From an uncultured Bordetella sp. (lineage in GTDB: Bacteria; Pseudomonadota; Gammaproteobacteria; Burkholderiales; SG8-41): a DNA stretch of 64,000 nucleotides. The translations under genes were made by a program, and so were the position numbers. The stretch spans positions 40,454-104,453 of the forward strand of contig CAZHFZ010000001.1 of NCBI GenBank assembly GCA_964531455.1, given 5' to 3'. Under the pieces are notes generated by a model. It was not told the origin of the DNA. It searched no databases and saw nothing but the letters and a program-made list of their open reading frames with translations. Within the stretch, counting starts at the first letter, position 1, and each line of letters begins with the position of its first letter. Positions 1 through 64,000 of the stretch are shown here, one piece after another.

Positions 1-744
1 GCCGACGAACTTGATCGTGCTGCACGCATCGTCGCGGCCTCGGACAGCCGCGTCACACTGGGCGCCGGTGATCGCGCTTTCGTTCAGGGCATTACCAAGG
101 ATAAGGGTGACCAGTGGCAAATCTTCCGTCGCGGCGACCCTTTGATTGATCCCGACACCAATGAAATATTAGGCTACGAAGCCAGGTATCTTGGTGAAGC
201 GGTGGTCCGGCAGCATGGCGAAGTAGCGACAATTGATATTGTCCGCTCCACGCAGGAAGTGCATCGGGACGACCGATTGCTGCCGCTGGGCAAACAAACA
301 CCAATCTTTGCTTATGTACCGCACTCTCCCCGGGTACCCGTCAAGGGACGCATCATCTCGGCTTATGGCAGCCTGCAGGAAGCCGGGCCCATGTCGATTG
401 TCGCGCTGTCGAAGGGCAGCAAAGACGGCTTGCAGGTCGGAACCGTTCTTGCAATCGAGCGCAGCCAGACTACTTCGCGCTACAGCCAGCGCACCGAGCC
501 GCTGTTCGGCCGTTCCGGCATTACCGGCAACGATACACCTCGTGTTTACTATCCGGAGCCGCTGCCGCCACGCGAAAAAATTCTGGCCCGCGGTGAAGCA
601 GTAACCCGTAGTGACATTGCCAAGCTGCCCGATGAACGCTATGGACTGGTGATGGTTTTCCGTACTTTTGATCGCGCTTCATTCGCCTTGGTCATGGAAG
701 CCAGTCGCCCGGTCGCCGTCACAGACTTCGTTACGAATCCCTGA
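1..744 (+). CDS. LysM peptidoglycan-binding protein, TsaP-like (5' truncated by window edge)
   Basis: Frame open from base 1 (ADELDRAARIVAASDSRVTLGAGD...IFRRGDPLIDPDTNEILGYEARYLG...LPDERYGLVMVFRTFDRASFALVM). These motifs and the position just upstream of dprA match the LysM/TsaP family C-terminus; the LysM domain itself lies outside the window. Confidence 0.75.
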   Translation, partial: ADELDRAARIVAASDSRVTLGAGDRAFVQGITKDKGDQWQIFRRGDPLIDPDTNEILGYEARYLGEAVVRQHGEVATIDIVRSTQEVHRDDRLLPLGKQTPIFAYVPHSPRVPVKGRIISAYGSLQEAGPMSIVALSKGSKDGLQVGTVLAIERSQTTSRYSQRTEPLFGRSGITGNDTPRVYYPEPLPPREKILARGEAVTRSDIAKLPDERYGLVMVFRTFDRASFALVMEASRPVAVTDFVTNP

Positions 745-751
745 TTTTATC

Positions 752-775
752 GGGGGCCCCTCGCCCCCATTATTT
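752..775 (+). terminator. Possible weak intrinsic terminator/hairpin before dprA
   Basis: GGGGGC-ccctc-GCCCCC stem followed by ATTATTT; imperfect U tract. Confidence 0.3.
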
Positions 776-795
776 GCAGCTTACGCATTTCAAAC

Positions 796-1881
796 ATGCC
801 GCTGGATCCGGACCTTGAGGCATGGCTGCGCCTGAGCCTGCTTGATGGTCTCGGTCCGCAATCGCTGCGTAAACTGCTGATTGCGCATGGATCGCCGCGG
901 GACATCCTTGCCGCAAGCGCACGCAACCTTGCAGCAGTTGTGCCAAGCGGGGTTGTTGCCGCCATACGCGCTGGAGGCGCCTCTGATGAGGATCTGAACA
1001 AGGTCAGCCAATGGCTGATCGATCCAGCCAATCATGTTCTCACTTTTGCCGATGCAGAATATCCGCGCCGCTTGCTCGAGATCGCCGACCCCCCACCTTT
1101 GCTGTATGTAAAAGGTCGGGTTGAACTACTCAACCAGCCGGGCTTTGCCATCGTCGGCAGCCGCAACGCAACAGCGCAAGGCCTTGGCAATGCAGAGGCG
1201 TTTGCAATCACGCTTAGCAATGCCGGATTGACCATCGTCAGCGGACTCGCACTTGGAGTCGATGCGGCAGCGCATCGCGGCGGTCTCGCCGGCACGGCAT
1301 CAACAATCGCTGTGGTCGGTACTGGACTGGACGCGGTGTATCCCGCACGCAACCGTGAACTGGCCCACCAGATCGCCGCTCAAGGGGTGTTGGTTTCAGA
1401 ATTTGCGCTGGGCACCCCTCCCGTCGCATCCAACTTCCCGCGGCGTAATCGCCTGATTTGCGGCTTGTCCCGTGGTGTTCTGGTGGTCGAAGCCGCTGTA
1501 TCCAGCGGGTCACTGATCACGGCCCGACTCGCCGCTGATCAGGGTCGTGATGTTTTTGCGATTCCGGGTTCCATTCATTCGCCTTTGGCCAAAGGCTGCC
1601 ATGCATTGATCAAGCAGGGAGCCAAACTGGTAGAGTCGGCGCAGGATGTACTGGAAGAATTAGGCGAAAAATCACTCTCTTCCGGTTCCGCGATTACAAT
1701 CGGGGAGCCGATCGTCGAACATCCGTTGTTAGTACATATCGGCTTTGATCCGGTCGATACGGACACTTTGCAGCAGCGTTGCGGTCTTTCTGCAGCGGAT
1801 ATCAGTATTGCGCTCACTGACCTTGAATTAGCAGGGCAAATCGAGTTGTTGCCTGGAGGACGCTGGCAACGAGTGGGCTGA
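796..1881 (+). CDS. dprA: DNA-processing protein DprA (Smf)
   Basis: AIVGSRNAT, IVSGLALGVDAAAH, NFPRRNRLI, SGSLITA, VFAIPGSIHSPLAKGCHALIKQGAKLV motifs; C-terminal winged helix. Confidence 0.97.
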   Translation: MPLDPDLEAWLRLSLLDGLGPQSLRKLLIAHGSPRDILAASARNLAAVVPSGVVAAIRAGGASDEDLNKVSQWLIDPANHVLTFADAEYPRRLLEIADPPPLLYVKGRVELLNQPGFAIVGSRNATAQGLGNAEAFAITLSNAGLTIVSGLALGVDAAAHRGGLAGTASTIAVVGTGLDAVYPARNRELAHQIAAQGVLVSEFALGTPPVASNFPRRNRLICGLSRGVLVVEAAVSSGSLITARLAADQGRDVFAIPGSIHSPLAKGCHALIKQGAKLVESAQDVLEELGEKSLSSGSAITIGEPIVEHPLLVHIGFDPVDTDTLQQRCGLSAADISIALTDLELAGQIELLPGGRWQRVG

Positions 1882-1994
1882 GCCCGGCTTGCGCTGACCG
1901 GGGATTGTTCTTATCATCTGGCGCTCTTTTCCATGGCGCAGCAGCATCGCGCTTCTCTTTAGCGGCATTACGTCCGCAAAATCAAAAGCTTAGA

Positions 1995-4565
1995 ATGTCC
2001 AAAACGCTCATCATCGCGGAAAAACCATCGGTTGCTGGCGACATCGCCAAGGCACTGGGCGGCTTCACGCGTCAGGGCGAATACTTCGAAAGCGACGACT
2101 ATGTGCTGTCGTCTGCCGTCGGCCATTTGCTCGAAATCGCCGCGCCGGAAGAATTCGAAGTCAAACGCGGCAAATGGTCTTTCGCCAATCTGCCGGTAAT
2201 CCCCCCGCACTTTGACCTGAACCCGATTGCCAAAAGCGAGCCGCGGCTGAAAGTGCTGGCCAAACTGCTCAAGCGCAAGGACGTTACGGCGCTGATCAAT
2301 GCCTGCGACGCGGGCCGCGAGGGTGAACTGATTTTCCGTTACATCGTGCAGGCAACAAAGGCCAACAAGCCCGTGTCCCGCCTGTGGCTGCAGTCGATGA
2401 CGCCCGCCGCGATCCGTGACGGCTTTGCACATCTGCGTACCGACGACGATATGTTGCCGCTGGCCGATGCCGCGCGCAGCCGAAGCGAAGCGGACTGGCT
2501 GGTCGGCATCAATGGCACACGCGCGATGACCGCATTCAACAGCAAGGGTGGCGGCTTCTATCTGACCACCGTTGGCCGGGTGCAGACGCCGACTCTGATG
2601 ATCGTGGTCGATCGCGAACAGAAGATCCGCAAGTTCGTGCCGCGTGATTACTGGGAAATCCGCGCCACTTTCGGTGCCAAGGCTGGCGATTACGAAGGAC
2701 GCTGGTTCGACCCTGCGTTCAAGAAAGACGAGAACGACGCAGAGCGTCGCGAATCCCGGTTGTGGGAACAGGCCAGGGCCGACAAGATTGCGGACGCCTG
2801 CCGCGGCAAGGTCGGAATTGTCACCGAAGAGTCCAAGCCCTCCTCACAGCTGGCACCGGGGTTGTTCGATCTGACCTCGCTGCAGCGTGAGGCCAATGGC
2901 CGCTTCGGTTTTTCTGCAAAGACCACGCTGTCGATCGCACAGGAACTCTATGAGCGGCACAAGGCGCTGACTTATCCGCGGACGGACTCGCGCCACCTGC
3001 CGGAAGACTATATCGACACCGTCAAGGCGACGATTGATGCGCTGGCCGATGACACCGGGCTTCGTCCGCATGCCAAGGAAATCATCAAGAACAAGTGGAT
3101 CAAGCCGAACAAGCGGATTTTCGATAACACAAAAATCTCCGACCACTTCGCGATCATTCCAACGCCGCAGCCGCCGAAGGCGCTCAACGACGTGCAGCAG
3201 AAGATTTACGATCTGGTGGTGCGCCGTTTCATGGCGGTTTTTTTCCCGGCCGCGGAATATCTGGTCACCACACGCATTACTGAAGTCGCATCCCACAAAT
3301 TCAAGACCGAAGGCAAGATCCTGGTCAAGCCGGGCTGGCTGGCGATTTACGGCAAGGATGAACAACAGGAAAGCGCCAACCTGCCGCCGGTCGCCAAGGG
3401 TGAACAACCGCTGGCTTCAGCCGTCGATGTGATTTCGCTGGCGACACGTCCGCCCGCACGCTACTCGGAAGCGACGCTGCTGACCGCAATGGAAGGCGCC
3501 GGCAAGCTGATTGACGACGACGAACTTCGTGAAGCGATGGCGCAAAAAGGTCTCGGTACGCCGGCAACGCGCGCGGCGGTGATCGAACGCCTGATCGCAG
3601 AAAAATATCTGGTGCGTGAAGGCCGCGAGCTGATTCCGACGGCCAAAGCATTCCAGTTGCTGACGCTGCTCAACGGGCTGGACGTCAAGGAACTGACACA
3701 GCCGGAACTCACGGGCGAGTGGGAATACAAGCTGCTGCAGATGGAACGCGGCAAGCTGAAACGGGCGACCTTCATGAAGGAAATCGCCCGCATGACCGAA
3801 CGCATCGTCAAGACGGCCAAGGAATACAACAACGAAACGATTCCCGGCGATTACTCCACCCTGAAAACGCCCTGCCCGAATTGCGGCGGTGTGATCAAGG
3901 AAAACTACCGGCGCTTCGCCTGCGACGGCTGTGAGTTTTCGATCACCAAAATTCCCGGTGGCCGGCAGTTCGAAATTCCGGAAGTGGAGCAACTGCTGCA
4001 GGAGCGCGAGATCGGCCCGCTGCAGGGATTCCGCTCGAAAATGGGCCGGCCGTTCGCCGCGATCCTGCGCATCGTACCGGACAAAGAAACCAGCAACTTC
4101 AAGCTGGAGTTCGATTTCGGCAACAGCAACCCGGATGATGAACCGGAAGAGGTCGATTTCTCCGCCCAGCAGACGCTGGGCGACTGCCCGAAATGCGGCG
4201 GCAAGGTGTATGAGCACGGCATGAACTACGTCTGCGAAAACACGCCCGCGAAAAAGTGTGATTTCCGTTCCGGCAAAGTCATCCTGCGTCAGGAAATCGC
4301 CCGCGAACAGATGCAGAAGCTGCTGACGACGGGGCGCACCGATCTGCTTGATGCCTTCGTCTCCAATCGCAACGGCCGCCGCTTCAAGGCTTTCCTGGTG
4401 CGGCAGCCGGATGGCAAGGTGGGATTTGAGTTTGCACCGCGCGCCGCCAAGCCAGGCGCGGATGTCGGCGCCGCCAAACCCGCAAAAGGCAAAAAAACCG
4501 CGCCGGCCGCAGTGGTCGAAAAACCGGCTCCAGCCAAAAAACGCGCGACCAAAGCCAAGAAATAA
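1995..4565 (+). CDS. topB: DNA topoisomerase III (type IA)
   Basis: Start reassigned to MSKTLIIAEKPSVA. TOPRIM CDAGREGELI, GRVQTPTL, active-site LTYPRTDS, C-terminal Zn ribbons and Lys/Ala-rich tail. Confidence 0.93.
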   Translation: MSKTLIIAEKPSVAGDIAKALGGFTRQGEYFESDDYVLSSAVGHLLEIAAPEEFEVKRGKWSFANLPVIPPHFDLNPIAKSEPRLKVLAKLLKRKDVTALINACDAGREGELIFRYIVQATKANKPVSRLWLQSMTPAAIRDGFAHLRTDDDMLPLADAARSRSEADWLVGINGTRAMTAFNSKGGGFYLTTVGRVQTPTLMIVVDREQKIRKFVPRDYWEIRATFGAKAGDYEGRWFDPAFKKDENDAERRESRLWEQARADKIADACRGKVGIVTEESKPSSQLAPGLFDLTSLQREANGRFGFSAKTTLSIAQELYERHKALTYPRTDSRHLPEDYIDTVKATIDALADDTGLRPHAKEIIKNKWIKPNKRIFDNTKISDHFAIIPTPQPPKALNDVQQKIYDLVVRRFMAVFFPAAEYLVTTRITEVASHKFKTEGKILVKPGWLAIYGKDEQQESANLPPVAKGEQPLASAVDVISLATRPPARYSEATLLTAMEGAGKLIDDDELREAMAQKGLGTPATRAAVIERLIAEKYLVREGRELIPTAKAFQLLTLLNGLDVKELTQPELTGEWEYKLLQMERGKLKRATFMKEIARMTERIVKTAKEYNNETIPGDYSTLKTPCPNCGGVIKENYRRFACDGCEFSITKIPGGRQFEIPEVEQLLQEREIGPLQGFRSKMGRPFAAILRIVPDKETSNFKLEFDFGNSNPDDEPEEVDFSAQQTLGDCPKCGGKVYEHGMNYVCENTPAKKCDFRSGKVILRQEIAREQMQKLLTTGRTDLLDAFVSNRNGRRFKAFLVRQPDGKVGFEFAPRAAKPGADVGAAKPAKGKKTAPAAVVEKPAPAKKRATKAKK

Positions 4566-4584
4566 TCAATAAAAACAAATAATT

Positions 4585-4623
4585 ACGGCCACCACCGCAG
4601 TTGCGATGGTGGCCGTTTTTATT
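4585..4623 (+). terminator. Intrinsic terminator between convergent topB and gyrB
   Basis: ACGGCCACCA-c-CGCA gt TGCG-a-TGGTGGCCGT followed by TTTTATT; A-rich left flank suggests it may act in both directions. Confidence 0.8.
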
Positions 4624-4636
4624 GCCTGCAGATCAA

Positions 4637-7090
<2,454 letters not shown>

Positions 7091-8200
7091 TTAGATACGC
7101 ATCGGCATCACGACATAACGGAAATCGTCGCGGCCCGGAAGGGTGATCAACATACTGCTGTTGGCATCACCAAAAGAGCAGGTTACCTTTCCCGGCGGTA
7201 CATTGCTGAGGACATCAAGGAGATAGGTAACGTTGAAACCAACATCAAGTGGTTCACCGTTGAATTCGACTTCCAACTCCTCCTGGGCTTCTTCCTGTTC
7301 ATTGTTGCTGCAGGAAATTCGCAAACTGTCCTTGGTCAGCATCCACCGTACGCCGCGAAATTTTTCGTTCGACAGAATGGCTGCTCGTTGCAAAGCTCGT
7401 TGCAGTTCATCCCGGTCCAAAGCAATGTGTTTCTCGTAATTGCTGGGAATGACGCGTTGGTAATCCGGAAACTTTCCGTCGATTACCTTGGTGGTCAGAT
7501 CTACATCGCCAAAACGGAAACGCACCTGGTTGGCGTGAATGGCCACATCCAGAGGATCCTCGTTGTCATTGAGTTGTCGCGCGAGTTCAAGGATCGCTTT
7601 TCGCGGAAGAATAACTTCGGTTTTTTCCTGAGGGGCAGACAACTGCGTGACAGCATAGCTGAGACGATGTCCGTCAGTTGCTACAACCCGTAAATCTGTA
7701 CCGTCCGTAACAAGTAAAAGACCGTTGAGGTAATAACGGATGTCTTGTTGTGCCATTGCATATTGCACCAGCGCCAGCAGTTTTCGCGTGGCACCTTGTG
7801 AAATCTGGAAACTGCTCTGCGGTTTTCCTGGATCAGCGAGCGCTGGAAAGTCTGCTGCTGGCAATGTTTGCAGGTTAAAGCGGCTTTTTCCTGCTTTGAC
7901 TTGAAGTCGATTACTAGCCAACTCAAGTCCAACATCACTACCGTCAGGCAATGCGCGAAGAATATCGACTAATTTGCGTGCAGACACTGTGACAGCAAGT
8001 GTTTCTCCAGCTTTTTTGTCCATCGAACATGATGTTGCAATCTGCAGTTCAAGATCTGTGGCGACAAATCTCAAACTGCTTTCGTGTCTTTCGATCAGTA
8101 CATTGGAAAGGATGGGTAGTGTATGGCGTCGTTCGACGATGCCTGTTACGGCCTGAAGCGGCTTCAGCAGGCCATCACGTGGTAGTTGCACGAGTTTCAT
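7091..8200 (-). CDS. dnaN: DNA polymerase III beta clamp
   Basis: LPILSNVLI, ATDLEL, ATDGHRLS, GKFPDYQRVIP, C-terminal YVVMPMRI. Confidence 0.98.
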   Translation of the reverse strand: MKLVQLPRDGLLKPLQAVTGIVERRHTLPILSNVLIERHESSLRFVATDLELQIATSCSMDKKAGETLAVTVSARKLVDILRALPDGSDVGLELASNRLQVKAGKSRFNLQTLPAADFPALADPGKPQSSFQISQGATRKLLALVQYAMAQQDIRYYLNGLLLVTDGTDLRVVATDGHRLSYAVTQLSAPQEKTEVILPRKAILELARQLNDNEDPLDVAIHANQVRFRFGDVDLTTKVIDGKFPDYQRVIPSNYEKHIALDRDELQRALQRAAILSNEKFRGVRWMLTKDSLRISCSNNEQEEAQEELEVEFNGEPLDVGFNVTYLLDVLSNVPPGKVTCSFGDANSSMLITLPGRDDFRYVVMPMRI

Positions 8201-8335
8201 ATTAATAGTTAGTTTCTTTTATAAAGAATAGTAATAGTTAATAGAGAGGCTCGTCTGCTGTTGAAACCTTGCCTGACCTGTTGTTTGTAAAGCTTGTTTC
8301 GTCATTTTGAAACTCTGTTTAATCTGGGGACTGCC

Positions 8336-8344
8336 TGTGGATAA
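8336..8344 (-). promoter_or_regulatory. DnaA box (TTATCCACA)
   Basis: + strand TGTGGATAA, perfect match. Confidence 0.8.
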
Positions 8345-8382
8345 AAAAGGATTAAATCTCGCCTTTTTTACCATTAGCCTGT

Positions 8383-8391
8383 TTATGCACA
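8383..8391 (+). promoter_or_regulatory. DnaA box (TTATGCACA)
   Basis: Matches TTWTNCACA. Confidence 0.7.
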
Positions 8392-8407
8392 ATGTATTCA
8401 CTGTTTA

Positions 8408-9739
8408 TCAACTGCGTAATACCTTCAGCAAAGAAGCGATATCTGTTGTGATGTCGGTGCTGGCGCCACGCAGTTCGGCAATTTTCCTGCAGGCATGAAG
8501 AACCGTCGTATGATCGCGTCCGCCGAACGCTTCACCGATATCCGGCAAACTCATCTGCGTTAACTCTTTTGCCAATGCCATTGCAACCTGCCGTGGTCTG
8601 GCAACGTTGCGTGTCCTTTTCTTTGAATACATTTCGGACACTTTGATCTTGTAGTAATCAGCGACCGTTTTCTGAATGTTTTCAATGCTGACTTGTCGGC
8701 TCTGTGAAGCCAGTACGTCCCGCAATGCTTCTCTCGCCAGGTCGACGGTTATCGGCTGTCCTGTAAACCTGGAATAGGCGAGGACTCGTTTAAGCGCGCC
8801 TTCGAGTTCACGGATGTTTGACTGAATGTGTTTGGCTACGAAGAACGCCACATTTTCATCCAAATTCAGTCCGTCAGCATCCGCTTTTTTCAGCAGGATG
8901 GCGACCCGCATTTCCAGTTCAGGCGGTTCGACGGCAACAGTCAGTCCCCATCCAAAACGGGAAATCAGCCGATTTTCAATCCCGGAAATTTCCTTTGGAT
9001 AGGTATCACAGGTAATGATGACTTGTTTATGGGCTTCAACCAAAGCATTGAATGCGTAGAAGAATTCTTCCTGCGTCCGGTTTTTGCCGCTGAAAAACTG
9101 GATATCATCGATCAGCAGCAGATCCAGGGAATGGTAGTAGCGTTTGAAATCGTCGAACGCCTTGTGTTGATAGGCCCTCACGACATCAGATACATACTGT
9201 TCTGCATGTATGTAACGAATTTTACTTTCAGGCGCCCGTGCACGCAGATGATTACCGATGGCATGGATCAGGTGCGTTTTTCCCAATCCAACGCCCCCGT
9301 AAACAAACAAAGGGTTGTAGGCCGCACCGGGTTTTTCTGCTACTTGTCGCGCAGCTGCCCTTGCCAGATCGTTTGCTTTACCGGTAACGAAGGTATCGAA
9401 AGTAAAGCCGGGATTGAGGCGTGAAATATCACGTACTGGCGGCGCGGGTTTGGCTGTGTGAATTGCGGGTGCTGTCGCATTGACCGCTGGCGTTATCGTT
9501 CCACGTTCGGCGAGCATTAGTTGGACTGTTGCTTCGCTGCCTAGCTGATCCCGGGCAATTTCCAGAATCCGCGCATGAAAACGGTCACGCACCCAGCGCT
9601 GCACAAAACCGTTAGGCGCGGTGATGGTGACCTGCGAGCCAGCAACTGCGCATTGAAGCGGCTGGATCCAGGTGACAAACTGTTGTTGCCCGAGCTCTTT
9701 CGCAAAAAGAGAGAGACAGTGTTGCCAGAATTCGTTCAT
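8408..9739 (-). CDS. dnaA: Chromosomal replication initiator DnaA
   Basis: [17 protein letters not shown] (Walker A), [30 protein letters not shown]. Confidence 0.99.
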
Positions 9740-9878
9740 TCGTCCCTATCGGGCGGAGCGGCGTTAGCGGTTGTGTCGCGTTAGTTCGACCCTTGATTTT
9801 ACCCCTTAATTACTGCCGCCAACCAAACGCCCGAGCTTCCTTGGGGCCGCGGTCCTAAATTGCATGTTTACGCGTACG

Positions 9879-9908
9879 TTGACACAGTGGGGGAGGCCCG
9901 TGTCTAAT
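9879..9908 (+). promoter_or_regulatory. Putative sigma70 promoter of the rpmH operon
   Basis: TTGACA-N18-TCTAAT, ending 35 bp upstream of the rpmH ATG. Confidence 0.5.
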
Positions 9909-9943
9909 GTCGGGTTTTCCAGAACACCAAATCAGGATAGATC

Positions 9944-10078
9944 ATGAAGCGCACCTATCAACCGTCCAAAACGCGTCGCCAGCGGACCCACGGGTTCCGT
10001 GTGCGCATGAAAACGCGCGGCGGTCGCGCTGTAATTCGTGCTCGCCGCGCAAAAGGTCGGGCTCGTCTCAGCGTTTGA
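9944..10078 (+). CDS. rpmH: 50S ribosomal protein L34 (absent from the supplied ORF track)
   Basis: Translated by hand: [44 protein letters not shown], with SD AGGA upstream. Confidence 0.98.
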
Positions 10079-10437
10079 CAAATCCGGGGGTTTGCACCAA
10101 TTCCCCCCGTGCGCGACCGGGTCGTTTAACGAAACCGGCGCAATTTGAGGCTGTACTCGCCGGCGGCCGCATGAAGGGCAGTCGCACTTTTCTCATCAGA
10201 GCCCTGCCAAACGCTGAAAGCGGCTCGCGTCTTGGCCTCATCGTTGGCAAAAAAGCCGCCCCGCGTTCTGTGGACCGTAACCGGGTAAAACGGCTGGTTC
10301 GCATCGTCCACGGTCAGTTGGCGGCTGAGCTAGGCAATCTTGATGTTGTCGTGCAACTCAGAGGCAGTCCCCGTAACCGTGACAATGCAGCATTGTTCAA
10401 GGAGTTGGAGGAGCTGATGCGCGGACTGGTTGCATAG
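10075..10437 (+). CDS. rnpA: Ribonuclease P protein component
   Basis: [36 protein letters not shown] (RNR motif). Start uncertain; chosen TTG overlaps the rpmH stop. Confidence 0.9.
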
Positions 10438-10477
10438 AGCACCCACGAATTCGCAACAGCCACCCGCAAAGAGGCAT

Positions 10478-12151
10478 ATGGACACACAACGGCTGGTACT
10501 CTTCTTTGTCTTCACGATGTCAGTTTTCCTTCTTTATGAAGGCTGGCAGCGCGATCAAATGGCTGTGCAGAAGGCCGCTGTTGCGCCGGCGCCCGGGGCT
10601 GTACCAACCCAAAGCGGGGGTAGTTCGCCCGTCGCTGTACCTACTCCTTCAATCCCGCAGCCCCCTGCTGCGCCTGCTCCCACGCCTGCTGCGCCCGCAG
10701 CAAACGCTGTTGCGAGCGCTGGCAAAACCATCAAGGTTGAGACGGATCTTTACTTTGCCGAGATCAGCACAACCGGCGGTGATCTGGTCAGCCTCAGCAT
10801 GAAAAAACAGGGTGGTACCCTGGATCCGAAAAAGAATTTCGTTTTGTTTACCCGTGCGGCTGATCACGTTTATGTGGCGCAATCAGGCTTGATCGGTGCC
10901 GGGTTGCCCAACCATCAGACGCTGTATACAGCCCAGGCCGATGAATACAAACTCGCAGACGGTGCGAGCGTACTCGAGATTCGACTTGAAGCTGCCGGCA
11001 CTTTCAAATCAGCCAAGATCTACCGGTTTCAGCGCGATAACTATGTCATCGATGTTGCGCATGAACTGACCAACACCAGCGCGGCGCCACTTGAGTTTTT
11101 TGCTTATTTTCAACTGGTGCGCGACACCAAACCACCTGATGGCGACTCGGCTATGGTGCCGACCTATACCGGTCCGGCGGTCTATACCGACAAGGAAAAA
11201 TTCCAGAAGGTTGCTTTTGGCGATATCGACAAAGGCAAGCAGCCTTACCCGAAGAACAGCAATGATGGCTGGGTTGGCATGCTTCAGCATTATTTCCTCG
11301 GCGCCTGGCTACCCAAAGGTGACACCCCGCGCGAGTTCTATACCCGCCAGTTGCAGCAAGGGCTCTATGCTGCGGGTGTGATTCTGCCGGCAGGAACGGT
11401 GGCTCCAGGCGCCAGTGCTGCCATCTCCGTACCTTTGTATGCGGGTCCCCAGGAGCAGCAGAAACTTGCTGCGTTGGCACCGGGTTTGGAGCTCGCTGTC
11501 GATTACGGATGGCTGACAGTGATCGCGGTTCCGTTGTTCTGGGTATTGCAGTGGATTCACGGATGGGCCGGCAATTGGGGTGTTGCGATCATCATCTTGA
11601 CCATTCTGATCAAGCTGTTGTTCTACCCGCTGTCCGAGGCGAGTTATCGCTCAATGGCAAAGATGCGTGTTGTTGCACCTAAACTGCAGCGGTTGAAGGA
11701 GCAGTTCGGTGATGACCGTCAACGCATGCAGCAGGCGATGATGGAGCTCTACAAGACCGAAAAAATCAATCCGCTGGGCGGCTGCCTGCCGATTGTTGTG
11801 CAGATTCCCGTGTTCATTGCCTTGTACTGGGTGTTGTTGGGCAGTGTCGAGATGCGCCAAGCCCCGTTCGCGCTGTGGGTGACCGATCTGTCGACGCCGG
11901 ACCCGTGGTATATCTTGCCCATCCTGATGGGTGCGACGATGATCATCCAGACGCGGCTGAATCCGGAACCGCCCGACCCCATCCAGGCCAAGGTGATGAA
12001 GATCATGCCTGTGGCATTCAGCATTTTCTTCTTCTTTTTCCCGGCTGGTTTGGTGTTGTACTGGCTTGTCAACAACGTACTCTCAATTGCGCAGCAGTGG
12101 CATATCAACAGATCGATTGAGGGCGCCAAACCCGCAACGCGCAAGTCCTAG
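10478..12151 (+). CDS. yidC: Membrane protein insertase YidC
   Basis: MDTQRLVLFF start with GAGG SD; VDYGWL, NWGVAIIILT, INPLGGCLPIVVQIPVFIALY, FPAGLVLYW. Confidence 0.97.
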   Translation: MDTQRLVLFFVFTMSVFLLYEGWQRDQMAVQKAAVAPAPGAVPTQSGGSSPVAVPTPSIPQPPAAPAPTPAAPAANAVASAGKTIKVETDLYFAEISTTGGDLVSLSMKKQGGTLDPKKNFVLFTRAADHVYVAQSGLIGAGLPNHQTLYTAQADEYKLADGASVLEIRLEAAGTFKSAKIYRFQRDNYVIDVAHELTNTSAAPLEFFAYFQLVRDTKPPDGDSAMVPTYTGPAVYTDKEKFQKVAFGDIDKGKQPYPKNSNDGWVGMLQHYFLGAWLPKGDTPREFYTRQLQQGLYAAGVILPAGTVAPGASAAISVPLYAGPQEQQKLAALAPGLELAVDYGWLTVIAVPLFWVLQWIHGWAGNWGVAIIILTILIKLLFYPLSEASYRSMAKMRVVAPKLQRLKEQFGDDRQRMQQAMMELYKTEKINPLGGCLPIVVQIPVFIALYWVLLGSVEMRQAPFALWVTDLSTPDPWYILPILMGATMIIQTRLNPEPPDPIQAKVMKIMPVAFSIFFFFFPAGLVLYWLVNNVLSIAQQWHINRSIEGAKPATRKS

Positions 12152-12176
12152 ACACGCGGCGTTATACTCGCCGCGC

Positions 12177-13517
12177 ATGATTCAGCGCGACACCATAGCT
12201 GCAATTGCCACCGCGCCCGGCCGCGGCGGTATCGGTGTCGTCCGCATATCCGGACACGATCTTGCGCGCTTTGCATCAACACTGATCCCCCGTTCGCTGG
12301 AGCCACGTCGTGCAATGCTCACCACATTTTGTGATGCTGACGGTCAGCCACTGGATGAGGGTATAGCGCTGTTCTTTCCGGCACCGAATTCATACACCGG
12401 CGAAGACGTTATTGAATTACAGGGTCACGGCGGCCCAGTCGTCATGCGTCAGCTGTTGCAGCGTTGTGTCGAATTGGGCGCCCGCCCGTCCCGTCCCGGG
12501 GAGTTCACCGAACGCGCCTACCTTAACGGCCGCATGGACCTGACGCAGGCTGAGGGGGTGGCTGATCTGATCGAGGCATCGACGGCTTTGGCCGCGCGCG
12601 CTGCCTTACGCTCGCTGCAGGGCGATTTTTCTGAATTAATACAAGAGCTTGAATCAAAAATCGTGGCCTTGCGCACCTTGCTGGAAGCCACGCTGGATTT
12701 TCCGGAGGAAGAAGTCGAGTTTTTGACAGCCGGGCGTGCTGCGGATCAGTTGATTGCAATCCGTGAGCAGCTCGACCGGGTCATGGCGTCGACCCGGCAG
12801 GGCAGCCTGCTGAGAGACGGGATTCAGGTGGTACTGATCGGTGAGCCCAATGTCGGTAAATCCAGTCTGCTGAACCGGCTGGCCGGCGAGGACGTTGCCA
12901 TCGTCACTGATGTCCCCGGTACCACGCGGGACGCGGTGCGTGAGCAGATCGATATCGATGGATTACCGGTGCACATCATCGATACCGCCGGTCTGCGCGA
13001 GACCGAGGATGCGGTTGAGCGCATCGGCATCAGCCGCACCTGGGCGCAGATTGAAAAGGCCGATCTGGCGCTGGTAGTCTCGGATGCCGCCAGCACCGAT
13101 GACTCCGGCCATCAGGCGATCATCAACCGACTACCCGCCGGACTGGCGCGTGTCCGTGTTCTCAACAAGATCGATCTGGCGGCGCGACTAGCCGCTCGGG
13201 AAACGCATGGCCATGAAGACCGGGTTTGGGTCTCGGCCAAAACCGGCGCCGGTGTGGACCAACTGAAGCAGGCGATCTGGGATCGAGCCGGCTGGCACCC
13301 CTCCGGAGAAGGGCTGTTCACCGCCCGGGCTCGCCATATGGCGGCTTTGCAATCCGCCCAGACTCATCTCGCGCAAGCGGCGGCACAGACCCAGCAACTG
13401 GAGCTGTATGCGGAAGAGTTGCGCTTGGCGCACGAAGCGCTGTGCGCGATCACCGGTGAGTTCACACCCGACGATTTGCTCGGCGAAATTTTCTCCAAGT
13501 TCTGCATCGGCAAGTAG
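12177..13517 (+). CDS. mnmE: tRNA modification GTPase MnmE (TrmE)
   Basis: [44 protein letters not shown], terminal FCIGK. Confidence 0.98.
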
Positions 13518-13532
13518 CTGGGGCTTCGGGGG

Positions 13533-13548
13533 TGTTCCACGTGGAGCA
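13533..13548. promoter_or_regulatory. parS centromere site 1
   Basis: TGTTCCACGTGGAGCA, one mismatch from the parS palindrome TGTTCCACGTGGAACA. Confidence 0.8.
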
Positions 13549-13579
13549 TCCAGTTTGGCCGGAACCCTTTCCAACTCTA

Positions 13580-13595
13580 TGTTTCACGTGGAACA
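13580..13595. promoter_or_regulatory. parS centromere site 2
   Basis: TGTTTCACGTGGAACA, consensus parS; parAB lies ~2.6 kb downstream. Confidence 0.9.
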
Positions 13596-13699
13596 TTGGG
13601 TTGTTAGGCTACCCCTGGCTTTCGCTGCACCGCCAAACTGAGCTATCATTCGCGCCCGGCCCCGGGAGCAGGCGGCAACTCCAGATCGCAGCGCACCCA

Positions 13700-15595
13700 A
13701 TGACGCAATATCCTGAAAAATTTGATGTAATCGTAATCGGTGGCGGCCATGCCGGTACCGAGGCGGCGCTGGCCAGTGCGCGCATGGGACGCCGTACCCT
13801 GTTGTTGACCCACAGCGTCGAAACCTTGGGTCAGATGTCCTGCAATCCCTCGATCGGGGGCATCGGCAAGGGCCACCTGGTCAAGGAAGTGGATGCCATG
13901 GGCGGCGCGATGGCTGCAGCCACGGACGAAGCGGGGATCCAGTTCCGCATCCTTAATTCCCGCAAGGGCCCCGCAGTGCGCGCCACGCGCGCCCAGGCCG
14001 ATCGCGTGTTGTATCGGCAGGCCATCCGCAGCCGGATCGAGAACCAACCCAATCTGAGCGTTTTCCAGCAAGCCGTGGACGATCTGATCGTGCAGGGTGA
14101 CCGGGTCACCGGTGTCGTCACCCAGATCGGCCTGCGCTTTGAAGCGCGCGCCGTAGTGCTGACTGCCGGTACTTTCCTGTCCGGCCTGATTCATGTCGGT
14201 CTGCAAAACTATCAGGGCGGCCGCGCCGGCGATCCGCCGTCGGTCAGTCTGGCCGCGCGTTTGCGAGAACTGAAGCTGCCGGTCGGTCGGCTGAAGACCG
14301 GCACGCCACCGCGTATTGACGGCCGTACTATCGATTTTTCGCGACTGACTGAGCAGCCCGGTGATGATCCGGCGCCGGTGTTTTCCTTCCTCGGCCGGCG
14401 TGAGCAGCATCCGCGGCAGGTGCCGTGCTGGATCACCCATACCAATGAACGTACTCACGACGCGATCCGCGGCGGGCTGGACCGCTCGCCGATGTTTACC
14501 GGCGTGATCGAAGGCGTGGGGCCGCGCTACTGTCCTTCTATTGAAGACAAGATCCATCGTTTTGCTGACAAATCGTCCCACCAGATTTTCCTTGAACCAG
14601 AAGGCCTGACGGTTCACGAGTATTACCCCAACGGGATTTCCACCAGTCTGCCCTTCGATGTGCAGCTGGCTGTGGTGCGCTCGATCGAAGGCATGGAGCA
14701 CGCGCATATCACGCGTCCCGGCTACGCCATCGAATACGACTACTTCGACCCGCGCGGTCTGAAGGTTTCGCTGGAAACCAAGGCGATTGCCGGTTTGTTT
14801 TTTGCCGGCCAGATCAACGGCACGACTGGTTACGAAGAGGCCGCTGCGCAAGGTTTGCTGGCCGGCATCAATGCCGGTCTGCTGGCCTCGGGAAAGGAAT
14901 CCTGGCATCCGACCCGCGACCAAGCCTACCTCGGCGTGCTGGTCGATGACTTGATTACCCGCGGCGTTTCCGAGCCCTACCGCATGTTCACCAGCCGTGC
15001 CGAATACCGGCTGTCCCTGCGCGAAGACAATGCCGATTTGCGCCTGACCGAGATCGGTCGGCGCCTTGGCGTAGTCGATGATCAGCGCTGGGAAACCTTC
15101 GCCCGAAAGCGCGAGGAAATCGCGCTGGAGCAAGAACGCCTGAAGTCGATCTGGGTCAATCCGCAGATTTTGCCTGAACAGCAAGCTATTGATTTAATTG
15201 GTAAATCATTGGAACGTGAGTATTCACTCTCCGATTTGCTCCGACGTCCCGAGGTCAGCTATACCAGCTTGATGGCATTGCCCGGCGCAGGTCCCGGCAC
15301 GACCGATCTGCAGGTCGCCGAACAGGTTGAAATCCAGGCCAAATATCAGGGCTACATCGATCGCCAGAAAACCGAAATCGAACATCGCGCACTACAGGAA
15401 GACCTGCGTCTGCCGGCCGAACTGGATTACGCCCAGGTGCGCGGTCTGTCCATCGAAGTCCAGCAAAAACTCAATCGCGCCAAACCGGAAACTGTCGGTC
15501 AGGCCTCGCGTGTATCCGGTGTGACGCCGGCAGCGATTTCGGTTCTGTTGGTGCATTTGAAACGCAACGCCGCGGCCTTAAAGAAAAGCGCATGA
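13700..15595 (+). CDS. mnmG: tRNA uridine 5-carboxymethylaminomethyl modification enzyme MnmG (GidA)
   Basis: Start reassigned to [23 protein letters not shown]; [40 protein letters not shown]. Confidence 0.98.
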
Positions 15596-16221
15596 GCCTC
15601 GCCGCTGATCTGGCTGCGGGCATTGCCGCATTGGGCATCGCCGTGCCGGCAGATGCGCAACAGCGTCTGCTGGACTATCTCGCGCTGATCGGCAAATGGA
15701 ACAAGGCCTATAACCTGACTGCTGTGCGTGAGCCTGAAAAAATGCTCACTCACCACCTGCTCGACTCACTCGCGGTATTGCCCCATGTGCGCGGCCCGCG
15801 TGTGCTCGATGTCGGCACCGGCGCCGGATTGCCCGGCATTCCGCTGGCGCTGGCGCGGCCCGACTGGCAGATCACCCTGCTCGATTCCAATCAGAAAAAA
15901 ACCACATTCCTGCGCCAGGTCATGATCGAACTCAAACTGGGCAACGTCGAGGTGGCCTGTGCGCGTGTCGAAGCTTGGTCTGCGCCGCAGTCTTTTAATA
16001 CGGTGGTCTCTCGCGCGTTTTCTGAAATTTCCGAATTTCTCGCGCTGGCCGGAAAACACTGCGCAAAGGACGGCGTGATGATTGCGATGAAGGGGATTTA
16101 TCCCCGTGACGAACTGGCGCATCTGCCAGGCGAATTCAATTTGCGCAGCGTGGTGGCGTTGAACGTGCCGGGTCTGGGCGCGGAGCGCCATGCCGCCCTG
16201 CTTCAACTGGCGGCGGCCTGA
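15592..16221 (+). CDS. rsmG: 16S rRNA m7G527 methyltransferase RsmG (GidB)
   Basis: [36 protein letters not shown]. Confidence 0.97.
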
Positions 16222-17003
16222 TGCGCATCATCGCCATCACCAACCAGAAAGGCGGCGTCGGCAAAACAACGACCGGCGTCAATCTCGCCGCCAGTCTCGC
16301 TGCGATGCAGCGCCGCGTGCTGCTGGTCGATCTTGATCCTCAGGGCAATGCCACGATGGGCAGCGGCGTCGACAAGCGCAGCCTTGCGGCGACGGTGTAT
16401 CACGTGCTGCTCGGAGAAAAACAGGTGACCGAGGTGCGTCAACGCGCGGCGAACGCCGGTTATGACGTCTTGCCGTCGAACCGAGAACTGGCTGGGGCTG
16501 AAGTGGAATTGGTCGATATCGAACACCGCGAAACGCGCCTTAAAGAAGCCCTGCTGACGGTCGCTTCCGAATACGATTTCATCCTGATCGATTGTCCGCC
16601 GGCGTTGAACCTGCTGACGGTCAATGGACTGACCGCGGCTCAATCGGTGATGATTCCGATGCAATGCGAGTACTACGCGCTTGAAGGCTTGTCGGATCTG
16701 GTCAGCACCATCAAACGCGTGCGTGCCCATCTCAATCCGGTACTCGAAATCGAAGGTCTGCTGCGCACGATGTACGACCCGCGCAACACGCTGGCGCAGC
16801 AGGTGTCAGCGCAGTTACTGCAGCACTTCGGCGACAAGGTCTATCGCACGGTGATTCCGCGCAATGTGCGTCTGGCCGAAGCGCCCAGCCACGGTCTGCC
16901 GGCGCTGGAGTTTGATCGGGCTTCCAAAGGTGCCCAGGCCTATCTGGCTTTGGCCGGTGAAATGCTCAATCGCACCGAAGCGCGTGCCGAAGAGACAACG
17001 TAA
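16221..17003 (+). CDS. parA: Chromosome partitioning ATPase ParA (Soj)
   Basis: NQKGGVGKTTT, DLDPQGNAT, IDCPP, IPRNVRLAEAPSHG. Confidence 0.97.
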   Translation: MRIIAITNQKGGVGKTTTGVNLAASLAAMQRRVLLVDLDPQGNATMGSGVDKRSLAATVYHVLLGEKQVTEVRQRAANAGYDVLPSNRELAGAEVELVDIEHRETRLKEALLTVASEYDFILIDCPPALNLLTVNGLTAAQSVMIPMQCEYYALEGLSDLVSTIKRVRAHLNPVLEIEGLLRTMYDPRNTLAQQVSAQLLQHFGDKVYRTVIPRNVRLAEAPSHGLPALEFDRASKGAQAYLALAGEMLNRTEARAEETT

Positions 17004-17025
17004 GTATTTGTTAACAAAGGTTTAT

Positions 17026-17889
17026 ATGGTCAAGATCAAAGGTTTGGGACGCGGCCTCGACGCATTGCTCGGTGGTGATAACGATGCCCCTGTCGCTGCT
17101 GCAACCGGCGATACGGTCAACACGCTACCGGTCGCTGCGCTGCAACCCGGCAAATACCAGCCGCGCACGCGTATGGACCAGGAAGCGCTGAATTCGCTGG
17201 CGGCTTCGATCAAGGCCCAGGGCATCATGCAGCCGATCCTGGTACGGCCGATTGGCGATGGCAAACATGAAATCATTGCCGGTGAACGGCGCTGGCGCGC
17301 GGCACGGATCGCCGGCTTGAGCAGCGTGCCGGTGCTGGTGCGTAATGTTCCCGACCAGCAGGCGCTGGCAGTAGCGCTGATTGAGAACATTCAGCGTGAA
17401 GACCTCAACGCACTCGAAGAAGCTGCCGGCATTGACCGTCTGATCCGCGAGTTTTCACTGACGCATCAAGCGGTGGCCGATGCGGTCGGAAAGTCGCGTA
17501 CGACAGTGACCAATCTGCTGCGATTGCTCGATTTGCCGCCACCGGTGCGTGAACTTCTGGCGCAGGGCCAGCTCGAAATGGGTCATGCCCGCGCCTTGCT
17601 GGTGTTGCCTGCCGATCAGCAGATCGCTCTGGCGCGTGAAGCCGCCGCGGAAGGTTGGTCGGTACGTGAGGTGGAACGGCGCGTCGGCGTCGGGCTCAAG
17701 AAAAACGTGTCATCGGGCAAACGGATTGCGCGCAAAGATCGCGATGTTGCCCGCCTCGAGGAAGAAATATCGGATCGACTGGGCACGATGGTGCAGATCA
17801 AGACCGGGTCCCGTGCCGGCAGTGGCAACGTGGTGATTGCCTATCGGACACTTGAACAACTTGATGCGCTGCTGGCCCGGCTCAAATAA
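17026..17889 (+). CDS. parB: Chromosome partitioning protein ParB (Spo0J)
   Basis: MVKIKGLGRGLDALL, YQPR, IIAGERRWRAA, ENIQREDLN, HTH GKSRTTVTNLLRLL. Confidence 0.97.
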   Translation: MVKIKGLGRGLDALLGGDNDAPVAAATGDTVNTLPVAALQPGKYQPRTRMDQEALNSLAASIKAQGIMQPILVRPIGDGKHEIIAGERRWRAARIAGLSSVPVLVRNVPDQQALAVALIENIQREDLNALEEAAGIDRLIREFSLTHQAVADAVGKSRTTVTNLLRLLDLPPPVRELLAQGQLEMGHARALLVLPADQQIALAREAAAEGWSVREVERRVGVGLKKNVSSGKRIARKDRDVARLEEEISDRLGTMVQIKTGSRAGSGNVVIAYRTLEQLDALLARLK

Positions 17890-17915
17890 ACACGTGCGCC
17901 GCACCGCAACAATAT

Positions 17916-17945
17916 TTGACGCTACTTCGTCGTTAATTGTAAAAT
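17916..17945 (+). promoter_or_regulatory. Putative sigma70 promoter of the atp operon
   Basis: TTGACG-N18-TAAAAT upstream of atpI. Confidence 0.6.
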
Positions 17946-17997
17946 TTAAGGATTTTGTGGGCCTGCCCCAGCCTTTTTACAGTGCGGGGCGCGTCGT

Positions 17998-18348
17998 ATG
18001 ATCGCGTTGGTGGCTGCGGTTCAGGTTGCGATCGTGGCGGCGGTATCTGCACTCGCATGGTGGCTTTCTGGTGTCGAGTCGGCTCAGGCGATTGCTGCAG
18101 GTGGAGGGTGTGCGTGGGCCGGAACGCTGGCTTATGCGGCGGGTCAAATGATGGTTCCGGGACGCAGTGCTTCAAGACTGTTGTGGAGCCACATGACCGG
18201 CGAAGTTGCAAAGATTGGCGTTGCCTTGGGCCTGCTGTTCTGGGGGCTGAGTGCGGACCGGGGTTTTGCCGCCGGGCCGTTTCTTGCAGGTTTCATCGTG
18301 GCGTTGCTGGCCTACCCGCTGGCGATTCCGCTGTTAAAAAGTAAGTAA
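17998..18348 (+). CDS. atpI: ATP synthase protein I (AtpI/UncI)
   Basis: Small hydrophobic multi-TM ORF with GEVAKI motif directly before atpB; start uncertain. Confidence 0.75.
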   Translation: MIALVAAVQVAIVAAVSALAWWLSGVESAQAIAAGGGCAWAGTLAYAAGQMMVPGRSASRLLWSHMTGEVAKIGVALGLLFWGLSADRGFAAGPFLAGFIVALLAYPLAIPLLKSK

Positions 18349-19185
<837 letters not shown>

Positions 19186-19241
19186 TGCAGTATTGCTGAA
19201 TCCGATTAGCCGCAAATTTGCCGTATTTAAATTCGCAGTAA

Positions 19242-19541
<300 letters not shown>

Positions 19542-19565
19542 CCGGCCCTCTGAACGACCACAGCC

Positions 19566-20036
19566 ATGAACATCAACGCCACCCTGTTTGTCCAGGCGCT
19601 GTCGTTTGCGGCGCTGATCTGGTTTTCGGTCCGTTTCGTCTGGCCGATGATCACCGACGCGATGGACGAGCGTACCAAGCGTATCGCCGACGGCCTTGCT
19701 GCGGCTGAGGCCGGCAAGCAATCGCTGGAGCGTTCAGCCAAGCAGGCCGACGAAGCGATTGCCCAGGCCCGCGGACGTGTGACTGAAATTCTGACTCAGG
19801 CCGAAAAACGCGCCAGCCAGATGATCGAAGAAGCCAAAGCTTCAGCCAAGGTTGAAGGCGACCGTCTGGTGGCTGGTGCCAAGGCTGAAATCGAGCAGGA
19901 AGTTGCCCGTGCGCGCGAGACGCTGCGGACCCAGGTTGCGGCCCTTGCCGTGGCCGGTGCCGAGCAGATTCTCAAACGCGAAGTCGACGCCAAGGCTCAC
20001 GCCGACCTGATTGCCGCCGTGCAGAAACAGCTCTGA
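19566..20036 (+). CDS. atpF: ATP synthase F0 subunit b
   Basis: [10 protein letters not shown]...FVWP...[14 protein letters not shown], coiled coil. Confidence 0.97.
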
Positions 20037-20043
20037 TTCCGAT

Positions 20044-20580
20044 ATGGCCGAACCCGTCACCATCGCCCGACCCTACGCCGAAGCCGCATTCAAGCTCGCC
20101 CGCGAGCAGAATGCGTTGCCTGCATGGTCCGATGCGCTTGAATTGATCAACGCCGTTGTAGCCGATGCGCAGATTGCTGCACTGATTGATGCTCCGAATG
20201 TCGGGGCCGCCCAGCTGGAGGGCGTGATCATCGGTGCGGTCGGCAAAAACCTCTCCGGCGAAGCGCGCAACTTCGTGCAGGTGCTGGTGCAGAACCGCCG
20301 TCTCGGCCTGATCGTGCAGATCCGCGAGATGTATGAGGCATTGCGCCGTGACCATGAAGGTGCGATGGAAGCGACCGTAGTCTCGGCCCTGCCGCTGGCG
20401 GATGGCCAGCTGCAGTCGCTGGTGGCGACGCTGGAAAAGAAATACAGCCGCAAGATTACGGCCAAAGTCGAACTCGATCCGAAACTTATCGGCGGCCTGA
20501 AGATCGTGGTCGGCGACAAAGTCATTGATGCAACGGTGCGCGGCAAGCTGGACGCGATGGCCGCCGCGCTTACCCACTAA
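20044..20580 (+). CDS. atpH: ATP synthase F1 subunit delta
   Basis: MAEPVTIARPYAEAAF, LIGGLKIVVGDKVIDATVRGKL. Confidence 0.97.
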   Translation: MAEPVTIARPYAEAAFKLAREQNALPAWSDALELINAVVADAQIAALIDAPNVGAAQLEGVIIGAVGKNLSGEARNFVQVLVQNRRLGLIVQIREMYEALRRDHEGAMEATVVSALPLADGQLQSLVATLEKKYSRKITAKVELDPKLIGGLKIVVGDKVIDATVRGKLDAMAAALTH

Positions 20581-20597
20581 GGTATTAGGAGCAACAC

Positions 20598-22139
20598 ATG
20601 CAACTCAATCCTTCCGAGATCAGCGAACTCATCAAAAGCCGGATTCAGAATCTGGCGGGGACCACCGAAGCGCGTACGCAGGGCACGGTGATTTCGGTAA
20701 CCGACGGCATTTGCCGCATCCACGGTCTGGCCGATGTGATGCAGGGCGAGATGCTGGAATTCCCGAAAAACACCTTCGGCCTCGCACTGAACCTCGAGCG
20801 TGACTCGGTCGGTGCGGTGATTCTGGGTGAATACGAACACATCTCCGAAGGCGACGTGGTCAAGACCACGGGCCGCATTCTCGAAGTGCCGGTCGGTCCG
20901 GAACTGATCGGCCGCGTCGTCAATTCGCTGGGTCAGCCGATCGACGGCAAGGGCCCGGTCAACGCCAAGATGACGGACGTGATCGAGAAGGTTGCGCCGG
21001 GCGTGATCGCGCGTAAATCGGTGTCGCAGCCGGTGCAGACCGGCCTGAAGTCGATTGATGCGATGGTGCCCGTGGGCCGCGGCCAGCGCGAGCTGATCAT
21101 CGGTGACCGCCAGACCGGCAAGACTGCGGTGGCGCTCGACACCATCATCAATCAGAAGGGTAAGGACCTGATCTGCATTTATGTCGCGATCGGCCAGAAA
21201 GCCTCTTCGATCAAGAACGTGGTGCGCAAACTCGAAGAACATGGTGCGATGGATTACACCATCGTTGTTGCTGCAACTGCTTCCGAATCCGCCGCGATGC
21301 AGTTTATCGCGCCCTACTCCGGCTGCACGATGGGCGAGTATTTCCGCGACCGCGGCCAGGACGCGCTGATCATTTATGACGACTTGACCAAACAGGCCTG
21401 GGCTTACCGTCAGGTATCGCTGTTGCTGCGTCGCCCGCCGGGTCGTGAAGCCTATCCCGGCGATGTGTTCTATCTGCACTCGCGGCTGCTTGAGCGCGCG
21501 GCGCGTGTCAACGAGGAATACGTCGAAGCCTTCACCAAGGGCGCGGTCAAAGGCAAGACCGGTTCGCTGACCGCATTACCGGTCATTGAAACCCAAGCCG
21601 GCGACGTGACGGCATTTGTGCCGACCAACGTGATTTCGATTACCGACGGCCAGATCTTCCTCGAGACCGATCTGTTCAACGCCGGTATCCGTCCCGCGAT
21701 CAACGCCGGTATTTCGGTGTCCCGCGTCGGCGGTGCTGCGCAGACCAAGATCATCAAGAAGCTGGGCGGTGGTGTGCGTCTGGCGCTGGCCCAGTATCGC
21801 GAGCTCGCGGCATTTGCGCAGTTCGCCTCGGACCTCGACGAAGCCACCCGCAAGCAGCTGGAGCGCGGCCGTCTGGTTACCGAACTGATGAAGCAGCCGC
21901 AGTACCGGCCGCTGCAGGTCTGGGAAATGGCGCTGACTTTGTTTGCGGTTAATGGCGGCTACTATGACGATGTCGATGTCAAAAAAGCGTTGGCGGCCGA
22001 GAATTCGATGCGCGATTACGTCCAGTCCAAGTACGGTGATCTGGTGAAACGTATTGAAGACACCAAGGATCTCAGCAAGGACGACGAAGAAAAACTGAAC
22101 GCCGCGATCAAGGACTGGAAGCAGAACGGTTCATACTAA
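20598..22139 (+). CDS. atpA: ATP synthase F1 subunit alpha
   Basis: [40 protein letters not shown]. Confidence 0.99.
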
Positions 22140-22186
22140 GCGCGACGAAAAAGATAATTAACCGTTTAAAAACAGATACTTAAGAT

Positions 22187-23050
22187 ATGGCTGGCTCGAA
22201 GGAAATCCGCACCAAGATCAAGAGCGTGCAAAACACGCGCAAGATCACCAAGGCGATGGAAATGGTTGCAGCCTCAAAAATGCGGCGCGCCCAGGAACGC
22301 ATGCGCGCGACACGGCCGTACGTCGAAAAGATCCGCAATATCGCAGCCAATATCAGCCACGCCAATCCGGAATACCGCCACCCCTTCCTGGTGTCGCGCG
22401 ATTCAGTCCAACGTGTTGGCATCATTGTGGTTACTACGGACAAGGGGCTGTGCGGCGGTCTCAACACCAATGCCCTGCGTCTTGCGATGAACAAGATCAA
22501 GGAATTGGAAGCCGAGGGCGAAGAAATCGAAGTCTGCACGATCGGCAACAAGGGCTTGGGTTTTATGCAGCGCCTTGGAGCCAAGATCGTTTCCCAGGTG
22601 ACGGGCCTCGGCGACAAACCTCACATGGACAATCTGATCGGTGCGGTCAAGGTGATGCTCGACGGCTATACGACCGACCGCTTCGACCGCCTGCTGATCA
22701 TCTACACCAAGTTCATCAATACGATGAAGCAGGAAGCGGTAGTCGAACAAGTGCTGCCGCTTGCGGGAGATGCGCTGGGTGCACCCGGCGGCACATGGGA
22801 CTATATCTATGAGCCGGACGCCCAAGGCGTACTGGATCAGGTGATGACCCGTTACATTGAATCGCTGATTTACCAGTCGGTAGCCGAGAACATGGCTTCC
22901 GAGCAGTCAGCCCGGATGGTTGCGATGAAAGCAGCATCAGACAATGCCGGCAGCGTGATTGACGAATTGACACTGATTTACAACAAGACGCGACAAGCTT
23001 CCATTACCAAGGAGCTGTCGGAGATTGTCGGCGGCGCAGCGGCTGTTTGA
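22187..23050 (+). CDS. atpG: ATP synthase F1 subunit gamma
   Basis: [41 protein letters not shown]. Confidence 0.98.
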
Positions 23051-23092
23051 CGCTGTCGCACAATCTGATTGTTTGACGACATTTTGATTTAG

Positions 23093-24502
<1,410 letters not shown>

Positions 24503-24514
24503 GGCGTATTCAAC

Positions 24515-24940
24515 ATGACGACCCTTACCATGCACGTCGATGTAGTCAGCGCGGAAGAGCAGATCTATTCCGGGGAAGCTGAATTTGTCGTGCTGCCCGG
24601 AGAAGCCGGCGAGCTGGGCATTTATCCCCGGCATACCTCGCTGATCACCCGCATCAAGCCCGGTGAAGTGCGTATCAAGCCGGCCGGCGGTGGCGCTGAA
24701 GAGTTCATCTTCGTCGCAGGTGGCGTGCTGGAAGTCCAGCCCAAGGGAGTGACCGTACTGGCTGACACGGCGATTCGCGGCACTGATCTTGATGAAGCAA
24801 AAGCGAGTGAAGCACTCAAAAATGCCGAGGAAGCCCGCAAGAACGCCCAAGGCAAGCAGGAAGTGGCGACCGTCGAGGCTGAACTGGCGATGCTTGGTGC
24901 CCAGCTCGCTTCGATACGCAAACTACGCGGCAAACGCTGA
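24515..24940 (+). CDS. atpC: ATP synthase F1 subunit epsilon
   Basis: [35 protein letters not shown]. Confidence 0.97.
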
Positions 24941-24957
24941 TTCATCCCGGAGCGGAT

Positions 24958-24992
24958 AAAAAAAGGGCAGCCCAGGCTGCCCTTTTTGTTTT
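24958..24992 (+). terminator. Intrinsic (probably bidirectional) terminator of the atp operon
   Basis: A7-GGGCAGCC ca GGCTGCCC-TTTTTGTTTT. Confidence 0.9.
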
Positions 24993-25023
24993 GCTGAAGG
25001 ATGCGGCGCAGCCGCTCACGTTC

Positions 25024-25032
25024 TGCGATAAT
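25024..25032 (+). promoter_or_regulatory. Extended -10 element for glmU (candidate leaderless promoter)
   Basis: TGcGATAAT, then 6 nt, then the ATG; no SD. Confidence 0.55.
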
Positions 25033-25038
25033 TTTCCC

Positions 25039-26412
25039 ATGCGCTTTCAAGTCGTCATTCTCGCTGCAGGTCAGGGCAAACGGATGAACTCCGATCTGCC
25101 CAAGGTGCTGCATTCCCTCGCCGGCAAACCGCTGCTCGGTCATGTTGCCGATACCGCGCGCGAACTGGCCTCCGAACATATCTGCGTGGTTCACGGCCAT
25201 GGCGGTGAACTGGTGAAGGCTGCGCTGACAGGCGATGATCTGGCGTTTGCGTTGCAGATGCCGCAGCTTGGTACCGGGCACGCATTGCAGCAGGCCCTGC
25301 CGCATCTGACCAAGGCACCGCTGACGCTGGTGCTCTACGGGGATGTACCGCTGGTGCGCGCTGAGACCTTGCGCACCCTGCTTGAAGCGGCAGGCAAAGG
25401 CGCTGCGGTGCTGACCGCCTTAATGGATGATCCGACCGGCTACGGCCGCATCCTGCGCAACAAGGCGGGTCGCGTCACCGGTATCGTCGAGCAGAAGGAT
25501 GCCACCGCGACTCAGCGCCGCATCCGTGAAATCAATACCGGCATCATGGCGCTGCCGACGGCAAAATTGGCGCAGTGGTTGCCCAAACTGCAGAACCGCA
25601 ACGCGCAAAAAGAGTATTACCTGACGGACGTCATCGCACTTGCGGTCAAGGATCGTCTGCCGGTGACCGGCGTTCAGGCCGAAGATGCCGGCGAGACCGA
25701 AGGCGTCAACAGTCGTGTGCAACTGGCAAGACTGGAACGGGCTTATCAACAACGGCTTGCGACACAACTGCTTGAAGCTGGCGTGACGCTGGTAGACCCG
25801 CAGCGTTTTGACCAGCGCGGTACCTTGCAATGCGGTCGCGATGTGCAGATCGACATCAACTGCGTCTTCGAAGGTGCTGTGAGTCTGGCCGACGGCGTCA
25901 GCATTGGCGCCAACTGTGTGATCAAGGATGTATCGATCGGACCCGGCACGCGCATTGAACCGTTTTGCCACCTCGATGGCGCGCATATCGGTACCGGTTG
26001 CCGCATCGGGCCTTATGCGCGGATCCGGCCCGGCTCAACGCTGGCCGCCGAGGTGCATATCGGCAACTTTGTCGAGGTTAAAGCCAGCGACATCGGTGAC
26101 GGTTCCAAGGCCAACCATCTGTCCTACGTCGGAGACTCCACCGTCGGCCGTAACGTCAACATCGGCGCCGGCACCATCACCTGCAATTACGACGGCGCCA
26201 ACAAGCACCGCACGGTGATTGAAGATGATGTCCATATCGGCTCGGATGTGCAGTTGGTGGCGCCGGTTCGGGTGGCCCGTGGTGTGACGGTGGGCGCCGG
26301 TACGACGGTATGGAAAGACTCACCCGATGGCGGCCTGATCATCAATCCCAAGTCCCAGGAACACCGTCCCGGGTGGCAACGTCCGCGCAAGTCCCCAAAG
26401 GGAAAATCATGA
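25039..26412 (+). CDS. glmU: Bifunctional GlcNAc-1-P uridyltransferase / GlcN-1-P acetyltransferase
   Basis: [11 protein letters not shown]...[24 protein letters not shown], hexapeptide repeats, [13 protein letters not shown]. Confidence 0.98.
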
Positions 26413-26429
26413 TGGAGCAACGTTAAACC

Positions 26430-28256
26430 ATGTGCGGAATCGTAGGCGCCATTGCCGGGCGAGATATTGTTCCGGTGCTGATCGAAGGACTGAAACGTCT
26501 CGAATACCGCGGCTATGACTCTGCCGGCATCGCTGTCATCAACGGCAAACTGCATCGCGTCCGCAGCACCGGTCGTGTCGCGGAACTGGAGCGCGTGGCC
26601 CAGGCCGGTAACGTCACCGGTGCGATCGGCATTGCCCATACCCGTTGGGCGACGCATGGCGCGCCTTCGGAAAAGAATGCGCATCCGCATGTCTCCGGCG
26701 GTGTGTCGGTGGTGCACAACGGCATCATTGAAAACCACGATGAAATGCGCGAGAAATTGCGCGGGCTCGGTTATCAGTTTGTGTCCGATACCGACACGGA
26801 AGTCATCGCGCACCTCGTGCATTTTCATCTCAAGACCTGCAGTAATTTGTTCGAGGCGGTGCAGCACAGTTTGAAAGAACTGGTCGGTGCCTATGCCATC
26901 GCTGTGGTTGACGAAGCAGACGACCAGCATTTGATCGTCGCCCGCATGGGCGCACCGTTATTGCTCGGACTGGGAGATGGCCAGAATTTCGCCGCCTCCG
27001 ACGCTTCGGCACTGGTGCAGGTTACCCAGCGCATCGTCTACCTTGAGGAAGGTGATTGCGCGGAACTTTCACGCGATCACATCCGCATCGTTGATTTGGC
27101 CGGTAAGCCGGTGGCCCGCAAGGAACAGATCACGCAGCTGACCGCTGCGGCAGTAGAGCTCGGACCTTACAAACATTACATGCAGAAGGAAATCTTCGAG
27201 CAGCCGATGGCCGTGGCGAACACGCTGGAGATGGTGACCAATGCCAGCGCCATCGTGCCCCAGCTGTTTGGAGCCGAAGCAGAAAAAATATTCAGTAAAA
27301 TCAATGGGTTGGTGATACTGGCTTGCGGTACGAGTTACCACGCCGGGATGGTCGCACGGTACTGGATTGAATCGCTGACCGGTCTGCCCTGCTCGGTCGA
27401 GATTGCCAGCGAATATCGCTACCGCGAACCGTACAACGATCCTGATGCATTAGTGGTGACGATTTCACAATCAGGTGAAACCGCGGATACGCTGGCGGCG
27501 CTGCAATACGCCAAGCTGCGCGGCCACCGCTACAGCCTGTCGATCTGCAATGTGCCGGAATCAGCGCTGGTGCGGGCATCGGATCTACGCTTTCTGACTC
27601 GCGCCGGTCCGGAAATCGGCGTGGCATCCACCAAGGCGTTTACGACCCAGCTGGCAGCATTGGTACTGTTGACCATGGCGCTGGCGAAGCAGCGTGGCAA
27701 ACTTTCCATAGAAGGCGAGGCCCAATTACTGCATGCGTTACGCCATTTGCCGGCCGCTTTGACTCATGTACTGCAGGCAGAGCCGGCTATCGCAAAATGG
27801 GCCGAGACGTTCGCCCGGAAAGAACACATGCTGTTTCTCGGTCGCGGCATCCATTATCCGATTGCGATGGAGGGCGCGCTGAAGATGAAGGAGATTACCT
27901 ACATCCACGCCGAAGCCTATGCGGCAGGCGAGCTCAAGCATGGACCTCTGGCACTGGTCGATCGCAACATGCCAGTGGTGGCGGTGGCGCCGAAAGATGC
28001 GCTGCTGGAAAAACTCAAATCCAATCTGCAGGAAGTGCGTGCTCGCGGCGGTGAACTCTATGTGCTGGCTGATCAGGACACGCGTATCGAAGCCAGTGAA
28101 GGCGTGCATGTGATTCACCTGGCGGATCATGCCGGCCTGCTATCGCCGATCCTGCATACTGTACCGTTACAGCTGCTGGCCTATCACACGGCCCTGCACC
28201 GCGGCACCGATGTCGACAAGCCGCGAAATCTGGCCAAGTCGGTGACGGTCGAGTAG
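26430..28256 (+). CDS. glmS: Glutamine-fructose-6-phosphate aminotransferase
   Basis: [43 protein letters not shown]. Confidence 0.99.
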
Positions 28257-28273
28257 ACCGCTTCAATCCGCGT

Positions 28274-29050
28274 TCAGTGCTGGCGTCGTGGTTTTCGTCC
28301 TGATCGGGACGCCAGCGGATCGTAGATAAACCGCGGCAGCACATGCATCAGCCGCGCGACAATTGCCATCTGCCAGGGAATTACCGCGTAGGTTTTACGG
28401 CGTGCGATCAGCGTTGCGATTTTTTCCGCGGCGGTTTCGGCCGTCATGATGAACGGCATGCGGTAAGGGTTATGTGAGGTCATCGCGGTGACGATGTAAC
28501 CCGGGCAGATGGTGATCACCGTGACACCGGTCCCGCGCAATTCCACGCGCAGGCTTTCCAGGTAGCTGATGGCTGCAGCCTTGGATGCCGAGTATGCACC
28601 GGAACCCGGCAGGCCGCGATAACCGGCGACACTGGCAATGCCCACCAGCACACCGCTGCCGCGATTACGCATGGCTGCAATATACGGCTGAAAAGTGTTC
28701 ACCATGCCAATGACATTGATGTCGAGTACGTCACGAAAGGCCTGCTCGTCTTCCGGCGCTTCGGTCAGGGTGCCGATGCTGACCCCGGCATTGGCGATAA
28801 CGATATCGGGCACGCCATGCCGCGCACTGAAGTTTGCAGCGGCTGCGCGCATTGCCTTCGAGTCGCGGACATCTGCAGCATGGGTTGTGCATGGACCAGG
28901 GCAGTCTGCAGCAATTCGATCCAATTCGCCGGTGCGCCGTGCAATCAGACCGAGTGTTGCCCCTGCGCTTGAATATCGGCGGGCAATGGCGGCGCCGAGG
29001 CCGCCGGAAGCGCCGGTGATGACGACGTGTTCCAGTGGGGCTTCAATCAT
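28274..29050 (-). CDS. SDR family oxidoreductase
   Basis: ITGASGGLG, NAG, YSASKAA (YxxxK); usual neighbour of dsbA in betaproteobacteria. Confidence 0.9.
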   Translation of the reverse strand: MIEAPLEHVVITGASGGLGAAIARRYSSAGATLGLIARRTGELDRIAADCPGPCTTHAADVRDSKAMRAAAANFSARHGVPDIVIANAGVSIGTLTEAPEDEQAFRDVLDINVIGMVNTFQPYIAAMRNRGSGVLVGIASVAGYRGLPGSGAYSASKAAAISYLESLRVELRGTGVTVITICPGYIVTAMTSHNPYRMPFIMTAETAAEKIATLIARRKTYAVIPWQMAIVARLMHVLPRFIYDPLASRSGRKPRRQH

Positions 29051-29068
29051 TACGGTGCTTTGTGACGT

Positions 29069-29722
29069 TCAGCGGCTTGCCCTGACCCGGTGGATCAGAC
29101 CTTCAAGGATCTGGATCATGCCGTCGAGGGTTTCGGACAAATTCCCCGAAGTGAGATAACGGCCGTCAACCACCAGCGCTGGTGTGCCAGTAACGTTGTA
29201 GGCGCGCGTCAGTTCAATGGCTTCCTCAACCTTGCGTTGCACAGCCGCCGAGTTGTAGGTGGTATCCCAGCGTTCGCGAGCGATGCCGTTACGCACGGCC
29301 CATTCCGACATGGCTTCTGCACGGCTCATTGCCAGTTCTTCGACGTGGTAGCTGGTGTAGGCGCGCTGGTGCAGGCGGTCGACTTCACCCAGCGCTTCCA
29401 GCGTGTAGAAAACGCGGGCGTGGGGAGCCCAGCTGTCTCTGAGTACCGCCGGGATCCGCCGTACGGTGACATCTGCCGGTTTGCGGCTGATCCAGCGCTC
29501 CAGTGCCGGTTGCAAACTGTTGCAGTAAGGGCAGCCGTACCAGAAAAAATCGATGACTTCGATGATGTTGGACGATGGCACCGGCTGCGGCGCAATCAAC
29601 CGGTAATCAATGCCGGCGCGTACCGGTTTTTGAGAAGCCGGGATCTGTGCGGACGCGGGAATGGCGGACCACAGTGACAGCGTGATGGCGCAGGCGAACA
29701 GGGCCGCCAGCGCACGCTGCAT
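29069..29722 (-). CDS. Thiol:disulfide interchange protein, DsbA/DsbL family (second paralog, CPYC)
   Basis: Signal peptide, VIDFFWYGCPYC, cis-Pro loop VTGTP. Confidence 0.9.
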   Translation of the reverse strand: MQRALAALFACAITLSLWSAIPASAQIPASQKPVRAGIDYRLIAPQPVPSSNIIEVIDFFWYGCPYCNSLQPALERWISRKPADVTVRRIPAVLRDSWAPHARVFYTLEALGEVDRLHQRAYTSYHVEELAMSRAEAMSEWAVRNGIARERWDTTYNSAAVQRKVEEAIELTRAYNVTGTPALVVDGRYLTSGNLSETLDGMIQILEGLIHRVRASR

Positions 29723-29725
29723 CGC

Positions 29726-30394
29726 TTACTTGCTCCCTCTGCTCTTGCGCTGCTCGGCGATCAGGGCATCGACAACTTCGAAGAAGCGGTCGTAATCGAC
29801 ACTCTTGTCTGCCTTGAGCGTCATCGACGGTGCGGTTATAAACCGGCCGTTGATTACCAGCGCCGGTGTTCCGGGAATGTCAAACTTGCGTGTGAGTTCA
29901 ATCGAACGCTGGGTCTTGCCGTTGACGCCAAATGAATTGTAGGTGTCGGCAAATTTTTTGCGATCAACACCTTTGCTGGCTGCCCAGTCAAAAATGGCAT
30001 TCGCATCCTTGAGGTTGGCGCGTTGCTTGTGCAGGGTCGCGAACATTTCCTGGTGCAGCTTATCGATCAGACCCATCGCCTCAATGGTGTAGTAGGCACG
30101 TGTCAGCGGCACCCACGACTCCTGGAAGACGGCCGGAACATGTTTGAAATCCACATCAGCCGGCTTGCGTTTTGCCCAGGCTTCGAGTGACGGCTGCAGG
30201 TTGTTACAGTGCGGGCAGCCGTACCAGAAGAACTCCAGCACCTCGATTTTGCCGCCGCTGTCGGTCGGTTGCGGCGGGCGGACCTCGACGTAATCCTTGC
30301 CGAGGGTGATCTGCGCGGCCGGCGCTGCGGCTATAAAGCTCAGGGCAAGTCCCAAAGCAGTCAGTGTGCGCAGGAACAGAGTGGTCAATCGCAT
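29726..30394 (-). CDS. dsbA: Thiol:disulfide oxidoreductase DsbA (CPHC)
   Basis: Signal peptide, IEVLEFFWYGCPHC, IPGTPAL. Confidence 0.92.
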   Translation of the reverse strand: MRLTTLFLRTLTALGLALSFIAAAPAAQITLGKDYVEVRPPQPTDSGGKIEVLEFFWYGCPHCNNLQPSLEAWAKRKPADVDFKHVPAVFQESWVPLTRAYYTIEAMGLIDKLHQEMFATLHKQRANLKDANAIFDWAASKGVDRKKFADTYNSFGVNGKTQRSIELTRKFDIPGTPALVINGRFITAPSMTLKADKSVDYDRFFEVVDALIAEQRKSRGSK

Positions 30395-30414
30395 GGCATC
30401 TCCATAGGACAGCG

Positions 30415-31014
30415 TTATTTGTCGGCGTCGCGAACCTTGATCAGCGTGGTGTCGATGCCGTTATTCTTCAGAGTGTCGCGGGCGCGGTTCAGTTCCTCGA
30501 CACTGCCGTACGGGCCGAGACGAACACGATGCCAGACTCCGCGGTCGGGCAAGGTTGTGGTCTGGATCGAAGCCTGAACGCCGAGTAATGCCAATCTCGC
30601 CTTCAGATTGTCCGCGTCAGGCGCATTCTGGAATGCACCAGCCTGCAGGTAGAACGATTCCTTGGCAGCACTCGGCGCGGTTTTTGCGTCCCGCAATTGC
30701 TGGTCGGTCGCGGGTTCTTCGACACCAGGCAGTATTTTGTAAAAATCAAATCGTGGTTTCACTTCAGCAGTTTTGCCGTTCTTGTCAGCTGCTTTTGCCG
30801 ATTCCGCTGCGGCCTTTTTTGCATTTTCGGTCTTGGCCGGAGCTGCCTTGGGCTGGAAGGGGTTGGGCATCTTGTTGATATACCAGGCGACGCCCAGCGC
30901 GATGCCCAGTCCGAGCACCAGCCCGATCAGGATGCCGATGAACATCGAGCCGCCGCCGCTGCGCGAACCCGATTTTCGATCGTTGCCTTTGTAGTCTCTG
31001 CTCACGACGGCCAT
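30415..31014 (-). CDS. SPOR-domain cell division protein (FtsN-like)
   Basis: N-terminal TM helix, RFDFYKILP, SPOR domain YLQAGAF...WHRVRLGPY; located between argS and dsbA. Confidence 0.85.
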   Translation of the reverse strand: MAVVSRDYKGNDRKSGSRSGGGSMFIGILIGLVLGLGIALGVAWYINKMPNPFQPKAAPAKTENAKKAAAESAKAADKNGKTAEVKPRFDFYKILPGVEEPATDQQLRDAKTAPSAAKESFYLQAGAFQNAPDADNLKARLALLGVQASIQTTTLPDRGVWHRVRLGPYGSVEELNRARDTLKNNGIDTTLIKVRDADK

Positions 31015-31015
31015 C

Positions 31016-32758
31016 TTACATTTTTTCCGGTGCGGTCACACCCAGCAGGGCGAGGCCGTTGCGCAGGATCTGGCGCACGGCAAGCGCTAGTGCCAGTCGT
31101 GCGCGGGTAAGCGCAGCGTCCTCGACGAGGAAACGTTCCGCGTTGTAATAGCTGTGAAATTCGCCTGCGAGTTCCTTCAGGAAGAAGGCCACGCTGTGCG
31201 GTGCCAGGTCGCGCGCGGCGTTTTCAATGACCTCGGGATATTCCATCAGGCGTTTCAGTACGGCGGCTTCATGCGGCGACGCCAGCGGTGCAGGGTCAGC
31301 AGCGTGCAATGACGATTCGTCGCCGCCCCATTGTGTGAGCACGCTGCAGACGCGTGCGTGTGCGTATTGAATGTAATAAACGGGATTTTCGTTGCTCTGG
31401 GATTTCGCCAGATCCAGATCAAAATCAAGATGCTGGTCGCTTTTGCGCATTACGTAGAAAAAACGTGCCGCATCGTTGCCGACTTCACGGCGCAGCTCGC
31501 GCAAGGTGACGAACTCACCGGACCGCGTCGACATCGAAACCTTTTCACCGTTGCGGTAGAGCACGGCAAACTGTACCAGCGCGACATCCAGCCGCGATGC
31601 GTCCTGCCCGAGCGCCGCCAACGCGCCTTTGACCCGCGGCACATAGCCGTGGTGATCCGCGCCCCAGACATCAATGACGCGGTCGAAGCCGCGTTCAAAT
31701 TTTTCAAGGTGATAGGCGATGTCGCTGGCGAAATAGGTGTACTGACCGTTCTCACGCTGTACGACACGGTCTTTTTCGTCGCCGAAGGCGCTGGAACGGA
31801 ACCACTTGGCGCCGTCCTGCACATAGATGTGGCCGCGCTGCTCCAACTGCTCCACGGCGCGGTCCACCTGCCCGGATGTGAACAGCGAGCGTTCCGAAAA
31901 CCAGCAATCAAAAGTCACGCCGAATTCGGCGAGATCGTCACGGCAGTCGTTCAGCTGGGTGTCCAGCGCGTGACGGTGCACACGCTCGTAATCGGCATCC
32001 AGCAGCTGTTTCGCATTGGCGATCAGATCATCGAGATGGCGTTCGGGATCGGCAGTGACATCAGCTGCACCGGCGGAGGCCTGTGCCCACGTCCTGTGGT
32101 ACTTCGCCCCGTCAGCCTTGCGCAGTTCCGCCGCCATATCCCTGACGTAATCACCCTGATAGGCGTTTGGCGGGAACGCGACGGTTTCACCGCCCAGTTC
32201 GAGATAGCGCAGCCATGTCGATACCGCGAGGATGTCCATCTGCCGGCCGGCATCATTGACGTAGTACTCGCGCGATACGGCATAGCCGGCGGTTGCCAGT
32301 ATCGATGCCACGCTGGCCCCGTATGCGGCGCCACGACCGTGACCGACATGCAGCGGTCCCGTCGGGTTGGCCGACACGAACTCCACCTGGGTTTTGCGGT
32401 CTTGGCCGATATTGCTGCAGCCGTAACGGCTGCCTGAGGCCAGCACGCGGCCGACGACCTGCTGCTTGTAGCTTTCGGTCAGGAACAGGTTGATGAAACC
32501 GGTGCCGGCGATTTCCGCTTTTTCCAGATCCGGCGACGCCGGCAGGGCATCAAGAATCTTCTGGGCGATGGCCCTTGGGTTGCCGCGCAACTCCTTGGCC
32601 AGCAGCATCGCAATGTTGCAGGCGAAATCACCGTGCTGTGCCTGTTTGGGGCGGTCGAGATGAATACGGGCTGCAGTACCGGTCGGCACGACCTGTTCAA
32701 GGGCGCGCTGGATAAGTCCGGCGAGCAGGGTTCGGGCGTCGGCGGAAACAGTGGTCAT
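31016..32758 (-). CDS. argS: Arginine--tRNA ligase
   Basis: EFVSANPTGPLHVGHGRGA (HIGH-type), WGADHHGY, MSTRSG, NPVYYIQYAHAR, PEKM. Start could be the TTG at 32770. Confidence 0.98.
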   Translation of the reverse strand: MTTVSADARTLLAGLIQRALEQVVPTGTAARIHLDRPKQAQHGDFACNIAMLLAKELRGNPRAIAQKILDALPASPDLEKAEIAGTGFINLFLTESYKQQVVGRVLASGSRYGCSNIGQDRKTQVEFVSANPTGPLHVGHGRGAAYGASVASILATAGYAVSREYYVNDAGRQMDILAVSTWLRYLELGGETVAFPPNAYQGDYVRDMAAELRKADGAKYHRTWAQASAGAADVTADPERHLDDLIANAKQLLDADYERVHRHALDTQLNDCRDDLAEFGVTFDCWFSERSLFTSGQVDRAVEQLEQRGHIYVQDGAKWFRSSAFGDEKDRVVQRENGQYTYFASDIAYHLEKFERGFDRVIDVWGADHHGYVPRVKGALAALGQDASRLDVALVQFAVLYRNGEKVSMSTRSGEFVTLRELRREVGNDAARFFYVMRKSDQHLDFDLDLAKSQSNENPVYYIQYAHARVCSVLTQWGGDESSLHAADPAPLASPHEAAVLKRLMEYPEVIENAARDLAPHSVAFFLKELAGEFHSYYNAERFLVEDAALTRARLALALAVRQILRNGLALLGVTAPEKM

Positions 32759-32836
32759 TTCTGGATTCAAGGTCAGTGCCGCAAATACCCGGTTCAGGTA
32801 TTCAGCAACGCAAATGGGTGTGCGGGAAAGCGCATG

Positions 32837-32845
32837 ATTTTAACA
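32837..32845 (-). promoter_or_regulatory. Extended -10 promoter element upstream of argS
   Basis: Minus strand TGtTAAAAT in the priA-argS gap. Confidence 0.5.
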
Positions 32846-32866
32846 CGCGTGAACGGCGCTTTTCCC

Positions 32867-35047
32867 TCAGAAATCAAGTGGATCGACATCCAGAGACCAG
32901 CGCGCCGGCGTACTTTCGGCATCCGCCAGCAGTGGTCGCCAGGCATTGAGGAAAGCGCGTAATCCGGCACGGGACCGCGCTTGCACCAGCAACTGGGCGC
33001 GTTCACGACCGGCACGACGCATCATGTTGGCCGGTACCGGGTCGTACACCATGACGCCGCCATCAAGATCCGCGGCGGCGTGCGCCGCCTGTCCGAGGAA
33101 GCCCAGCGCGGTTTTGAGTTCACGCGCTTCTGCCCTTAACAAAGCCTGATGCACGTAGGGCGGGAATCCGGCCTGACGCCGCTCGGCCAACTGCTCGCGG
33201 GCAAAAGCATCGAAATCCTGATTGCGCAGCGCGGTATACAGCGGGTGATCGGGAAACTGGGTCTGGATTAGCACCATGCCGGGCGAGGCTCCTCTGCCGT
33301 CCCGACCGGCAACCTGGGTCAGCAGCGCATAAAGGCGCTCGGAGGCGCGGAAGTCGTTGCTGTAGAGCATGCTGTCGGCGTTGATCACTCCGACCAGATT
33401 CAGGTGCGGGAAGTCATGGCCCTTGGCGAGAATCTGCGTGCCGACGAGGATGTCGACATCACGTTCGCGGATGCGGGTGCGCATTTCCGGCCAAGCTTCC
33501 TTAGGCCGGGTCGTATCACGATCGATGCGCAGAATGCGCGCCTGCGGAAAAAGGCGGACCAATGCGGCCTCAATACGCTGAGTACCCTGACCCAGTGGCG
33601 CGAGGTCGGCATCGCCGCATTCGGGGCATGCAGTGGGTACCGCGCTGTCATGTCCGCAATGGTGGCAGCGCAGCCGGAGGTCGCGCAGATGCAGCACCAG
33701 CTTGGCGGAACAGCGCGCACAATTGGATATCCATCCGCAACTGCCGCACATCAGTACCGGCGCATAGCCGCGGCGATTGATGAACACCATGCTCTGCTCT
33801 TTGCGCGCGATGCGTTCGGCAATGGCGGCGATCAGCGCCGGCGACAGGCCGTCATCGGTTTTCTGCTGCCGCAGGTCGACATAGCGGATGCTCGGCAGTC
33901 CTGCCTGGATGCGGTTTTTCAGCGGCAGCAGGCGGTAACGTTCATCGATTGCATTGCGATAGGTTTCCAGCGCGGGGGTCGCGGAGCCCAGCACCACCGG
34001 GATTCCGACCTGCCGTGCACGCACCACTGCAAGGTCACGGGCCGAGTAGCGAAAGCCCTCCCCCTGCTTGAATGAACTGTCGTGTTCTTCATCAACAATG
34101 ATCAGCCCCAGATCGGGTAGCGGCGTGAATACCGATAAGCGTGTACCGAGAACGATGCGTGCGCGTCCGTTGCGCGCAGCCTGCCAGCGTTCGGCACGTT
34201 CACCATCGGCCAGGCCGCTGTGCAGCGTCGACACTACGGTCTCGGGAAATCTTGCGATCACCAGGGATTCGAGTTGTGGCGTCAAAGCGATTTCCGGTAC
34301 CAGCAGCAGTACCTGCATCTTGCGCGCGAGCGCGGTGGCCATTGCATGCAGGTAAACCTCGGTTTTGCCGCTGCCGGTGATGCCCAACAACAGCAGCGCC
34401 TGGTAATTGCCGAGCGCCTCAGAAATGGCGTTGACTGCGCTAGACTGGTCCGGCGTCAGTTGCGGTGCGATTCCGGGCGGCGGTGCAATAACTGCTGCGT
34501 CAGGCGGGGCGTCGCAGGCGGTCACCCAGCCTTCGGCAATGAAGACCTTCAAGGCCTGGCGCGTTGCGCTGCCGGCTTCGGTAATCGCAGTGTGCGGCAA
34601 CACCGATTGTTCGCGCAGCAGGCCCAACAGGGTCCGCTGCGCACGTGCGCGCGGCGGCAATCGGTCTTCAGTGAGTGCCTTGCCAGCATCGGTCAAGGTC
34701 CATGCACCGGGCGACATGCTGCGGGTGCTGACGCGGCGCAAAGCCGCCGGTAGTGTGGCCATGACCACGGCACCCAGCGGATGCACGTAATAATCGGCGG
34801 CAAACTCCAGTAGTTTGAGGTCAGCGCGATGCAACAGCGGTTCGCGATCCAGTACCGATGCGGCACGACGCAGTTTGTTTTCCGGCACATCACTGGTGCC
34901 GGGTTTTGCGACGACGATGCCGATCAGACGTTGGCTGCCGAATGGCACCAGCACCCGCGCACCGATAACCGCTGCTGTGTCGTCGCAGCGATAGTCGAAC
35001 AGGCGGTCCACCGGCACATCAAGTGCGACTCGGATCAGGCTGGTCAC
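32867..35047 (-). CDS. priA: Primosomal protein N' (replication restart helicase)
   Basis: GITGSGKTEVY, LVPEIALTPQ, VDEEHD, SATP, two Zn-binding Cys clusters, GTQILAKGHDFP, DVDP. Confidence 0.97.
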   Translation of the reverse strand: MTSLIRVALDVPVDRLFDYRCDDTAAVIGARVLVPFGSQRLIGIVVAKPGTSDVPENKLRRAASVLDREPLLHRADLKLLEFAADYYVHPLGAVVMATLPAALRRVSTRSMSPGAWTLTDAGKALTEDRLPPRARAQRTLLGLLREQSVLPHTAITEAGSATRQALKVFIAEGWVTACDAPPDAAVIAPPPGIAPQLTPDQSSAVNAISEALGNYQALLLLGITGSGKTEVYLHAMATALARKMQVLLLVPEIALTPQLESLVIARFPETVVSTLHSGLADGERAERWQAARNGRARIVLGTRLSVFTPLPDLGLIIVDEEHDSSFKQGEGFRYSARDLAVVRARQVGIPVVLGSATPALETYRNAIDERYRLLPLKNRIQAGLPSIRYVDLRQQKTDDGLSPALIAAIAERIARKEQSMVFINRRGYAPVLMCGSCGWISNCARCSAKLVLHLRDLRLRCHHCGHDSAVPTACPECGDADLAPLGQGTQRIEAALVRLFPQARILRIDRDTTRPKEAWPEMRTRIRERDVDILVGTQILAKGHDFPHLNLVGVINADSMLYSNDFRASERLYALLTQVAGRDGRGASPGMVLIQTQFPDHPLYTALRNQDFDAFAREQLAERRQAGFPPYVHQALLRAEARELKTALGFLGQAAHAAADLDGGVMVYDPVPANMMRRAGRERAQLLVQARSRAGLRAFLNAWRPLLADAESTPARWSLDVDPLDF

Positions 35048-35138
35048 GGTGTTTGAAAAGTTAGCGCGCGAAGTTCGCCGTAATTCTTGGAATGAAGGGC
35101 AAGCTGCTTATTGACAAGGCTTTTTTGCCCGGATGGTC

Positions 35139-35147
35139 TGTGGATAA
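35139..35147 (-). promoter_or_regulatory. DnaA box (TTATCCACA) in the priA-hemE gap
   Basis: + strand TGTGGATAA, perfect; followed 3 nt later by the degenerate TGTTGATCA. Confidence 0.65.
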
Positions 35148-35312
35148 GGTTGTTGATCAAATGTCCGGGTAACCAAAAAAGCGATTCATTTTTTTCTGTT
35201 ATACCTTAGCGGACTTGGTCGAGATATAAAAATATCAATAAAAACAGATATTTAGCAAATTCGTGCATCCAAAGCAAGCACAGGGGACGGGTGCACAGCT
35301 GTAACTACTTGC

Positions 35313-35321
35313 TGTGTATAA
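35313..35321 (-). promoter_or_regulatory. DnaA box (TTATACACA) in the priA-hemE gap
   Basis: + strand TGTGTATAA, matches TTWTNCACA. Confidence 0.6.
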
Positions 35322-35327
35322 GCTTTT

Positions 35328-36404
35328 TCAGCCGCGCTGCGGCTGGTGATAGGCGCGGCTGCGGGTATGTACGGCTTCAACCAGTGCGCCAACGTGTTCC
35401 GGCGGTGTGAACTGGGAGATGCCATGGCCCAGATTGAAGACGTGACCGGAGCCGTGTCCGAACTGTCGCAGTACTTGGTCGACCTGGGCCGCGATTGTTG
35501 CCGGCGGGCTGAACAGAACATTCGGATCCAGATTGCCCTGCAGCGCAACCTTGTCGCCAACACGGCGTCGTGCGGCACCGATATCAATGGTCCAGTCCAG
35601 GCCCACCGCATTGCTGCCAATCGCGGCAATGTCCTCCAGCCACAGACCACCGCCTTTGGTGAATACAATGCTGGGAATGGTCTGGCCGTCCCACGTGCGA
35701 TGCAAGCCGGCGATGACGCGCCGCAGATACTCCAGCGAGAACTCGTGATACGCCGCATCAGACAGCGCGCCGCCCCAGGTATCGAACACCATGACCGCCT
35801 GGGCACCGGCTTCAATCTGCGCATTGAGATAGGCGATGACCGCGCATGCGTTGATGTCGAGGATGTGGTGCAGCAGATCCGGACGTGCATAGAGCATGGT
35901 CTTGATAGTACGGAAGTCGTCGCTGCCGCCCCCTTCAACCATGTAACAGGCCAGCGTGTATGGACTGCCGGAGAAACCGATCAGCGGCACCTTGCCGTCG
36001 AGCGCGCCGCGGATCTGCTTCACGGCGTCAAGCACATAACCCAGGGTCTCGCGTGGGTCAGGTACTTTCAATGCACGGATCGCAACTTCATCGCGCACAG
36101 GGCGTTCGAACTTCGGGCCTTCGCCTTCGGCGAAATAAAGACCCAAGCCCATGGCATCCGGAACGGTCAGGATGTCCGAGAACAGAATGGCAGCATCCAG
36201 CGGAAACCGCTCCAGCGGCTGCAGCGTGACTTCAGTGGCGAAATCCGGATTTTTCGCGAGCCCGAGGAAACTGCCGGCGCGTTTGCGCGTGGCGTTGTAC
36301 TCCGGCAAGTAACGCCCGGCTTGGCGCATGATCCAGACAGGGGTGTACTCCGTCGGCTGCCGCAGCAGCGCGCGGATGAACGTATCGTTCTTCAGCACTG
36401 CCAT
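35328..36404 (-). CDS. hemE: Uroporphyrinogen decarboxylase
   Basis: [46 protein letters not shown]. Confidence 0.98.
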
Positions 36405-37825
36405 CAGCGCGGCAGCTCGCTGCTTCCCATAAGGAACTCGTCAACAGCACGTGCACACTGGCGGCCCTCGCGGATCGCCCAGACCACCAGCGACTGACCG
36501 CGGCGCATGTCACCAGCTGCAAATACTTTGCCAACGGATGTTTTGTAAGCGTCGGTGTCAGCCTTGACGTTGCCGCGGTTGTCCTTGGCGACACCCAACT
36601 GCTCAAGCAAGCCACCAGCAACAGGCCCGACAAAGCCCATCGCCAGCAGCACCAGATCGGCCTTCATCGTGAATTCCGAGCCCGGCACTTCCTGCATCTT
36701 GCCGTCTTTCCATTCAACTCGGGCGGCGACCAAAGTATCGACCTTGCCGTTTTTGCCTTCAAAACGTTTGGTGGCTACGGCCCAGTCGCGTTTGCAGCCT
36801 TCTTCGTGCGAGCTCGAAGTGCGCATTTTGATCGGCCAGTACGGCCAGACCATGGGCTTGTTTTCCTGTTCCGGCGGTTGCGGCAGCAGTTCAAACTGGG
36901 TGATGGATGCTGCGCCATGGCGGTTAGAGGTGCCGACGCAGTCGGAACCGGTATCGCCGCCGCCAATGACGATGACGTGCTTGCCGGTGGCCTTCAGTTG
37001 CGCGGCCAGTTTGTCGCCGGCAACCACTTTGTTCTGCTGAGGAAGAAAATCCATCGCAAAATGTACGCCGGACAGTTCACGGCCCGGCACAGGCAGATCG
37101 CGCGGTTGTTCGGCACCACCGGCCATTACGACAGCATCAAATTCATCAACCAGTTTTTGCACCGGAACGGTCGTGCCGACATGCTGACTGACGCGGAACT
37201 CGACGCCTTCGGCACGCATCTGCTCGACACGGCGGTCGATCAGATGTTTTTCCATTTTGAAATCGGGAATGCCGTAACGCAGCAGGCCACCGATGCGATC
37301 GGATTTTTCAAACACCACGACATCATGGCCTGCACGCCCCAGCTGCTGCGCGCAGGCCAGGCCTGCGGGGCCCGAGCCGATCACCGCAACGCGTTTGCCG
37401 GTCTTCGCGGCGGCCGGCAGCGGTTTGACCCAGCCCGATTCCCAGCCCTTGTCGATGATAGCGTGTTCGATCGACTTGATGCCGACCGGATCATTGTTGA
37501 TGTTCAGCGTGCAAGCGGCTTCACAGGGCGCCGGACAGATCCGGCCGGTGAACTCGGGGAAGTTATTGGTGGAGTGCAGGGTGTCGAGCGCGCGCACCCA
37601 ATCCTGTTTGAATACGAGGTCGTTCCAGTCGGGAATGATGTTATTGACCGGGCAGCCGCTCATGCAAAACGGTGTGCCGCAATCCATGCAGCGCGCGCCC
37701 TGCGTGCCCGCGTCCTTTTCGGTCAGGTGCCCAACGAACTCACGCCAGTGCTTCAGACGTTCCTGTGGTTGTTCCGCAGCCTCGTGCAGTCGCTCGAACT
37801 CCAGAAATCCCGTGACTTTTCCCAT
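36404..37825 (-). CDS. gltD: Glutamate synthase small subunit
   Basis: [10 protein letters not shown]...[52 protein letters not shown]. Confidence 0.97.
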
Positions 37826-37899
37826 TGCTTTCTATCCCTGAATCAATATGCCCGAAACGGGCGAATGATCGTTCTTCAATTTCAAAGTCATTGCCCGCG

Positions 37900-40800
37900 T
37901 CAGGCAGCGATTTTTTTGCCCTTGGCGGCCAGTTCACCCAGTGCGCGGCGGTATTCATTGGGGAATACCTTCACGAATTTGGTGCGGGCCGAAGCCCAGT
38001 TGTCCACGATGCCTTGTGCGCTGGTGCTGCCGGTCAGGCGGGCATGGTTCTCGATAAAGCGCTTGGCAATCGCTTCATCAGACAGGCCCATATGCCATAC
38101 ATCGCGCGGAACTTTGGCATCCTGCTCGGCTTCGGTCAGCAAAGGTTCCAGCTTGACCATCGAAGTGTTGCAGTAAGAAGCAAAACTGCCGTCTTCGTCG
38201 TAAACATAGGCGATGCCGCCGGACATGCCTGCAGCGAAGTTGCGTCCCGTGGGTCCGAGCACGACAACGGTGCCTCCGGTCATGTATTCGCAGCCGTGAT
38301 CGCCTGTGCCCTCGACAACGGTATGCGCACCGGAGTTGCGAACAGCAAATCGTTCGCCGGCGACGCCGCGGAAATAGGCTTCGCCGGCAATTGCGCCGTA
38401 AAGCACCGCGTTACCGGTGATGATGTTGACGCCGGCTTCGCCGCGGAATTTAGGTGAAGGCTGGACGATGATGCGTCCGCCGGACAGGCCTTTGCCGCAG
38501 TAGTCGTTGGTGTCACCAATCAGATTCAAGGTGATGCCGTGGGACAGGAAAGCGCCGAGGCTCTGACCTGCTGAACCGGCAAACTTCACGCGGATCGTAT
38601 CGTCCGGCAGGCCTTCATGGCCGTACCGTTTCGCCACTTCGCCAGAAAGCATGGTTCCTACGGTTCGGTTGATGTTGCGGATCGGCATGTCGATGCTGAC
38701 CTTCTCGCCGCGTTCCAGCGCCGGTTTGGCCAACTCGATCAGGCGGTGATCCAGCGCCTTGTCGAGGCCGTGGTCCTGACCTTCCGTATGGAAACGGGCA
38801 ACCTCGGGGCCGATCTTCGGCTGATGGAAAACGCGGCTGAAATCGAGTCCGCGTGCTTTCCAGTGTTCGATGCCCTTGCGGGTATCGAGCAGATCGGCAC
38901 GGCCGATCAGATCATCAAACTTGCGGATGCCGAGTTGTGCCATCAGCTGGCGAATTTCCTCGGCAACGAAGAAGAAATAATTGATGACATGTTCCGGCTT
39001 GCCGGTGAATTTCTGGCGCAGTACCGGATCCTGTGTAGCGACACCGACCGGGCAGGTGTTGAGATGGCATTTGCGCATCATGATGCAGCCCTGGACGACC
39101 AGCGGCGCGGTGGCAAAGCCGAATTCATCAGCGCCGAGCAGCGCACCAATGACGACGTCGCGACCGGTCTTCAGCTGACCGTCGACCTGCACCGCGATGC
39201 GACTGCGCAGACGGTTGAGTACCAGCGTCTGCTGGGTTTCAGCAAGGCCGAGTTCCCATGGCGTGCCGGCATGTTTGATCGACGACCAGGGGCTCGCACC
39301 AGTGCCGCCGTCATGACCGGAGATGGTGACGTGATCGGCTTTGGCCTTCGCCACGCCCGCCGCAACGGTGCCAACACCGACTTCAGATACCAGTTTCACG
39401 CTGATCGACGCTTGCGTGTTGCTGTTTTTCAGGTCATGGATCAGCTGCGCCAGATCTTCGATCGAATAGATGTCGTGATGCGGCGGCGGTGAAATCAGTT
39501 CCACACCCGGCGTCGAGTAACGCAGTTCAGCGATGTACTCGGAGACTTTCTTGCCCGGAAGCTGTCCGCCCTCTCCCGGCTTGGCACCCTGCGCCATCTT
39601 GATCTGGATCTGCTCGGCGCTGGCCAGATATTCGGCGGTCACACCGAAGCGGCCTGAAGCAACCTGTTTGATCTTGGATTTCAGTGAATCGCCGGCCTTG
39701 ATTTCGATGTCGCTGATGAAGCGCTCTGCGCCCAGGCGCGACGCCATGGTCTCACCGGCCTTGATCGGTGCAAAGCGCCGACGGTCTTCGCCACCCTCGC
39801 CGGTGTTCGACTTGCCGCCGATACGGTTCATCGCCAATGCCAGCGTTGCATGCGCTTCAGTGGAAATCGATCCCAGCGACATGGCGCCGGTGGAGAAGCG
39901 TTTGACGATTTCCGCAGCCGGCTCGACTTCTTCAATCGATACCGGTTTGCATTGGTCGAAACGGAATTCGAACAGCCCCCGAAATGTCATGTGACGTTTC
40001 GACTGGTCATTGATGATGTCCGCGTATTCGCGATAGGTCGATGCGCTGTTGGCACGGGTCGCATGCTGCAGCTTGGCAATTGCATCCGGCGTCCACATAT
40101 GCTCTTCGCCGCGCACCCGCCAGGCGTATTCGCCACCAGTGTCCAGCGAACCGGCCAGAACCGGGTCGTTGCCGAAGGCGCTGCGATGGGTGCGGATCGA
40201 TTCTTCAGCGACCTCGAAAATGCCGATGCCACCGACGTTGGACGAAGTGCCGGTAAAGTACTTGTCGATCAGCGGTTTTGACAACCCGATCGCTTCGAAT
40301 ATTTGTGCGCCGGTGTACGACATGTAAGTGGAGATGCCCATTTTCGACATCACTTTGCGCAAGCCCTTGCCCACGGCCTTGACGAAGTTTTTGATGGCCT
40401 TGTAGCCGTCCACGCCGTTGATCTGGCCGCTGTCGGCAATATGCAGCATGGTTTCCAGCGCCAGATAGGGATGCACGGCTTCTGCGCCATAACCACCCAG
40501 CAGCGCGAAGTGATGCACTTCACGCGCCGAACCGGTTTCGACGACGAGGCCCGCACTCGTACGCAGACCTTTATCGACCAGGTGATGATGAATGGTCGAA
40601 AGGGCCAGCAGCGCCGGAATTGCGACATGGTCGCGATCGATGTGGCGGTCGGAAATGATGATGATCGAGTAACCGGAGCGCACCGCGTCTTCAGCCTGCG
40701 CGGCCAGGCTGGCAAGTCGCGCTTCGATGGCTTCCTTGCCCCAGGCTGCGGGATAGGTAATGTCTAGTTCGAAGGACTTGAATTTTCCGTCGGTATAACG

Positions 40801-42555
40801 CTCGATGTTGCGGATCTTTTCCATCTCGTAGAAGTCGAGCACTGGCTGGCTGACTTCGAGGCGAATCGGCGGATTGGTCTCGTCGATGCCGAGCAGGTTG
40901 GGTTTCGGCCCAATGAACGAAACCAGTGAGGTGACGAGTTCTTCGCGGATCGGATCAATCGGCGGGTTGGTCACCTGCGCGAACAACTGTTTGAAATACT
41001 GGTACAGGTTCTTGTTCTTGGCCGAGAGCACGGCCAGCGGCGAATCGTTTCCCATGGAGCCGATGGGCTCTTCACCGTTGCCAGCCATTGGTGCAAGGAT
41101 GAACTTGAGGTCTTCCTGGGTGTAGCCGAAGGCCTGCTGGCGATCCAGCAACGGTACGGCGCTGCGCTCCGGTTGCGCATTCTGGCTTTCGACATCATCC
41201 AGCTTGACGCGGATGCGTTCAATCCATTCAACGTAAGGTTTGGCTGAAGCCAGCGATTCCTTCAGCTCCTTGTCGTCGATGATGCGACCTTTTTCCAGGT
41301 CAACAAGGAACATCTTGCCAGGCTGCAAGCGCCATTTCTTGACGATTTTTTCTTCGGGAATTTGCAGGCAGCCGGACTCCGAACCCATGATGACCAGATC
41401 ATCGTCGGTAACGATGTAGCGCGCGGGACGCAGGCCGTTGCGATCAAGGGTCGCGCCGATCTGGCGGCCGTCACTGAATGCGATTGCCGCGGGGCCGTCC
41501 CAAGGCTCCATCATTGCCGCGTGGTATTCATAGAAAGCGCGACGGTTCGCATCCATCAGGGTGTGGCCTTCCCACGCTTCGGGGATCATCATCATTACCG
41601 CATGGGCGATCGAATAGCCACCCATCACCAGCAGTTCGAGCGAGTTGTCGAATGATGCCGAGTCTGACTGACCCGGATAGATCAGCGGCCACAACTTGTC
41701 GAGATCCTTGCCGAGGATCGGGCTGGAAATCGCACCCTGTCGCGCGCGTACCCAGTTGACGTTGCCGCGCACGGTGTTGATCTCGCCGTTATGAGCGATC
41801 ATGCGGAACGGATGGGCAAGATCCCAGGTCGGGAAGGTATTGGTCGAGAAACGCTGGTGCACCAGCGCCAGCGCCGACACCACGCGCGGATCCTGCAGAT
41901 CCTTGTAATAGGTGCCAACCTGCGAAGGCAGCAGCATGCCTTTGTAAACGATGGTGCGCGCCGACATAGACGGTACGAAAAATTCGGTGCTGTGTGCAAG
42001 GTGCAGCGCGCGAATCGCGTGACCGGCGCTTTTGCGGATCACATAAAGTTTGCGCTCCAGCGCATCGGTGACGCGGATAGCGGAACTGCGGCCGATGAAC
42101 ACCTGACGGATGACCGGCTCCACCTTCTTGACGGATTCACCGAGATCTTCACTGTCCAACGGAACATCGCGCCAGCCGAGCAGCACCTGGCCTTCATCCT
42201 TGATGGCGCGTTCAATTTCATATTCGCAGGCGAGGCGCGATGCCGGTTCGCGCGGCAGGAAGATCATGCCGATGCCGTATTCACCCGCCGGCGGAAGCTT
42301 GACGCCCTGTTTTTCCATTTCCTCGCGGAAAAACTCGTCGGGAATCTGGATCAGGATGCCGGCGCCGTCAGAGGCTTTTGGGTCTGCGCCGACCGCCCCG
42401 CGGTGGGTCAGGTTGCAGAGGATGGTTAACCCCTGTTCGATGATGTCGTGGCTTTTTTTGCCTTTGATATGGGCAATAAAACCGACGCCGCACGCATCAT
42501 GTTCGTGCGCGCCATCGTAAAGACCTTGGGGTTCCGGCAGATTCGGGTGTGACAT
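37900..42555 (-). CDS. gltB: Glutamate synthase large subunit
   Basis: [63 protein letters not shown]. Start set at [10 protein letters not shown] (GAGG SD). Confidence 0.98.
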
Positions 42556-42582
42556 CGTGAGCCTCGTCAAAAACATCTTGAA

Positions 42583-42595
42583 AATCAACAGCTTG
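42583..42595 (+). promoter_or_regulatory. IHF binding site upstream of gltB
   Basis: AATCAACAGCTTG, a perfect WATCAANNNNTTR match. Confidence 0.55.
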
Positions 42596-42673
42596 CAACG
42601 ATGTATGTTGCGCCGCGACAAGCCGGGATAATCAAAACGCGAAAAACGGAGTGAAACCCGGTAAGTCTACCGC

Positions 42674-42686
42674 TATCAAGGGGTTA
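42674..42686 (+). promoter_or_regulatory. Second IHF binding site upstream of gltB
   Basis: TATCAAGGGGTTA, a perfect WATCAANNNNTTR match. Confidence 0.55.
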
Positions 42687-42723
42687 GCTCAACCGGTTGC
42701 GCTCTTGGGACCGCGAGAAAATC

Positions 42724-43848
42724 TCAGCTGACGTCGATGGAAAACAGACGTCGATGTTCGACGATGGCGTAGCGGTCGGTCATGCCGGCGATGTAGTCCG
42801 CGATAGCTCTGGGGGTATCAGCTTCAGCACGGGTCTGAAATTCCGGCGGTAGCAGACCGGGTTCTGCGAGAAAAGCTTCAAACAGCTCGGAAATGATCCG
42901 GCGGGCTTTGCTGCTCATTCGCGAGACCCGGTAGTGCCGGTACAAATTGGCATGCAGGAATCGCTTCAATTCGGTCTGTTCCTTCTGTATGCGGTCCGAA
43001 AAACGGATCATCGGCGGCGCACGTCGGACATCATCCACCGATACCGGAGCATATTCCTTGATGCAGGCTGCGCTTTGCCGGATCAGGTCGGTGACCAGAG
43101 TGTCGATCATCCGCCTGACTGTTTCGTGAACAAGGCGCCGACCTTCGATTTTCGGAAAAGCCTTTAATGCCGCAGCCATATGACGGCGAAAGATAACAAC
43201 AGTTGCAAGTTGATCCATGTCCAGCAGCCCCGAGCGCAGTCCGTCATCAACATCGTGGTTGTTATAGGCGATTTCGTCCGCAAGATTGGCAATTTGCGCC
43301 TCAAGACCGGGACGCTGCTTGCGAATGAATCGCTCGCCGATATCACCGAGGGTGCGAGCGTTCTTCAACGAGCAATGTTTGAGTATGCCTTCCCGGGTTT
43401 CAAACGTCAGGTTAAGGCCATCAAACGCGCCGTAACGTTGCTCCAACAAATCCACCACCCGCAGCGACTGCAGGTTGTGTTCGAATCCGCCATAAGGTTT
43501 CATGCAGGCATTCAGCGCGTCCTGCCCGGCGTGACCGAAAGGCGTATGACCGAGGTCGTGAGCCAGTGTAATCGCCTCGGTCAGGTCTTCGTTGAGGGAC
43601 AGGTGCCGGGCGACCGACCTTCCGATTTGCGCAACCTCAAGGCTGTGGGTAAGGCGGGTGCGGAATAGGTCGCCTTCGTGATTTACAAAAACCTGGGTTT
43701 TGTATTCGAGGCGGCGGAATCCGGTCGAGTGAATAATGCGATCGCGGTCACGTTGATATTCGCTGCGCCCCCGCGGGGGCGCTTCAGTGAAACGCCGTCC
43801 ACGCGAAGCGTCTGGTCTGGCGGCATAACTGGCGAGTTCAGGCTGCAT
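42724..43848 (-). CDS. dgt: dGTP triphosphohydrolase (HD family)
   Basis: [67 protein letters not shown]. Start MQPELASYA overlaps the aroB stop. Confidence 0.93.
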
Positions 43849-44938
43849 CAACACCCTCTCCATCAAGAACAGCGGCCAGTATGTCGCCGGAAACCTCAGC
43901 GCTGAGAAATGCCGCACCAATTTTTTTCAGCAGTACATACCGGATTCTTCCGCTTTCGACTTTTTTGTCGTGTCCCATCAGTTCAAGATAACGCGCAGCG
44001 CCGAGCCGCGGCCCCAGAACTGGCAATCCAGCCCGCTCCAGCAGGTTGATCATGCGGGAGACACAGGAATCGTCAATCAAGCCCATGCGTCGCGATACAC
44101 GAGCAGCAATGACCATACCTGCGGCAACCGCCTCGCCATGCAGCCATTTTCCGTAGCTCAGTCCGGACTCAATGGCATGTCCGAATGTATGACCGAAATT
44201 GAGCAGGGCTCTGTCACCTTCCTCGCGTTCATCCATTGCAACCACCGTTGCCTTGTTCTGGCAGGAAACATGGATTGCGTAAGAAAGAGCTGCAGGGTCG
44301 CGGGCAACAAGCTTGTCCATATTGGACTCCAGCCACTCAAAAAAAGTAGCGTCGCCGATCAAGCCGTATTTGATGACTTCAGCGAGACCTGCGGCAAGCT
44401 CGCGTTTTGGAAGTGTATTGAGCGTATCGGTATCAGCTATGACCGCGCGCGGCTGATAGAACGCGCCGATCATGTTTTTTCCAAGCGGATGATTGATTGC
44501 GGTCTTGCCGCCTACAGAGGAATCCACTTGCGCCAGCAGCGTCGTCGGGATCTGGATGAACGGGGCCCCACGTTGAAACACCGCTGCAGCAAAACCGACA
44601 AGATCCCCGATCACACCACCACCTAGTGCGATCAGCGTGGTTTTGCGTTCCGCGCGTCGAGTCAGCAAGGCATCAAAAACCTGGTTCAGGGTCTGCCAAT
44701 TCTTTTGCGCTTCACCATCGGGCAGCACAATCGTGTCAATGTTGATTTGACGGGCGGTCAGGGCTGATTTGAGCTTTTCGAGATAAAGCGGGCCGACAAC
44801 GGTGTTTGTAATGATGACCGCTTTGGGTTGCGCAAGGTGATCGGTGATCAGATCTGCTTGTTCAAGTAATCCGGGTCCGATATGGATCGGATAACTGCGC
44901 TTTGCAAGATCAACAGTCAGGGTCTTTAGGGTATTCAT
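43838..44938 (-). CDS. aroB: 3-dehydroquinate synthase
   Basis: [48 protein letters not shown]. Confidence 0.97.
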
Positions 44939-44939
44939 G

Positions 44940-45530
44940 TCAGACTGTATTTTCGTCTTTGGGATGATCGAGGGGCGTATCGAATTCAGCCAGCAGTTGC
45001 TGGATACGCGATGTCAGGAGAGCCACGCTCTGCGATCCCGTATCCACAATGAGGTCAGCGACCTCGCGATACAAGGGATCGCGCTGTTCGTGCAGCGCGC
45101 GCAACCTGCCAAGAGGGTCTGCAGTCTGCAGCAACGGGCGATTACGGTCGCGACGAGTGCGGCGCCACAGATCTTCCGGCGAGGCACGCAGATAAATGAC
45201 CCGTCCTCGGCTCTTCAGTAGTAATCGATTGGCCAGGGAAATGACTGCCCCGCCGCCGGTTGCGAGCACGATCCCGTTCATCGCCGTCAGTTGGTCGATC
45301 ATTTTTTCTTCGCGCGCCCGAAATCCGGGTTCACCTTCGATTTCAAAAATGACAGGAATCTTGACCCCGGTGATTTTCTCAACTTCGGCGTCAGCATCAA
45401 GAAACCCCTTGTTCATTCGACGGGCCAGCATGCGGCCGACAGAAGTTTTGCCCGCGCCCATCAGGCCCACGAGGAAAATATTGCCGTTGTCGGTGCAGGA
45501 TTCACCGGTATTTTGTTCACTGGACTGCAT
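44940..45530 (-). CDS. aroK: Shikimate kinase
   Basis: [29 protein letters not shown]. Confidence 0.96.
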
Positions 45531-45575
45531 GAGGCGATTTTATCCGAAGCTATGCATGCTCCGGCCCGTAAGAAC

Positions 45576-45610
45576 CAATAAAAAAGGGCGGCGCATTGCG
45601 CCGCCCTTTT
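45576..45610 (-). terminator. Intrinsic terminator after pilQ (bidirectional form)
   Basis: A6-GGGCGGCGC att GCGCCGCCC-TTTT; on the minus strand the stem is followed by TTTTTTATT. Confidence 0.9.
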
Positions 45611-45636
45611 ATCCGGAAGCGGATACCCGTAAGGAA

Positions 45637-47751
45637 TCAGCGCAGCGAAGCACCATCCTTCAGAATTTTCGGGGAGATGAAGATCAGCAGTTCGCGCCGG
45701 TCGTCCACACGCTGGTTGTTCTTGAACAGGAACCCGACGTAAGGCAGGTCACCGAGAACAGGAACCTTAGTTGTGGTTGAACGCTCGTCCTGGGTATAGA
45801 TACCGCCGATCACGACCGTGCCGCCATTCTCAACCAGCACTTCTGTAGCTACCTGCTTGGTGTCGATTGACGGTCCGGAAAGAGTGTTCTGGCCAACACT
45901 GTCCTTATTGACCTTGAGATTCATGATCACATTGTCGTCCGGCGTAATCTGTGGTTTTACCTTAAGCGACAGTGTTGCCTTTCGGAAGGAAACGCTGGTT
46001 GCACCGCTGGAGGTAGCCTGCTGGTATGGAATCTCCGTGCCCTGCTCGATCGTTGCTTCGATCTTGTCAGCGGTAATGACGCGCGGGCTTGAAATGATTT
46101 TGCCCTTGCCATCAGCTTGAAGTGCCGAGAGCTCCAGATTAAGGAATTTGGTGCTCTTGTCGTTGAACAGCAGGAAGGAGAACACGCCAGGGTTTGCGCC
46201 GGACAAGCCTTGTGCAGGCAGGTTGACGAACAGCGATTCGTTGAATTGCGGCGTAGTGGCAATCTGACCGGTGGTAAATCCAGTAGAAGACAGTGAACCG
46301 CCGGCCAGCGCATTTACACCTTGGCCGCTACCAACCCGGAAGCCTTGTCCAGTGCGGTCATTGAAACCGAGGCGAGCGCCGAGGTTGCGGCTGAACGTGT
46401 CGTTTGCTTCAACAATGCGTGACTCGATCATCACCTGACGAACGGGGATATCGATCTGCTTCAGCAGTTTGCGAACTTCTTCAAGACGCGTGGCGGTATC
46501 CTGGACAAACACGGTGTTGGTACGCACGTCGACAACGGCGCTGCCGCGTTTTGAAAGAATGCGCTGCTTCGGATCGGACAGCAGCGTCTGGAAGTCGGCT
46601 GCTTTCTGGTAATTCACTTGCATGCTCTCGGTACGTAGCGGCTCGAGATCGGCGATTTGCGACCGAGCTTCCAGCGCGAGTTTCTCGCGGGTGGCCAGTT
46701 CATCACGCGGTGCGATCCACACCACATTGCCGGTTTTGCGCATGTCCAAACCCTTGCTCTGGAGAATGATATCCAGTGCCTGGTCCCAAGGCACATCCTT
46801 GAGGCGGAGCGTGAGGCTGCCGCCCACGGTGTCGCTGGTAATCACGTTCAAGCCCGTGAAATCGGCGATGACTTGGAGAACTGCCCGTACTTCGACGTTC
46901 TGGAAATTCAGAGATAGCTTTTCACCGGAAAAGCCTGGTTGAACGAGACGGTTGCCGTCATCGACAACTCTCTTGACCTCAACAATGAAGCGATTGTCGG
47001 TCTGGTAGGCGGAATGCTCCCAGGCGCCACGCGGGGTGATGACCATGCGCGTGCCATTACCTTGGGCATAGGTTTCGATGCTTTCTACCGGTGTGCCGAA
47101 GTCGACGACATCAAGTCGGCGGGCAAGGTTTTTAGGTACTGCGGTATTTATAAAATCGATAATCAGTGAGCGGCCCTGCGTGCGCAGATCGATGCCGACC
47201 TGATTGTCGGACAGGTCAACCATGATGCGCCCCTCACCAGTGCGGCCGCGACGGAAATCCACATCGCGCAGGCTGTGTTTGCCGTCACCCGGCTTAACCT
47301 GAGCGAAGGTCTGCGCGGCAGGTGCTGGCGTCGAGGTGCCAGCAGAAGCGGAACCGCCGAGTGTGACCAGAATGGTGTTGCCTTCGATCTTGGCGTCATA
47401 ACCCAGCTGGCGCGAAGTCTCGAGCACCAGGCGTGAACGATCACCGGCCTGCACAATATTGATGCGGCGGACATCACCTTCACCGATTTCGTGGGTGGTT
47501 TTGCCGGAGCCGTTGGTTGTGCCGGGAAAGTCAAACGCGATTCGCGGCGGATTATTGACCACAAAGCTTGCGGGTGTCGCCGCTGGCGTACCTTTAAGAG
47601 TGATCTTTACAAGTGTAGATCCGCCCTGCTGAGCCGAAACATTAACCGCTTCGATGCTGTTCTGGGCATATGCCGATGTCGTAGCAATGGCGAAACACGC
47701 TGACGCCAAAAGTTTGGACATGCGGGTCATGGACTTTAAAAAACGAATCAT
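45637..47751 (-). CDS. pilQ: Type IV pilus secretin PilQ
   Basis: Signal peptide, AMIN domains, GEKLSLNFQ, VPWDQALD, QVMIESRIVEA, KVPVLGDLP...RELLIFISPKI. Confidence 0.96.
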   Translation of the reverse strand: MIRFLKSMTRMSKLLASACFAIATTSAYAQNSIEAVNVSAQQGGSTLVKITLKGTPAATPASFVVNNPPRIAFDFPGTTNGSGKTTHEIGEGDVRRINIVQAGDRSRLVLETSRQLGYDAKIEGNTILVTLGGSASAGTSTPAPAAQTFAQVKPGDGKHSLRDVDFRRGRTGEGRIMVDLSDNQVGIDLRTQGRSLIIDFINTAVPKNLARRLDVVDFGTPVESIETYAQGNGTRMVITPRGAWEHSAYQTDNRFIVEVKRVVDDGNRLVQPGFSGEKLSLNFQNVEVRAVLQVIADFTGLNVITSDTVGGSLTLRLKDVPWDQALDIILQSKGLDMRKTGNVVWIAPRDELATREKLALEARSQIADLEPLRTESMQVNYQKAADFQTLLSDPKQRILSKRGSAVVDVRTNTVFVQDTATRLEEVRKLLKQIDIPVRQVMIESRIVEANDTFSRNLGARLGFNDRTGQGFRVGSGQGVNALAGGSLSSTGFTTGQIATTPQFNESLFVNLPAQGLSGANPGVFSFLLFNDKSTKFLNLELSALQADGKGKIISSPRVITADKIEATIEQGTEIPYQQATSSGATSVSFRKATLSLKVKPQITPDDNVIMNLKVNKDSVGQNTLSGPSIDTKQVATEVLVENGGTVVIGGIYTQDERSTTTKVPVLGDLPYVGFLFKNNQRVDDRRELLIFISPKILKDGASLR

Positions 47752-48278
47752 TTCTTACCCTCCTGTTCTTGAAGAAGCAGCGCCTGTTCCTTCTCTTCCC
47801 AGTTGCCGCCGCTGTCCTGAACGATTTCTTTCAGTTTGATATCTGTTTCCGAAATGCCCACGATGCGTCCGAAGTTCTGACCCATGTAGTTTCCTGATTG
47901 CACCCGGTACAGTGCGCTGTCAGGAGCTTTGACCAAAGCGAACACTTGGCCTTTTTGCTGCAGCGTACCGACCATTTTCAGGTTCTCGAGCGCAAATGCT
48001 TCCAGGGCCTCACGCGGCCGGTTGAAATCCGGCTGCAATCCGCCTTTTGCGGTGGATTTTGGAGGTTCGATTTTGCGCGGTTTGAACGGATCGGTCAGAT
48101 CGTAAGCGTTGTAAGCGAAAGGTTCATACGGTTTGACCTCGGGGAGCGGTGGAATGCGGCCTCCCGGAAGCTTGTCCGACTCTTTGACGAACTCTCGTAG
48201 ATCCGAATGTTCCTCGCGATCACAACCAGCAAGCCCAAATGCAAAGATCACCAAAATGATTAGTGCTCTGGCGTTCAT
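47748..48278 (-). CDS. pilP: Type IV pilus lipoprotein PilP
   Basis: Lipobox LAGC, LEAFALENLKMVGT, GNYMGQNFGRI. Confidence 0.95.
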   Translation of the reverse strand: MNARALIILVIFAFGLAGCDREEHSDLREFVKESDKLPGGRIPPLPEVKPYEPFAYNAYDLTDPFKPRKIEPPKSTAKGGLQPDFNRPREALEAFALENLKMVGTLQQKGQVFALVKAPDSALYRVQSGNYMGQNFGRIVGISETDIKLKEIVQDSGGNWEEKEQALLLQEQEGKK

Positions 48279-48907
48279 TTCTTCGCTCCCGCAGCCGGTT
48301 TGGCGGCCGCTTTTCGTGCCGAGGCGACTTCGCTGTCATCGAGGTAGCGGAATGTCTTGGCAACCGCATCCAGTGTCAGTGTGTCTTTGCCGGCAGAAAG
48401 CGAAATGTCATTGAGCGTAACGATGCGCGACAACCTGCCAATATCGCTCGCAAAAGCACCAAGGTCGTGATAACTGCCGGTTACTTTGACCGTGATGGGC
48501 AATTCAGCGTAAAAATCGCCCATGATTTCCGATGTTGCAGGACGGAACAGCTCAAACTGAAGGCCCCGGCCCAGACCTGCCTGGTTGATGTCAGTCAGCA
48601 GCGCATCCATTTCGGATTTACCCGGCAGTTGCTTCAGCAGCGCGCCAAATTGCGACTCGATGTCCACCAACTGCTTGCGATACGCCGGAAGGTCGATAGC
48701 CTGCTTCTTTTTATCCAGAAAAGTGGTACGCAACTGTTCTTGCTTGACTTTGGCACCGTCGATCTGTGCCAACTGATCTTGCCAGTCGAACCAGTAAGCC
48801 GCACCGATGAGCGCGATCAGCAGCAGCAGCAATACGCCAAGTTTGGGCAGGATCGGCCAGCTGCCGATCTTGTTGGGATCAAGTTTCTTGAGTTCGTCCA
48901 GAGTCAT
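48275..48907 (-). CDS. pilO: Type IV pilus protein PilO
   Basis: QLPGKSEMDALLTDINQAG, FYAELPI, GSYHDLG. Confidence 0.95.
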   Translation of the reverse strand: MTLDELKKLDPNKIGSWPILPKLGVLLLLLIALIGAAYWFDWQDQLAQIDGAKVKQEQLRTTFLDKKKQAIDLPAYRKQLVDIESQFGALLKQLPGKSEMDALLTDINQAGLGRGLQFELFRPATSEIMGDFYAELPITVKVTGSYHDLGAFASDIGRLSRIVTLNDISLSAGKDTLTLDAVAKTFRYLDDSEVASARKAAAKPAAGAKK

Positions 48908-48910
48908 GTT

Positions 48911-49492
48911 TTAGCCCTTCTTCCCGGATCTCTTGTCAGTGGGCTCGGCGGCTCGCGTTACCTCAATGTTCATGGTGAACTCGTTGAGGCGTTGGCCACC
49001 GGTCGAAACTGATTTGATCTCCACCAGATTGGCTTTTTGCAGATACTGCGAACCTTCTAGGTTGCGCATCAGTGTTGATACACGGGCTTGAGACTGTGTA
49101 TAGCCTGTAATGGAAACCTTGGTGCCCTGCTGCTTGATGGACTTGAGATACATCCCGTCCGGCAATTGCCTGACCAGCTGGTCGAGCAAATGCACGACCT
49201 CGGCGCGATTGCTCTGAAGCGTTTCGACAACCTGCTTGCGCTTCAGCAATGCAGCAATCTGTTCCTTGAGTTTGTTGATCTCGGCGATTTCCTTGTCGAT
49301 CTTGACGATCTCGTCCTCGAGATATTTGTTACGGGCCTGCTGGTTGGTCAAAGCGCTGTCGAGATAAGTATGGACGCTGAACCAGATCGCGGCGGCAATG
49401 ACCACAACTGCGCCGAGCATTACAAAGAAGTGCTGCTGTTGCTGCTTGCGCCGCATCTCCCGATGCGGCAGCAGATTGATACGGGCGGTCAT
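48911..49492 (-). CDS. pilN: Type IV pilus protein PilN
   Basis: RINLLPHRE motif, TM helix, RVSTLMRNL. Confidence 0.95.
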   Translation of the reverse strand: MTARINLLPHREMRRKQQQQHFFVMLGAVVVIAAAIWFSVHTYLDSALTNQQARNKYLEDEIVKIDKEIAEINKLKEQIAALLKRKQVVETLQSNRAEVVHLLDQLVRQLPDGMYLKSIKQQGTKVSITGYTQSQARVSTLMRNLEGSQYLQKANLVEIKSVSTGGQRLNEFTMNIEVTRAAEPTDKRSGKKG

Positions 49493-50595
49493 TTGTCGAA
49501 CCTCCTCATCGCGAGGCCGCAGGCGACCATGAGCGAAGGCGCATCCTGCTCAAGACTTTTACGTCTTATATGGGAAGACATGCCCATATTCGCGAACGGA
49601 TTGGCAACAGAGGTTTCTACCTGAGCGCGTTTTGCCACCGCCTCGGCGATACCCGGTATCGCCGCACAGCCACCACATAAAACGATATGGTCGACCTTGT
49701 TGTATTGGGTCGAAGAGAAAAAGAACTGGATTCCGCGGGCAATTTCCAACCCGAGCGTGTCGAGAAACGGATGCAGAACTTCGGTTTCATAATTTTCCGG
49801 GAGTCCGCCTGCACGCTTTGCAGCTTCGGCTTCCTCGGCGGAAAGGCCGAACTTGTTCTGGATTTCCTGGGTCAATTGACTGCCGCCGAAAGGTTGTTCG
49901 CGCATATAAACCGACTGGTCGTTGCGCAGAACATTCACGTTCATGGTTGAGGCGCCGATGTCGACCACCGCGATGTTCAGATCATGACCACGTTCGGGCA
50001 TAGTGGCTTCGATCAATTCAAAGGCTGACTGAGCGGCAAAAAGGTCTACGTCCATGACCAATGCCTTCAGTCCGGCGCCTTCAGCGACAGCGACGCGATC
50101 CTCAATCTTGTCTTTTCTGGAGGCGGCGATCAGTACCTCCACGTCTTCAGGGCTGTTCGGCGCAGGGCCAACGACCTGATAGTCGAGGTTGACTTCGTCC
50201 AGTGAGAAAGGAATGTACTGGTTCGCCTCGGTTTCTACCTGGATTCCAAGATCGTCGTCAGTTTGTCCGGCGGGTACCAGGATTTTCTTGCTGATCACTG
50301 CAGCGTTTGGCAGGGCAAGGGCCAAGTTCTTGAAATTGCTGCCCAGGCGTTTGTGGCAGCGCTTGACGGCCTCAATCACGGCATCAAGGTTATTAATATT
50401 GCCCTCAACAACGGAATCGCTTGGCAGCGGTTCGATGGCGTACCGCTCCAGACGGTATGCACCTTTTCCGGCGTCTACGATCTCTACCATCTTGACGGCG
50501 GAGGAACTTATGTCTGCGCCTATCAACGGCGGTATCTTGGGCTTGAACAAAGCCTCGAAGGCGTCGAAGTTAAGGCTGAATTTTCCTTTAGCCAT
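49489..50595 (-). CDS. pilM: Type IV pilus actin-like protein PilM
   Basis: IGADISSSAVK, QYIPFSLDEV, VDIGASTM, GGSQLT, ACGLAMR. Confidence 0.96.
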   Translation of the reverse strand: MAKGKFSLNFDAFEALFKPKIPPLIGADISSSAVKMVEIVDAGKGAYRLERYAIEPLPSDSVVEGNINNLDAVIEAVKRCHKRLGSNFKNLALALPNAAVISKKILVPAGQTDDDLGIQVETEANQYIPFSLDEVNLDYQVVGPAPNSPEDVEVLIAASRKDKIEDRVAVAEGAGLKALVMDVDLFAAQSAFELIEATMPERGHDLNIAVVDIGASTMNVNVLRNDQSVYMREQPFGGSQLTQEIQNKFGLSAEEAEAAKRAGGLPENYETEVLHPFLDTLGLEIARGIQFFFSSTQYNKVDHIVLCGGCAAIPGIAEAVAKRAQVETSVANPFANMGMSSHIRRKSLEQDAPSLMVACGLAMRRFDK

Positions 50596-50787
50596 ATAAT
50601 TTTAGGGCGAACCCCTTACAATTTACTTTAAGTAATGAAAGCAAGTTTTTATTCGGCAACGCTTTTCTGTTGCGTTTCTTTTGCGGTTTTATCCGCCTAT
50701 AATGCTCCGGCTGAGTTACTACTCTGCAGTATTTTTGGCGTACAGGCAATAAGATTTTGCATTAGGTGTAGCGCGTAACCCACAGAT

Positions 50788-50809
50788 TAATTTGACTTTT
50801 TTCACATTT
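50788..50809. promoter_or_regulatory. CRP/Vfr-like binding site in the pilM-mrcA divergent region
   Basis: TAATTTGA-CTTTTT-TCACATTT versus consensus AAATGTGA-N6-TCACATTT: 14/16 specified positions, right half perfect. Confidence 0.45.
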
Positions 50810-50824
50810 TTGATTTTCCACTAG

Positions 50825-53134
50825 ATGTCTGTCCGTTGGTGGGCCTTCCCACTATTACTGGTGTTTTTGCTTGCTGCGGCAGGCGTTTTGGTCGTCGGAT
50901 TCACGGCTGTGATGGTCTATCCGACGCTTCCGACGCTGGAAATCCTTACTGATTACCGGCCCAAGATCCCGCTAAGAGTCTACAGTGCGGACGGCAAGCT
51001 GATCGGCGAGTTCGGGGAAGAGCGCCGCGCCGTCGTCAAACTCGAACAAGTGCCTAAGACTCTGGTCAACGCCATCGTAGCGGCGGAGGACGAGCGGTTT
51101 TACCAGCACGGTGGCGTTGATTACATGGGTGTGGCCCGTGCAGCGCTTTCGAACTTTACGTCCGGCGGGGTTCGTCAAGGGGCGTCGACGATCACCATGC
51201 AGGTCGCCCGCAATTTTTTCCTGTCCAAGGAAAAAACGCTTACGCGCAAGTTCAACGAGATGCTGCTGGCGTTCAAGATCGAGTCGAATCTGAGCAAGCA
51301 GCAGATCCTTGAGCTCTACATCAATCAGATCTATCTCGGCCAGCGTGCCTATGGTTTTGCCGCAGCCGCACAAATTTACTACGGCAAACCGCTGGCCGAA
51401 CTGTCGGTCGCACAGCAGGCGATGCTGGCCGGTCTGCCGAAAGCGCCTTCGCGCTTCAATCCGGTAGCCAATCCCTCGCGAGCGAAACTGCGCCAGCAAT
51501 ACGTCTTGCGGCGGATGCGTGAACTCGGAATGATCACCCCTGAGCAGTTGGTGAATGCCGACAAGGAGCCGCTTGCCGTCAAGCAGTCGATCAACGGATT
51601 TCAGATTCGTGCAGATTATTTCGCGGAAATGGTACGTGCCCAGATGTTCGAGCGGTATGGCGAGGGGACTTACACCCTTGGGCTGAAAGTCTATACGACC
51701 CTGATTTCAGAACATCAGAAAGCAGCATACGAAGCTTTGCGTAAAGGCGTGCTGGAGTATGACCGTCGTCACGGCTATCGCGGCCCGGAGGCTTATGTCG
51801 AACTGACCGGCGAACTGACCGATGAAAAGCTGGAAGACGCACTTCAGGAGGCTCCGGACATTGAAGATTTGTATCCCGCGCTTGTGCTTGAAGCCAATCC
51901 CAAACTGGTCCGTGTTTATCGTTCCGGTGGAGAACGCATCACGATCACCGAAGACGGTCTGAAGTTTGCTGCCCGGTTGCTCGGTGATAACGTTCCACCA
52001 ACCCAGCGCATCCGGCGCGGTGCGATCATCCGCGTTGCGAAGGATGAAAAGGGACGTTGGCAAATTGTTCAGCTACCCCAGGTCGAGTCGGCCATTGTTT
52101 CAGCGGATTCGCGCACCGGGGCGATTCGATCGCTGGTCGGGGGATTTGATTTCAACCGAAACCAGTATAACCACGTGACGCAGGCTTTGCGTCAGCCCGG
52201 GTCAAGCTTCAAGCCCTTCATCTACTCTGCGGCACTGGAAAAAGGCTTTACTGCAGCGACGGTCGTCAACGATGCACCGTTGACCTTTACTGCTGCCCAA
52301 ACCGGTTCGGAGCCTTGGGAGCCCAAAAACTATGATGGCAAATTCGAGGGCCCGATGCGTTTGCGAACCGCACTGGCCAAATCGAAAAATCTGGTTTCAG
52401 TGCGCATCCTTCAGGCGATTTCGCCGCAGTATGCGCAGGATTATGTTTCTCGATTTGGCTTTGACCCCAAACTCCACCCTCCTTACCTGACCATGGCGTT
52501 GGGAGCTGGCAACGTAACGCCGATACAGATGCTGGGTGCTTATTCGGCTTTCGCCAACGGTGGCTTCAAGGTTACGCCCTATTTCATCGATCGCGTTGAA
52601 GACGACAAGGGGAAGGTGCTGCTTGCCAATCAGCCTTCTGTGGCAGGCGAGTCAGCAGAGCGAGTGATCGATGCACGGAATGCTTTCATCATGTCCAGTC
52701 TGATGCGTGATGTGGTGCGAGCTGGCACTGCCACTCGTGCTATGCGCTTGAAACGCAATGATCTTGCCGGCAAGACCGGCACGACCAACGATTTTCTCGA
52801 CGCATGGTTTGCCGGGTTTCAACCCTCGCTGGTGGCCGTTGTGTGGATGGGCTTTGACCAGCCGAAAACATTGGGCCGCAACGAGACCGGCGGCAGCGCT
52901 GCGTTGCCGATCTGGATCGATTACATGAGTGTTGCGCTGAAGAACGTGCCGGAAGAGGCGTTCAATCCGCCTCCTGGCGTAATTGTTATGCCGGTGAATG
53001 CCGATACAGGACTGCGCGCTGCTGAAGGAACCGGCATCAGCGAATACTTTTATCAGGAATATCCAGCGCCGTCGTCTGATGGTGCGGCTGGCGGCGAAAA
53101 GTTGCCTGATGAGGCGAGAAACCAGCTGTTCTAG
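50825..53134 (+). CDS. mrcA: Penicillin-binding protein 1A
   Basis: Transglycosylase AEDERFYQH, GASTITMQVARN, RKFNE; transpeptidase GSSFKP, SKN, KTGT; divergent from pilM. Confidence 0.96.
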   Translation: MSVRWWAFPLLLVFLLAAAGVLVVGFTAVMVYPTLPTLEILTDYRPKIPLRVYSADGKLIGEFGEERRAVVKLEQVPKTLVNAIVAAEDERFYQHGGVDYMGVARAALSNFTSGGVRQGASTITMQVARNFFLSKEKTLTRKFNEMLLAFKIESNLSKQQILELYINQIYLGQRAYGFAAAAQIYYGKPLAELSVAQQAMLAGLPKAPSRFNPVANPSRAKLRQQYVLRRMRELGMITPEQLVNADKEPLAVKQSINGFQIRADYFAEMVRAQMFERYGEGTYTLGLKVYTTLISEHQKAAYEALRKGVLEYDRRHGYRGPEAYVELTGELTDEKLEDALQEAPDIEDLYPALVLEANPKLVRVYRSGGERITITEDGLKFAARLLGDNVPPTQRIRRGAIIRVAKDEKGRWQIVQLPQVESAIVSADSRTGAIRSLVGGFDFNRNQYNHVTQALRQPGSSFKPFIYSAALEKGFTAATVVNDAPLTFTAAQTGSEPWEPKNYDGKFEGPMRLRTALAKSKNLVSVRILQAISPQYAQDYVSRFGFDPKLHPPYLTMALGAGNVTPIQMLGAYSAFANGGFKVTPYFIDRVEDDKGKVLLANQPSVAGESAERVIDARNAFIMSSLMRDVVRAGTATRAMRLKRNDLAGKTGTTNDFLDAWFAGFQPSLVAVVWMGFDQPKTLGRNETGGSAALPIWIDYMSVALKNVPEEAFNPPPGVIVMPVNADTGLRAAEGTGISEYFYQEYPAPSSDGAAGGEKLPDEARNQLF

Positions 53135-53258
53135 TGGTTTGCTGCTTCAGTTGCTGTCAGCCTGCCAAATGATCGCGGCGGTTTATCTGAAGTTCAGGAA
53201 ATCATTGTGAGCGGGCCAGCCTCGTTTGTCTTTACAGTGCTGCAGCATGGGGTGCGGT

Positions 53259-53858
53259 ATGTCGAGAGAGCGTAGCCGTGATGACGCGCGCAGCGCGATC
53301 GCCGTACAGGCGGCACGCCTGATGGCGCAGGACGGCATCGAAGATTACGGGCTGGCCAAACGCAAGGCGGCCAAACAGCTCGGCATGCCGGACATGCGGC
53401 GTTTGCCCAACAACGCTGAAATCGACGCAGCGTTGCGCGAATATAAAGACATTTACCAGTTGGATGACCAGGGAAAGCGCATCAAACTGTTGCGTGAGCA
53501 GGCTGTCAGCAGCATGCTGGAGTTGTCGGAATTCAATCCGCACCTCACCGGATCGGTGCTGTCCGGTATCGCCGGACCTTACGCAACCATCCATCTGCAG
53601 CTTTACACCGACAGCGCCAAGGCGGTCGAACTATTCTTGCTGAACCGAGGCTTGCCTTATCGTACAGGACAAGTCCGGCTATATGCAGGAGGTGAATTAC
53701 GTCTCCTGCCGGTGTTCAGCATTGATGATGAGGGAATTGAAATCGAGATGACGGTGCTGGAAACCAGGGATTTGCGGGCCCCGGTTCGGATTACAGCCGA
53801 AGGCCGTAATATCGAACGCGCAAAATTGCCAACGGTCAGAGCGCTGCTTGATGGCTGA
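53259..53858 (+). CDS. Conserved hypothetical protein with nucleotidyltransferase-like motif
   Basis: AARLMA.DG..DY..AKRKAAKQLG N-terminus, LP.N.EI, and LTGSVLSG..G segment resembling a pol-beta NTase G-S motif; start uncertain. Confidence 0.65.
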   Translation: MSRERSRDDARSAIAVQAARLMAQDGIEDYGLAKRKAAKQLGMPDMRRLPNNAEIDAALREYKDIYQLDDQGKRIKLLREQAVSSMLELSEFNPHLTGSVLSGIAGPYATIHLQLYTDSAKAVELFLLNRGLPYRTGQVRLYAGGELRLLPVFSIDDEGIEIEMTVLETRDLRAPVRITAEGRNIERAKLPTVRALLDG

Positions 53859-53867
53859 AATCCGGGG

Positions 53868-54908
<1,041 letters not shown>

Positions 54909-54928
54909 TTAAGGTTCTGCCGAAGCGG

Positions 54929-54955
54929 GAACTATTTATGATTATAGTCGTCTGA
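54929..54955 (+). promoter_or_regulatory. Putative sigmaE (RpoE/AlgU-type) promoter
   Basis: GAACTA-N16-TCTGA versus consensus GAACTT-N16-TCTGA/TCAAA; predicted +1 ~54961-54962, at the first sRNA hairpin. Confidence 0.55.
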
Positions 54956-54961
54956 TATTGC

Positions 54962-55063
54962 AGATGGCTTAGGTCATCGCCCGCTTCCCTCCCTGAGCGG
55001 GTGCCTTAATGCTAGTTAAGGCTCTTCACCCCCGGTTTACTCCCCTTAACCGGGGGCTTTTTA
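54962..55063 (+). ncRNA. Small RNA, anti-hemB-like, with CU-rich loops and intrinsic terminator
   Basis: Four consecutive hairpins: GATGGC-ttag-GTCATC; GCCCGCT-tccctccctg-AGCGGGT; GCCTTAA-tgctag-TTAAGGC; CCCCCGGTT-tactcccctt-AACCGGGGG-cTTTTT. Opposite strand to and upstream of hemB, as described for the anti-hemB motif. Confidence 0.75.
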
Positions 55064-55654
55064 TTTTTTTAGCCAACGCGCGACGACTGCTTGTGCCTGC
55101 TTGACGCCGGTTTTATTGGCGCCGGAAAAAATCTGTGCTGTGGCTTCGCCGGGATAGTGTTTCAACTCTTCTTCAGTACGTTGCAGTACTACTGTGGATT
55201 CCTGGCGCGTCAGCTTGTCTGATTTGGTCAGAAGGATGTGCACGGCCTTGCCGGTCGGTGCCAGCCAATCAAGCATCTGCCAATCCAGTGGCTTTAGACC
55301 ATGACGGGCGTCAACAACAATAACCAATAAAATCAATGCATTACGGTTAGTAATGTAAGTGCTGATTAACGCATCCCAGCGTTCCTGTTCCGGTTTCGGA
55401 ACCTTTGCATAGCCATAACCGGGCAAATCAACCAAGGAACAATGATTGCCCATGTCGAAAAAATTGATGGCTTGGGTACGACCGGGAGTTTTGCTGACAA
55501 ATGCCAGTTTGCGACGATTGGCCAGCGCGTTGATCGCAGTGGATTTTCCGGCATTGGAACGGCCGGCAAATGCCACCTCGGCACCCTGATCCGGGGGCAT
55601 ATCGGCGATCTGATGTACGGCATAGCGGAATTCAAGTTGAGAGAACAGGGACAC
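55061..55654 (-). CDS. engB: Ribosome biogenesis GTPase EngB (YihA/YsxC)
   Basis: AFAGRSNAGKS, SKTPGRTQ, DLPGYGYA, TKSDK. Confidence 0.96.
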   Translation of the reverse strand: MSLFSQLEFRYAVHQIADMPPDQGAEVAFAGRSNAGKSTAINALANRRKLAFVSKTPGRTQAINFFDMGNHCSLVDLPGYGYAKVPKPEQERWDALISTYITNRNALILLVIVVDARHGLKPLDWQMLDWLAPTGKAVHILLTKSDKLTRQESTVVLQRTEEELKHYPGEATAQIFSGANKTGVKQAQAVVARWLKK

Positions 55655-55747
55655 TAAGGGTTTCCTCTTGGCCTAGGGGGAATCGGCCGGGCAAAATGCT
55701 ATAGAATACAAGCCTTTTCTTCCGACCGTGGGTTTAAGGAGTATGCA

Positions 55748-56410
55748 ATGGATTACCGCCGCACCAATCGCCAACTGAAAATCTGGCGGCTGTTGACCGC
55801 AGTGGTAGTGGCACTCGTCGCTCCTGCGGCCATGGCGCAAGGCGTTATCAAGGGTGATCCGGCCAAAGCCCAGCCCATCGTGACCCAGGTTTGCGCGGCC
55901 TGCCATGCGGCTGACGGCAACAGTGCGATTCCGGCCAACCCCAGTCTGGCCGGCCAGCATCCCGAATACACCTACAAACAGCTGCGCAACTTCAAGTCGC
56001 AGGGTGGTAAACCCGCAGAGCGCAACAACGGCGTGATGGCAGGCATGGTGGCCAACCTGTCGGATGATGACATGAAGAATATCGCTGCTTACTATGCTGA
56101 GCAGAAACCCAAGCCGCGTGCAGCCCGTGACGCAGCCCTTGCTAAACAGGGAGAAGCCATATACCGCGGTGGCATCCAGGCCAAGGGCGTAGCATCCTGC
56201 GCATCCTGCCATTCGCCAAACGGTGCCGGAATTCCGGCGCAATTTCCCCGGGTGGCCGGACAACATGCCGAATACACGATTGCCCAGCTGACGGCGTTCC
56301 GTGCCGGCCTGCGCGCCAACGACCCGGCCCAGATGATGCGGATGATCGCTGCCAAAATGAGTGATCAGGAAATCAAAGCCGTATCCGAGTACATCGCGGG
56401 TTTGCGCTGA
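55748..56410 (+). CDS. Diheme cytochrome c4
   Basis: Signal peptide, two CxxCH motifs (CAACH, CASCH), P.LAGQH.EY repeats, Met ligands. Confidence 0.93.
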   Translation: MDYRRTNRQLKIWRLLTAVVVALVAPAAMAQGVIKGDPAKAQPIVTQVCAACHAADGNSAIPANPSLAGQHPEYTYKQLRNFKSQGGKPAERNNGVMAGMVANLSDDDMKNIAAYYAEQKPKPRAARDAALAKQGEAIYRGGIQAKGVASCASCHSPNGAGIPAQFPRVAGQHAEYTIAQLTAFRAGLRANDPAQMMRMIAAKMSDQEIKAVSEYIAGLR

Positions 56411-56435
56411 AACCTTTGTAACCTTTGCTCTGACC

Positions 56436-56464
56436 AAGGGAGACTGCAGCAGTCTCCCTTTTTT
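56436..56464 (+). terminator. Intrinsic terminator between cytochrome c4 and resB
   Basis: AAGGGAGACTGC-a-GCAGTCTCCCTT-TTTT. Confidence 0.75.
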
Positions 56465-56475
56465 GTCGCTAATTC

Positions 56476-58530
56476 ATGGCCCAGCATTCCCCCGCCCGAG
56501 CCATCTACGACCTGCTGTCGTCAATGCGCTTTGCCGTCAGCCTGCTGACAATATTGGCCATTGCCTCCGTAGTTGGCACTGTGCTGAAACAGGCGGAACC
56601 ATACGCCAATTACATTTCCCAGTTCGGGCCGTTCTGGTTTCCTGTTTTTGAGAGTCTTGGACTCTACGATGTTTATCACGCCGCCTGGTTTCTGGCGATT
56701 CTGAGCTTCCTGGTGCTGTCGACGAGCCTGTGCATATTCCGTAACGGCCCGGCGATGCTGCGGGAGATGCGTAATTTCCGCGAACAGGCGACCGAACGTT
56801 CACTGCAGCATATCCAGCATCGTGTTGAATATGAATTCAGCACGCCTTCTGCAGCCGTCATTGAGCGGGTTGCACAATATCTGAATTCGCAGAATTATCG
56901 TTTCCGAACGGTGGCTCGCGGAGAGTCCGGCGCCGATACGCTGTTTGCAGCAAAAGCCGGCAGTTATCACCGTGTCGGATATCTGCTTGCCCATAGCGGT
57001 ATTGTCGTGATCTGCATCGGCGGTTTGCTTGATGGCAACATTCCGCTGAAACTGCTGCAGCTGACCGGACAGAAGGTCGTCGAGACCCGCGATGTTCCGC
57101 AAAGCAAGGTGCCGCCGGAGAGCCGGTTGTCGCCATCCAATTTGTCATTTCGCGGCAACGTCAATATTCCGGAAGGCAGCAGCGCCAGCGTGATTTTCAT
57201 GAATATTGACGACGGCTACTTTGTACAGGATCTGCCTTTTACGATTGCACTGAACAAATTTCACATTGATCACTATTCGACCGGACAGCCCAAGGATTTT
57301 GCCAGCGACATTGTGGTGATTGATCGTGAAACCGGCGAGCGCTTCGAACGCACGATACGCGTCAACTATCCTTTCATCTACAAGGGTGTAGCAATCTACC
57401 AGGCCAGTTTTGCCGACGGCGGAACGAGGATGCAACTCAAAGGCTGGCCGTTACTGTCGCCGCGAGCGGCGCCTTTTGACGTCGCCGGCGCAGTCAATAA
57501 ATCGACCAGCATCAAAAGCGGCGACTCAGAAATACGGCTGGAGCTTTCCGATTTCCGGCCTTTCAATATCGAGGATCTGGCTGCAAACGACGCCGCGGGC
57601 TCGCGCATCGAAACCGCCAGCGTATCGAAAAAAATCATGGATCAGCTGGGTTCTGCGGCTGCTGATCATTCAAAAAAGGACCTGCGCAATGTCGGACCGA
57701 GTTTTCAGTATCGGCTGCGCGACGCACAGGGCCAGGCGCGTGAATTCAGCAATTACATGCTGCCGCTGCAACTGGAAGGCGCCTGGTATCTTCTGACGGG
57801 TGTACGCGCGACGCCCAATGAAACTTTCCGCTACATGCGCCTGCCGCTTGATGCCGAAGGCCGCATCGACAGCCACATGCAGTTGCGAACGCTGCTGCTG
57901 GATGAACGGGCATGGCCTGAAATCACGCGCCGATTTGCGCGCAACGCCGTTGCCGGATCGGCGGTTTCAACTCAGATGCGCGACCGTCTGAAGGAGAGTG
58001 CTGAACGAGTTCTCCAGTTGTTTGCGGTTCGCGGCCTGGATTCAGTAGTGCAGTTTCTGGAAAAAGGTATTCCCGCGGCGGATCGGGAAAAAGCGGCTGA
58101 CGCCTATATCAAGGTATTGGAAGGGGTCGCACTAGAGGCACTGCAACTGGCTCGGGAGCGGGCGAAGCTGCCCTTGGCACCGCTTGATGAACAGACCCTG
58201 CGTCTGGTGCGCGACAGCCTGATTTCAATCAGCGACAGTTTCTTCTACGGCGCGCCGTTTTATCTGCAGCTACTTCAATATGAAGAGGTCAAGGCGTCCG
58301 GACTGCAGCTGACCCGCTCTCCGGGCAAAAATATCGTTTATGGCGGCTCGCTGCTGCTGGTCCTTGGCGTGTTCGCGATGCTGTACATCCGTGAACGCCG
58401 TGTATGGGTATTGGTCAAACCGGCGCAAAAACGCTTGCTGCTGGCAATGGCGACCAACCGTCAGACCCTGGAAAACGAACAAGAATTTGAACGTCACAAG
58501 GCGGCCTTTGCGGACGCCGTGAAAGGCTGA
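56476..58530 (+). CDS. resB: Cytochrome c biogenesis protein ResB/Ccs1 (system II)
   Basis: LLSSMRFAVSLL..LAIASVVGTVLKQ, DVYHAAWF, conserved His in GYLLAH, VNYPF, YQASF, C-terminal TM. Confidence 0.93.
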   Translation: MAQHSPARAIYDLLSSMRFAVSLLTILAIASVVGTVLKQAEPYANYISQFGPFWFPVFESLGLYDVYHAAWFLAILSFLVLSTSLCIFRNGPAMLREMRNFREQATERSLQHIQHRVEYEFSTPSAAVIERVAQYLNSQNYRFRTVARGESGADTLFAAKAGSYHRVGYLLAHSGIVVICIGGLLDGNIPLKLLQLTGQKVVETRDVPQSKVPPESRLSPSNLSFRGNVNIPEGSSASVIFMNIDDGYFVQDLPFTIALNKFHIDHYSTGQPKDFASDIVVIDRETGERFERTIRVNYPFIYKGVAIYQASFADGGTRMQLKGWPLLSPRAAPFDVAGAVNKSTSIKSGDSEIRLELSDFRPFNIEDLAANDAAGSRIETASVSKKIMDQLGSAAADHSKKDLRNVGPSFQYRLRDAQGQAREFSNYMLPLQLEGAWYLLTGVRATPNETFRYMRLPLDAEGRIDSHMQLRTLLLDERAWPEITRRFARNAVAGSAVSTQMRDRLKESAERVLQLFAVRGLDSVVQFLEKGIPAADREKAADAYIKVLEGVALEALQLARERAKLPLAPLDEQTLRLVRDSLISISDSFFYGAPFYLQLLQYEEVKASGLQLTRSPGKNIVYGGSLLLVLGVFAMLYIRERRVWVLVKPAQKRLLLAMATNRQTLENEQEFERHKAAFADAVKG

Positions 58531-58533
58531 ACC

Positions 58534-59679
58534 ATGGAACTGACCCGGAATTACCCGCAATCGCGATCCTTGCTGCGCCGGCTTTCCTGGATGGACTGGA
58601 TGTACGCTGCGGCCCTTGTAGTGGGTGCTGTTTACGCCCTAAAGCTGTATGGCGATTACATGGATGTTTACGAAAAGGGCATTCTCGCTGGAACAGCGCT
58701 GACCATCGCCGCGCTGGGCTGGTACTGGAAGCCCGTGCGGGTGCTGATGGCCGTCATCATTGGCGTCAGTCTCTGGAGCATTTCCCTGTATCAGGGGGAT
58801 CTCGCGCGCGCTGATCAGGCATTCCTGCTCAAGTACCTGATCTCCAGCCAGACTGCAATCATGTGGATGTGTTTTTTGTTTGCGATGGCCGGTGTTGCCT
58901 ATTGGGCCGGCCTGCTGGCACGTGCCGACGGAGTGACGCAAGCAGGGACCGGATTGACCTGGAGTGCCACGACAATGGGGCTGATTGGCCTGTTGGTTCG
59001 CTGGTATGAGTCCTATCTGGTTGGCATCGACGTCGGCCATATTCCCATCAGCAATCTTTACGAAGTGTTTGTGTTGTTCTGCATCATCACCGCACTGCTT
59101 TATCTTTATTACGAAGGTCATTACGCCACTCGCAAGCTGGGGGCTTTCGTGCTGATGATCATCCTCGCCGCAGTTGCTTTCATTCTCTGGTACACCTTTG
59201 ACCGCGGCGCTCATGAAATCCAGCCGCTGGTTCCGGCATTGCAGTCCTGGTGGATGAAAATCCACGTGCCCGCCAATTTTGTCGGTTACGGCGCCTTTTC
59301 AATTGCAGCGATGATCGCCATTGCCTATCTGCTGGCCAGCAAAGGGATACTCAGCCGCCTGCTTCCGCCGGCCGAGGTAATGGATGATGTGATGTATAAA
59401 GCGATCGCCATCGGCTTCACGTTCTTCACGATAGCCACCATCCTCGGCGCGATGTGGGCTGCCGAAGCCTGGGGCGGTTACTGGTCTTGGGATCCGAAGG
59501 AAACCTGGGCGCTGATTGTGTGGCTGAACTACGCGGCGTGGCTGCACATGCGGCTAATCAAGGGTCTGCGCGGTCCGGTGCTGGCATGGTGGGCAATCAT
59601 CGGCCTTTTCGTGACGACTTTTGCCTTCATTGGAGTCAACATGTTCCTGTCAGGGCTCCACTCTTACGGCGCGCTCTAG
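58534..59679 (+). CDS. ccsA: Cytochrome c biogenesis protein CcsA/ResC (system II)
   Basis: HIPISNLYE, LVPALQSWWMKIHVP, WWD domain WAAEAWGGYWSWDPKETW, GLHSYG. Confidence 0.95.
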   Translation: MELTRNYPQSRSLLRRLSWMDWMYAAALVVGAVYALKLYGDYMDVYEKGILAGTALTIAALGWYWKPVRVLMAVIIGVSLWSISLYQGDLARADQAFLLKYLISSQTAIMWMCFLFAMAGVAYWAGLLARADGVTQAGTGLTWSATTMGLIGLLVRWYESYLVGIDVGHIPISNLYEVFVLFCIITALLYLYYEGHYATRKLGAFVLMIILAAVAFILWYTFDRGAHEIQPLVPALQSWWMKIHVPANFVGYGAFSIAAMIAIAYLLASKGILSRLLPPAEVMDDVMYKAIAIGFTFFTIATILGAMWAAEAWGGYWSWDPKETWALIVWLNYAAWLHMRLIKGLRGPVLAWWAIIGLFVTTFAFIGVNMFLSGLHSYGAL

Positions 59680-59692
59680 ATCGCTGTCCTGT

Positions 59693-60670
59693 TCAGGGAC
59701 TGACCGGAGTCGGCGCGGGTAAGGGCAATCCCCGTGCAGCAGCGACACGCCTCAGCAGATCGGGATAATCCGAGATGATGCCGTCGACGCCCAGTTCGAT
59801 CATACGCGCCATATCCCGTTCTTCATTGACGGTCCATACCACCACTTTCACTCCAAGCTGCTGCGCTTCGCGAAGGATGGCTTCGGTCAGGTCGCCAAAA
59901 TAAGGTGACCATACTGCACCGCCGGCGCTGCTTACCAGTTTCGGCAGTGAGCCGCCGAACTGACTGATATGTTTCCCTGCGGTCCATGGTGATGAAGAAG
60001 CGCCTGCACGGATGTTGTCCTGCCAGGGCTGCTGGACGGAAAGATAGACAGTGCCGATTTGCGGGGCTTCCTGTTGCACGGTCTGCAGCGTGCGCCAGTC
60101 AAAGGATTGGATGGTGACCCGGGATTCGAGTTTTTCAGCGCGCACCAGCGCAATCAGGGCGCGTGCAAATTCTGCCGGCGGCAGTGTGCGTTGCGGGTGA
60201 TCCGGAGAAATTTTGGTCTCGATGTTGAAACGCACCTGATCATTGCCCGCGCGTCTTGCCAACGCGAATACGTCGGCCAAGCGCGGCATGCGCGTGCCGT
60301 CAACAGCCCGCTGCTTTGCAAAGCGCTGTGAATAGCTTGAACCGGAACGGATTCGGCCGAAATCATATTGCTGCAGTTCGGCAAAAGTGAGCTGATTGAT
60401 CGCAAGATCATCCCGTTTTAGCCAAAAACCGTCGGGTCCGCGAGTGATGTCGGGATTGAGCGTGGCGTCGTGGCTGACCACGATCACGCCGTCTTTCGTC
60501 ACCGCAGTATCGAGTTCGAGAGTAGTGACGCCGAGAGTCAGTGCCTGCGCAAATGCCGGTAGCGTATTTTCCGGCAACAATCCACGGGCGCCGCGATGGC
60601 CCTGAAGATCCAGACCCAATGCAGCACCATTGATCATCAGCAGTGCGGCTGCAATGAACAATCGGTGCAT
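59693..60670 (-). CDS. Periplasmic glycerophosphodiester phosphodiesterase
   Basis: Signal peptide, QGHRGARGLLPENTLPAF, ELD..VTKDG..VVSHD, NIETK, IQSFDW, WTVN, DGIISDYPD. Confidence 0.92.
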   Translation of the reverse strand: MHRLFIAAALLMINGAALGLDLQGHRGARGLLPENTLPAFAQALTLGVTTLELDTAVTKDGVIVVSHDATLNPDITRGPDGFWLKRDDLAINQLTFAELQQYDFGRIRSGSSYSQRFAKQRAVDGTRMPRLADVFALARRAGNDQVRFNIETKISPDHPQRTLPPAEFARALIALVRAEKLESRVTIQSFDWRTLQTVQQEAPQIGTVYLSVQQPWQDNIRAGASSSPWTAGKHISQFGGSLPKLVSSAGGAVWSPYFGDLTEAILREAQQLGVKVVVWTVNEERDMARMIELGVDGIISDYPDLLRRVAAARGLPLPAPTPVSP

Positions 60671-60682
60671 GTAGCACTCACG

Positions 60683-61387
60683 CTATTCGCCGGCGGCGAG
60701 AAAAGAGGTCAGGCGCCAGCCGTTTTCACCCTTGCGAAAACACGCCAGATGTTCGATCGGGCTGCGGATATGTTCTTCAGGAATGAAACCGTCTCGCTCC
60801 TGCGCCCGGATTTTTACCCATTTTTGTTTGCTTTCGGCATCACGATCGGCAACCTCCCAATCCGTAACACGAACGATGACATGGCCCAGTACAAACTGAA
60901 CCATGGCACTTCCTGAGGGCCCGCTTCGGACATCGGTCTGCCTGGCAGTGATGGCGCCATAAACATGAGGATCGATATCTTTAGGCCATTGCGGCAATAC
61001 ATATGGCGCGCAAAGGCTTCGAGGCATATGGTCATGGCGGTAATAAGCGGCTGCAAGATGCAATGCCCGGGGCAGTTCCCGCCATAGCGGACCATCATCA
61101 GCATCGGGTTCCCATTGCCGCATGAATTCTTCCATGCCGCGTGGCCGTTCAAGTCCGTTGCGTACGTTGCGATCAACGATCCCCAGAACGAACTTGCGGT
61201 CGCGCTGCTGGATTGCCGTTAGCAAGCGGTCGCGGAACCGCGCCCACGATACATCGCCCGCGGCTTCATCCCGGGGCACGAACGCGGGTTCCACCGCGGG
61301 AGTGGCTGCACCCGCCTTCAGGCTCAGCGCGAACAACACGGCGCAGCCGGCGGGGATCAGCAAGCTTTTCATCAGCAGCATGGACAT
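60683..61387 (-). CDS. Exported hypothetical protein with probable C-terminal SH3b-like domain
   Basis: Signal peptide (AGA); DVRSGPS...WVKI...GFIPEEHI resembles the bacterial SH3 signature. Confidence 0.6.
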   Translation of the reverse strand: MSMLLMKSLLIPAGCAVLFALSLKAGAATPAVEPAFVPRDEAAGDVSWARFRDRLLTAIQQRDRKFVLGIVDRNVRNGLERPRGMEEFMRQWEPDADDGPLWRELPRALHLAAAYYRHDHMPRSLCAPYVLPQWPKDIDPHVYGAITARQTDVRSGPSGSAMVQFVLGHVIVRVTDWEVADRDAESKQKWVKIRAQERDGFIPEEHIRSPIEHLACFRKGENGWRLTSFLAAGE

Positions 61388-61474
61388 GGGACTTTATGGA
61401 ATTCGGTGTTCCGGGGGCCCCGGAAGAATGGAGCAGTATCTTAAGCGGCAGCCATGGGCTGCACAACCAGGAGC

Positions 61475-62209
61475 TCAGGCGGCGGATTTTGCTGCAGCGA
61501 CCTGGGCACGAAGCAATTCCACCGCTGCATTGCGCGAATCAATGACGCGCTGGCGGGCAATACGTTCAGCCGCATCACCATCGCCTTCGCGAATGGCCTG
61601 CAGCAATCCTTGCCAGTGACGCACGGATTGCCTGCGACGGTTTGCAGATGACAAGCCCAGCCGGGTATAGCGTACGGTTTGGACCGCCAGCGAACCGAGG
61701 ATGGATTGCAGGCGACGGTTGCCGGCAGCCTGGGTCAGCAGCCGGTTCAGCCGGTTAACGGTTTCGATATATTCATCGCCATTGCCGGGCAATTCGGCGG
61801 ACACGACCAGACGTTTGACGTCCTCTTCGATCAGCGGCAACAGGGCATCCCGCTGCGAACTTTCCGCGATCAGCCGGTCGCGCAGGCCGTTGAGCATGGC
61901 GCGAATATCGAAGATTTCGTTGACCTCTTCGATGGTCGGATTGGTAACCTGGGCGCCGCGGCGGGCGAGGATGATGACCAGACCTTCTTTTTCCAGTAGC
62001 CGAAGCGCCTCCCGCACAGGGCCACGGCTGACTTCGAATTCTGCGGCCACGCTTTGTTCCATGATGCGCTGCCCCGGCGTGTAGGTACCGGATACGATGC
62101 GTGCAGACAGTTGAGCCGCTATTTGCTCAGGCAATGATTGCGTCAACGGAGTGTCAGTACGCAAGTGCGGCATCAGATCTGGGGATGGATGATGGCCAGG
62201 GGCGGACAT
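61475..62209 (-). CDS. GntR family (FadR/FCD) transcriptional regulator
   Basis: wHTH PGQRIMEQSVAAEFEVSRGPVREALRLLEKEGLV, FCD-like C-terminus. Start ATG 62209 or 62173. Confidence 0.92.
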   Translation of the reverse strand: MSAPGHHPSPDLMPHLRTDTPLTQSLPEQIAAQLSARIVSGTYTPGQRIMEQSVAAEFEVSRGPVREALRLLEKEGLVIILARRGAQVTNPTIEEVNEIFDIRAMLNGLRDRLIAESSQRDALLPLIEEDVKRLVVSAELPGNGDEYIETVNRLNRLLTQAAGNRRLQSILGSLAVQTVRYTRLGLSSANRRRQSVRHWQGLLQAIREGDGDAAERIARQRVIDSRNAAVELLRAQVAAAKSAA

Positions 62210-62219
62210 AATGAATTCC

Positions 62220-62248
62220 AAGATACGGCCACTTTGTATGATTGTCAA
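62220..62248 (-). promoter_or_regulatory. sigma70 promoter of the GntR gene
   Basis: Minus strand TTGACA-N17-TATCTT. Confidence 0.6.
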
Positions 62249-62253
62249 CAATC
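62240..62253. promoter_or_regulatory. Probable GntR operator palindrome
   Basis: GATTGT-ca-ACAATC inverted repeat, with a second degenerate copy TTCTTGACAA adjacent; overlaps both -35 elements. Confidence 0.6.
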
Positions 62254-62256
62254 TTC

Positions 62257-62285
62257 TTGACAACAAAATGGCCCAAGACTAGCAT
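62257..62285 (+). promoter_or_regulatory. sigma70 promoter of the biotin carrier/carboxyltransferase operon
   Basis: TTGACA-N17-TAGCAT. Confidence 0.65.
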
Positions 62286-62325
62286 CCAAATACTTATTTT
62301 CAGACCCAACCCGAGGAGCACGACC

Positions 62326-62547
62326 ATGGCCCGCATCGAAGTCAAATCCGAAATCACCGGCACCGTCTGGCAACTGAAAGCCAAACCGGGCGACAAGGTG
62401 GAAGGTGGCGATGTACTGATCGTTATCGAGTCCATGAAAATGGAAATTCCCGTGATCACCGAAGACGGCGGCACGGTAAAGGAAATCCTGGTCAATGAAA
62501 AAGACCCGGTATCCGAAGGTCAGGTCGTAGCCATCATTGAAGAGTAG
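62326..62547 (+). CDS. Stand-alone biotin carboxyl carrier protein (73 aa)
   Basis: GAGGAG SD; MARIEVKSEITGTVW...IESMKMEIPV biotinylation motif. Confidence 0.93.
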   Translation: MARIEVKSEITGTVWQLKAKPGDKVEGGDVLIVIESMKMEIPVITEDGGTVKEILVNEKDPVSEGQVVAIIEE

Positions 62548-62639
62548 ATCCTGAAGCAAGCGAACACTTATGCACTAAGTGCAAGTGCACGCTTACAAAT
62601 AACTAATTGTATTTAAAAATAAATTATTAATCATTTGGC

Positions 62640-64000
62640 ATGAGCTGGCAGCCTGAAATCGACGAACTTCAGCGGCGGCGTCAACTGGCGGAAGCCTGCG
62701 GTGGTGCCGAGGCGGTGGCCAAACACCATGCCCAAGGTAAGTTGACGGTTCGTGAACGGGTGGCTGCACTAGCCGATCCAGGGTCCTTTCGCGAGGTCGG
62801 TAAACTGGCCGGCAAATCGACTTATGACGCATCCGGGCAGCTGAAGGGTTTCGAACCGGCGCCTTATGTGATGGGCATCGCCCGTATCAACGGGCGTCCG
62901 GTTGCGATCGGCGGCGAGGATTACACCATCCGCGCCGGTACCGGTTTCGGCAGCGATCGCCGCAAAGGCGGGCAGGGCGGCTTTATCGAAGACCTCGCTT
63001 TTGAGTACCGGATTCCGCTGATCAACCTGATCGATGGCACCGGCGGCACGGTCAACACCGCCAAACGCAAGGGTTACACCGTGGTTCCCGGTTACGGCCA
63101 GGACGGCATCGAGCGTTCGGTAGAACTGCTCGGTCAGGTGCCGGTGGTGTCGGCGGTGATGGGCACGACCGCCGGCGGACCGTCGATGCGCGCGATTCTT
63201 GCGCACTGGTCGATCATGGTCAAAGGCACAGGTCAGATTTTTGCTGCAGGGCCGCCGGTGGTCGAACGCGCTTTCGGCGAAAAGCTGCACAAGGACGAAC
63301 TGGGCGGTACCAAGGTCGCGGTCGATACCGCCGGCACCATCGACAATGTCGCCGAGAACGAGCAGGACTGTTTTGAGCAAATCCGCCGTTTCCTGTCGTA
63401 CATGCCTCAGAACGTCTGGGAACTGCCGCCGGTTGAAAACAATGGCGATCCGGTGGATCGCTGCGAAGACGCGCTGGCCAGCATCGTTCCGCGTTCCAAT
63501 CGCCAGGCCTACAACATGAAAAAGCTGGTCGGCCTGATTGTCGACCGCGATTCGTTTTTCGAAATCCAGCCGACCTTCGGCAAAGCGGTGATCACCGCGC
63601 TGGCACGGATGAACGGTAAAGTCGTCGGCGTCATTGCCAGCAATCCGATGGTCGGCGGCATCATGGATTTCAAAGCAGCACGCAAGCAAGGGCACTTCGC
63701 CGAACTGTGCGACATGTTCAATATCCCGATCATTCTGTTTGCCGACATTCCCGGACTAATGGTCGGCCGTGAATCCGAAGCCGATGCCATCCTCCGCGAA
63801 GGGGTACGCACGCGTTACATCCTCGGTCAGGTCAAAGTGCCGATGTTCACGGTGATCGTGCGCAAATGTTATGGCGTTGCCGGCGGCGGCTTTATTGATC
63901 GCGCCGGGCTTAATTTCAAGATTGCCTGGCCGTCGGGCGAGTGGGGCTCCCTGCCGGTTGAAGGTGGCGTTAAAGCGGCCTATCGCCGTGAAATCGAAAG
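62640..64000 (+). CDS. Acyl-CoA carboxylase carboxyltransferase (beta) subunit, 3' truncated by window edge
   Basis: Translated by hand: MSWQPEIDELQRRRQLAEACGGAEAVAKHHAQGKLTVRERV...GIARINGRPVAIGGEDYT...AGPPVV...ELGG...FFEIQPTFGK...ARMNG...DIPGLMVGRESE...RKCYG. Confidence 0.9.
   Translation, partial: MSWQPEIDELQRRRQLAEACGGAEAVAKHHAQGKLTVRERVAALADPGSFREVGKLAGKSTYDASGQLKGFEPAPYVMGIARINGRPVAIGGEDYTIRAGTGFGSDRRKGGQGGFIEDLAFEYRIPLINLIDGTGGTVNTAKRKGYTVVPGYGQDGIERSVELLGQVPVVSAVMGTTAGGPSMRAILAHWSIMVKGTGQIFAAGPPVVERAFGEKLHKDELGGTKVAVDTAGTIDNVAENEQDCFEQIRRFLSYMPQNVWELPPVENNGDPVDRCEDALASIVPRSNRQAYNMKKLVGLIVDRDSFFEIQPTFGKAVITALARMNGKVVGVIASNPMVGGIMDFKAARKQGHFAELCDMFNIPIILFADIPGLMVGRESEADAILREGVRTRYILGQVKVPMFTVIVRKCYGVAGGGFIDRAGLNFKIAWPSGEWGSLPVEGGVKAAYRREIE

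Follow-up and report, generated by a model that had tools for sequence, protein, structure and literature searches.

The gap between hemB and engB (yihA) in the genome of an uncultured Bordetella sp. raises the question of which RNA, if any, is made there, what transcribes it, and whether it shares ancestry with the small RNAs (sRNAs) that lie at the same end of engB in other bacteria. A first-pass annotation of this DNA had described four hairpins on the + strand behind a sigmaE-type promoter, suggested the anti-hemB family, and likened the unit to ErsA and Spot 42. The anti-hemB motif has been an orphan RNA since 2007, and its name refers to hemB. We analyzed the locus within a 64,000-nt stretch of one contig (the window), together with homologues from the same order and related copies from other Gammaproteobacteria. 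The features discussed below are collected in Table 1.

Table 1. Coordinates of features at the hemB-engB locus (positions in the window)
Feature	Position	Strand	Basis and remarks
-35 box GGGAACTA, sigmaE (RpoE/ECF02)-type promoter	54927-54934	+	Read from the sequence; position weight matrix (PWM)
-10 box TCTGA	54951-54955	+	16-nt spacer after the -35 hexamer
TATAGT, sigma70-like -10 hexamer, possible second promoter	54943-54948	+	Inside the sigmaE spacer; mainly in the window's genus
Predicted anti-hemB family sRNA	54962-55070	+	~101-109 nt (about 107); 5' end inferred from promoter and hairpin 1; 3' end within the U-tract
Hairpin 1 (H1)	54963-54978	+	Minimum free energy (MFE) fold, 6 pairs; upstream of the Rfam model
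Hairpin 2 (H2)	54979-55002	+	C-rich anti-Shine-Dalgarno-like loop CCCUCCCU at 54987-54994
Hairpin 3 (H3)	55003-55022	+	MFE fold
H4/terminator hairpin	55029-55056	+	Second C-rich loop UACUCCCCUU at 55038-55047; fold and terminator scan
U-rich tail of the sRNA	55057-55070	+	Directly 3' of H4
engB/yihA	55061-55654	-	ORF; TIGR03598, 8.1e-66; convergent with the sRNA
hemB (porphobilinogen synthase)	53868-54878	-	NF006762, 5e-152; divergent from the sRNA
Dihaem c-type cytochrome gene	55748-56410	+	Divergent from engB; part of the conserved block

The window encodes a predicted anti-hemB family RNA

The four-hairpin unit of about 100 nt noted earlier on the + strand proved to be real. Its four consecutive hairpins have an MFE of -47.9 kcal/mol (z = -4.82), and none of 200 shuffled sequences was as stable. 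In an Rfam scan, the sole match at gathering level in the 64-kb window was RF02837 (anti-hemB) at 54977-55064 (+), with 69.9 bits compared to a gathering score of 49.5 (E = 2.6e-14), and the cmscan alignment spanned the full model (1-81). The hallmarks of the family are all present, namely, a hairpin with the CCUCCCUGAG loop, a second hairpin, a terminator hairpin followed by a U-tract, and a location upstream of hemB on the opposite strand. The extent of the engB ORF places its stop codon (55061-55063) inside the T-run of the sRNA, the overlap that the first-pass annotation had described. At the other end, A54962 lies 6 nt past the -10 box and immediately 5' of hairpin 1. Judged by sequence comparison, the window RNA is a member of the anti-hemB family, as had been suggested, and a homologue of Burkholderia cenocepacia ncS04.

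According to the accessible part of PMC5688073, ncS04 is 105 nt long, its start has been mapped, and the transcript takes in hairpin 1; Northern blots detected it, and it was recovered together with Hfq, according to the available portions of PMC5688073 and PMC4603805. The two RNAs share the gene order hemB <- sRNA -> <- engB (ncS04 lies between BCAL0264 and BCAL0265), the four hairpins, and the CCUCCCUGAG loop. MtvR was ruled out as an alias of ncS04 because, in the accessible part of its description, it is 136 nt long and occurs in the B. cepacia complex alone. The anti-hemB RNA is not mentioned in either of two transcriptome papers (PMC7563307 and PMC12322963). Three lake-water runs (only 5-9% of sampled words) yielded, for region 54700-55300, one 77-base contig piece on hemB and none on the sRNA, which is uninformative either way.

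Four hairpins covary on the strand opposite hemB

We aligned 131 homologues from the order (alignment A1). Across these sequences the four hairpins were 93.6% paired, compared to 85.1% in shuffles, and double changes occurred at 25 of the 27 pairs; none of 500 shuffles matched the observed values. Helix 1 of the alignment (7 pairs), which corresponds to hairpin 1, had changes on both sides at all 7 pairs, with 90.8% of cells paired. The stem of hairpin 2 was 97.6% paired, helices 3 and 4, which make up hairpin 3, were 93.3% and 90.6% paired with double changes in all 6 pairs, and helix 5, the terminator hairpin, covaried at 8 of 8 pairs. The most conserved stretch of the anti-hemB family was CCUCCCUGAG, with invariant and near-invariant columns, and the loop of hairpin 3 reads CCCCAA in gammaproteobacterial relatives. 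Finally, G-U pairs outnumbered A-C mismatches by 243 to 46 in the alignment, which establishes the + strand, the one opposite to hemB, as the folded strand.

A conserved sigmaE-type promoter precedes hairpin 1

SigmaE promoters consist of a GGAACTT-like -35 box and a TCTGA- or TCAAA-like -10 box 16 to 17 nt apart, with transcription starting 6 to 8 nt downstream. The sequence ahead of the window RNA fits this consensus (GGGAACTA-N16-TCTGA, with A54962, 6 nt past the -10 box, as the predicted start). Its PWM score was 19.4, compared to a maximum of 14.5 among 1,054 control windows, placing the GAACTA-N16-TCTGA element of the first-pass annotation above chance. In the matrix of 114 homologous promoters, G/T-GAACT-T/A was near-invariant, and the -10 variants among homologues included TCTGA (29), TCTTA (26), TCTCA (8), and TCATA (6). 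With one copy from an unpublished genome excluded, the PWM exceeded the 99th percentile of the 1,054 controls at 116 of 131 copies in the order, representing 58 of 69 genera and 42 of 47 families, and its threshold was missed by 15 of 132 copies; this matrix was trained on part of the data that it scores, a problem that regular-expression counts do not have. The expression GAACNN-N15-17-TCNNA was found at 104 of 131 copies, and the strict form GAACTN-N16-TCNNA was found at 75 of 131; the strict form was absent from all 132 reverse complements and all 131 far windows and had a mean of 0.075 per shuffled set. Among the 54 related copies from Gammaproteobacteria outside the order, 50 had a sigmaE-type promoter. 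Families differ in the spacer sequence but agree in the two boxes and in the distance from these to hairpin 1, with the end of the -10 box lying 20 to 23 nt ahead of the Rfam start in most copies. The conserved GGAACTT-N16-TCTNA promoter positions +1 at the covarying hairpin 1, where it had been placed at first reading. In the literature open to searching, we found no mention of a sigmaE-type promoter or an engB linkage for anti-hemB.

A housekeeping sigma70 promoter would offer another reading of the same bases. Sigma70-like TATGAT and TATAGT hexamers, cited in the first-pass annotation as a possible competing promoter (54937-54948), are present inside the sigmaE spacer, and constitutive transcription from TATAGT, starting near 54955, would leave GGAACT/TCTGA unused in this organism. 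GATTATAG is kept throughout the window's genus, in which 17 promoters carry a 5-of-6 TATAAT-like hexamer and 6 carry a 4-of-6 one, and given the conservation of TATAGT in these spacers, a sigma70 start ~7 nt further upstream is possible, either alone or in addition. A Burkholderia-like homologous locus (L037) differs from the window and most of the family in lacking sigmaE boxes and in having, 6 nt ahead of the start mapped for ncS04, a sigma70-like TATGAT instead, so sigmaE control is not universal in the anti-hemB family; ncS04 was also unresponsive to seven conditions by qPCR. However, a scan of 54700-55300 returned no sigma70 promoter with an acceptable -35 box. A 5-of-6 TATAAT-like hexamer occurs in the spacer or -10 box of 27 of 117 promoters, 17 of which are those of the window's genus, and most other families lack the element; the sigmaE boxes, by contrast, persist in 42 of 47 families. 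A start near 54955 would also add unpaired bases before a hairpin base that is otherwise fixed 6 to 8 nt after TCTNA. We consider it unlikely that a sigma70 promoter accounts for this RNA.

The genome encodes RpoE (TIGR02939, 321.5 bits), with RseA_N and MucB/RseB genes directly downstream, and across the order, 54 of 61 genomes have an RpoE above the family cut-off, matching the breadth of the motif. Upstream of rpoE by ~140-160 nt, at a constant distance in these genomes, is TGAACT[AT]-N16/17-GTCT[TG]T; this motif scored above the 95th percentile of controls at 19 of 29 sites and above the control maximum at 0 of 29, and its -10 boxes are TCTTT-like, without the final A of TCTNA. A GGAAC-type -35 box is common to many extracytoplasmic function (ECF) sigma factors, and four weaker sigma-70/ECF-like matches are found in the genome besides RpoE, one of which might read the promoter in place of the RpoE/RseA envelope-stress system. 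Nevertheless, a -10 TCTGA with a 16-nt spacer is of the RpoE/AlgU type, and the closely similar motif lies ahead of the rpoE-rseA-rseB operon itself. Moreover, the PWM derived from betaproteobacterial copies was satisfied at 47 of 49 true ErsA genes, and ErsA is reported to depend on sigma22/AlgU in the accessible part of PMC8575079. Together with the breadth of RpoE in the order, these observations make a different ECF sigma factor very unlikely.

Genome-wide, GAACT[TA]-N15-17-TCTNA occurred 12 times on both strands, near a rough chance estimate of ~17, so a regulon cannot be delimited by the motif alone. An identical strong motif is present at C10:65440 and C29:46240, at a contig end.

Synteny points to engB as the conserved partner

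The 3' end of engB adjoins the sRNA in 119 of 131 copies in the order, while hemB neighbours it in 107 of 131 and in none of the 54 copies outside. There, the commonest arrangement is polA > sRNA > < engB (23 of 54 copies), and polA is present at 31 of the 54 loci. This is the locus of ErsA and Spot 42, both of which lie between polA and engB according to the available portions of two sources (PMC8575079; bioRxiv 10.64898/2026.07.10.737749), and the position that the first-pass annotation had assigned to the RNA holds on both sides of the order's boundary. The dihaem cytochrome gene likewise follows engB in most betaproteobacterial, many gammaproteobacterial, and Pseudomonadaceae loci. On this comparative evidence, engB and not hemB is the conserved partner of the anti-hemB RNA, and its conserved control element is a sigmaE-type promoter.

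From the family name, one might expect cis regulation of hemB by an antisense RNA or leader element. The RNA is divergent from hemB, 84 nt from its start codon, with hemB as the upstream neighbour at those 107 loci; Weinberg 2007 reported comparable conservation on both strands (PMC1950547); and a 2026 preprint, in its accessible part, bases a haem-regulation account on the anti-hemB name and proposes antisense control of haem synthesis (10.64898/2026.09.01.748597). However, the RNA is transcribed away from hemB without overlapping its ORF. The G-U excess, the terminator, and the promoter are all on the strand opposite hemB, the ncS04 start maps to the non-hemB strand as well, and where hemB is missing (24 of 131 loci in the order and 54 of 54 outside), the RNA and its promoter persist. 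We regard a cis role as highly improbable. That the structure does no more than terminate transcription of engB and its neighbours, and yields no RNA itself, is barely credible. In favour of this reading, terminator and engB stop codon overlap, and weak Rfam matches to unrelated terminator-bearing RNAs were seen. Against it, the U-tract belongs to the + strand, the bases ahead of the stem would provide engB with no U-run, three more covarying hairpins with an invariant loop and a conserved promoter lie upstream, and homologues are detected transcripts in the accessible parts of three reports (PMC5688073, PMC3771888, PMC8575079).

One profile links the window RNA to sX13 and ErsA

To date, anti-hemB, ErsA, and sX13 have been known as separately named RNAs; the comparison of sequences presented here would join them. 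We built a covariance model, R1, from 50 outside-order copies only. R1 matched the window RNA at 54956-55068 (58.2 bits), true sX13 at 10 of 10 loci (nine at 37.7-47.5 bits and one at 19.4), and ErsA at 49 of 50 loci (18.5-33.7 bits). All 81 R1 hits fell on the sRNA, and the best match other than the window RNA in 184,342 bases (184 kb) of control DNA reached 15.9 bits. A profile made from third-party copies alone therefore links the window RNA, sX13, and ErsA, as expected of a superfamily, with a clean negative control. The tie to ErsA is stronger than the first-pass annotation had proposed, and it extends to sX13.

The models of the individual families gave lower scores. The window RNA matched the sX13 model (RF02232) at 18.5 bits (E = 0.37), below the gathering score of 50, and the ErsA model (RF01719, gathering score 50) had no match at E <= 10 in window region 54700-55300. 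True ErsA sequences scored 19.8-21.5 bits against the anti-hemB model at 4 of 20 loci (E 0.28-0.86), which is not significant, while one small outside-order group had RF01719 scores of 30-37.9 bits on the same RNA. A search of the class sample with RF01719 gave 0 of 151. Considering that this sample was without any ErsA-bearing genome, a Pseudomonadaceae-like family was located via OprD and then searched.

ErsA (Pseudomon-1, RF01719) of Pseudomonas aeruginosa resembles the window RNA in its convergence with the engB 3' end, its sigmaE-type promoter, the C-rich loops of its two 3' hairpins, and its UUUUUUUUGCC tail, which is that of the outside-order copies. It differs in a U-rich unpaired 5' part where the window RNA has hairpin 2; at the locus level, the engB side is the same, and the polA side is replaced by hemB in the window. 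The likeness to sX13 (RF02232, Xanthomonadaceae) lies in apical C-rich loops, with three stem-loops described in sX13 compared to four in the window RNA, and in a site downstream of polA, as for the outside-order relatives. The window RNA carries two such 4C/5C loops, CCCUCCCU and UACUCCCCUU, and its outside-order relatives carry three. According to the accessible text of PMC3771888, sX13 uses its C-rich loops to act on G-rich motifs close to ribosome-binding sites. In families of the same order as sX13, there are forms that combine the CCUCCCUGAG loop with a promoter of the sigmaE type, whereas the true sX13 loci have CGAAC[CT]A-N16-GTGTTAT, a poor sigmaE match. A further difference is that sX13 is reported to be Hfq independent, in contrast to the co-purification of ncS04 with Hfq.

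For Spot 42 (spf, RF00021) of Escherichia coli, the proposed counterpart relationship stood in position, as spf is convergent with the 3' end of yihA/engB, but not in sequence or structure. RF00021 gave no match to the window at E <= 10, nor did the E. coli spf region match the anti-hemB, sX13, or ErsA models at that threshold, and R1 scored 16.7 bits on spf, which is background level. Spot 42 is transcribed from a sigma70 promoter under CRP control and pairs through U-rich regions (see also PMC3771888). Its homology to the window RNA was set aside.

Taken together, the sequence relationships lead us to favor, with some reservation, a scenario in which anti-hemB, sX13, and ErsA are orthologues of one ancestral sigmaE-controlled sRNA gene with C-rich loops. 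Flanked by polA and engB and adjacent to a c-type cytochrome gene, this gene would have kept its place at the engB 3' end from a time that predates the split between Betaproteobacteria and the other Gammaproteobacteria. The window would hold the betaproteobacterial form, with hemB in place of polA, and Spot 42, for which the support is positional only, would be a further, heavily rebuilt descendant.

Proposed mode of action and targets

The window RNA is probably a trans-acting sRNA of the anti-hemB family that is transcribed by sigmaE, represses its targets through C-rich loops, and represents the betaproteobacterial form of an older engB-linked sRNA gene. The interpretation offered in the first-pass annotation has, in all parts open to sequence comparison, been upheld. 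RNA polymerase with RpoE (sigmaE) most likely transcribes the sRNA from GGGAACTA-N16-TCTGA, starting at or near A54962, and the intrinsic terminator with its U-tract over the engB stop codon would end transcription, although the exact ends may differ somewhat from those in Table 1. Two single-stranded C-rich loops (CCCUCCCU and CUCCCC) would be exposed; G-rich or Shine-Dalgarno stretches of mRNAs are their most likely pairing partners, and this pairing most likely lowers translation of those mRNAs. We infer that the sRNA depends on sigmaE, is induced by envelope stress, and has envelope-protein mRNAs among its targets, in which case it would be a non-coding arm of the sigmaE response. The older gene at the engB 3' end from which it would derive lies between polA and engB in other Gammaproteobacteria and would include sX13 (Xanthomonadaceae) and ErsA (Pseudomonadaceae).

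One target had been proposed locally, the secretin gene pilQ (45637-47751, -), which has CAGGAGGG ahead of its start. We compared it with the 245 ORF starts in the genome that have GGGAGG, GGAGGG, or GGGGAG 3-12 nt upstream. By duplex energy, pilQ ranked 171st of these 245 starts with a similar G-rich ribosome-binding site; it is unremarkable in this set, and its proposed role as a target is not supported. From a search for complementarity of at least 9 nt, 12 candidates were compared with Pfam, and 3 of them proved to be periplasmic binding proteins of the TctC family; we do not count this as enrichment because the genome has at least 150 TctC genes. No target class stood out in the genome target search by duplex energy, complementarity, and Pfam.

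ErsA is sigma22 dependent and affects alginate, the porin OprD, and biofilm, and sX13 affects virulence in a plant pathogen. If our reading is correct, results would be transferable among the anti-hemB, sX13, and ErsA systems, and the orphan anti-hemB family could be assigned RpoE as its regulator and the sX13 mechanism as its mode of action. For Betaproteobacteria, the RNA would be a candidate for the non-coding arm of the envelope stress response. Few known loci for base-pairing regulatory sRNAs would be conserved as widely as this one, which would persist across the whole class; this would be unusual since base-pairing sRNAs are generally seen as evolutionarily short-lived.

The enterobacterial sRNAs MicA, RybB, and MicL are sigmaE dependent and lower the synthesis of abundant envelope proteins, a logic that the window sRNA would share. 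They differ in acting through 5' seed regions, not C-rich loops, and Rfam scans of the window revealed no sequence relation to them. A CUCCUCC-type loop is shared with the Betaproteobacteria toxic small RNA (RF02278) and the alpha-proteobacterial ar14, which differ in having a two-hairpin architecture and lying at other loci; on one outside-order relative, these two models gave weak cross-matches of 29.9 bits (RF02278) and 25.8 bits (ar14), below their gathering scores.

The anti-hemB RNA between hemB and engB

The plus-strand unit that the first-pass annotation had described as four back-to-back hairpins folded at -47.9 kcal/mol (z = -4.82); of 200 shuffled sequences, not one folded equally well. 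Both of the loops it had named are present: hairpin 2 bears CCCUCCCU, and the terminator hairpin bears UACUCCCCUU. The T-run of the terminator contains the engB stop codon (55061-55063), in agreement with the proposed overlap. The promoter boxes, their 16-nt spacing and a predicted start at hairpin 1 could likewise be read as proposed. An Rfam scan, which the annotation had also suggested, returned anti-hemB (RF02837) at 69.9 bits against a cut-off of 49.5; this was the sole gathering-level Rfam match across the 64 kb, and the identity of the RNA as anti-hemB is near certain.

Features of the hemB-engB region in the window
Feature	Position	Strand	Basis or remark
hemB (porphobilinogen synthase)	53868-54878	minus	5e-152
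-35 box GGGAACTA	54927-54934	plus	sequence read
-10 box TCTGA	54951-54955	plus	16-nt spacer after GGGAACTA
A54962	six bases past TCTGA, at foot of hairpin 1	plus	sequence read
sRNA unit	between hemB and engB	plus	four back-to-back hairpins
anti-hemB (RF02837) match	54977-55064	plus	Rfam, 69.9 bits
engB/yihA	55061-55654	minus	8e-66

Above-threshold RF02837 copies (132) were gathered from genomes of Burkholderiales, the order of the window organism; in a sample of order genomes at least 90% complete, RF02837 exceeded its cut-off in 107 of 151. One copy was excluded because its genome (G049) is marked unpublished, leaving 131 in most counts; none of the conclusions depends on it. When stem covariation was examined in the alignment of these 131 homologues, as the annotation had advised, all four hairpins were supported: 93.6% of cells were paired compared to 85.1% after shuffling, 25 of the 27 pairs had changes on both sides, and the observed pairing values were reached in none of 500 shuffles, with slid controls dropping to 33-53% paired. 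Although hairpin 1 is outside the Rfam model, all seven of its pairs covary, indicating that the RNA probably begins at the foot of this hairpin. The aligned copies contain 243 G-U pairs versus 46 A-C mismatches, an excess that settles the question of strand, which Weinberg et al. had left undecided in 2007 (PMC1950547).

A conserved sigmaE-type promoter

We searched the 80 bases upstream of each order copy for the promoter motif. The strict pattern GAACTN-N16-TCNNA was present at 75 of 131 copies and the looser GAACNN-N15-17-TCNNA at 104 of 131; for the strict pattern, controls gave 0 of 132 reverse complements, 0 of 131 windows 420-500 bases upstream, and shuffled sets averaged 0.075 occurrences each. 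We then turned the beta copies into a weight matrix, with which 116 of the 131 copies (58 of 69 genera and 42 of 47 families) scored higher than the 99th percentile of a control set of 1054, in line with the expected conservation of the motif in homologues; the window promoter scored 19.4, compared to a control maximum of 14.5. Families share both boxes and the spacing from them to hairpin 1, with a spacer sequence that varies freely.

The motif equals GGAACTT-N16-TCTGA, which we take to be the RpoE/AlgU consensus. We tie it to RpoE because rpoE-rseA-rseB are present, a similar motif lies upstream of rpoE and the same matrix fits ErsA (Pseudomon-1, RF01719). The genome of the window organism encodes RpoE (321.5 bits, cut-off 236), followed by rseA and rseB. 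TGAACT[AT]-N16/17-GTCT precedes rpoE at a constant distance of 140-160 bases, with 19 of 29 genomes above the 95th percentile of controls but none above the control maximum, and all but two of the 49 true ErsA genes examined (47) agree with the beta-derived matrix. Dependence of ErsA on sigma22 has been reported (PMC8575079). In the window organism's genome, an identical strong sigmaE-like motif, GGGAACTT-N17-TCTTAG, is found at C10:65440 (minus) and at C29:46240 (plus), the latter within ~50 bases of where the contig stops, and the two occurrences may belong to a repeat that broke the assembly.

SigmaE control is not universal in the family: 15 of 132 order copies fail the matrix. One of these is locus L037, from a large Burkholderia-like genome (G059), where the sigmaE boxes expected ~30 nt ahead of the Rfam match are absent and TATGAT is found six bases ahead of the start mapped for ncS04, the Burkholderia cenocepacia homologue; the boxes are also absent at L088, L090, L091, L126 and L129. 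The L037 sequence points to a switch from a sigmaE-type to a sigma70-type promoter within the family. The sole RF02837 member to have been studied is ncS04. Two reports (PMC5688073, PMC4603805) describe it as an RNA of 105 nt, encoded between hemB (BCAL0264) and engB (BCAL0265), that was seen by dRNA-seq and Northern blots, co-purified with Hfq and showed no significant change in seven conditions, including osmotic stress and low pH. Within the window's own genus the promoter spacer carries a conserved TATAGT, and a sigma70 start a few bases upstream of the predicted one is a less likely possibility. At 54940-54950, GATTATAG(T/C)CG is near-invariant in 24 same-genus copies (one deviates), and the spacer bases around it vary. 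This element could serve sigma70 as a -10 box or a regulator as its site, or could reflect which discriminator the local RpoE prefers.

engB, not hemB, is the conserved neighbor

Inside the order, the 3' end of engB adjoins 119 of 131 copies (105 convergent) and hemB adjoins 107; in 14 copies engB is co-directional and directly upstream, without hemB. Outside it, a class-wide sample in which each family was represented by a single genome yielded RF02837 matches at E<=0.001 from 74 of 149 genomes, and 8 of these exceeded the cut-off. Two of these genomes, both unpublished, were left unused, and the best 54 copies, from 52 genomes, were examined. A sigmaE-type promoter is present at the usual distance in 50 of these copies. 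Their arrangement is polA > sRNA > < engB in 23, with engB alone in that position in 12, polA alone in 6 and an inverted order in 2; hemB is adjacent to none of the 54. The polA-sRNA-engB arrangement has been described for ErsA and Spot 42 (PMC8575079; bioRxiv 10.64898/2026.07.10.737749). It is annotated for Spot 42 in E. coli K-12, and of the 29 long-flanked true ErsA loci, 22 have the RNA between polA and engB. Because outside-order copies occupy the polA-engB site, the proposal that the window RNA is the positional counterpart of ErsA and Spot 42 is supported by intermediates and not by analogy alone.

A dihaem c-type cytochrome gene (window 55748-56410, plus) is divergent from engB. Betaproteobacteria, many other Gammaproteobacteria and the ErsA loci all have such a gene beside the sRNA-engB pair, so that conservation extends to a block of sRNA, engB and cytochrome c. 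Two copies lie in tandem, separated by 180-300 nt, at L061/L063 (G062, G113), L175 (G295) and L178 (G221), and G062 and G113 carry a third copy beside hemB with a degenerate -35 box (GGAAGTC); these additional copies look like sibling sRNAs. At L170 (G318), a c-di-GMP-I riboswitch (2037-2121, minus, 77.9 bits) lies between polA and an anti-hemB-like sRNA on the same strand and precedes a 116-codon open frame (stop to stop).

Relation to sX13, ErsA and Spot 42

Outside-order copies match several Rfam models simultaneously. One scores 53.4 bits with anti-hemB and 37.9 bits with Pseudomon-1/ErsA, to which its two 3' hairpins with C-rich loops align; others score about equally with anti-hemB and sX13 (RF02232) at identical coordinates. 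In the order that has true sX13, a Xanthomonadaceae-like family carries canonical sX13 downstream of polA, and sister families carry a CCUCCCUGAG loop and TTGAACTT-N16-TCTNA promoters. A covariance model, R1, was trained exclusively on outside-order copies, 50 in number and none from families bearing ErsA or canonical sX13. Over 82 loci (205,626 bases), R1 gave 81 matches at E<=1, all on the sRNA: 4/4 beta copies (window RNA, 58.2 bits), 10/10 true sX13 (nine at 37.7-47.5 bits, one at 19.4), 17/17 sister-family forms and 49/50 ErsA (18.5-33.7 bits, E 1.2e-6 to 0.011). Applied to 184,342 bases of unrelated DNA, R1 matched the window RNA and otherwise gave only single matches of 15.9 and 7.5 bits. 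True ErsA has no significant match to the anti-hemB model itself, so the anti-hemB-ErsA link is transitive. On balance, these matches lean toward common descent of anti-hemB with sX13 and ErsA. E. coli Spot 42 is scored at background level by R1 (16.7 bits), and the Rfam models give no cross-matches; position alone is common to Spot 42 and the window RNA.

In the region 20-50 nt ahead of the Rfam match, true sX13 loci (L238-L246, L176) retain CGAAC[CT]A, followed 16 nt later by GTGTTAT or CTTTTAT instead of GTCTNA; canonical sX13 may thus have a sigmaE promoter that has decayed or been re-tuned. Accumulation of sX13 at 37 C and in high salt has been reported. A second, weak match in the window organism's genome (L002, C6:30293-30373; RF02837, 30.5 bits; R1, 15.9 bits) has a terminator hairpin after a C-rich stretch and no sigmaE boxes upstream; it is probably not a paralogue.

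The anti-hemB family, sigmaE-dependent sRNAs and the hosting of sRNAs at the polA locus in several groups (sX13, Spot 42 and the alpha-r7 family; PMC3771888) are already in print. In the open PMC and bioRxiv literature, we found no report of a conserved sigmaE-type promoter of anti-hemB, of engB rather than hemB as its conserved neighbor, of the family across other Gammaproteobacteria or of an anti-hemB/sX13/ErsA link; "ErsA" and "sX13" are never co-mentioned there.

Proposed mechanism and targets

In the mechanism we propose, envelope stress would release RpoE from RseA, RpoE holoenzyme would initiate at ~54962, and termination at the intrinsic terminator would yield an RNA of ~105 nt that lowers translation through base pairing of its C-rich loops with G-rich or Shine-Dalgarno sequences. 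Sigma-factor dependence was shown for ErsA itself, loop action on G-motifs for sX13 itself (PMC3771888) and the transcript and its Hfq binding for ncS04 itself; the corresponding steps for the window RNA are drawn by analogy. SigmaE-driven, loop-mediated trans regulation by the window RNA is likely. The suggested target pilQ does not stand out, at rank 171 of 245. Ribosome-binding sites with the best complementarity to the RNA include those of three TctC genes, which is not an enrichment, since the genome contains at least 150 TctC/Bug-family periplasmic receptor genes (150 of 235 candidates were scored). This is a very large expansion of the family for a 3.6-Mb genome.
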